Shown one piece after another: positions 1 through 64,000 of a stretch of 64,000 nt of DNA. The notes under the pieces were generated by a model. It did no database searches, was not told the origin of the DNA, and saw only the letters and a list, made by a program, of their open reading frames with translations. A program made the position numbers and the translations under genes. How positions within the stretch are numbered: position 1 is the stretch's first letter; the number at the start of each line of letters is the position of its first letter. This DNA comes from Pocillopora damicornis (Eukaryota): NCBI RefSeq assembly GCF_003704095.1, contig NW_020846901.1, positions 62,001-126,000 on the forward strand, in the 5' to 3' direction.

Positions 1-540
1 AGACTGAGCTTCCCATTTAAACATCTCCTCAAGAACAGTGTAATGGTTGGCGATTCTAAAGCTTTAAACCTGGTAATGGCGCAACGTTGAAAAACAACAT
101 TAACCAGACGAGATAAGTAGCTTGAACTTTACGCTTGGATATATCCGCTGATTTTGATTAGGTAGTGTTTATATCGAAATGCTACACAACATCCCACTTT
201 TCAAGAGGTTGGCTTTTGTAAATAAAAAGACAACCAAATCTAATTTACAAGCATCTTGTCGACAATAACAGTTGCAATTTTTCGAGCTTCTTCATGCCAT
301 TTACGCAGATTTAAGCCGTGGCCATTTGCAGCAAATCAGCAGCAAATCACACCAGGTAATGCCTTGAATTAAACCTTAATATCATATGTTATATCAAAAT
401 TAGCCATTCATGTCACTAGCGCTAAGAAAATAATATAGGAAACAAAGACAGTACCTAAGCTTTTAACACAATAGAGCTTCACAAGAGCATGAGTAATGGA
501 GTTTGTAAGCTAGAGTTGAGCAGGAATTACCCTGGCCTAC

Positions 541-730
541 CTCGCTTCGGCTTGGGAAAACTTTCGTGCAAGTGAAACACAACCTTCTCTACGAAATGGG
601 AAATGTCATCCCTCCCTGGTCCTCGCACAAAAACTTGCCAGTCGTGTGTAAATCCGTCAGGACTAGGGTTTTTCTTACAAGAAGCTTTGTGTCCGAGTTC
701 AATCTTGACTTCAACTTGAACTTTCTCCAT
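541..730 (-). CDS. First coding exon of an ENL/AF9 (MLLT1/MLLT3)-like YEATS-domain protein; gene runs off the left edge
   Basis: [16 protein letters not shown]...[13 protein letters not shown]...[19 protein letters not shown] matches the AF9/ENL YEATS N-terminus. GT donor directly after 541 (CGAG|GTAGG on the - strand). Confidence 0.92.
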
Positions 731-2076
731 GTCAATGGATCTGCTCAGAGCACGTCAAATCTCGGCACACTGGAGGCATTTCACGAACCAGTGAGGCTAA
801 GAAGAAATTTAACATGCCATCGAGGAAAAAGACACGCAATCAATCATCCATAACACAATAAGCCATTCGCTTGGTTGAGGACTACACAGTTAGAATTTTT
901 CAGTAGGACGTTTTGATTCACTGACAGTTGTTACGCGGCTGCGTACTAATAACGTGCCAAATATGGCAAACCTTTGTTCTGGACTATTCTGGGCACGATG
1001 GGGGAGGGGCTAGGGGTAAAATGTGGTCAAAATATCATTAATCTCTGATCCTAAGATGTAATTGAGAAACAGAAAAAGGCGGGAAGGTGTAGATGCGAGA
1101 CTTTTTTGTCCCAAAATTCTCTGGTTACGAAAAAATAACTATTCAACACTTCTTTGGCAAGAGTGTGGGTTTTAAAACTTCAGCAATTTTTTTTAAATCA
1201 GTTGGGTAGCCACAACCTATGTCAACCTGCAGGTGAAAATTAAAATTCCCACAAATTTTTTGTTGCAGACTGAGCTTTATTGACAGGTTCTAAAGGTAGA
1301 GCTATATACAGCTTTTAACATGCCGGAAAAAATAGTTATTCACCTCAGGGTGGGTAAACTGCTGCCATGATTAGCTCTAACATAAGGCTATCACAGTAAA
1401 ACATTATGTGAGCTTTTCAATAATTCACTATAGCAGTTTATCCACCCTGATCAACATCTAGTCAATTAGGAGCATCAACTGTAGGGTCCAAAAGTGGTCT
1501 GTTTGCCTCATAATCCAAAATAATGGTGTGAGTTTTAGTTGAGCCAGCTCAATGATTCCAGAAGAAAAATGGATGGACTGATCACAGTCTACAACACCTC
1601 CGAAGGTTTGTCTAGAATATGAAAGAAAGCACAATACATTTCTGAATGTGAAGTGTACTAACCAATGTAAAAAGATAAAATCTTGATTAATCCTCTACAC
1701 TTAAACATCAGTATACATATTCTCCAAACTGTCCCTTAGACATTTCCTAAGATGCTGATTGGAAGAATTTTTCAACCAATCAAGAATGTCTCTAGTTGGT
1801 AATCATTTCTTTATTCTTATGACCTTAAAATGTGATTCAGGGGTGATGATGTAAGGAAAAATAAGATGTTAGTCACTCTAAGGGGTTAAAATTGATGAGA
1901 AAAATGGCAAGAGCTTGCTGGACCAATCACAGAGCATAAAAAAGCAAAATCAGTTCAGTCCCAGTGTACATCAACCCTGAATAGAAAAGCATTCCAATTT
2001 CCACTTTTTAATGAACATCCCTATCAAAGAAGGCCTATTTATCTTTCATTACCCTGCCTTAAGCTATCAACTCCTT

Positions 2077-2922
2077 TTAGTTGCATTTCTGCTTCTTCCG
2101 CATTTTGTCTACTTTTTGTAAGCTCTTCTCATCAATGTCTCTGCAAATCTGTCTCTCTCCAATGCAGAATATATGTAGACGTTCTAGATTTCTTGGAAGT
2201 AAAGTTAATTTGTTGTCCCTGAGGTCCACATGACTCAAATTTGGCAATTTTTTTACTGTGTTATTGTGCAAAGACTGAATCATGTTTGAGCGCAGAATCA
2301 GATTCTCTAATTTATGAAGTCCACTCAGACCTTCAGGAAATTTGCTAAATTGATTTTCAGCAAGATCGAGCTGGATCAAGTTTAAGAGGCAATGAAAGTC
2401 ACTAGGCAGAGACGAAAGTTGATTTTTTGCTAAACTTAGCCACTTCAGAGATTTTAAAGCTGAAAATCCATTGGGCAAAGCCTTGATATTGTTACATCCT
2501 GCACCAAGTTTCTCCAAGTTCACAAGTTTGCAAATCTCAGGTGGTAATGCCATCAGCTGGATGTTGACAATCCAAAGTTCTTGGAGAAAGGTTAACTCCC
2601 CTATTTCTGAAGGTAAGAATCCTAGATTGTTGTGACTCAAACACAAAACTCGCAAGTTCGATAGCTGCCGAAATCCCGTAGGTATTAGTGTTAACTGATT
2701 ATGATCAAGTGCTAAGACTTGAAGATTTTTTAGTGAGACAAGTTCCATCGGAGGCATAATAATCTTGTTGTTATTCAACAATAACGTTTTCACTTTGACA
2801 AGTTCCTTTAAAGAATCGGGAAGTACGGTCAGATCTCGATGACTGAGATTTAAAACCGTGCACTCAGAACTTATAGCAGTCAATAGTATTTTATCCACCT
2901 CCTTTTGAGCTGCGTGGTACAT
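2077..2922 (-). CDS. Intronless leucine-rich repeat protein, 281 aa
   Basis: About 9 tandem LxxLxLxxNxLxxLPxx repeats of the SHOC2/RSU1-like 23-residue type. Single ORF from ATG to TAA. Confidence 0.92.
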   Translation of the reverse strand: MYHAAQKEVDKILLTAISSECTVLNLSHRDLTVLPDSLKELVKVKTLLLNNNKIIMPPMELVSLKNLQVLALDHNQLTLIPTGFRQLSNLRVLCLSHNNLGFLPSEIGELTFLQELWIVNIQLMALPPEICKLVNLEKLGAGCNNIKALPNGFSALKSLKWLSLAKNQLSSLPSDFHCLLNLIQLDLAENQFSKFPEGLSGLHKLENLILRSNMIQSLHNNTVKKLPNLSHVDLRDNKLTLLPRNLERLHIFCIGERQICRDIDEKSLQKVDKMRKKQKCN

Positions 2923-5900
2923 CTAACTGCTACAAAATGCGTAAGAAAATTCCGCAATATTTCCCCCTATGTAAACGAATAATTCGAATAATAGACTGAT
3001 GGGATCTCATTTCCAGATTCCCCACTCCCATGATCAACAGAGACTCTGGGAACGAGATCTAAGATAGTGCGCATACGAATTTTGGTGTCAGCGGTGATAG
3101 ATCGAAAGTAAACGAGGGTAATGAACGAGGGTTCCTTTTCAATTTCACCTTTTGTCACACCTTTATAGGTATTCCACGGGGATAGAAACTCTTTGGCACA
3201 AATCTAGCTCTTATTGGGAGAACAACATGATCAAGATGGTCTGATGGAATCAAATTTGACAAATAACAGGTAAACACCACTAGAAAAAGAAAACATTTCC
3301 CTACCTTCTAGGGCGGAAGAGAAACCAAACTGCTTTCATCTCATGTGCACTGTGCCCAATCGCTTCTCCGTCCAATTAATTTTCCATCGGTCATTTGGTA
3401 TAATGAAGCAACAGACCGCTCTTTGTGTCGGTTTGTCGGTGTAGAGTAATAACCTACCTGGAAAGTTGGAAGAACACGAGAAAAGTTTGTAAAAAACGAG
3501 TCCGATTCTCGTTAATACAAACTTTTCGAGTGGGTTTAGTCATTGCATCGGTAAATTTATAGAAACTGTGGTCTACCGCTTTTATAAAATAACCATGGGT
3601 TTACCTGTGTAATGTAAATAGGCTTTTTGACCAATCAGACCCTTTATAGTATCAGTTATTTAAAAAATCTTTTTAGTAACACGCAGATAGCGGAGTTGTG
3701 ACCTTTTCAATTTTTAGGTAACTACACGATTTTGAGTGCAATTTGGTAAAAATAAGCAACAATAAATATTTCAACTGATAATTAGTTAACATTAATTAAC
3801 TGGTAATTAATTAACATGAAAAATGCATCACAGAAAGTCAAGAAAGACAAAATTTTTACAGCCCATATGTGCTATCTATTATTTGCACTCGTGTTACAAC
3901 TTTGCACTTGTGTTACATGAAAAATGCACTTGTTTTTGGCCAATAAGAAGCCCTTTATTTTTTCATGTATGTTAATGGTATAAAAATTTGCTTTCACTAA
4001 GGATGTAGTTGAGCTGAGCCAAGTAAACTAAGGGTTTTGGTGGCACAATTAGAGATGATTGCCACAGTGGCTTGACTGAGGTCCTGAGCCATCTGCCATT
4101 TTTGAACAAATAAGGGAAAAGGCAAAGGCAAGAATGGAAATCATTGCAAAAATAAAATTAAGTTTGCACAAGATTTAATGTGAAAGTGAAACAATTCAAC
4201 CCAAATCCAGAATGATAATCTTGCAGTGTCACAAGGATGATTAACTGGTAGCATTTATACCCAGGATAATTTAGGGTAGAGTGCATAATTAACATCACAG
4301 ATAATGGGCTTAATACAAATATTTATTACAATTATAAATTTATTCATTCAATGGTGTTGGTAAATTGGGTCGTCAACGAAGTTACCAGTATCCATGGCAC
4401 AGTGAACCAACAATAGTCACAATCCTCATCTTTACTGCATTTTCTGGGTTAGAGGAGGGGTGGTGAAGCAGTATGTTGGCTGACAATTCAGATAGCACAC
4501 CACAGGCAATGACAATTACAACCCATCAAGGCTTCTAAATAAAGAAGTGGAGTCCTTTATGATTGAAATATTCTTCTAAATAAGGTGTTATAACCAGATG
4601 GGTTCCTAACTATATGAAATAGTTACACTGGTAGAAAGTCCTTAATATAGAAAAAAAATATCTTAAAATCTCAATGTTTTGGCTAAGAACTCTAGCCTTC
4701 ATCAGCTTAAGATTTTAAAGTATATTTTTAAAAATATTTTTAGAACTTTTTACTAGTGTAGCGATTTTATACAGTTATAAAGTATTAGTGATCCCTGTCC
4801 ATTGGCTTCAAGGTACTCCTAATCTTGAAAGCATATCAACCATGAGCCAAGTAACTGTCTAATTCTAAGATAAAAAGCTTTTTATCCATCAGTTGTCAAC
4901 TGCAAGTGTCAATTTGGATGAACACAGACTTTTATGAGTAAAATTGTTGTAATTAACCCTTTCACTCTCAAGATCTCATTAGTGATTTTCCTTACTGTCT
5001 GCCATACATTTGTTATGATGTTTGTGTAAAGAATTTGGCATTTGATCAGTTTATTATTTTCTTATTTATATATTTTTTTAATCTCATCGCTTGTCTGCTT
5101 GATATTGTAATGGTTTCGTAAAGATAAATTTTGTCTTGGGAGTTACAGGGTCAAGACAATTTCCTTTTTAGGATTCTCACATCAAAGATTTGCGATCCAA
5201 AACATGCTTAGCTGACACGACCTCGATCTAAATCTATAAAACACCCAACAGTGGCTATAAATAGAACGCGGAAAGTCTTGTGTTTACCTTGTCAATTTGT
5301 ATCGTTCCACCTGCCTTTTTCGCGCGGCAGTATTCATGAGCTACTTTGTCAAAATTGTCCAATCAGGGAAAAGCCCGCATCCGAAATGAAGTAACTTTTT
5401 CCTTCATCGTCGCCCATATTGGATTGTGATCGCTCGTGATTATTTTTTTGGATAAGTAATTATCCTCTGAACTTGTTCGGTCGATGTACAAAGAGTGATT
5501 AGGATCGCCACGGTACGTCGTTGTATTTTATTGTTTACAAAATGAGTTTTAGTTATGAAGCGGAGAGAATCCATTAATGACTCATTCGCGTTTTAAAACC
5601 TCCCGATTTGAGTCATTGTCGCCTTTTTTATATACTTTTGAGTTATTTGTATTCGAAATATCCCTACGATGATGTAGATTTTGTTTAAGAAGCTACCGAT
5701 TGCCTGACATCAGGAAGCCGCCAACATGAATCATTTTTGTAACAACAGAATTGTCATTCGCAGTCTACTCGTAACATACGACTGCTGTGTTGTAAACCTT
5801 CTCTAAAAGTCTTTCCAAATAAATAGATTTTGTCGAGCTTTATATTATCGGAGATCATTTACCAATTTCTTATCAAAAATTTGAGTACTTTATAAGCTTA

Positions 5901-6485
5901 AGGCGAAGATAAAGTCAAAACAAACGTTAACATCAAAGTTGTGTGAAGAAACATTACGGGTAATTTAGAAAGCAGATAATTTGCATTTCTTTAGAAACTT
6001 ATCTGAACCTTGTTGACTAATGTTTCTGTTGAAGGGGTCAATATCTTGATTGTGCAGTAACGCCTCGTTGTCAGGAAATACGTCATGTGTATTTAGACTT
6101 CCGCTTTTTCGTGGAAAAGCTGAAATCACGAAACGCTTGTACTGGCGTGATAACATCCACGTTGGTCAATTATTTATCAAGTGCGTGCTTGGGAGAAGGA
6201 ATTGTTCCGCTATATCATTTGAGTACGAGTAGTTGGCACGATGAAGCTTTCTTTATTACATGTGAAACTTTTTCATGACAAAAAGCCAAATCCCATTCTT
6301 AAAACGCGAACAAAAAGAGCCAAAACTAAAAGTAAGTCTAAACTTGCGTTACCTGCATGTGACAGTTAAGAGTGAAATTCCCGGGCTTCAATTTGACAAT
6401 TTTAATGTTGAGAAGGTTAACCTTTACTGCTTGATTTTCAGGTAAAGAAGTTTTAACAAAACCCATTCCGAATAGCTGCGGCTCT

Positions 6486-7090
6486 ATGGATACTGCTTCC
6501 AACGTCGAAGCTGAAACAAACGACTCTGCGAGTTCGATGAGTTTCAATGAGTTCGAAACGTAAGTTCTTGAGGGCAATTTATCACATGGCGGTTTCTTTT
6601 CATACTGAGCAGAATCTTTAATCTTTCAGATTTGCAGATGAGGTAAATGGCGATATTCCCGAAGTAGACTACCGAGGAAGAGTCAAAAGGTGTGATCTCG
6701 ATGAGTTTGTTTAAGTTTCTTCCTTCACTGGTTGTTGACTCTCGGTCCAAAGCAAAGCGCGTCGTTAAAGCAAGGAAGGTCTCTTGTTAATTATGTTAAG
6801 CGCTCATTTTGTCTGCGAAACAGTCAGATTTTTATACGCAAAGTTAGTAGTAAACTATGTATTTCAGGCTATTTAAACATAGATAAAGAGCAAAGAATTT
6901 TCCGTTTACCATTTTCGATTCTATGCACGCTTCAGAGCGTACATGATTACTTCCAGATTACGAGTGACTCATCGTTTTTTTTCCGTGTTGTTGCCAATCT
7001 GCCTCTTTGAAGTTCCTTTCTTCCGCTTTTTCTCTTCTCAGCGAGAAATTACCATCAGACGTGTACGAATCCTCCAATTCACTATCACAG
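6486..7090 (+). CDS. Candidate alternative 5' coding exons of the GRAM gene (6486-6559, then 7042-7090 with a GC donor)
   Basis: ATG at 6486 lies in an AG/GT-bounded exon (6442-6559) ending in phase 2. It joins exon 7042-7090, which ends CAG|GCAAGT in phase 0, in frame with exon 9242. Confidence 0.5.
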
Positions 7091-7431
7091 GCAAGTGAAA
7101 CGTAATTTTATTCGAAGCGTTCACTTCATGTTTTGTCTGAATTGATTAGTAAACCGGAAGTGAAGGTACAGGTGGAGTGATCGTGGTCCCAAAGTCAGCC
7201 GATGTGATGTCACGCAACCATCCGATCGGAGGCCAATAAAGGACGCGACGCTTATTCCGAGATCTCTTTCTAAATCCTCGCAGAATGCGTCGACAGTGTT
7301 TGTTGAGTTGTAGAATTCTTTTCTCTAAAATTCCCCGTCGGCTGTGGCCGATCGATCCATAGGAATTTGTGGGTTTTTTGTTTACGAAATGGAATTATCG
7401 CGTGCCTAGTGCCTAGTTAAGGTTTCGAAAG

Positions 7432-10400
7432 ATGGAGTGCGAAAGTGATCGTCCAGAAGTGACGCTCATTAAGAGAGGAAAAGTCAACTTTGTCGAGAGA
7501 TCAAAGGGCTTAAAAAGCTTAACACGAAAAATGCAATATGTGCCACTGATTTTTCAAGATACGCTGAAGTTTAGTTCATCGACCTCTGGTGCAAAGGTAG
7601 GTTCGTATATGCATCGATGAGAAAGTTTTTGTATAGGAACGCAACTACAGGTCGAACAACAAATATTGACAGCAAATGATCATACTAATATGATAGGGCA
7701 CTTTAATCTTAAAGCTCAGACTACATGGCACATACTGGAAATATAACTAGCGTTAAAACATATCTGCTTTTAGTCGTGAAATGGACCGATATCAAAGTAT
7801 TTCCAGTGACAGAGGTGTTATAGTTTTAACAAACTTTGTTTTGGACCAAAAGGATGTTCATTGTTGCACAACTTTACAAGACGCCTTTTGAGGGAACCTA
7901 GTGCTAGCCATTAGCTCTAGGTTACGCAAATTAATTGTAACATATTTCTGCCTTTGTACTAATTTGGTCGGAGACATGTACATTGAAGCCACAATTTGTC
8001 GTATCCTCTGCATCTGCTGTTAGGCCAGTATTATCCTGTATGCACGCTTTAATCACGTTTAATTAATTTTGTGGGAGGTGGCGGCTTGATCGTCTGATGT
8101 GCAACAACTCAGTTACAGCTGAAGAAGTTTTACATTTGGGCTGGACTTTGTTTGTTCCAAAAATCATTTCGGATGCTTATGTCAGTTTGAGCTGTGAGAA
8201 ATGGGACCTCGTGAATTGCGCAAAATCTTTAAACTCAGTGATGCAATATCATAAACTTGCCATTCTAATTTGGATAATTTATTCAACTTTTGTCAAATTC
8301 TTTCATTAAGCTGTCATTGTTCTTATATCAATAAACTTTTTATTACTGGAGGATACAAAGAATGCAAAGACTTAGGAGTCTAACTAGGCTACAAGATAGT
8401 GCTTTGCTAATTAGCAATAGTTCTAATGCATGCAAGGGAGTTCACCCTGAGTTAATTGAACATCGCTGTTCTCTTAGCAGAGAAGTCATATTGATTCTTT
8501 CTCCTCTTTTACTGATTTGAATGGGTTTCTAGGAAACTAAAGCCCAGTATTCTCTCTTTGTGTTGATTATTGAGGCAGTAAGACTGTTCTATTTGGAAGT
8601 TTGATATCATTAACTAAACCCTTTACCTTCCATGAGTGACCAAAACAGAATTTTCCCATACAATATCAATATCAAGCAGACAAGCAATGAGAATAAAGAA
8701 AAATGTAAATTAGGGGATTATTAGTTGATCCAATACCAAATTCTCCAATTTAATATAGAAAAAAAAATTGAATGGCAGACAACAAGGAGTATTATTGATA
8801 AAGATATTGAGAGCAAAAGGGTCAAAGATCATTGTCTCTACAGTAGAGGGCTGCTGAGTAATTGTTAGTAGTAATTGTTTCAAAGGAGTCAATTCTTCCC
8901 TTCATTCAAGAGAGGGACAAAAACATAGTTACATATTGCTTTTAAGAAGGAGAGTATTGGAGTTTAATGTCTTAACTTCTCTGGATATAGAAAGTAATGG
9001 TTAATTATAGAAATGTATATTTTCATTGTGAGAAAAAAATTTCACCAAATGCATCTGCAAGAATCAATGAAGGATCTTAGCCACAAACCTTATTTCACAG
9101 AACCCGCTTAGAAAATTACAGGACATGGTATGTTGTTAAAAAAAAAAGATGTTGAGAGCATCAGGCTAAAGAAAGAAAAAACTGTCAGTGAGACTAGATT
9201 TATAATAATCAGCTTTGTTTTTCTTTTTCAATTTTTTACAGTCACAACTTCTCAAATCAGATAGGACACCAAACTTTATCAAGGTGAGCCAGCTTTGTAC
9301 TGTTACTAATTTTAATAATTAGTTTGAAAGATAATTGAATAAATACAAATTTGGTGTTTATGATTTTTCAAAATTTCCTGATAATGTGTTTTAAGAATGT
9401 GAGTCAAAATTTTTTTTTGGTTCAATCTTCACTGTGACTTAGAAAGGTTACTTGTTTTTCTGTGCAATGTGGCTGTTTTGTTAATAACCTGTTGGAAAAT
9501 GGTACAGTATAATTCAGTTATGTAACGGTGATAGGTCTTTACAAATCTTCATGGCTCTTACAGAGTCTTGAATTCATGAAAAATGTACAGAAACTTTGAA
9601 AGTTACCAGTAAACTAGCTCAAGACCTAGAGAAATAAAGAATATTCAGTTTACATGTTGACAAATAATTACTAGCATATAAATCTGGAGTTCTTTCTTTT
9701 TTCAAGCGGCAGCAAAATTTGCGTGCATTTTCTTGTGAATGAAATCTAAAGAAAATCACCAAATTTAAATAAATTGTGACAAAAGGTCCAAGACCTAGAA
9801 AACCCTTAAAAACTGTTTTTTGCTCAGGCCAGGCTACTTGACACAGAACCTTGAAGGTGTTGAGAACTGAAAGTCATTATTAATGGTAGTCTTGAAAAAG
9901 TCTGGAAAAAGTCTTGAAGTTTGTACCCAAAATGAAGAATTAAAAATCATGAATCTTTGAAAAAAGTTTAAAAAATCTTCAGAAAATGTCTCTACAAAGA
10001 TCCAAAGGTGTCTGTAAAGGTTCCTCAATTTCTACCTAGGACCCTACTAAGATATTGAAAGATTACAGTTTGCAATGTCTTGGAAAGAGTTTTAAGGTGT
10101 TTCTCCATCTAAAAATTATTTACTAATACTTGCTAGAATAATAACCACTTACCATAAAAGCTTTGTGCTCTGGAAATGTCAAATCTTTCAAGAACCATTC
10201 GTTAATACAACTTTCTTTATCTTAATGGCTGGCTTTAGAAGTTTTTAAATATTAACAAATTGCCAACAAAAAGACCCAAAATTATCATAAACAACAGTAT
10301 TAAAAGTCATTTTAATGATTATGGTAATTGACACAGAACAAGTACAAATGTAAATTAAGATGTTAATGTGTGACAAGAGAAGGACTTTAAGGTTGTTTAT

Positions 10401-13400
10401 TGACAGAGGTGTAAATAAATGGAGTATTCCTTGTGAAAGTCACTTCAAAATCATATATTTTTATTATTTTTTATTACGTAAGGTTATCTGTCCTATTCCA
10501 TGATATAGATGTTTAAGTTAGATCCACTATTTGTAAGTAATATGTTTCTGATAAAATGAATGGAAATATAGTTTTGTTTCCTACACAGTAAATAATCTGA
10601 GTGAATTTGAAGTCTCCACCCAGCCAGAATGCCAAAGCAGTTTTATTTAATTTTCAAATGTTCTGGCCACTCACTGAACACTGCTGTAAGTGCTAAGTGC
10701 TTTTATGTTCAGTTAGCTGTCAATATGTATTGTCTTCTTATATGTTGGAGTCACATACAATTTAACCTCAGGTAGAAGTTTAATTATTCCTATTAACATA
10801 GACTCTTAGTTCTCTTTGTCCCCAAGTCCTGGTAATAATTTAGTATGGTTATGACACAAAATATGAAAACTTGGGATCAGTATAAATATAAATTTTTTTA
10901 AACCCAAAATTAAAATTTAACAGCAACATATACATTCACATTTTGTACCCCAACTGCATTTTAAGGTGTAATGTCTCTATGGATATTAGCCAAGAAGGTT
11001 ATTGGATGTGATAAATTATTAAGTTGACACAGTGTGATATAATTGACAGGTGGTTTTGTTTTACAAAACAGGTAACCCCCAAAAGTAGAGAGAAAAATTA
11101 ATTTATATTTTTATTTTGCTTGTTCTTGATGTCTTGGGCATGTGTAAATTCTTTGAAATGCTCTAAATGTGGCTGTACTGTTTGACTAGAAGGAAAAGGA
11201 TTTGAAAGGGCAAATCTTAATCTCTTTCATGGTTTTTAATCCTAGTTAAGAATTTAATTCTGATATTATCTTAGATTTCCATGAATTTTTTTTTGTTCAA
11301 ATGATTCATCTGCATTCTTGCCTGGCTTAAAAATATTGAACACTTGGATTTTGTACCTAACAGTTTACCTTCAGTTGAGAGTAACAAAAGTGTTTGTATT
11401 CATCTTCCCATGTGACAAGTCTAAACATTTAAGTTACGTTGTCTTCATTCAAACCATCAGGAGTTCTATTGGGTTATTTTCTTTACATAAGACAATTTAC
11501 TTTGGGATAAATGCTACTACCAATTGTATTCTTTCACCTGCCACTTGTTTGTAGCCAATCAGGAGCAACCTGTCATCTCTGTGGTCTGTTTCTGAACACT
11601 GGTGTATTTTAAGCCTTGAATTAATTATCTGCTTGTGAAATGATTTTGACCGGTTTGTTCCTCATTCGAACCAAGTCTGCATAATGTCTCATGCATTTCA
11701 ATTAAAAGTGAGGACATACCGAAGGTCCTTTCCCAAATTACCATGAATGCAGGGAAACGAAAACTAAGGCGGCGGAATGCAGTATTTGGCCGATCTAAGG
11801 ATGATAGTTTCCAAGTCACAAGCAAAGCACGAAGGAAAGGAGCTAACTCACAGAACAGATGGGTAAATTGACATCAACATTTCCTGTTTATGAAAAGCTT
11901 TTATTAAAACTCTAGAAGGCTTGAATTCCTAAACTAATGACTTACTTGTCAACTATTATAAGAATCTTCATTCTTAAACTACAAGCTGCAGTTTTAAGTA
12001 AGTAAAATTTCAAAATTATAGCAACCTACTTCTGCATGGTTTCCTGAGTTCACATGTGAATGAACTGTCAGATGGCAGTCATCCAGCCAAGATTTTCTGC
12101 AAAAATAACAAAAAGGTGGCTTACAGAACTCGAACCAAAAAAAAAATTTATATCTCAGAGCATGTTTCGTGGTTTTCGAAAATATTCTTCAACTCAAAAA
12201 TTTTAAAAGACACAGACTGAGTGTTATTTATTTGTGAAATGGGTAAAACTTTTATTTCAACCCTCAGAATTTTTGGCTAATTTGTGGCTCAGTATTTTGT
12301 CCTTAGTACCTTTAGAATTGGGACTGCATTATATTCTCAGAATTGCAGGAAACCCATTTTGAGAATGCTTGGTTTGGAAATCAATTCTGATGGCTTGTAG
12401 TGTATAAATTATTGATTCAAAAGGAATAGCCACGATGGGGTAAATGCTAGTGTCCAAGATATGAAAGTTTTCTTAAACTGAGCATTTTGATCTAATCTTT
12501 GAATTCAAAGTCCTTTAGCACTTCATATCTATTTCTGGTGATAGATATATGCTGGGCAGTATGGCTCTAGTCGGCTTATTCAAACAAAATTCTATGGTGA
12601 GACATTTACCATACAGTATTTATGCACACATCAATACATATTATACATTTTACATTTTTGTGAAGATCAGTGTTATACACTAACCTAAATTAGGTTAATG
12701 TTTAAATTTATTTTAATGATAATAGAGTTGTGAAGTTTTCCCAAAGGTTTTTACAAACCGACAAGTTGAAATTGAAAGTTTGCCCTGAAACTGTATATCA
12801 GAGGTTCTTTGTGGTATTAAAAATATTTTGAGGGATATTTACCTGTCATTCTTTTGTAAACACAGAGTTTCATCCGTTGATAACTTTTATTAATCATTGC
12901 TTAGATTTAACTTGTCAATGCTAAAACACCTGATGTTGATGTCTAGCCTTAGTGTTGTAGTCCATTTGAATTTGAATACTAATTTTAATTGGCCCCAATA
13001 TAATTCATTTCCAAAAAGTGCCAAAATTGAACAGCTGTTGCTATTTTTTTGTATTAACATAGCTGTGCTACTGCCTAACCATGAAGCAAAAAATTATGGT
13101 GGCACTGCATTTTATATAACAAAACTTCTTGTTCACATATGATGGTCTGACAGCTCTCTGCGCTTAGAAATTTGTTATTATTTGAAACTCACAGGACCTG
13201 TTAGTAGGACAAATAGTGGCTTTTATGATATGGGATGGTTAAAAACAGTATGAAAGTTGTTGGGCTAGTTCAGAAAATGTTTTAAATCAGGGTGATACGT
13301 GGCATATGATTTTTGACTATGATAGTTATATTATTTTAATAGTAAATAACGTGAAACTAAGCAAATAAGTGGCATATTCTGATAATCATTTATTTAAGCA

Positions 13401-25205: not shown

Positions 25206-28200
25206 TGTTACATGAAATGTTTCACATTTCAGACAAAATCTATCATACGGCTATTTTTACTTCTTCATCCAAAAATAAATCGTTTCGATTTGCTCGTAAA
25301 TAATTCAAACGTGTCGTTTATTCCAAACTGTTGGCTAATTACGGGGAAGAACAGCCATATTCAAAATATTTCGTACGTGTAAGTACTCACGGAACTCTCG
25401 AGATATTTTAGACGTGCACGTTGCATTGGACACGTTTCAATAAAGATGTCAGCCGGTGTCATGTTATGTACTTCGAGTCACGACTACGTTTGCTGATAAA
25501 AACTGAAAAGAAGTATTCCAAAATTATCACATATTCCTGCTTTCGTCACTAAAATACATTTGAAGAAAAATCCGTCAGAAAACACGTCATTACGATGTCA
25601 TTTTACTGAAAGACTCCTAAACAAATCGTAAGATGCTATAGCAATTCTGAAAGAGGATTACACCATAAAATACTTTGATCAACATGATACAAAGTTCGTC
25701 AAATAATACACTTTGCAGCGTGACATCACGTCGATATCACAAAAACCCACAATATTATTAATAAATCGTAGTATTGAGCTTTGTGCCCTTGGCTTCGCGG
25801 CTTTTTAAAACGTATTTTGAAAGTTTTTGATAGATATTATTTTTTGTTTTGCTTTCCCCCGCGCGGTTGAGTGCATATTGCCCCCCGAGTGACTCTCATG
25901 TATGAACCGCTAAAATTCCTTTTATTTGTTTGCAATATCTATGAATAACAACTTAGAAGAAACTATATTTCCGTTCGTTAAACAAAATTTTCACTGTGTA
26001 TTTGTTATCATATTTTTAAGAGAGACCAGCCAAAAACTCTCATGATTGATAATGATTTGAAACGGCTAAGAACTTCCCGAAGCGGAAATAGGAATCGAGT
26101 GGATCTATTTGGAGTTGAAGAAAAGGAAAGCTCCCGATTTATTAGTGGGGAGTCGAACTGTTTCTATTACTTCATCCTCTCTTTCAGTCACTGATTGGTT
26201 TTCACGTTATGTTTCACACTATGCTTTATTTATAAATGTTTTTATCTTTATCAAATATTAGACAGTTGATTGTCATCTACAAAGTAGATTGACCAACTCA
26301 TCAGAAATAATCAAGCCTCAAAGAAAAATGATCGTGATATTTTCAGCATTCCGCTTTTACTCGAAAAAAAAAGAGTCCTTAAATCAGATTTTTACGTCCG
26401 TAGCTTATGTATTATTTTAGCTTCTATTTGTACGCTTGGTGTAAATCTATTACAGGAGTGTCTCATTTTAAATCATAACATATCTATCCTTCTTTATCTA
26501 CATTTTTTGGAGTTGTATACAAACGTGCGCAATTTTTAGTTGTTTCTGTTCCCGTACTTAGGGGAAATGTTTCTAAAACGGATTTTCCCCTCTTATCCGT
26601 TACCCAAAAGAAAATTTCAGTTTCTGTTTCACGGGAAGGAAGATTTTTATTATTCGAGAATATTATCCGAGTTCTGAAACAGAACTGGCAGATTTTTTAT
26701 TAGATATTATTCTTTAATATTCCAAGTGGAAAGAAACTAATAATATCAAAATGTTTGATTTGTTGATGGAAAACGACCTTTAAGGGTAGTTTCAGCAAGT
26801 CAGGATCATCCCGATTAGTGTTACTAAAGTATAACCGGTGTCTGCTTCCTTAAGTGAGAAAGGAAGGACATTTGAGTGTGCGTTTGCCCTTCCTTATAGC
26901 AATGTGGAAACAGTTACAGTGGGCAATTAACGGGAAACGTGACCTTATCACAAAAATACGCAGGGCAGGTATGCTTAAAACAAAAACTTCCGTGAATATT
27001 TACGAGTTATACGTGTCTGTTCGGCTTCGCTGAAGCGAAACGTGTACTCATTCCTCTTCCATCGTTACTGAAACAAACAGATGGACGTGAAACTTCCTTA
27101 ATACCAGCAATAGACTTGAACTATTGGAATCTTGCAGGACATTGTAGAAAAACGGTTAGGTGCTCATGTGGAAGTTTTAATCAGCTTCACCAAAACATAA
27201 CCGGTATAGTTTATTCAAAAGCTACCGGTGTTCCTTAGAAAAAAAAAACTTCTCAATTGATATTTTTGTTCAAGTCCGACAAATTTCACACGAACAAAGA
27301 AACTTCCTCGCACATGCATGTTGCGTGGAGGGAGGTGGGTATTTCATTGGGTTATTTTCCTTAAACTTAATTGTAGAGTTCCGTTTGTTATGGCGAGGTT
27401 TTCTTTAATTTTACACGTCGCGATTCCACGTGAATAAAAAAAATTTTAACAAAAAGTTGGTTTCATTGATCAAATTTTAATCAAAATTCGGTTATTTTGG
27501 GACGATAAGCACTAGGTTTTGTCCTTTCCAAAGCTTTTACAATGTAGATTACGGAAGTTGTTTAAGTAATTACATTCCTGTTGTCATAACTTATGAGATA
27601 AAGCGTATTGTGTTCTGAATGCGTGTCCTGCCTTTAATTGGAAGTTGTTGTGTGTTGCCAAAAATGTGTTTATTTGATATGGCTCACTGAGTTTACGGAC
27701 AGGAATGAAATATTCCAGTCGAGAAATAAAGCTCAAAGTTACAAAATTTCATATCATCCTTAAATCTTGCAGTTTATTGTTCTGAACCAGTTTCTCTCTC
27801 GATCAAAACAAATAAAGGTTTTCGTGCATGATAAGCAACGTTTTACATTCAGATTCTCGCTTGATCTTTCTTATTCGTTGTGAAGAAACAATCAAGAAGG
27901 TAATGTAGCGTATATTAAACACGCACAGAATGAAAAGTGAAGGTCGCATCTAGCAAAGCCATTAAATATAGTAGGTTGAGAACCACACCGCTGCTGAAAT
28001 AACTTTAATAACAGTAGTTAGCACAGAGACACGCTCAAAATTGTGATCTGATTAAGATACCCGTAATATTTTGTTTGCTTGACAGTAGTGTTTTATTTTT
28101 AGCAATAAAGGAAAAGTAGATAGAGGTATCGTATCCTGTTTTGATGTCCTCGTTTTTGTGGGCAGTTAAATTATAACGAGGGAATGCTTGGCTAGCGATT

Positions 28201-29186
28201 TGACCTTGGCCGTAAAGGAATGGGTAACAGACTAAAATAAATGTAGAGTAACTATGTAACTATGAACATCGCATAATTTTAGCTGACACAGGAAGTTTTG
28301 TAAGCAACGAGCAACGAAGTACAGTGAGCTTTGAGAACAACCCGAATATAATTACTTCCTCTCAAGGCATAACAAACTCTGTAATACGTTTTCTGTTTCG
28401 ATTGCTCCAAGACTTGTTCGAAATCTGTCGGTTTGAAAGATAGGCTGAAGAGTTCCTGGTAGCCCTAGGGATATTTACTTCAACCTCTGAAAAGAAACGA
28501 AACAGCTTCATTCAGATGTTGAAGACCATAGTTCTGTATTCCTAATTACGATAAATTTTAAGAAAAGGCCGAAAACAGAGAGTAAATCAAGAGACTATAA
28601 ATAATCCAGTGAACACTGTCGATGCCAATCAAAACACTAATTTTTGTCTTGCTTTTTTCATCATTTTCTCAATATATAGATGCATCTTTTATGTATATTT
28701 TGTTTGCCGCGCGCTTTTAACGGGAGGCTCTTGCGCGGGAGTCTAGGTGACCAAACCCTACGTTTCAACACTACATTTAATTGATCAGTTTTAAGTTAGC
28801 AATCCTGTTAGCAATCAGTTAGTAATTACATCTTTGGTAAATGTAAGGCATCTTTCAGTGATACTTTGGTAGCGCCCGTCGTTCTAATAAATATTGTTTT
28901 GAATCAATTATTTGAACTTTTCGATTTCACCATTCAATATATATTTATACTAATTTTTTTTAGTATATTTTTGATTTCTGACTTCATATTTTACCATCTG
29001 GATATTTTGTCCATAGTTATGTCTTGAACAGTAATATGGGACAATTTCATAAAAGATAATTTTCTCCAACCCAACCCTTCATAAAATGCAGTCTCACTCT
29101 CAGAGTCCCTGTTACCCTTATTTAGTGCAACAGGTGCTAGTTGAGGTAATGAAAGGGAACAAAGACTCAGGAAACAAGAGTGTCCC

Positions 29187-32100
29187 TCAGGGCTCCACGC
29201 AAACTCTGTTGAACACTTGCTGTTTGGAGAGCAGCAAGGCTTGTTCAAAATCTGTGAGTTTGAAAGATGGGCTGAAGAGTTCTTCAAATGGATATTTATT
29301 ACATGTTCTGGACAGAAACGAAATAGCTTCATCCAGATGTTGTGGACCATAGTTGTGAATTCCTGATGATGATCAATGAAAAGAAAAAGGAAAATAGAGA
29401 GTGAGTCAAAAGGCCATTGATAAACAAGTAGACATCTCACTGTAAGTTCAGGCATCCTTTGATACTTACCTTTAATAGTGACACACTTTCTTATGATCTG
29501 TTCACCAGTGATATCTAAATTGGAATTTGGATGTACCATACCAGCAAGCACATATAAACCCCCAGTACGAAGGAGTCTTATTCCATCAGGTATCACTCCT
29601 GGGAATCCACAAACCTGTAAATAAATACACAACATCTCAGACTGCAATTTGATGAATTCTGAAAAACAATGCCTGGAATAATCCTCTATTATTTAAGACA
29701 ACTAACTACAGTCAATAAGTTACCAAATGGATAAAACCTCTACACCCTAACATCGGTATGCAAATTCTCCATACTAATCTTTAAACAATTCCTAAATAGG
29801 AGAACTTGTCAAACAATCAAGAGCTTCTTGAGTTTCTGATCATTTCCCTTATTCTCATGAACTTAATGTTTGATTTAGGGGTGAAAATGTTGGGAGAAAT
29901 TAGATACTTATCACTCTTAGGGGTTGGAGGGTTAGATTCCAAAAAGTGTAAACTGATATAAAATGCATAACTTTCAGTATGAAGTAATAAAAGTTCCTCA
30001 CCTCTATAACCACATCAACAGAGTTGTCACCAGGATCACTTGGAGGGCTCCCATCTATAAATTTGGAAATTATGTGGACTAGTAAGTCTCTCCTTATGTG
30101 AGTTTGTTGTTAACACTATGGAAGGTAAAATTTTAAATAAATGTAAATGTCAAGAATAAATCCAAAAAGGGATTGATATGATGAGAAATATCATGCTATA
30201 ACTGATTTATAATATACCTTTTGTTAATTAAATGGACTGCCCTTGGAAGGAGCTTAATCATCACAAAGCAACCAAATTATATCACATCACTTCATATACA
30301 CCTTTAACTTTGATCTAATGATTTTATCACACTTACATTGGATTTCCACAAGGAGAAATGTAAAAAAGCCTATCTTACCTGTTATGACAGGAATTCCACC
30401 AAACCTTTGAACTATTTCCAGTCTCTTGGGTTCAATATCAGAGCAGTAAACTTTCCTGAAGCCAGCTTCTTGAAGAAGCACACAGCCATAAATTCCTAAA
30501 AGGCCACACCCCTATAAAGTTAAAATTGAGCTGTACAGTCATCAAGTTGACACATTTTGAGGTTTAAAAGAAATTTTGAAATTTTTTTGAGAGTTTCAGA
30601 GCTGACGTTTCGAGTGTCAGCCCCTCCCTTGGAGCAAATGATGAAGGACTAACACTAAAAACATCTGCTTTTAAACTCTTAACAGTGGTCAATTTTGCAT
30701 TGCATGCCTGTCAAATTTCATAATTGCTTACCTGAATTAAGGCAACTGTATCACGATGAAGATTTTCTCCTGTAAGTCCAGACACAACATTAACCATTGT
30801 TGCTAATGCACAATTAATGGTAGCAGCCATATTATCTCTGACATGACCAGGAATTTTTGCAACATGTGTTCCACTGTGTATGATAATATGGGATGCATAA
30901 CAGCCATTAAGTTGTGATTCTTCTGTCATAATAGAGTGACCATACTATAAAAACAAATGAGAGCCCAGAGTGAATCTAATGCTTTACACCCTAACATCAA
31001 TATGCATTAATTCTCTATACTGTTCTTGATACAACTCCTAAGGTACTGACAGAGAGAATTTGTGTAACAATCAAGAGCTTCATTATTTGGTGATCATTTC
31101 CTTTATTCTTGTAACCTTAATGTTTGATTGTAAGGAGAAATTAGATGCTAGTCACCCTTTAACTCCCATGAGTGACCAAGACAGAATTTCTCCTTATAAT
31201 ATTAATACAATATCAAGCAGACAAGTGATGAGAATAAAGAAAAATATCCAAGAAGATCCAAGACCAAATTCTCCAAACTAACATCACAAGAACTGTAAGG
31301 GAGACTGTAAGGGAGACAGTAAGGAGAATTATCAATGAGATCTTGGGAGTTAAAGGATTAAGAGAAGAAAGAGCAAGATTTGTATTCTTTGGGGAATACT
31401 ACAATTGACTGAAAGCTGCTTTTTAAAAGACTCTATGGCCTCAAGTATTTAGTAGGCGTAGAATATAGTCCCTCACTGATTGCGTTTAATGGTCAGTGAC
31501 GTCAGGCTTCAGAGGAAAGGTTGGCATGTCTAGGAGGAAGAGAGGCTGAGAGAAAGAAACCAACAAATAAAAATTATTTAATAAATAACCTTTCACTGTT
31601 AGAAGCATCCAACATACAATTTCTCCTTTCAATATTTATACCTTGTTCAGTAAACAGTCGAATGTCAGATGTTGTCTTGATGTAGCATCAAATTCTCTCA
31701 AATCATTTGCAAGAAAATGATTGGCAGATGAATGGTAGAATTAACCCTTTAACTCCCTTATGTGACCAAGTCAGAATTTCTCCTTACAATATCAATACAA
31801 TATCAAGTGGACAAGCGGTGAAAATATAGAAAAATGTCAGTTTGGGAATTATGAGTTGATCCAATACCAAATTCTCCAAACTGACATCAAAAGAACTGTA
31901 TGGGAGAAGTAAAGAGAATTATTTATAAGATCTTGGGAGTTAAAGGGTTAATGATCACAACTGTCAAGTGTCTTTCTCAAGTGTGCCATGTAATGTCTCT
32001 AAACAAGAAATAACCTGAACCCTTTAACTCTCAAGAGTGATTGAAATGTAACTTCTCCCTATAATATCCATACATTATCCAGCAAAAGATAAAGAGAATT

Positions 32101-33701
32101 CTCAAACTTCTCAGGTACAGGTTGTTGTCTTCATCTAACACCAAATTCTCATAACTAAGTTACAGGTAAATGTGTAGCAGCCAGAGGGGAGAATTAACAA
32201 TCAGATCTTGGGAGTTAAAGGGTTAATTGTTTTATCCGAATTCCAGTTTGACATCCATTAGGTTCTGACATACTCACCAGGACCTAGCCCTCCTTCGGAT
32301 CCCAAATGCCCCCTTCCCACACTTTTCTTAAAAAAAAAAATTATCCCATTGTTACCTTGAACAAAGAAGTGCATTTCTGCTGAAGTCCTTCCCTGCAGTT
32401 TTCACATTTGTTGCAACAGTTGATGACATGAAATGTTATTCTGTCTCCTTTTTCAATGTCAGTATCTGGACGCAGATGATTGATTACTTCTACAACACCT
32501 TCATGTCCAAGAATGCTAAAATTTAATGACATCCCATGAGTAAATCTTCATCTTTAAAAAATAAATATATCTGGGAATTAAAATAGCATGGACTGACTTG
32601 AGGTGCTTGTTATGAGAGGAGTTCACCTGTATAGGTTTATATAATCTTAAAAGTATGATCTCATTGGGCTGGTTATTCAAACTAAATTTAGCTGTTGTCT
32701 AACAATGTCAGGGCCTAAACAATCCTCAATTTAGCAATTTTCTCCATAGACCAATTTGTTTCCCTTTCACTAGACCTTTTGTTAAAGAGAGTTGGTCAAT
32801 AGGACAGAAAAAAGAGAATAGAAAAACTGAGTGAGAGAGCCTGAGTGCAGAGGAAACCCAGATGAGTACATTTGCTTATTGATTGTTTTCCTGATCCAAA
32901 CACACAATAAAAATATAGGTCTGAAAATTAGGTGTAAATAATTCCTACACAAACATGTATGTTGACAGTCCTGCCTTTAATGAAAATCGAGACAGTGAAT
33001 TTGAGTTTTACTATTTTTCCTGCCTAGAAGTATGAAAAGAAATTTTCCTTTTTACCCTCTAAAATTGGATCTGTTAGGTGATGGGAAATGAAACATGCTC
33101 TGGTTTTTGTCCTCACAATGATTTGATCTTTGCTGAGGACCAGTCATTTGTAATGTAATGTATACCTAATTGACCACTCCCAAATGGGGCTTTTCAGGGC
33201 CAAAAAACATCCACAGAACCCTCCCTTTGAAAATTTGAATTTGAAGGCAATTTACAATAATTTGCACAGTTGCCCAATACTTGTGCTGGGTGTGCATGTT
33301 GGAATCTTAAGAGGTAAGATACCTAGGAGCCATTTTCTTTATAACTTCAATAGACATACGGAAAGAAAAAGCGCCTCTAAAGCCTTCACCCCTTCCCCTT
33401 CCCCTCCCCCCACAAAAAAATGCTCTTAAGGAATGTGGGGGTGGACAAACCCAAAGATCCATTTGTTCAATCAACAGTAACGTGCAATAAAATAGCATTT
33501 CAGGTTATACCTCGGCGTCTGCTCTTTTCTCTTTCCGCTAATTGTATGTAAATCCGATCCACATATTGTTGCCATTCGGAGCTTTCCTAGGATTTCACCA
33601 GGTTTCAGCTTTGGAATAGGAACTTCTTCATGAATCAAACATGGTTCAGCTTGGGTGCCTAGAAAAACAAGCCGGCGAGCTGTTTCGCTCATGTGTGACA
33701 T
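29187..33701 (-). CDS. Zinc-dependent medium-chain alcohol dehydrogenase resembling the phosphonate-catabolism-associated clade (TIGR03366-like), about 356 aa
   Basis: Exons 33701-33511, 32515-32356, 30944-30732, 30511-30379, 30054-30002, 29614-29470, 29362-29187 total 1071 nt in frame. Catalytic Zn motifs TICGSD/GHEG/INCA, structural Zn CNKCENC..QKC, Rossmann GCGLLG with Asp (NAD-type). Clade motifs KYGH, GIHNYGPQHL and YPFEEL. Confidence 0.9.
31741..31951. mobile_element. TTAA-flanked MITE of about 210 bp (piggyBac-like termini), subfamily 1
   Basis: TTAA-CCCTTTAACTCC...GGAGTTAAAGGG-TTAA perfect TIRs. Related copies at about 4953-5154, 8615-8825, 20713-20858, 31153-31361 and 48451-48663. 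Confidence 0.85.
32016..32226. mobile_element. TTAA-type MITE, subfamily 2
   Basis: Same TIRs with a different interior (gtaacttctccctataatatccatacatt). Copies at about 16939-17150, 43543-43750 and 63026-63240. Confidence 0.82.
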
Positions 33702-33975
33702 GACCGAAATTTCAAAGATCAATTAACACCAGGAAGAATGCAAAACGAGTGGTCTGATGATTAAACGAAATCAACTGGGCAGACGCTTTCTGCATGAATT
33801 TTGGGGACTTGCAATACGAGGTCGAGGAGATCTGGTAACAAAATAGACGAATTTGGAGGTAGCCTGGGAACTAAGCAAGAACAAGATGGCTGATGCGTTA
33901 GCGCGACTTCTCTATCTTGCCAAAGATTTTGCCGTCGCAAATCTTTTTTAACGTGACTGTGGGTCATGAACAGCC
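33702..33975. promoter_or_regulatory. Bidirectional promoter region between the ADH and the C15orf61-like gene
   Basis: The divergent start codons are only about 275 bp apart, and the interval is CpG-rich. Confidence 0.6.
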
Positions 33976-34407
33976 ATGGTAAGGCAAATAAGAAGAATTT
34001 TTCAGAATACCAAGCTGAAACCTAAAGCATCAGAGGTATTAACACAACATTTACGTCAAAGAGGACTGCCGAATTGGACTTCATATTTCGTCCGCTACAA
34101 GTCGGTGATGAATGACAACTTCGCAATGTCCCATTTTAACTGGCTCGTTGATGGACAAAACTACCATATTCTAAGAACAGGCTGTTTTCCTTTCATCAAA
34201 TACCACTGCTCAAAAAGACCTTGGCAGGATCTGAAGCTCGAGAACAATATCCTCACGTTATTGAAAATTTTGAATTTAGGAATTCCTACTTTGGCTTATG
34301 GAATAGTGGCTTTCTTTCTAATAAAACATGAGGAGACAGTGAAAACTGTCAATGGGGACGTTGAGATTTACTTTTTAATGGAAGAGGAAAAAGATGCCAT
34401 GTTTTGA
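33976..34407 (+). CDS. C15orf61-like (DUF4528) small protein, intronless, 143 aa
   Basis: [63 protein letters not shown] matches the family. Basic N-terminus. AATAAA at 34424. Confidence 0.9.
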
Positions 34408-35995
34408 GTAGAACTTGCTCAACAATAAACTTTTAACCGACATCCTGCAATGCAGAGCTTTATTTTTAGAAGTAATAGGCATAGTGGCATTACAATCGAT
34501 GCAGAATGCTGGGGTAGAACACAAGTTAACGTTTTTACCGTAAATCACCTACCAAACGTGAGTGATTTTCAAGCTTTTTTATTTTCCACCAAATTCTTTA
34601 GTGTCAAGGGAGGAAGCTAAATAATGAATGATGAATAGAAGTATTAAACCTTTTATACCCTAATAAATATTAATATTCTATTCGGCCATTCTTAGACGGT
34701 TGTTGTGTTTGAATATCCTGTCGGGTTGAGTTCGGGTCAATGTCGGATTATTTTCAACACTTTTTGGCTGTTTTCATCACTGTGAGGGCAAGTTGTCTGA
34801 GTCGAGTTTTAGAAATGCCCACCCCCTCGAATAGAGTTCATGAAACTGGACTTTCCAGCTATTGAACCGCGGGTAAAAGCATATATTCACCATGAATTCT
34901 TCCCATCCCCTCGGTAGATTTGCCAAGAAATCTTCCACACCCTTACCTCCACGTTGAGAGATGAAAAAAATTATCTTTGCATCTCTCTAAGGAGGCCATG
35001 TCGATGAGAGCGGTAAATCGGCACAGATCCGGATACCATACACTCTATCAAGGACATTAGTCAAAGCCCTATTTTGATCAGTTAATAAGTGTCTCTTTCT
35101 TCGTTGTGAACTTAGATGTGAAGTTTAGTTCTTTTAATTCGACCTTTCAGCGTCACCACGCTGATGTAGAAGCTAAGTTAGCGTCCTTCTAAAGTAGTTT
35201 TCCCTTCGATATCTTGTGTTCTTGTCAACTTTGTACCCAGCTCGGTCGTTTCTTACCCAGACTGATAAAGTATGTTTTCCACGTTAAGCTTTAACTTGTG
35301 AACGAGGTGTCTATTTTTAAAGCGCGACCACCGAGTGTGGGGCCTGGAACGTTCATAAGAATGGGAGAAAAATATCACACATTGCGTTAGGCAATAATAA
35401 TTTTTTTCGCTAGTTTTCACAACATTTGATATGATACCAGTGCTTATTACGCTGACGGGGTTATCCTCAATAAATATTATTATTATTGATCATATAATTT
35501 TGTCTGTATTTTTCTAGCAATACTCTACTTACTCATGAGTCGTACGCAACAATCGACATCTGTTCACACACTCGAGCGTGAGGTATTTCGAATATATGTA
35601 TATTAGGACGAGTAAGAATCGATCAGCGATTTGGGTACGAACCGACTGGGTATGAAGCGACCATGTGTACGAAACGAGCCGGAATACCCTCCAAAAGTTA
35701 CCAAAGGCTTACGTTCAATTCTCAGCTACTTGTGAATATTACTCTGCCTCAGTTTTACTCGCTCGGAGATTTAGCCGTTCTTTTAACCGTCCCAAGAGTT
35801 ATTTGTAGTCAGGTCTGCCCCTAATCTCGAAATATTCGAATACATTACATACTTTTTACACGCTACCTCTCGTAAGGCGCGCGTGATAACGAATAGCAGG
35901 GTTACAAAGCTGATTATGACGTAACGTTTACCTTCCCGCGAAATTGGAAAGTAGTGTAAAACCCTAACAGTTACAACGGAGTGACAGATTTTATC

Positions 35996-38900
35996 ATGGA
36001 TCCTGAGGAAGTGAAAGTTGTTGGTAAGACATGGTTTCGCTGTTAAAACGTATCTCCAGTCATGGGCAATGTAAAAGATACTCACTTTTCTTTCGCAGTT
36101 TACGCAGCTCGAAATTTACAGCCAAGGAAAGGAGCAGGTACGTCGATGTGTCTTCCGTAATCAATGCGAGCCCTTTTCGCGAAGGTTTCCATGTTGTTAA
36201 TTTAATATCGTGCTGTAATCTTTCAGGTGTATGTAATGCATCGGTTATTTTTGGCATTGGCAAGCAAAAATATCGCACAGAGGCAGTGCGAGATAACGAT
36301 CCCACTTGGAATGAGGAAACTACAATGTGAGTGTAATGTTTCTTGTTTTTTTTCTTTAAAAATACGAATGTCGGGGGATTCATATCATCAACTTTGTGTT
36401 CATTTCTATTAAGGAGAAAATTATGATGGAATATTCGAAAAGTGGTCCTACAAATCAATAAAAACAGGAGCCATTAAGGTTATGGGCTCCTGATAAAAAG
36501 CAATACTTCTGTCTGAAATATAAGAACCGTCGTTTTTAATCGCGATTGAGTAGTCAAAATAAATAGTGCTAAAATAAATCGTGCTTTTCTTATGTAAATC
36601 AATAATGGAAGGTTTATGCTAGGCAAACAGTGCATTTTCACACCTTAACCAGTTTTGATCAAAGGGAAAGGAGTTACAAATTATAAATTTTTTTTGTAAA
36701 TGTAAGCTCTGCATTTCTAAGTAACTGGCTTATTTTCAGTTTAGTGATTTATCCTTGCTGCAGTGCTAAGCGAGAACTTCGTATTCATCAGGAACTAGAA
36801 TGGAGATTTATGGGACTGTATCTGCTTCTATTATCTATTCCTGTACTATTTGCGTTAATAAGAAACATCTGCCTTCAAATTTTGGTCTTTTAAGATTAGC
36901 GGACAGTGATTACGGATTTTTGTGATCCTTTGGAATTAATTATGGAGAGGATCGAGGATTCATTAGTAAAGCTGGATAGTAACATTCTCCAATTACTCCT
37001 AAGTTGAACTGGAGACGATTTTATTTCCAAATTTCCTCATAACAACTTGTGCTTGGGAAGATTCAATGACGTTCACCCCCCCCCCCCCCCCCCAAAAAAA
37101 ATACAAAAACAAAAACCAAAAAACAGTGGAAACCAAATTATTGACGCAACATATTTAAAATTTTGCAAGCAAGAAGGATACAAGAGCCACGAAACAATTA
37201 AAGCTAAAGAACACGTTGATCGCCATTGGGTGACGTTACTTTATGCAAAATAGTTTTAGTGTTGATTTGTTGGAAAGGAGCGAGAGCGGGGGAGAGGGAG
37301 GGGGGAGATCGGCAAAGTTAGCTCTTTGGTTTAGCTGTCGCTCCTAAAACATATCCAAAGAAACGCGCCTCAATTTAATCAAGCGTTAAAGATAAGCACA
37401 TCTTAGTTCTCCTCAGTTAGTTTATTTGCCAAATTAAATACAGTTTCTTTAAGTATATCCATATTTACTGACATCTAAGGTAAAAAAAAAAAACAGGAAA
37501 AAATTATCGAAGACAACACCATCTTTTCTGAAAACACGAATTGTATGTATATCTAGGAGATCATCTTTTTATTTTGTCTCTTCTCTCAGAAAAGTTTCCA
37601 AACCAGCTGCATTGATATTCACAGTGATGGATCGAGAAGACTCCCTTGGCACAGTCAGTTTGCCGCTTGCACAAATCCCCTCCGTGGCTCATCGTCGCCG
37701 ATGGATTCCGTTGACGAGAAAAAATTCCCAAGCTATGGGCGACTTGTGCATCGATTGTTGGGTTCTTTCCTTCAAGAAGGCAGGGGAGGGAAGTAAATGG
37801 AATTCCATAATACCTTTAAAGGGTCGCAAAGGAGGAGGCGGGCGAGATCGCTCCAAACGAAGAGCCTCGATTGAAGCTGCTTCTATTTCTAAGAATGGAT
37901 CAAGGTCGATCGAAAATTTATACTCCAAGCCTGAGCTTACAGTTGACCGTAATTTGGACGATACAAACCCCTTTAAGGCTACTGACTCTGGATTGTCAAG
38001 TCCCAGTCTGTCTCGTAATTCATCGTCCAGTGCCACAAATTTAGCGTCCCTTTCTTTGTTCAAACCGCGTCTCGCCCCCACCTTAGGTCAGGTGCTGTCC
38101 GCCAGTCGTGCTCCGGAGATTACAGGACTCTCTCCAAAATCTGGTCCTTCGTCTGGAGGCACACGGATCACAGTGCGCGGTTGCAACCTGGGCACCTCAA
38201 AAGAAGATATAGCATATATAACTGTCTGTGGTTGTGATCTGTATTCCACACTTGAATACCACAGTCCAGCCAAGCTTGTGGTTGTAACGAAAGCTTGGAA
38301 TGGCTCCGGACCTGTTGTGTTGCAGACTAAGTCTGGTGGACGTGGTACATCGACTCTCGATTTTAAATTTCAGGATAAAGCTTCAGGTGAATAGCTACAT
38401 AGGTAGCCATTGATTTGGCTTATAATTGTTATTGTTGTTGTTTTTGAAAACTTAAATATGGCAAGGGATCGGCACACGATACCATGAAACACGTTTTGTA
38501 CGAATGTACTGAAAATTCTTAAAATCCCTTTTACCAGGATACGCGCGCATAATAGGTGCCAGATGAAATCAGAAATTAAAACTTATTTTACTTCTCATGA
38601 CACCAATGCTAATGACAAAGACCTTAACTAGGACAGAGAAGTTAATTTCGCAGAAGTCACAACTTTGGCTTGTTCGTGGAAAACTCTCCAGGAGCTTATC
38701 AATATCAAAAGGAAACGTTTTCTTCTTTATTGCATTCTACGATCTCTTTAGTTACTTCGTTGGTTAGAGGAAGCTCTCTAAATTTCTTAGATTTTGCTGA
38801 ATCAGCGACTTTCTCCTTCGTGTGAATTGATATTTTTGACACCACAAAATGAGTTAAATTTAGTTTTACTTCTTTCGCATTGTGTGGACAAATCGTGCGA

Positions 38901-39687
38901 TGCGAAAAATTAGCAACATTATCAAAAAAATTTGCGCAACTGCGCTCAATCGTTTACATTTCTGGGGTGAAATATATATTATCATAACCTCGAAATGGAA
39001 TTTATGACGAATCCTCTTCCTAAGTGCTGAGCTTCAAAGTAGCTGTATAATATTCGAAATGTATATTGTGCGGTTAAATCACACATTGTTATGGCAACCA
39101 ACTATGACATCACACCAGAAAACATCTTCAAGTTCACTGAAATAATTTCGTCCAAACTTCTTAAGAATCAGTAGTATACCTACTCAAAGAAATTTAAGTT
39201 CCGAAACAGGTCAGACATAAATCAAATTGTAAATTGTCGATTTTCACTTTTGAACGAAGAAAATAATTTAAAATGTGTTCAGTGTTGGACAAACTGATTC
39301 ATTTTCTCGGCTTTTATACCTTGATCGATAGCGTCAAGCAAAGATTCAAGCAAGAAAGACAAAGCCTCAAGAGCTGACCTTTTAACAGAAATAACACACC
39401 TCAGAGAGGAAATTAATGGTAAGGTTATTCTCTACAATTGATACAGTAACCAATGGTCCTTGCATTGGACTTAAAGGAATTTCATTTATTAAACTATTTC
39501 AAAAGTCTCAATTGACAGATGTTAATTAAGTTTGGGTTAAAACATAAATTGCTCGAGTTTTCTATTTTTTTTTTCAGATTTGGCTGACGAGAATCGTTCA
39601 ATGAAGAACTACATAGATAGACTAATGACGATTCTCATGGAAAAGTTTCCAGAAGTACTAGAAAATTTAGGTTCTTCTGTCCACTGA
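35996..39687 (+). CDS. Class-I Rab11 family-interacting protein-like: C2 domain + NPF + Sec5-like IPT/TIG domain + C-terminal FIP Rab11-binding domain, about 386 aa
   Basis: Exons 35996-36023, 36099-36137, 36227-36326, 37590-38386, 39332-39418, 39578-39687 total 1161 nt in frame. C2: VKVVVYAARNL..IGKQKYRT..PTWNEE..RWIPL. RBD: ENRSMKNYIDRLMTILMEKFPEVLE. IPT: PEITGLSP..TRITVRGCNLG..TKSGGRGTST. Confidence 0.88.
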
Positions 39688-40324
39688 GTGTGTACAAGCC
39701 AGGAGAAAATAAAATATTTTTTCACTAAGAATATTTAAGCCTAGCCAAAATTATTTGTTAGCTGATCAGTGTTTTACTGATCGAACACACGATGCAGTTC
39801 ATTTCCCGTTCTCGCAAAGTGAATAAAATCCCTTCTGCACTCCTAAGTTTAAATTAGATATCACGCTAATTTTTGAAAGGGAAATTGGTCTTCTTCATTT
39901 TCTTGCTCCAGCCATACTAATCAGTTGAAATTGATTAATAAATTTCAAAACATAATTTTCAATTGTTTCTTTCATTATCAAAAAGCTCATAGTATTGGCA
40001 GTCAGTAAACGTAACACTTCCAAAATATACTTGCGTAATTCTTCACCGATTCTGAAACGTTCGGTCTGTTACGAAAGATTATAATTAAACAGTTATCTAT
40101 TTTTTTAAGACTAGCCACAAAAGCAAACTTTCTAAGTGTTTCTTCAGTACAGCGTCTTCCCTATTTGAAACATTCAACCAACTGTAGCTCAAAATTGCGT
40201 TATTGAACTTCTACTAAAAATTGGAGCCGGATATAATTAAATAAAATCAATTGATAATTTCCAATCCCTATGTGTAAAAAACCATTTGACAGGAGCACAT
40301 CACTTCAGATTCTGCTGCTGATAG

Positions 40325-43300
40325 TTAAAAGAAGGCGTCTTTAACCGGTGACAACTTCACCATGACCACCCCTGAGGGATTTACTTTGGCACTAAAGAAA
40401 TTGGTAAACTGACCCAAGTCTTCACGAGCAAACAAGTCTCTGACAGAGGCCGTCTTCGATGTCAATCCAATCTGTAGCACAAAAAAAAAAAAGAAAGGTG
40501 TAGTAATTTTTGACACTGATATGTTACTGGCGACACTTTAATTTTAAACGATAGTGCTAAAACGATGCAATTGTTTCCTATTCTATGAGCAATCAACTCT
40601 TAAACAGCTCTTTCCCTTCCTCCTTAAATTCTGCCCGTTACGCAAGTTACTTGGGCAGTAAGCCATCCAAGCGAACATCTTAAAGGGTTTCAGTGGAACA
40701 GCAAATATTTCAAAGCATGGTTGGCCTTTAGACGTACATGACTCAGAAAAAGAACTTCACAGTTAGATAATAAAATCCCATTATAAAATAGTAATGTCAA
40801 TTCACACAAACCAGTTCAAAATCAGCTTTGATTTCCTGAGCTGAGCCTGCGTTGCGATTAAACAGCACAGCAGCCACACTGCCATCAGACAAGGCACGTG
40901 ACCACACTTCTAGATCTTTTTCAGCGAACTGTTGAGAAAAGCACAACAAAATAACTTAAGAGCAGAATACACGGTTAATTATTAGAAGAGTTGGGGTGCA
41001 GGTCAGTTAGCACAGAGATAAACCAATGACTTGAAGTCTTATTAACTCATGGCATCAAATCTAAGCAAAGCTGTTTTGAGAAGATTTTGGCAATTTCGAA
41101 AGTTTGGCCATTGATGTGGAAAGTGTTTTGTGTTATGATGGAATTAATGAAATAACTTTAGTCAGCGTATGCATTTCCACGTTCCCAAATTAATAGATTC
41201 CATGCGTTTATTCCGCAGTAGATCACGTAAAATAGTAAAAACGTGGCAAGAACAAAAAAGAGGCATACGAAGCGCTGTTGTGTGTGTCACTGATGTCATT
41301 ACCGTATTTTGACGCTATCTATGATCTATTGCTGTAAAGACCCACAGTAACATGAAATCTTTTCGTTTAATAATAAAAACAAAACATTGTCAACGGTGAC
41401 GTCATCAATACGTCTGTCCTCAAAATGCGAGTATAACTCAGCTTATCAAATAACATAAAAAAGTATACCTACCACTCTTCTGCCCATTTTTCCCAGCTTG
41501 TCTTGATCAACAGCAATTACTTCTCTGATGGGTGTACATACAAGAGTAAAATAGAAATATTTACGACCTTTAAGCCAACAAGGAACTTAAACAGCTGTGC
41601 AGCTTGGCCAAAACGACTTTGATTTTTCAGGATTTTCCAAACTCGGACGATCTCACTACGCGATAGGCTAAAACTCTCCTATTGAACCTTGCACGTTAAG
41701 CGATGTAATGAATATACCTGTTTAGAAGAATGTCTGTGGCTTCCTTTGAGATATTCCTCAAATCATTGGACATGATAAGTGGCTGTACATCAGAATAAAG
41801 ACACGTGATCAGTAAATTTGCATATTCAGGAAAAGAATAAAACCACCAAGAAATACGAGGGCGTGATGCAATATGAGGTTGTCTTTCATGGTTTTGTGAC
41901 ATCTGAGATAAATAATCACTTCATTCTGTGGCGCACAAATACAATCTAAGACTGCATTCTCCTATATGTTCCAGAACATGGCACTTGCAGAGCGACATTC
42001 CTTTCGAAAAGATTGATTATTACGAACTTTCCTTTTTTCTTCAGAAGTCTTCGATGGTCTACAGAAAAAATATGGAAGTTACCAGAAAATCCTCACGATC
42101 AGAACACTCTCTGGTTAGCAATCATACCCTTTTAACATGGAAATATTCGGAGCACATTGCTTCTCCACGGCCTAAAAATGCTTGACCAGCACACGGAAAA
42201 AAGGACTCAATCCTGGCTTTATCTGCTTCAACATATCTAATCATACGCACCATACACATCATGACAGTGAAAGAGGCTTAACTTACTGCGGCTAGGATTG
42301 ACCAAAGTGCAAACTGTGCTTTAGATTGTTCGTAGTTTAGCCCAAAATCACCGATGACAAGCTGTAAAGGGAAATTAAAACAAAACTATTAAAAATGTAT
42401 CAAGAGTGATTACCCGAATATCATTGATTTAGTTCTTAATCAAAGAAACTAAAGTTATCACAGTGGCAAATCAGGACGAAGAGCAATATTTCGATAGACA
42501 ACCAGTGGGAGCAGAAACATCCAACCTATTACATGCTTCTGGAGAGAGCTGATACTAAGGGCATCAAGTTCGCTTAATAGCGCGGGAAAACGCGTGTGAT
42601 CAAGGCGCGATTGGATTTAGTTTTGTCTCTGATTGGTTGAGGATGTAACGCGACTTTTTTAGACCAATCACAAAGCAAAGTAAAGCAAAGCCAATGCGAT
42701 TCTGAGTTGCGTTTAAAAATTAAGCGAAAATTGCTCTACGGTTGTGGTATAATATATTGATAACTTGGTATTACAAGCTGGCTGGCTTAGCGTTTTACCA
42801 TATCTGGGTCATTCCAGTGCCCAGGTCCCGCCGCTGCAACGAACGTGTCTTGGTTCTCGGCAAAATGATCCAAAATTCCTAGAACACTATTCCACGAGTC
42901 CTGTTAATGAAGATTGAAAAGTGATGCATAAAAAAACACGGTATAGGTATTGCCAACTCCAAGTAATATGCGCTACACACATTGCATTTCACTTAATACA
43001 ATTACTATTACTACTGGTTTAAACAGAAACAGGATATAACCAGGAAGAATGAGAAGATGAGTAAATACCTTAAATAACAAATACATTTAAATAAATAAAG
43101 AAGAACGAACGGATCAACAAACTCTCCAACCTGCACATCTTGGTAATTTCTCCAGGTGTTGCAGTTTCTAGCAATAGCAGCATAGTCAGGCTGGAATAAA
43201 ACGTATTTTCAGTTCAAGGAATGACTTTGGATGGTGTTATACGGTTGAAATTTATCAAAACCATTCTTCAGTCAACTTATTCTAAACCTTTACTAGTTGA

Positions 43301-46300
43301 TGAACTATCATTCCAATACTCAACAGAAAATTCTTGACAGTTGAAACAGATTCTTCTCCTGAGAAAATTACCCCAAACATTCTAATACATGACATAAAGT
43401 AACCTATTTTGAAATACTCAAGGAGGAAGGTTCTTAGTGCACAAATGCTTGGGGGCAGTGGGGAGGGGAGAGGAGGCAGGCAGGGATGTACCCTGGGAAA
43501 AGCTGGAAGAAGCGCTGCTGAAATGAGCCATTTTGGGCTTTATCCCATTAACTCCCAGAAGTGATGAACATGAAACTTCTCCCCATAATATTCATACATT
43601 ATTCAGCAAACAGGTAATGAGAATATTCAAACTTATCAGGTAGAAGCTGCTATCTTGATCTAACACCACATTCTCATATCTTATTTACAAAGAAATGTGT
43701 AGCAGCTGGAGGGGAGAATTAACAATCAGATCTTGGGAGTTAAAGGTTAACACTAGGATTGATGATCTATTATTTTTCTAACCAGACAGCTACAGTGGTG
43801 AGCAAAGTTGAGATTCTCCATAAAATAGCATAAAATACCTAGCTTGCAGCAATTTTCTCTTAAAATAGTGTTTTTGTCATTTCAAGTCCAGTAAATATAA
43901 AAATTTGTTAATCTAAGCACAAAATAACTTAATAAGTAATACTATTATTGTATCTGTAGTATAACCTTTATTCCAGCTCTGGACTGGTAATCGGGCCATT
44001 CACAGCTGAGTAATATTGGGCGCCCTGTTGCATTTAGAGCTTGAGTAAATTTTGGATAGCCAACATCAAACAGAGCAGGGTCTGCGTAACAACCATCCAC
44101 TTTGAGATAATCCACTTCCCAACTTGCAAATGTCTGAAAAGTATGATTATAATTGAAAAGAAAGAAACAGTGGTACAAAAGGAATAACATGGTCAGTTAC
44201 CCTCACAACTACGAACAAGGGAACCTTGTAATGCAAAGGTTATGGGTTGAAATGCTATTGAAGTTTCTAATTTTCAGTATTGGCCCAGGTTGTTTAAGGC
44301 TAGGTTAAGATAACCCAGGGTTAGTGTGAAATTTGATTTCAGGTATAAAAGCTTTAAAAGGAATTCAGTTCAAATATTTTTGCGTGCAATTTAATCATTG
44401 GATATTCTAAAAAGATTAGGGAAAATTTTCCCTTAAAAGGCTTTTGAACAAAGAAATTAAGAAGCCTGGAATAAAATTTAACCCTAGGTTAGTGCTTATC
44501 CACCTTTGAACAACTGGGTCCTGTCAGATAAATTGGTGATTTTTACAGTGAATATTCAGTGTGGATTTGTACCCAAACTTAACTCCCTGGTCTGGTGCAA
44601 AAGGAATTTCATCTGACACTAATTATGTGTATATTTTCAAGCAGCAAAGAGATGGGAAGAAAGCAAAGCTATAAACCAGTTAATATTGTTTCACATCTAA
44701 TTATCAGAGCTAAACTTGGAAGAAATTCACTGAATATATAGCAGGAAGACTAAGGCATTGATAAGACTTAGGGATAGAGGGGTTAGCAGTCTGTCACACT
44801 GCCTGTAGGTTAAGCAACCCAAGAGGAAGTCAGCATCAGAGTCAGTATTTTCCTTGTATCTAGTAATGATCTTCTCTTGGTTATTAGACCATCAGCCAGT
44901 ATCACTGATGACAGGTCTTTTTAGTAGTGCCTTTACTGGGATGATCATTCTATATGATCAAAAGTGAAGAATATTTTATCAACAGCTTACTTGTGCATCT
45001 TGTTCAATGTGATCAATGCTTCCAGGATAACCAGCACATGTTAAAAAGCCATAATCTGTTAGAGATCATAGAAATAAAGAACAGGGGTATTTATAAAAGA
45101 TGATATTCAGAAAATGAATACGCAAAATTTAATACTACAACACAGATAGCTCACCTTTAATACAAAAAATGTTACCTGTTCAGTTAGCATTAAAAATAAG
45201 TTGTTAAATCTGCTTTCAACTGATCACAGGAAGTAGTTACTTGAAAAGTGACTGATTCAGTCAAAAATACTAACATATTTACACTTTGACTTAAAATTTC
45301 AATCAGTAGATACTCACCAGCATACATTCCAAGTTTCAGTCTTTTACTGTGTAACTAATATAAAGTCGTTAAAAAAGCAAATAAGAATTTTAACAAATTC
45401 AATATAGTGTCATGAAGGAAACAAAACAAACTTATTCTGACACGGGAAAGTCTATAAAGAAACAGTAAAATTTACAATAAAAAATTGGAGACATTCTTGC
45501 CTAGTTAATTGGCTGGTCAAATATTATTATCTGAAAAAGTAACACACCAGATCAGCAGGAGAGTTTTAAGTTAGTAACTCTTCATATTATAACAAGTAAG
45601 AGATACATTATCTTACATAATCTGCCAATGCTTTCATCCCACTTGGAAATCTTGTACTGTTTGGCTGTAGATTGCCAGAAGAATCACGCTTTTTGTTTGA
45701 CCAACAATCCTGAAATATGTGAAGTTAAATCCAACAAGGAAAAAATCATCACCATCATTGCTGTCATCATAATCATGGTTTTTAACCTCGTTATTGTCAT
45801 CAGCATTATTGTTGTCATTATAATGAAATGTTTACATCACATTGAGATTTCAAGAAATCAATGACAACAGTACATTGCAAGAGATTTCAAGGTACTTACA
45901 TCAATGCTAACATATTCATATCCAGCATCTCGATAACCATCTTCAGCAAGATGATCTGCCATCTGCTTGATCAGATGTTCACTAGGACAGATCATAAAAA
46001 AAAGTATTTTCAGCTCCTGGTTAAATTTTAAACGAAAGCTCCCTCTAGAGTTTATAACTTTTCTGCTTGGAACTTTTCTGGTGACTTATGTTTGTACTGT
46101 AGGTGATGAAGATCTCAGGTGAGGTACAGACTCAGCAAGGTTGCTGTTTAGAAAATTATTTAAAAGAATCAGTGAAGACTGTAAACATGTGGTGGCCAAT
46201 TTTTTCAAGCTGGCTATCTGTCTAGTAACCAAAAAGATTGATGTTCTGAGATTGTAACCAATTAAGACTATTTAGGGTACCCAACCCCAGTCAACACCCT

Positions 46301-47106
46301 TTCCTTTCCCCCATCCCTCCCCTCCCATTCCTCGTCTTTGATCAAGAGGTAGCAATGAGAGGGGGAAGGGTCCTGATCTTGTGTCACGCACAAATTTTAG
46401 AAAAATACACGCATCACTTTTTCGTGCGTCACGAATTGTAAAGGAAAAACTTCAAATCCCATCTTACCTTGGCTTCCTGTTAAATTTAAGCGCCGCGTAT
46501 TAATTTTGGGCTCAATGACCTTCGTCACATGTCACCTGCAAACCTTTTGCCACCTTATGTCATTATTTCTAATTTGTACATGACGCTATGGGTGTTTTTA
46601 AGTTGCTAATCCTCTAAAAAATATAAATATATATATTGCAAAAATATTTTTATGCATTCAGTTTTTATTGATCAACACTAAACATTTAATCAGAGAGTGT
46701 GAGATACACTTCCGTACTTTATCTACCATTTCAGTTTGGTACTACGAGAAAATTGTCTTAAAACAACGAACTCACCTTATGCAGTTTTCTGGATCCTTGT
46801 TGCAATCGATGTTGCATCTAAATCTTTCCCAGTCCATCCAGCCCACTGTGCAAATGAAGTAAAACCGAACAATGCATCTGTTACCGTAATTAATTATCTC
46901 AGGGGAAACAAATATGAAATCAGTGTATTCTGCAAGTCAGCAGAATTTAAACAGCCATCTTTTTAAACTTATAAATTGAACTGAGTAACCGTACTTGGTG
47001 GTGTCAGAGCTAAGCCGTTATCCAAACCAACAACTGCATCCTTGTTGGGGAATGTGACTAAAATAACCAGAATTACAGCCGCAAAAACCCAGTGACTATC
47101 CGCCAT
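40325..47106 (-). CDS. GH27 glycosidase paralogue A (alpha-galactosidase/alpha-N-acetylgalactosaminidase family, SCEWP motif), signal peptide, about 414 aa
   Basis: 14 exons: 47106-46995, 46845-46776, 45981-45900, 45709-45617, 45354-45318, 45055-44991, 44133-43966, 43190-43131, 42900-42799, 42361-42287, 41782-41718, 41524-41473, 40928-40812, 40471-40325. Motifs [25 protein letters not shown] (nucleophile), WRNYQD (acid/base) and WNDPDML. Confidence 0.93.
44282..44521. mobile_element. MITE with GGCCCAG(G)TTGTT..AACAACTGGG(T/C)C TIRs
   Basis: Terminal inverted repeats around about 240 bp of non-coding sequence in a GH27-A intron. Confidence 0.65.
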
Positions 47107-47450
47107 GTTCAGTTTCGGTGCGAGAAAATCACGAGATTGCTTGATGCACGGCACTCGCAGCCTGAGAGAGATCTCCCACTCTCCGCGCGAGGGAACAACT
47201 TGCGTGATCTTAACACTCGAGGGAAAATTAATCAGCAAGATAGTATCAATATTTTGTTGAAATCAGTCATTCAGGCAATAAAAATGTGAATTATTTAATT
47301 TTTTTTCCCTTTTGGCTATAGACCGGAAAAAAGTGATGTAAGATAAGAAAACATTTCAAACGGATTTTTTCATAGCACTTTATTCGTTGCAATAATAAAA
47401 ATAAATGAATCAGGAAACTCAAATCAAGAGATACGTGATAGTAAATTATA

Positions 47451-50400
47451 TCAACAACTGATCATGCAGCAACTCCTTTTATGACTTTCTTTTCCTTTTC
47501 CTCTTTTCTTTTTGAGTGATTTTTTTTTCTTTTCGCAGATTGGCGTCAGTTTCACCATGGCCACCCCACTAGGGTTCACTCTGGCTGTAAATGATTCGTT
47601 GTACATTCCTAGCTGCTGATGAGCAAACAGGTCACGTGCACAAGCACTTTTTGTTGAAATTCCGACCTGCGTTTGAATAGAAACAGTTGGCTTAGTACGT
47701 GTGATGACTGGGGTTGCGAACGTGGGAGGACGTACCCCAGGATTTTTTCTAAGCATCCTAGTTCACGAGAGGAGTGAGTTAGTGAACATTTTTTTTGTCG
47801 GGATATCGATTTGGTCACGGTAGGGGATGTTCCCTACGGAATGGTCGTCCTGCATCCTGATACCCCACTAATCAACAATCTTTGTTTCGACCCACTATTT
47901 AAAAACGTCATAAAGATAAATACAGGACTAGATTAAATAAATAAGGGTGCAGGATATCCTGATACACCCATGAGGGCTTATTGTCAGGGGGGAATTCGTT
48001 TCGTAATAGGTCGGTATATATAACATTATTTTAGGTGGGAGTGTACAGCGAGAGTGAAGATCTAAATTTAGTATTGGTGAAAATAAGCTATGATCAAAAA
48101 GGTGGCAAATTCTTGAAAGTACTTTCTCCATAAGAAGGATACACACTCGGCATATTTTTACCCAAAGAGAAGGCACGTATCATATACACTTGGGAAACAT
48201 CATCGAAGGGATTGTGTAGTGTTTTTAAGGTAATCAAAGCTAAATTTGGTATTTCCTGACAATAAGCTTCAGAAGAGGATAGAGGATGGATTCTTACGTC
48301 AGAGAACGAGGCTTCCACATCAGACGGTAGATCTGATCTCAGGCTTAGAAGGACCACTGCTACACTTCCGCAGTCTGACAAGGGTCGTACCCATACCTCC
48401 GTAAACGATTTTTTATTCTATCGGAAAGAAAATAAAGCCACTTCGATCAGTAAACCCTTTAACTCCCAAGATCTCATTAGCAATTCTCCTTACTGTCTGC
48501 CATATAGTTCTTTTGATGTTAGTTTCGAGAATTTGGTATTGGATCAACTTGTAATCTCCTAATTAGTGTTTGTTTTTATACTCATTACTTGTCTTCTTGA
48601 TATTCTATTGTTATTGTGAGGAGACATTCTGTCTTGGTCACTCATGGGGGTTAAAAAGGTTAACTATTAGCAGGATATCAAACTTTGAGCTACGTGATCA
48701 GCAGCTTTTGATATTGCAGCCAGAATCTGGCAGTATGCAGGATTAACGCTTGTTGCCTATGAACCCAATAAACAGCCTGTAACTTAATGAGAGTGTACCG
48801 ATCCGACGGCGAAATAGAAAGTTCCTGAGGTTTGAATCCTCGAGGGTTACCCAGATTTTTTCGTTTGTCCCATACTCTTGCAAAAAAATTATTAAAACAA
48901 TTGTCCCAATTGGTCATAGCAGCTTAGCATTTCAAGCAATCGTGTTGAAGGCATCTTTCAGGTGGAGAAGAAAGACATTGTAATTCCGTATGTTTTGAGG
49001 TTATAGAAGCTTGAAAACGACTCGTCTAGACGTAGGCAACTTTCTGCTCAAAATTACTGGTTATATTGAATTTCGTTTTACCTGAACCACTCGCTTGCCT
49101 TGTTTTCCGAGCTTGTCTTGGTTTACAGCGATTATTTCTCTATAAAATATATATATCAAATTTAGGCCTAATTGCATTAGGAGTAAAAAATGGGTTTATT
49201 GGAATGTGTGGTAAATTTTTTGTTGGTTAGTTTATTGGCGGATTCCTGGCTCCGTCTGCATTCCGTTCTGTCTCCATTCTTTTCTAACTCAAGTGACCAG
49301 TCGCCGATTCATAATGAGATATTCCCCTCCGCAGCAACGAAGAAGAATTTTACTAGGAAAGCACAAGGATATTTCTGGAAGCTATAAAACAGGTCTACAT
49401 CGTTTTCGTGGACTCGTGGGCGTGTTAGCCTTTGAGAAGTAACAAAAATGATACCATGGCTTAGATGTTACAATGCAGAGAGCTTAATTTGTTAAAACAA
49501 TGAAATGCTGAGTTTTGTAGTGCCAGTGACAGTGCACGTGACTTACGTGTTCAGAAGAATTCCTCTGGATCTGGCATCAATGTCACGCAAGTCGTTGGAC
49601 ATAAGCAAGGGCTGATGACGAAAATCATGTAAAGAATTGATTTGTAAACATGAATTACTGTCGAAGAGACTCAGTTGAAAAAAACTATGCAGGGGTGGCC
49701 ACTGGCTGTTTGCTCCCATGCCATCAATAAGTCATTACTACTATCATTCCTTATTCCCGAGAAAGAAAAATGAAAAAAAAAAACATGGTTATAACAGTAA
49801 AAACGAATTCGTTCACGAGGGACTGTTCCCGTCGCAGGGGATACTCACAGATGCCAATATGGCCCAAAGAGCAAACTGTAGCTTTGACTGTTCATAACTG
49901 AGACCAAAGTTTCCGATAATCAGCTGAAAGAGAGAACCGGAAAATGTCACTCATGCAGGTTTAAACAAGAAACACGATAGTTCTTATGCTCTCAATTAAC
50001 TAACTGATGAAAAGCTCATGTTTTCCCGTGCCAGAGTATGGTATGGATTGGGTTTGGCAGAATCTGGATCTCGTTTCATGGAGAATAAACTGATCATTAC
50101 ACCATTCACAAAAGAAAAGTCAAAACAATTTGTTTTATAACAACAGAATGGTTAGATTTTCAGGCACATGGATTGCGGTATGGTCAAAATATAGAAAATG
50201 TAGAAAAGTAAAGGGCAAATATGAAAAAGTGAACCATTTCTATGTCGATTTAAAGTCGTGTTTCTTTTGCAATTTTCTTATAGCTGAACTTGCAAAATAA
50301 AGATATAAATCTGCTGATGTCGCGTGGATCAAAGAAAGAAGTCTGGAGAGAGGATTGATGGTACAGGGAGACACACCGAGTGCGCATGCATTTCAGTGAG

Positions 50401-53400
50401 AGTCCACTGACCATATCAGGGTCGTTCCAGTTTCCACTGCCTGCCACAGGTATCATGTCATTTTGGTTGTCTCCATACCAACTGAAAATGTCTACCAAAC
50501 TCTGGAATGAATCCTGCAATTTAAAAGCCGATAATTTTAAGTGCCCTATGACATCAGTCACCATGATTTGAAGATCTAAGATTAAAATTCAGCCTATAAA
50601 GTTTTAAATTCGAAATATGTCTAATTCGATATATCTTACAGTAAGGAAGGAGAAATCCAACATGTATGTTAACCCTTTTCCCCCCAAATCGCATAGAAAA
50701 GTGAATCATGGCGGCAATACGCGTTATTAATTTTACTTTTACCTGTATATCACCATAATTTCTCCATAGATTGCAGTGTTTCGCGATCTTCTTGTAGTTG
50801 GGCTAAAAATTAATTTACAAAACACGCATTTCAAGTTTTGATCTTACGCCACAGCCCAGCACCCGAATAACATTATTACATTAGCTGTGATGTAGCATTA
50901 GAGATGATTCATGGAAGGAAAGTTATCATGAGCCTTTTTTCAATTTTGCATCCCTTTTTTTGGCTTTCACCATGATCAAACCCGTAAAACTTTCAGCCCC
51001 TATGCACGCTTTACAAAAACAAAATCAAAACGAAGACGAGCTAATGACCTTAGATTGGTGCAAACCACTTTTTAAACAAAACTTGCATCGTTAGAAACAT
51101 TGTTATACACACTTTCATGCCCATGAAGACTTGGTAAGCAGGCCAACTACATGAAAACACTATGGGGCGGCCTGTCTTATTCAGTGCCTTGGCAAACTTT
51201 GGGTATCCTTTGTCCATCTCTTTGGGGTTTGCATAACAGCCATCTAACTTGAGGTAATCTACTCCCCAATCTGCAAATGTCTGAAAAGAAATACCAACTT
51301 AGAGTGACAATAAAATTATTTGCCCACTGTGAACCAGAGAAAAAAGAGTGGATTTTAGAGTGCGATCCTTTCAAATGATGCAGAAACCTGTGCATCTTTC
51401 TTTATATGATGAATACTCCCTGGGTAGCCTGCGCATGTCTTGGTTCCATAATCTGAAATCATTCAAAGAAATCAGAAGGTTACAGACTGATCTGACGACA
51501 AGTCCGGAAAAACAGAAAGTTTCAAGATAAGTGAATTATAAAGGACCAAGGCCGGTACCTGCATAGATTCCTAATTTGAGTCCCCTTGCATGAACCTGAA
51601 AATATCATCAAAGTGTAAATCTGCATAAGCTTCGAGGAGGAATGACCTTCTTTGACAACAACTCCAATGAATATATCATGAAATCAGAAGCATCGGAGAC
51701 AAGTGAGATGACGTAAAACATATTGCTCTACGTACGTAATCTGCCAGCTTTTTAATTCCGTTTGGGAAACGTTTTGGATCCGCTTGCAGCCGACCGTCTT
51801 TAGTTCGATTCATATCTGTCCAGCAGTCCTAGGCGAACAGAAAGTAATTGAATAGAGCACAAAGAAACGGAAATTAAGGTTATAAAGAAAACCTAAAATC
51901 TGAAAAACCGAGCATTAGGTGCAAAAGATAAAGCGATAGAGTCAAGAGCGAAAACTAAAGTATGGGTGGTAATTGTTAATTAGCAGGTGGATTACTTACA
52001 TCAATGCAGATATATTTATAGCCAACATTGCTGTAACCACCAAAGTACATTGCATCTGCCATTTCCATGTAAAGTCTTTCACTGCAGTCAGATCAATCAA
52101 TCAATCAATAAATCGGTCTATTAAGCAGTCAATAAAGCAATCAATTAATCAATCAATCAGTCAATCTAATTTTGGTTTTTGTAAATAGGAATTATGGCGC
52201 ATTGCAAGTAGTGAACGTAAGCTATCGTGTTCAATAGTCTCGATTCATTTGTTCAAAACATATTGAGTTGCACGAGTTTTACCTAATGCAGTTTTTAGGA
52301 TCCTTCTCGCAATCAGTAACACAGCGAAATCTCTCCCACGACATCCATCCCACTGGAATAAACATACACAAAAATTTCTCAATATTAATTTGATTTTATG
52401 TCAAGAGAAGATAGTCTAAAGGTTCTTCTCGTTTGAATCTCAATTTCGGACAACAGGAACACAGATGACGTCAGAAAAATCATCTAACAATGATCGCTCC
52501 ATGCATACTCACATGCCTTACACAACGGAGAAACGTGACTGTGTTAATTCAAACTGGCTAAGATGGAAGAGTACGCCATAAGTAACTATTTTCATAGTAT
52601 ACGAAGTAATTATCAAAGCTATTCAGCTCTTGCACTAAAAAAATCATGCATTCTTGACTCGATCAATGGCTCGTGGGTGAGTTCAGTGAACTCTGGAATT
52701 TTGATAAACCCGTCTAGCTGTAGTATTTCTAAATTTGGTGTGTAACTGGAGAACTATCAAGTATGCCTGTTGAAGAATGTCCTTCCCTGTGAAAAGGGAA
52801 GGATTCTTTGATACCGCGTTTTGTCATAAAAAAATTGTGATCTCATATGATAACTAAGATATTTTCTCTCATTAGGTTCAGTGTCAATCGACTGATACCG
52901 AGAAAAAAGGTTCATGCCCGTAAAAAACACGAATTCTCAGCCAGCGGTTTCCATAACACTTCTTAACCTCGTACCTAAGGTACCTCCCCCTCAAAAAGGG
53001 GAGGTGCCTTAGGGACAAGGTTGACGAGTTGTTGCTAGGTGATGACAAATTAGACCTTTGTTCGTTCTCACGGCTCTCCAACTATGTACCCTAATCAGCA
53101 AATTCAAAGGATCTAACATGAGCTTAACTGAAAATCTTTCTAAATCGCGAATTTTTTAAACTTAGGCTAGCATTTCTCTCCTCGGTGAATACCATCGATA
53201 TTCGCTTCGAAATATTTTATTCAATCGGCTTTTATTTTGGTTCACTTTGTCGCTAAAAAGATTTTGCCTACCCGTATAAATCATGTCTTTTTTAAATACC
53301 AAAGATCAGCTTACAACAACAAATGTAGCGCGAGATGTGCATTTACTGAGATCAAATTATTATCTTGTTGTGAGTCAACCACGGAAAAACATGTTTTCTT

Positions 53401-53834
53401 CCATCAATATTTACTGATCTCTCGACAGGTCTAACAGGTACCAAACAGGGATAAAGAACGCATTGTCACCAAGTAAAATGGTGATAAATTATGAAATGAA
53501 ATAATAAAGGGAGAATCGAATTTTACAAACATAGAAAAACAAGGTCATGATAGCAAGGTAGTGTAGACTGGGAAACCGAGGTAAAATGCAATAATTTTAG
53601 CAAACGATTGCCAGAATTTGAACAAAATTATTCATGACCAGGTCTGAATTTTGCCTCGAGAAATATTGAATTGTTTATAATTTTTTGTGAAATTTAGTTT
53701 CTTTAGCAGTTGCAGGCTACAAAAACTAACTACTTACTTGGTGGAGTTATTGCAAGACCATTATTCAGCGAGCAGACTTGTTGTAAAATCGTCGAAAATA
53801 GACATAGGAACACTGCTTCGCTCAAAGCGGGCAT
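47451..53834 (-). CDS. NAGA: GH27 glycosidase paralogue B, alpha-N-acetylgalactosaminidase-like (SCSWPAY motif), signal peptide, polybasic Cys-rich tail, about 435 aa
   Basis: 14 exons: 53834-53738, 52352-52283, 52081-52000, 51828-51736, 51595-51559, 51452-51388, 51280-51113, 50802-50743, 50513-50412, 49923-49849, 49611-49547, 49139-49082, 48417-48298, 47666-47451. Motifs [28 protein letters not shown] and WRNYGD. Confidence 0.9.
48451..48663. mobile_element. TTAA-type MITE copy (subfamily 1) in a GH27-B intron
   Basis: taaaccctttaactcccaagatctc...ggggttaaaaaggttaa. Confidence 0.8.
52093..52165 (+). repeat. Degenerate (TCAA)n microsatellite
   Basis: tcaatcaatcaatcaataaatc...tcaattaatcaatcaatcagtcaatc, adjacent to a GH27-B splice acceptor. 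Confidence 0.8.
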
Positions 53835-56782
53835 TGCTCTTAAGAGCTGTTTTGTTACAAATGCTTGCTTTGTTTATTAAGAGCTAATGCACCGTGACCT
53901 CAGAACAAAATTATTGCTAAGCATTACCAGTAAATTAAATAAATTCATCCGTGTTTCCATAAAAAGGCTGATGCTTCTTCGTATTATTATTATTTTTTTT
54001 GGTTCATTCGCGCACCTTCTAAGGCGAAAGAGCGAGAATCGCTGAGTGTCATTTACTACGCCGGTTTTTGTCATTTTTATCAAGCTAGTTGTCTTAAATG
54101 CATGCAGGCCTTTTACAGCCAATCATGGCAAATTTTGATTAAATTAGTTGTTATAGCGACTGACTGTGACAGCGGGCTCATGACCTCCGGGTCCTCGGGT
54201 CCGATTTTGTTGCTAAGGTTACTGGTGATCAATTGTGAAGTGGATCTTCATGATTTGTGGGAAGACGTCTGGGAAGTCACTGGACTCGATTCAGTCTGTT
54301 TTCCAAAAAGAAAATTAACCAGGGGAAAATCGTTTATGTCAGTTGTGGTTCCAGAAAATAAACTGCTCATTAAATAATCTATCATCTGATTAGCCAAGAA
54401 AACCCTCAAGCTAATTTGTCGCTAATGAAATCCTGTCAACCGTTGGCGGAGTTTCAGAGAAACTAAATCAGTCGTATCTTTACAATCATGAAGACATGTT
54501 CTTCTGGCTGATGAATACATGTTCTGTTAGCTAATGCATATCTCTCTATCGCCACAGTTGCAGGAGGTCTGTAACTGCATAGTACTGTAGATCTTATTTG
54601 TTCAGATGGTTGTATTATAGCTTGTTTGTGAAATTTTAAGTGAAATTTTGCAAAATAACGTCAGGACATACTGCATCCATTTTGCCCTGAAAATATTCAA
54701 TTCATCGCTTTTGAAATGTGAGAGAGAGGGATCAAAACTGGAATACTCTGCGTTGTTGAAATCCCTAAGTATCATTAGGTTAGTGTCAGCGAAGATCTAT
54801 TTATATCTCTGCACGATAAAATAAGGTTTCTTAATAATCTGGTTCTTAAACAGAAACGAAAATGGTTCTCCCTGAGAAACAGTTTGCATAGTTGGCAACT
54901 ATGTGCTCAGATATATTGAGTTGTGTCGCTCTTCCATGCAGAGGTGTTTTTGTCAGACTATCGTCCTGCACACATTCAACCGACCAACATAGTTCTTTAT
55001 AGTTCAGTATTATTTTCAATATGAAGAGCGCTTTTAGTCACTTCATTGGATTTAGTTTCAAGAGAGTTTGCAAGAACGAACCTGACTCGCCAATTAGTTA
55101 TATCAGGGAGGGGGTGGTGGTCTGCTTCTTGACCCTCACCAGTACATTCCTACCAGCGCTATTCAATTCGCCATAAGGCAATGCTATATAAAAGTAAGAG
55201 TTTGGTATAGAAAAAAAAGAAAAGAAAAGTAAAGCTATTGTCTGAGAGGATGACCGCTCCTAACTGGTCGAGTTAAGACCGAAAAAGGTGTTGGGGCTAT
55301 TGTATGATGTGTCTTCCATGGCCAATATGTTCCTTGTTTAAAGAGGCTGTTCCGCCGGCCTTGGCATTATGCGCCGTTATAATTAAGATATGTGTATATG
55401 AAGTGCTTTAATGTAGGTTAAGTGGCACAGGTCGACTATTGTTCCTGTTTAAGAACAACACAAAACACAAATAGAAACACATGTTCATTAATTGGATTCA
55501 TCAGTGAAATATGCATCATCGACCTACAGCTTTGTGGCTTTATTCGACCTGACACATTTGTCATATAGAACATTTCTCTCGATAACAACTATTTAACAGT
55601 CCCTAACTATATCATGCATTGCTTCTCCTTGCCGCTAATTCGGGCAACTAGCCGCTTGCTTGCGGGTGAATTGGTAATTTGACTCAGTCAAGCGTTGAAA
55701 TCCAGTACGTCTGAACTTTTTTTTCTCTTTCATTGTGTAGGCGGACAAAAGCGTCTTCATGTCAATACTAGGCCGCTGATTCGCGTGAAAACTGAGAAAC
55801 TTGATTAATACGCTTCCAATATGCTTCGTAATACGGATAACCGTTCTTTAAGCATAAGGAAGTTCTAAACAAACCCTCTGTAGCTGTCTGTTGACACTAG
55901 TAATCAACCTCGTTGGAATGATGACTGACAACGAGATTACAAACAAGACAAACAAATTAAGATCAGAATCAACGAAGTGAGTTCAGGAAAATTAAAATGT
56001 CATAAATCAGGCTTTTTCTCATCACAGAACGCCACACAGGGTCACAAATGTAATCCGAAATCTATGAGAAACTAACGCACCTTTTATAATAACGATCATT
56101 TGTATCTTACATGTAAGGTCTCAAATTGCGAGTACGATCGTGATAGTAATTTTAACATTCGAAACCCTATTACCCCGGTGGCTTTTACAGCTGAATGACA
56201 GTTATCAACTTAAGTAGTTTTTTGTATTTCCATTCGCAATTTTAATTTTTTCATTAAGCACAGGTTTTTGTTTCACGCTTTCAACCAAAAGATAGATAGT
56301 TCCTTCAAAACGAAACCTGTAGTGCCATGCGAATGATCCATGGATAACTCTAAAAAATAATTATCCAAACTGTTTTTTGCAAGTTTAATCGTGAATCGTG
56401 CTATCCTTGCTATCCTCGCTATCCTCGACTCAGTTTAGACATATTAGTCAACTGAAGCACTTTAGAGCGAGTAATCAGAACAGTAGAGAAAATGATGAGC
56501 AAACAGTTCTCACATGTGTCTTCGAGAGCGCCAATGTCATTGACACAGCTGTAGTCAAATTCAATGTGCGAACTACAAAAACTTCAGATTTCAGAAAACT
56601 CTTCCTCGATACAGCTTCATGTCGATTACTTTCCAAGTAATCAATTATTTAATCAATGTTCAACTCGAACTAGTAACGGCGAGGCAGATTTCATTCACTG
56701 ATCCAAGCGAGTACAAAATGTCAAGAACACTTCTCCCTGGAACTGCAACGCAACTTTCACCATGAATGACGTTGTGTGCCGG

Positions 56783-57490
56783 CTACATGAAAGTCATGGC
56801 TCGCTCTCGTCCCCGTATCTTAACCAGATTCCTGTCTGTAAATCCGTCCTTTATGTGACTTATACTCGCGCCTTTTTCGATTAGAAAGCGCGCGCAGTCA
56901 AATTCTCCTTCGTAAACCGCGGCATCCAGCGGCGAGGATCCTTCTTTGTCGCGAACTTCTAACTGCGCACCTTTTGTCACGAGGTACTGAAGACATTCAA
57001 AGCTCCCTGTGCTTGCAGCTCGGTGCAAGGCATACGACCCATCGACTCCTGGAGCATTAAGGTCGACTTTCGTACCTTCCACCACATTTTTTAAGGTATC
57101 AACATCATTGTAAGTCGCAGCCCATTGGAGTAATAGTTGTGGATCTAGCGACAAGCTTTGCTTTCTTCTCCTGGCCGACTTATCTTCTGGCTTCAGTTTT
57201 CCATCGTCTTTTTGCGCCGCCATTCTCTCTTCGCTGATTCTCCTGAACACACTGTTTCTTGTTGGAAATTTTAACGCAGTCTTTGTGGCAGAACACATTT
57301 CTATTCCAAGATGGTACAGATCAGCGCGTGTGTTCTTGCTTTCATCTGTTGACTTCCAAGATTGCACGCGAATATCTGGTGTCTCCGTGTCTTTTGAGCC
57401 CTCACGGGTTGATGTAGATAATGTTTTGGCTTCTAGAGTTTCATTTCCTGTAAGCGGATTTGTTTTGATGAAATTTTTGGCTGTGCACAT
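56783..57490 (-). CDS. Ankyrin-repeat protein with disordered N-terminus, single coding exon, about 235 aa
   Basis: About 3 ankyrin repeats (DGSYALHRAASTGSFECLQYLVTKGA; EGSSPLDAAVYEGEFDCARFLIEKGA). First ATG is at 57490, with an in-frame TGA upstream at 57544-57542. Confidence 0.82.
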   Translation of the reverse strand: MCTAKNFIKTNPLTGNETLEAKTLSTSTREGSKDTETPDIRVQSWKSTDESKNTRADLYHLGIEMCSATKTALKFPTRNSVFRRISEERMAAQKDDGKLKPEDKSARRRKQSLSLDPQLLLQWAATYNDVDTLKNVVEGTKVDLNAPGVDGSYALHRAASTGSFECLQYLVTKGAQLEVRDKEGSSPLDAAVYEGEFDCARFLIEKGASISHIKDGFTDRNLVKIRGRERAMTFM

Positions 57491-58134
57491 TTCGTTGGAT
57501 GCAGTTAAATGTTGCTCTAGTTTTGCCCGTTTCCACAAGTTTCACCTTCCAACGCCTAAAGGCAGTCCTTGACTAAAAAATTCCAATATTCTGCGTTGAT
57601 AAATCAGGTTTTAAAGACGTCATGGTTGTATTCAATTAAGAGCTTGTTTTCTTTCGCTATCTTTGATCATGGTTGACTTTAGACTAATTTAAAAATTCCT
57701 GCGGTCTTTCACAGGTCAGCGAACTTTCTGGCCCTGCTTAAAAGATCCTTTCCTTTCACAAATCCGTTGACCTCTTGTATATTTATTTTTGTTAAAGAAT
57801 TACTTAATAATTTCTTTTTTTTTCTTCAACAAACTTTCCGACTTTGTTTTCAATGGCTGGTTATAATTGCTTTTTTTGTCATGCCTTGGAGCGAAACATA
57901 TATATTATCTTTCAAAATCTGTCACATTGTTTGGAGCTCTTTCAATTTATTTGGATCTCCATTGTGCGATGCGTTTATCGTCAGCTATATACAATTTAAT
58001 TGGCTCGCAACCGTGTGAGATATTAGTTTAACAAACAAAGGAGAGTACGCGTCATGGTTTGTTTTGTAATTTTCGTCATTAAGGAGACTGAAGGCTATTT
58101 GTTCTTTCCCTATGACGTTGACGTGGATATTTCA

Positions 58135-60140
58135 NNNNNNNNNNAAGTCCTAGACGCTTCATCAATACGGGTCTTAATCCTTAATTCGTTCAACGACAAG
58201 ATTGCTCATCACTACTTAACTCGTACTTGAAGTGTTTAAAATTTACTTATTTTGAAATATTAATTTCTTGGCTTATTTAAGCTCTAGAGCCGGGAAATAG
58301 AAAATGATACATGNNNNNNNNNNNNNNNNNNNNNNNNNNNNNNNNNNNNNNNNNNNNNNNNNNNNNNNNNNNNNNNNNNNNNNNNNNNNNNNNNNNNNNN
58401 NNNNNNNNNNNNNTGAATTAGCCATCGAGTACAATCCACCACACCTCGGATTCAAGTTCCCATTATCTGCCAAACTATCACCTGAGGGATAAAAAAAACT
58501 TCTTTTAGAAGACTTTGCTGATCGTTGAAGTCGAAGAAGTGTAGTAAATCAAGGTTAAAGCTATCCTTAAAGCTGGCCCTTAGGGAAACAGTGAGGTTGG
58601 CTCCTTGAGGGAAAATAAAACTTACTATTTTCCGTAGGGCCATTCATTAAGTGTTTTTATTTACCTTCAAACTTTAAAGAGTCACTGAAAAAATATAAAT
58701 TTCTTGACTCGGGGTGGCACACAGTTTTGCCGAGGTTTTAAGGTCCCCGACGTGCTCACGTGCGAGTCGAAAGCTCAGGTTATTGTTTCCCTTGGGAATT
58801 AGTGAGTTTTGTTCGCCTTAAGGAGTAAGTGACACATAGCATGTGACACGTTCTCCTCCAATAGGAAAACGTATTTGTGTCGGGAGGTGTAACAAAAGAG
58901 TCTATCTACATAACATGGCCACCATGCTACTCGTAAGATAAAGTTGATGAAATTTGAATTATGAATAAATAAATGAATAAATTTGAACCAAATCTATTTA
59001 TTTTTCTCTCTTCTATTTATTTAGCGTAATATTTATCAGACTGGGGTAGTTCAGTTGCAAGCTGGTTTGAATGTGGGCCTGTAAATAGGCCGAAATTATG
59101 AGATGAAATTAATTATATTTTAGGGAATTTTTCGCTTACCGACACGAATTTCTATGTTGAAAAGCCTATATCCAACATCTACTCTGTTGACCATGAACAC
59201 CTCTGATACGTGCTGACTTGATCCCAGATCCCCACGCCACCAGGGATTCGTTGTTTGAGCTGTATGTGTACAACTTGATGAGCTCCAGATACCGTCAGTA
59301 TTTCCATCCACTGCTCGCACAGGGTAAGCATTAGCATAGTCAGAGGACTGAGATGCTGACTTGCTCAAAGCAAGGTTTACTGATGAAGTACAAGCAAAAG
59401 TCACCGACTGTGCTGATAGAAATAAAATTTCAAAGCTCACATGAACCCACTCCTAACAGCTTCGCTAAAGGTAGAACAACTCAAACGTCCATAACCAATA
59501 ACTTGGATATAGCCTTGATCTCTTTAAATAACGGTCGTGATTAGTCAGTTTCTATTCGCCGGTAATGTTAGGTCCTTCTATTCGGTACTTTTGGTACGTT
59601 TGTTATGTAAATGTCGTGAACAAGTCGTTTGTATGGTGCCACTAGTTGTTGGTATCTGCTGAGAGGGGTCTCTACTAAGTTAGTGAACCACCTCTCCCAA
59701 CTAGATTTACAACACTTGATTGAGACCTCACCCGACTCGGCTCATGACTTCCGCTAAGGTTGTCGAAACCTCAGTCACCACTACCGACAACATCCTTCTA
59801 CGGCTACTCCCACCCGGACGATCAGACGGCAGACCCAAATACCTACCCTGCTACCTCCCTGCCTCCTGTCTCACCTGCCTACCCTGCTTACCAGCCAACT
59901 TCCTTCACACTCTCGCTCTCATACTACCTGCCTATTTAATTATCTATCTCCCTACCAACCTGTATGTCTTTCTTTACCCAACTATTTATCTCACTAATAG
60001 AGGTTCTAAAGAAGTTGTGGTGCTGCGTCAGTGGGAGAGTNNNNNNNNNNNNNNNNNNNNNNNNNNNNNNNNNNNNNNNNNNNNNNNNNNNNNNNNNNNN
60101 NNNNNNNNNNNNNNNNNNNNNNNNNNNNNNNNNNNNNNNN
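58135..60140. other. Assembly gaps (N runs at 58135-58144, 58314-58413, 60041-60140)
   Basis: Directly visible N runs of 10, 100 and 100 bases. Confidence 0.99.
58414..59379 (-). CDS. Two exons of an F-type lectin (fucolectin/F5_F8-like) domain on a small gap-bounded contig; partial
   Basis: Exon 59379-59140 (VNLALSKSASQSS..RAVDGN..CTHT..NPWWRGDLG..NRVD..RL.NIEIRVG) and exon 58481 into the gap (GDSLADNGNLNPRCGGLYSMANS). Confidence 0.8.
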
Positions 60141-63100
60141 GTGTGCAGTCACCACTCTTCTCACGGACCCCTGGTGGCGTGTAGATCTGGGGACAAGTTA
60201 CTTTGTCGATGTAGTAGACATTATAGCCGGCGCAGATGGATTGACAGATTTTGAAATACGAGTCGGTGAGTGGTCCAAATCATATAAAAAAACATCTGGT
60301 AATTTGGTATTACCAACTGAGTTGATAGCGTAAATTGGCCACCGTTAAGAGTTTAAAAGCTGACGTTTTGAGCGTGAGCCCTTCGTCAGAGCAATAACCG
60401 GACATCCGCTCAGTCTTCCAGAAGTTCTTCTCTGATGGCTGGTTAGAACAAAGGAAAGAAGGGAAGCCAATAGGATTCCAGGGTTATAGTTTCAACCGCG
60501 TGAGAACGCGAATGACTAATTCGCGGTTGATTTAAGTTTTAAATCTGATTGGATGAGAGGGTGGCTTGAGTTCCCTAAACCAGTCGTAGCCCAGAATGTA
60601 ACATTTAGTCGCCCCATCGGTATATTAGATGGAGAGGACAGCATTTATATCCACGGAGTAATTGGGGTCTTAATCAGAGCGTCAGTGCATACCTCTCCGA
60701 TACTCGAATATGGTGTGAATTATATCATTATCGATTCTTTATTATCTCGTCACCAAAATATCAAAATGTTATGTCCCTACGCGTTTCTTATCAAAAGTGT
60801 TATGAAACAAGGAGAGATCAAGTCAGTTCTATCCTTTATTTCTGTCTACTTAATCTACATTTTATTATTTCCTCAGGCGACAATCTTGATAATGAAGGAA
60901 ACTTAAACCAAAAGTGTGGAGGACCACACACTTTGACTTCTTCACAGGAAAAGTCGTTCTTTTGCACCCCAGGTATCAAGGGTCGGTATGTGAACATCCG
61001 AATAGCGAGAAACAACAAGAAGCTGGCCATCTGTGAGGTGTCAGTTAATCCTAATCCAACAGGTGGGCTCTGAACTTCGTCCTTGCAAATAGGAAGGAGG
61101 AAGAAATGTAAAGGTAGTGGGTACAAAAATAGCGAGAAAGGTAGGAAGTGTGGTAGTGAGGTAAATAATGAATCGCCCTGACGAAGGGCTAACGCTCGAA
61201 AGGTCAGCCTTTAAACTTTTTACGGTGGCCAATTTACGTTTTCAACTCAGTTGTTAACACTAAATTGCCTGTGATACTCTCCTACCGACGCAGCACCACA
61301 GTTTCTTTAGAACCTCTATTAGTAAAGTAAATTGTTGGGTAAAAGAAAGGAATAAAGGTTGGTAGGGAGATAGATAATCAGACACGTAGGCAGTATGAGA
61401 GCGAGAGTGTGAAGGAGGTTGGCAAGTAAGCAGGGCAGGCAGGTGAACAGGAGACAGGGAGGTAGCAGGGTAGGCATCTGGGTCTGCAGTCTGATGGTCC
61501 AGGTGAGAGTAGCCATAGAAGAATGTTGTCGGTAGTGGTGACTGAGGTTTCGACAAGCTTAGCGGAAGTCATGAGCCGAGTCAGGTGAGGACTCAACCAA
61601 GTGTTGTAAATCTGGTTGGGAGAGGTGGTTGACTAACTTAGTAGAGACCCCTCTCAGCAGATACCAACAACAAGTGGCACCATACAAACGACTTGTTCAC
61701 GACATTTACATAACAAATGTACCAAACGTGCCGAATAGAAGGAGCTAACATTACTGGCGAATAGAAACTAACTAATCACGACCGTGAAGAGAAATCAAGG
61801 CAATATCCAAGTTATTGGTTATGGACGTTTGAGTTGTTCTACCTGTAGCGAAGCTGTTAGGAGTGGGTTCATGTTAGCTTTGAAATTTTATTTCTATCTG
61901 CATAGTCGGTCACTTTTGTTTCTACTTTATCAGTAAACCTTGCTTTGAGCAAGTCAGCTTCTCAGTCCTCTGTCTCCCACAATGCTTACCCTGTGCGAGC
62001 AGTGGATGGAAATGCTGACAGTGACTGGAGCTCATCAAGTTGTACACATACATATAAAACAACGGATCCCTGGTGGCGTGCAGATCTGGGATCAAGTCAG
62101 CACGTGTCAGAGGTGTTCATAGTCAACAGAATAAAGCATGAAAATAGGCTTTTCAACATAAAAATCCGTGTCAGTGAGCCAAAATTCCTTGGAATATAGT
62201 TAGTTTCACGTCATCGTTTCAGGTAATTTACAGGCCCCAATTCAAACCAGCTTGCGACTGAACTGCCCCAGTCTGATAAATATTACGATAAATAAATACA
62301 GGAGAAAAAAATAAATAGGTTTGGTTCGAATTCATGTTGAGATATATACGATAAATTTCATCAACTTAATCTTACGATCAGCATGGTGGCCATGATATGT
62401 AAATAAACTCTTTTGTTACACCTCCCAACACAAATACGTTTTCCTATTGGAGGAGAACGTGTCACATGCTATATGTCACTTACTCCTCAAGGCGAACAAA
62501 ACTCATTAACTCCCAAGGGAAACAATAACCTGAGCTTTGGACTCGCAAGTGAGCAGGTCGGGGACCTTAAAACCTCGGCAAAGCTGTGTGCCACTCCGAG
62601 TTAAGAAATTTCTATTTTTTCAGTGATTCTCTAGACTTTGAAGGTAAATAAAAACACTTAATGAATGGCCCCACGGGAAATAATAAGTTTTATATTCTCT
62701 CAAGGAGACAACCTCACTGTTTCCCTTGGGGCCAGCTTTAAGGATATCATTAACCTTGATTAACTGCACTTCTTCAACCTCAACGATCATCAAAGTCTTC
62801 TAAAAGAAGTTTTTTTTTATCCCTCAGGAGATAGTTTGGCAAATAATGGAAACTCGAATCCGAGGTGTGGTGGCTTGTAATCGATGGCTTATTCACTTAA
62901 AGCTTCGTTTTATTGCAAACCGAGAAAAACTGGACGATACGTAAATATCAGACTGGTGGGAAGTAGCATGGTTCTGACTTTGTGCGAAGTGGAGGTGTAT
63001 TCCGAAAGAAGAGGTATCTTATAGTTTAACCTCTTAATTAAACTCTCAGAAGAGCTTCTCATGTAACTTCCCTCTATAATATCCATACAATATCCAGCAA

Positions 63101-63848
63101 ACAGTCAATGAGAATACTCAAACTTTTTAGGAAAAAGTCGTAATCTTGATTTAACACGAAATTCTCGGAAATAAATTACGTGGAAAAATGTAGCAGGGAG
63201 AGGAGAATTAACCATCAGATCTTGAAAGTTTAAGGGTTAAATCTATAGAAAGCTTTCTGCATGCCCATAAATTGACGCATCTCACTTCAAGTTCTTTCTC
63301 CATAGCTAAATTTAAGGGGGGGGGGGGAGAGAAAAGAGCGAATTGGTAGGGAGGGAGGAGAGGAAGAGTTGTAGATCAATGTCTCAATAATGGATATCAC
63401 AAGAGCCTCGTCCGTGTCCATTTGGTCATAGTAGACAAACAACACCCGTTCTTCGTTACTAATCCCACTCTGCAGCCATTGGTTACAGCACTTACAATAA
63501 GACTGTAACTGAATACGAACGTAAAAGATTGGCTTTGTAGAGCGATTAAAAAAGATGATGACAGCATCTTCCTCATTCTAGCCATTCTGAAATACAAGCC
63601 AGTAAAACACTCAGTGCAGGATGCCTATTACCAAACTTCTATAACTCTGGTCTGTCCATAGCCTTTCGGTTATCCTGAACCGTTTGTGACCTGGGTCAAA
63701 AATGGTGTCGTCCTTCAAAACAGCTCATCCGACTTAACACTGAATCTGTCAATCATTGCTCAAAGGGATACTACCAAGTGGACAATTGACTGTGTGGCCA
63801 GCAACAAACATGGCGCTGATTATCACAGATTTGTTTTGAACTTGCACA
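60141..63848 (+). pseudogene. Tandem F-type lectin domains followed by an Ig domain, with two in-frame stops; partial
   Basis: Exons gap-60265, 60877-61062, 61934-62173, 62828-63013 (TAA at 62878-62880 where the paralogous copy has TAC) and Ig exon about 63582-63848 (TLVCP*PFGYPEPFVTWVKNG..DCVASNKHG, TAG at 63659-63661). Confidence 0.72.
61176..61312 (+). mobile_element. Penelope-like terminal-repeat fragment with degenerate minimal hammerhead motif
   Basis: CTGACGA-AGGGC-TAAC-GCTC-GAAAG-GTC. Related copies at 60296-60392 (-) and about 30600-30697. Confidence 0.55.
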
Positions 63849-64000
63849 GTAAGTAAAAGAACCGCACCCTTTCATAAGCGAGAGCCAGGCGTGGATCTTT
63901 TAATGGAAAACTCTGCTAGGCAGTCCAAGAACAACTTCTACGCTCAGAATATAGTTTATCAGTTATGTCCTGCGATCAGTCCTTTTCTTTAAATTAGTGG

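Follow-up and report, generated by a model that had tools for sequence, protein, structure and literature searches.

The bacterial enzyme PbfG was shown in 2026 to be a dehydrogenase of 2-hydroxyethylphosphonate (HEP) (PMC13576164). The sole PbfG assayed, from the actinobacterium Cellulosimicrobium protaetiae (WP_154797266), reduces phosphonoacetaldehyde (PnAA) faster than it oxidizes HEP (kcat/KM 290,000 vs 88,500; PMC13576164, Table 1), and its HEP contacts are those of an AlphaFold3 model and not results of mutagenesis (PMC13576164). A specific HEP pathway has been described only since 2026 and only in bacteria; the main text of PMC13576164 mentions no eukaryotic member, and we found no animal PbfG in the published literature. 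The PnAA reductases PhpC, FomC and DhpG perform the same reaction with NAD(H) (PMC13576164), but belong to the unrelated family PF00465. For corals, a host-encoded 2-aminoethylphosphonate (AEP) pathway with PhnW and PhnX has already been described, while the available text of these reports (PMC3640398; bioRxiv 10.64898/2026.05.06.723128) describes no HEP step or alcohol dehydrogenase. HEP and methylphosphonate together are reported to hold as much as 20% of the phosphorus found in the high-molecular-weight fraction of marine dissolved organic matter (PMC9381506).

Here we describe a stony coral gene whose product, by analogy with PbfG, would be a two-zinc dehydrogenase interconverting HEP and PnAA, probably as the entry step of phosphorus salvage from HEP; we give this reading a probability of roughly 0.55. 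If it is true, the coral phosphonate network gains a fifth gene, of relevance to how phosphorus is recycled on nutrient-poor reefs. The finding extends a known enzyme family and is not new chemistry. Because an orthologue with a predicted intact binding site occurs in at least ten phyla, whether animals consume or make HEP could be tested with one enzyme.

An intact, host-encoded gene of seven exons

The gene (29187..33701, minus strand) lies in the window, the 64-kb stretch of coral DNA analyzed here, and is confirmed to be intact and host-encoded. Its seven exons are separated by six GT-AG introns and give a 1071-nt open reading frame of 356 aa plus stop (Table 1). A 356-aa relative (P0001) aligns to the product over residues 1-356 of both at 88.2% identity. 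The spliced frame, this alignment and the located ligands bear out the earlier note, which had described an intact 7-exon, 356-aa MDR enzyme with all Zn ligands. Since the alignment is of equal length, the 53-nt exon 5 is favored over an in-frame 77-nt alternative; acceptor 30078 keeps the frame, but the resulting 364 aa include 8 residues that P0001 lacks, and acceptors 30115, 30092 and 30089 each break it.

Table 1. Features of the dehydrogenase locus, in window coordinates
Feature	Position	Strand	Content
Exon 1	33511..33701	-	Start codon; catalytic Zn Cys47, Ser49, Arg58; top NCBIfam match TIGR03366 1-34
Exon 2	32356..32515	-	GHE motif (His68); structural Zn Cys98/101/104/112
Exon 3	30732..30944	-	His120 (YGH); Cys162, third catalytic Zn ligand
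Exon 4	30379..30511	-	Rossmann glycine-rich motif; Asp213/Arg218
Exon 5	30002..30054	-	53 nt; length backed by equal-length P0001 match
Exon 6	29470..29614	-	Arg292, equivalent of PbfG cross-subunit Arg288
Exon 7	29187..29362	-	HNY motif (Asn302); stop codon
Three ~210-bp MITE-like host repeats, intron 2	31154-31361, 31740-31952, 32019-32228	.	Terminal inverted repeats
DUF4528 neighbor gene	33976..34407	+	PF15031, 217.8 bits
Decayed copy of exon 7 and end of its upstream intron	28373..28610	-	75% nucleotide identity over 238 nt

The DUF4528 (C15orf61-like) gene stands head-to-head with the dehydrogenase gene, the two start codons being 274 bp apart. Two intron positions are common to the coral gene, Montipora and Acropora, and the borders of exon 3 recur in exon-skipped isoforms of these two corals. 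The decayed duplicate of exon 7 carries two in-frame stops. Further copies of the MITE-like elements occur elsewhere in the window, and those in intron 2 reach a summed RNA contig depth of 10^3-10^5 in four runs.

Among the joints listed for two sets of public RNA-run contigs, none is a splice junction of the productive model. Those of the first set are taken up by repeat joints, with 275 further joints beyond them. The second lists one joint, in a contig of run X7, which leads from donor 30379 to the alternative intron-4 acceptor 30115 and shifts the frame. A weak hint is an X7 contig that terminates exactly at 33511, the border of exon 1. Introns and intergenic DNA are covered at similar depth, so the contigs are no measure of expression level.

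Family assignment, binding residues and distribution

TIGR03366, the family that the earlier note had proposed, was the top NCBIfam match for all six exons scanned (exon 5 is too short to scan). Scored over the whole protein on P0001, the 88%-identical proxy for the spliced coral protein, it gave 295.4 bits against 111 for the next family, and remains the best family (HpnZ_proposed) for full-length orthologues too; the score is below the cut-off of 328.1 bits. This cut-off is passed by none of 15 close homologues and missed by two published PbfGs (Brevifollis, 307.3 bits; Verrucomicrobium, 312.0 bits), and is passed by Chondrinema (359.6 bits) and Pseudonocardia (396 bits). A profile built in this analysis gave the coral protein 332.7 bits, but it gave 324.5 bits to a protein that lacks the signature residues (P0241), so score alone does not separate the two.

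Like PbfG, the coral protein belongs to the two-zinc MDRs of PF00107 and has a catalytic site of the Cys/His/Cys type. P0001 contains PF08240 and PF00107, and no match to PF00465, the family of PhpC-type PnAA reductases, was found on it. The L-threonine 3-dehydrogenase profiles TIGR00692 and NF003808 gave P0001 104.8 and 111.3 bits against cut-offs of 458.35 and 380; TIGR02818 gave only 13-19 bits on exons 1-2, and the coral protein shares 22% identity with a whitefly ketose reductase. The predicted structure (pLDDT 93) has the MDR fold, with a TM score of 0.90 to 1vj0; this entry, at 26-27% identity, was the best in the PDB, where a close relative is absent. An Atlas search returned generic ADH clusters and nothing more specific.

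The PbfG residues C45, S47, R56, H66, H124, C166, R288 and N298 correspond to C47, S49, R58, H68, H120, C162, R292 and N302 of the coral protein, a map made by spacing through two actinobacterial relatives that reproduce it (P0249 and P0333), not through the assayed sequence itself. P0333, a listed relative of the assayed PbfG, is 33% identical to the coral protein; proteins from two organisms of PMC13576164 Table S2 are 43% identical, and the nearest bacterial relatives 49-52%. The catalytic (C47/H68/C162) and structural (C98/C101/C104/C112) Zn ligands are all present in the coral protein, as are all five modeled HEP contacts (S49, R58, H120, N302 and R292). Across 58 bacterial-labelled rows, R58 is kept in 58, S49 and N302 in 57 each, H120 in 56 and R292 in 51. 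Escherichia coli Tdh, which shares the MDR fold but only 25% identity, has neither any of the five nor the third Cys ligand position, and a haloarchaeal MDR has two (S49, R292). Some animal homologues are without signature residues, H120 being found in 30 of 36 eukaryotic-labelled rows. Asp213 and Arg218 point to a probable preference for NAD.

Trees of 99, 54 and 43 rows, none containing a SORD or ADH5 sequence, all placed the coral protein inside the PbfG clade and away from the threonine dehydrogenases. In the 43-row tree its subclade (support 100/99) contains the Brevifollis and Verrucomicrobium proteins, from organisms of PMC13576164 Table S2, and the animal sequences, which range from sponge to tunicate, group as one clade (97/90) within PbfG. 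On sequence grounds, the coral protein is thus an animal orthologue of bacterial PbfG. The earlier note had assigned it to a phosphonate-associated clade, and would have given this up if a score below the cut-off had come together with a place among the usual animal dehydrogenases: the first is the case, but the protein groups with PbfG. The single animal clade also indicates that the gene is old in animals, and sponges, cnidarians and bilaterians likely inherited it from their last common ancestor.

Two other host MDRs fell outside the PbfG clade in the 99-row FastTree. Two long-branch proteins (P0151, from Roseibacillus, and P0150) fell inside the animal clade in that tree with support below 0.3 and outside it in the 54-row tree, and were left out of the 43-row tree; long-branch animal sequences of Antedon, Ridgeia, Uloborus, Pomphorhynchus and Darwinula were left out of the 54- and 43-row trees, and Eurytemora out of the latter. 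The trees resolved no bacterial donor lineage, and a test of one origin for animals and two protists gave a p-AU of 0.247, which neither rejects nor demonstrates it. Among the matches listed (the best 120 of 1555, with 30 of 150 representatives looked up by name), orthologues occur in at least ten animal phyla and two named protists, and the cnidarian-centered view of the earlier note gives way to a broader one. Databases label the animal orthologues threonine, sorbitol or idonate dehydrogenase, the commonest automatic label being L-threonine 3-dehydrogenase.

Phosphonate genes, reaction and direction

In 57 of the 80 most similar bacterial loci, a phosphonate-degradation gene (phnA, phnY, phnW or TIGR03364) lies within 3.5 kb; the same holds for 42 of the 51 whose flanks extend 3.5 kb or more in both directions. 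By gene, the counts among the 80 are 48 for phnA, 32 for phnY, 20 for TIGR03364 and 8 for phnW; no known phn gene was found at the other 23, and phnX, the presumed partner in the animal, at none. The PhnY-PhnA route yields no acetaldehyde, which on chemical grounds suggests an alcohol substrate upstream of PnAA.

The host genome encodes all four partners that the earlier note proposed to look for: phosphonatase (PhnX; 260.1 bits, cut-off 220), PEP mutase, phosphonopyruvate decarboxylase as well as AEP transaminase, each in exon pieces. The intron-split phnX is on a different contig from the dehydrogenase gene. PhnA and TIGR03364 have two weak host matches each (35.8 and 29.8 bits for PhnA), and PF00465 has a single 42-bit stretch with no sign of being PhpC. 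Other host matches to TIGR03366, on contig C4007, are distant MDRs at 65-75 bits. Unlike bacterial PbfG, the coral gene is eukaryotic, has seven exons and no operon, and sits in a PnAA-making genome. Bacterial PbfGs are recognized by clustering with phnX or phnY-phnA; the coral gene shows no such clustering, and we therefore class it among orthologues with a likely PbfG-like function rather than calling it a demonstrated PbfG.

The reaction put forward in the earlier note, HEP to PnAA, is the one shown for the bacterial enzyme (PMC13576164), and HEP/PnAA is likely the substrate pair of the coral enzyme as well. By analogy, the catalytic Zn (C47, H68, C162) would bind the HEP hydroxyl, S49, R58, H120 and N302 together with R292 of the partner subunit would hold the phosphonate, and hydride would pass from HEP to NAD+. 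The equilibrium lies on the HEP side, so that net oxidation would require removal of PnAA. Host PhnX would bring this about, yielding acetaldehyde and phosphate, and AEP transaminase could channel PnAA into 2-aminoethylphosphonate. Given HEP as substrate, salvage is the direction that we consider rather likely. Invertebrates carrying the gene likely process HEP themselves.

The reverse direction, in which PnAA from PEP mutase and the decarboxylase would be reduced to HEP for glycans, lipids or aldehyde overflow, is the strongest competitor, although we think it improbable. The reduction bias of PbfG, an equilibrium on the side of HEP and a host that makes PnAA, carrying pepM and ppd with no recognizable PhpC, all favor it, and two Actinoplanes pbfG genes lie within putative biosynthetic clusters (PMC13576164, Fig. 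S2 legend). Against it, the 25 families scanned in the neighborhoods of these 80 loci include neither pepM nor ppd, and our literature search turned up no record of coral HEP. Cytosolic NAD pools, moreover, are mostly oxidized. It is correspondingly doubtful that corals and other pepM/ppd-carrying invertebrates make HEP with a PbfG-like enzyme inherited from the first animals; if they do, animals are an unrecognized source of a main phosphonate of marine dissolved organic matter.

Less probable still is a shift to another small anionic alcohol, such as isethionate or another hydroxy-phosphonate, with the phosphonate link merely ancestral. With an identity of about 50% to bacterial members there is scope for change, binding residues are altered in some animal homologues, and PbfG has trace activity on isethionate; its efficiency on that substrate, however, is lower by four orders of magnitude (PMC13576164), the coral protein retains all the modeled contacts, and the host encodes the full PnAA network. 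Very little credence is due to bacterial contamination, to a recent transfer specific to corals or to decay of the gene: the 49-52% identity to bacterial relatives, the decayed exon-7 copy and the frameshifting joint might suggest one or another, but contamination, as the earlier note had argued from introns with host MITEs, and also recent transfer are refuted by the introns, the host repeats, the animal neighbor and the single clade of at least ten phyla, and two of the intron positions are shared with other corals. Among exonic differences in public runs, 11 of 15 are synonymous.

Gene structure and host origin

The dehydrogenase gene is real. Seven minus-strand exons joined through six GT-AG introns give an open reading frame of 356 aa, and P0001, a stored protein of 356 aa, aligns with its product over the full length of both at 88.2% identity; this confirms the intact gene described in the earlier note. 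Among named relatives, identity is 71.6% in Stylophora and 68.3% in Montipora, which identifies the host as a stony coral. The exact positions of introns 2 and 3 are joined in annotated exon-skipped isoforms of Montipora and Acropora. Intron 2 carries three elements of about 210 bp with terminal inverted repeats, further copies of which occur elsewhere in the window. Bacterial contamination is excluded, as the earlier note had argued from the introns with host MITEs. Judged by a TIGR03366 profile search, the assembly has one copy of the gene.

In public RNA runs, 11 of the 15 exonic differences were synonymous. No productive splice junction was displayed in the RNA-run contigs, one contig alignment being swamped by repeat joints; the sole joint displayed in the second runs from donor 30379 to an alternative intron-4 acceptor at 30115 and shifts the frame. 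At the adjoining position 30118, all four RNA runs aligned differ from the window.

Features of the window and of related loci. Exons 1 to 7 splice into the 356-aa reading frame.
Feature	Location	Strand	Remark
Exon 1	33701-33511	-
Exon 2	32515-32356	-
Exon 3	30944-30732	-
Exon 4	30511-30379	-
Exon 5	30054-30002	-
Exon 6	29614-29470	-
Exon 7	29362-29187	-
DUF4528 gene	33976-34407	+	intronless; head-to-head upstream of the dehydrogenase, 274 bp between start codons
Decayed copy of last exon and its upstream intron end	28373-28610	-	75% nucleotide identity; two in-frame stops
Long open frame	2080-2922	-
Long open frame	23650-25074	-
Long open frame	37453-38391	+
Long open frame	56786-57541	-
Second host HAD hydrolase (L092)	G000:C3714, 1414-2157	-
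Two tandem, distantly related MDR genes (L001, L002, L006)	G000:C4007, 295578-301793		about 105 kb from the phosphonopyruvate decarboxylase gene
DUF5690 at a bacterial locus	L088, 9117-10421
Locus grouped with the DUF5690 loci	L106, 2910-4187

A bidirectional promoter common to the DUF4528 gene and the dehydrogenase is possible. The decayed exon copy is the leftover of a partial tandem duplication. By inspection, we take one of the other long open frames to be leucine-rich-repeat-like and one to be La-motif-like.

Family membership and ancestry

The earlier note had likened the protein to TIGR03366, a family of putative phosphonate-associated alcohol dehydrogenases. This was the best NCBIfam match for all six coral exons scanned. 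The full-length score did not reach the threshold: P0001, standing in for the coral protein, scored 295.4 bits where the cut-off is 328.1 (next family, 111 bits). None of 15 close homologues scanned passed either, which is why we do not assign the coral protein to TIGR03366. The biological family extends beyond this threshold. Four proteins from organisms named as carriers of PbfG, the bacterial 2-hydroxyethylphosphonate (HEP) dehydrogenase, in Table S2 of PMC13576164 fell on both sides of it: Brevifollis (307.3) and Verrucomicrobium (312.0) below, Chondrinema (359.6) and Pseudonocardia (396) above. Of these, the Chondrinema protein alone was identified by accession; the other three were identified by organism name, those of Brevifollis and Verrucomicrobium also through their phnA/phnY context.

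Named animal homologues among the matches listed come from sponges, cnidarians, echinoderms, hemichordates, chordates (amphioxus, tunicates), brachiopods, annelids, a chiton, rotifers with an acanthocephalan, and arthropods; the named protists are Arcella and Diplonema. With long-branch animal rows (Antedon, Ridgeia, Uloborus, Pomphorhynchus, Darwinula) left out of both trees, and Eurytemora, Roseibacillus P0151 and homologue P0150 also left out of the smaller, animals formed one clade (SH-aLRT 96, 18 animal rows of 54; 97/90, 17 of 43). This clade is nested in a 100/99 subclade with bacterial PbfG-type proteins of Verrucomicrobiota, Planctomycetota, Bacteroidota, Gemmatimonadota and Latescibacterota, in agreement with the clade first proposed. 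Because it nests within bacterial diversity, the trees point to a probable ancient transfer, before the animal radiation; they resolve no bacterial group as donor. In the 43-row tree cnidarians cluster (93/85), as do echinoderms and rotifers, which fits vertical descent within animals. A single eukaryotic origin was neither rejected nor demonstrated (p-AU 0.247).

The coral protein adds a eukaryotic member to a kind of enzyme that was only recently characterised in bacteria; its function is one that we infer and that is directly testable. The main text of PMC13576164 lacks the strings 'eukaryot', 'invertebrate', 'cnidaria' and 'metazoa'. We found no animal member of TIGR03366/PbfG in a literature search that extended to HEP and phosphonate genes in animals, covered few subscription journals and included passages of PMC10590968 and PMC9381506; the gene may be listed among the transfers in the supplements of bioRxiv 10.64898/2026.05.06.723128.

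Active site and bacterial gene neighbourhood

For the PbfG enzyme from Cellulosimicrobium protaetiae, PMC13576164 shows oxidation of HEP to phosphonoacetaldehyde (PnAA) at a kcat/KM of 88,500 per M per s and a faster reverse reaction, the reduction of PnAA, at 290,000 per M per s; on isethionate the enzyme is weaker by some four orders of magnitude. An AlphaFold3 model of it has Cys45, His66 and Cys166 as Zn ligands and, as HEP contacts, Ser47, Arg56, His124 and Asn298 together with Arg288 from the partner subunit. Mapped through residue spacing in actinobacterial relatives (+2, +11, +21, +79, +121, +252 or +253, and Arg ten residues before Asn) rather than through the assayed sequence, the coral equivalents S49, R58, H68, H120, C162, N302 and R292 are all kept. 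In a 99-row alignment, whose bacterial and eukaryotic labels are guesses for rows without an organism name, the residues at the five contact positions are retained by 51-58 of the 58 bacterial rows, depending on the position, and by 29-34 of the 36 eukaryotic rows; E. coli Tdh has none of the five and a haloarchaeal MDR has two. The P0001 fold model (pLDDT 93.3) matches MDR structures, none closely. Asp213, read with general MDR knowledge, suggests that NAD is preferred.

Among the best 80 of at least 573 confirmed bacterial loci, which are not independent (30 Verrucomicrobiota, 15 Bacteroidota, 14 Latescibacterota), 57 have phnA, phnY, TIGR03364 or phnW within 3.5 kb; of the 51 loci whose flanks extend 3.5 kb or more in both directions, 42 do. 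The counts were phnA 48, phnY 32, TIGR03364 20, phnW 8 and phnX 0, and the link to phosphonate genes recurs across six named phyla. Since the PhnY-PhnA route gives acetate and no acetaldehyde, the bacterial dehydrogenase must act upstream of PnAA. We put at roughly four in five the probability that the coral enzyme interconverts HEP and PnAA.

Two PbfG proteins are fused to HD domains, P0178 C-terminally (PhnZ-type; TIGR03276 over cut-off) and P0199 N-terminally (by inspection). DUF5690 occurs at 15 of the 80 loci, including 10 that lack any known phn gene, and is a candidate phosphonate transporter.

Partner genes in the host and direction of the reaction

Exon-wise profile searches of the host genome recovered all four partners that the earlier note had proposed to look for: PEP mutase (profile 22-270 of 284), phosphonopyruvate decarboxylase (1-360 of 360), AEP transaminase (2-355 of 355) and phosphonatase (PhnX), the last in two pieces, the larger alone over the cut-off (260.1 against 220). 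They sit on contigs other than the dehydrogenase's; PhnA and TIGR03364 gave weak matches only. The AEP pathway and PhnW/PhnX were previously reported in corals (PMC3640398; bioRxiv 10.64898/2026.05.06.723128).

We favour HEP salvage, in which phosphonatase would remove PnAA and so pull HEP oxidation, because in bacteria the family nearly always serves catabolism and because the host encodes PhnX. Reduction of PnAA to HEP, the opposite direction, is a serious alternative, given that the host makes PnAA and that PbfG works faster in that direction. A move of the animal enzyme to another substrate is less likely: some other animal homologues are without the modelled contacts, but the coral protein keeps every one.

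Crinoid, tubeworm, ostracod and spider homologues (P0133, P0139, P0144, P0153 and others) have lost several phosphonate-binding residues and may have changed substrate. The nearness of the tandem MDR genes to the phosphonopyruvate decarboxylase gene is probably coincidental. The second host HAD hydrolase is closer to the PhnX-like TIGR03351 (148 bits against a cut-off of 218.9), a family that adjoins pbfG in Chondrinema, than to PhnX, and is possibly a second PnAA hydrolase.
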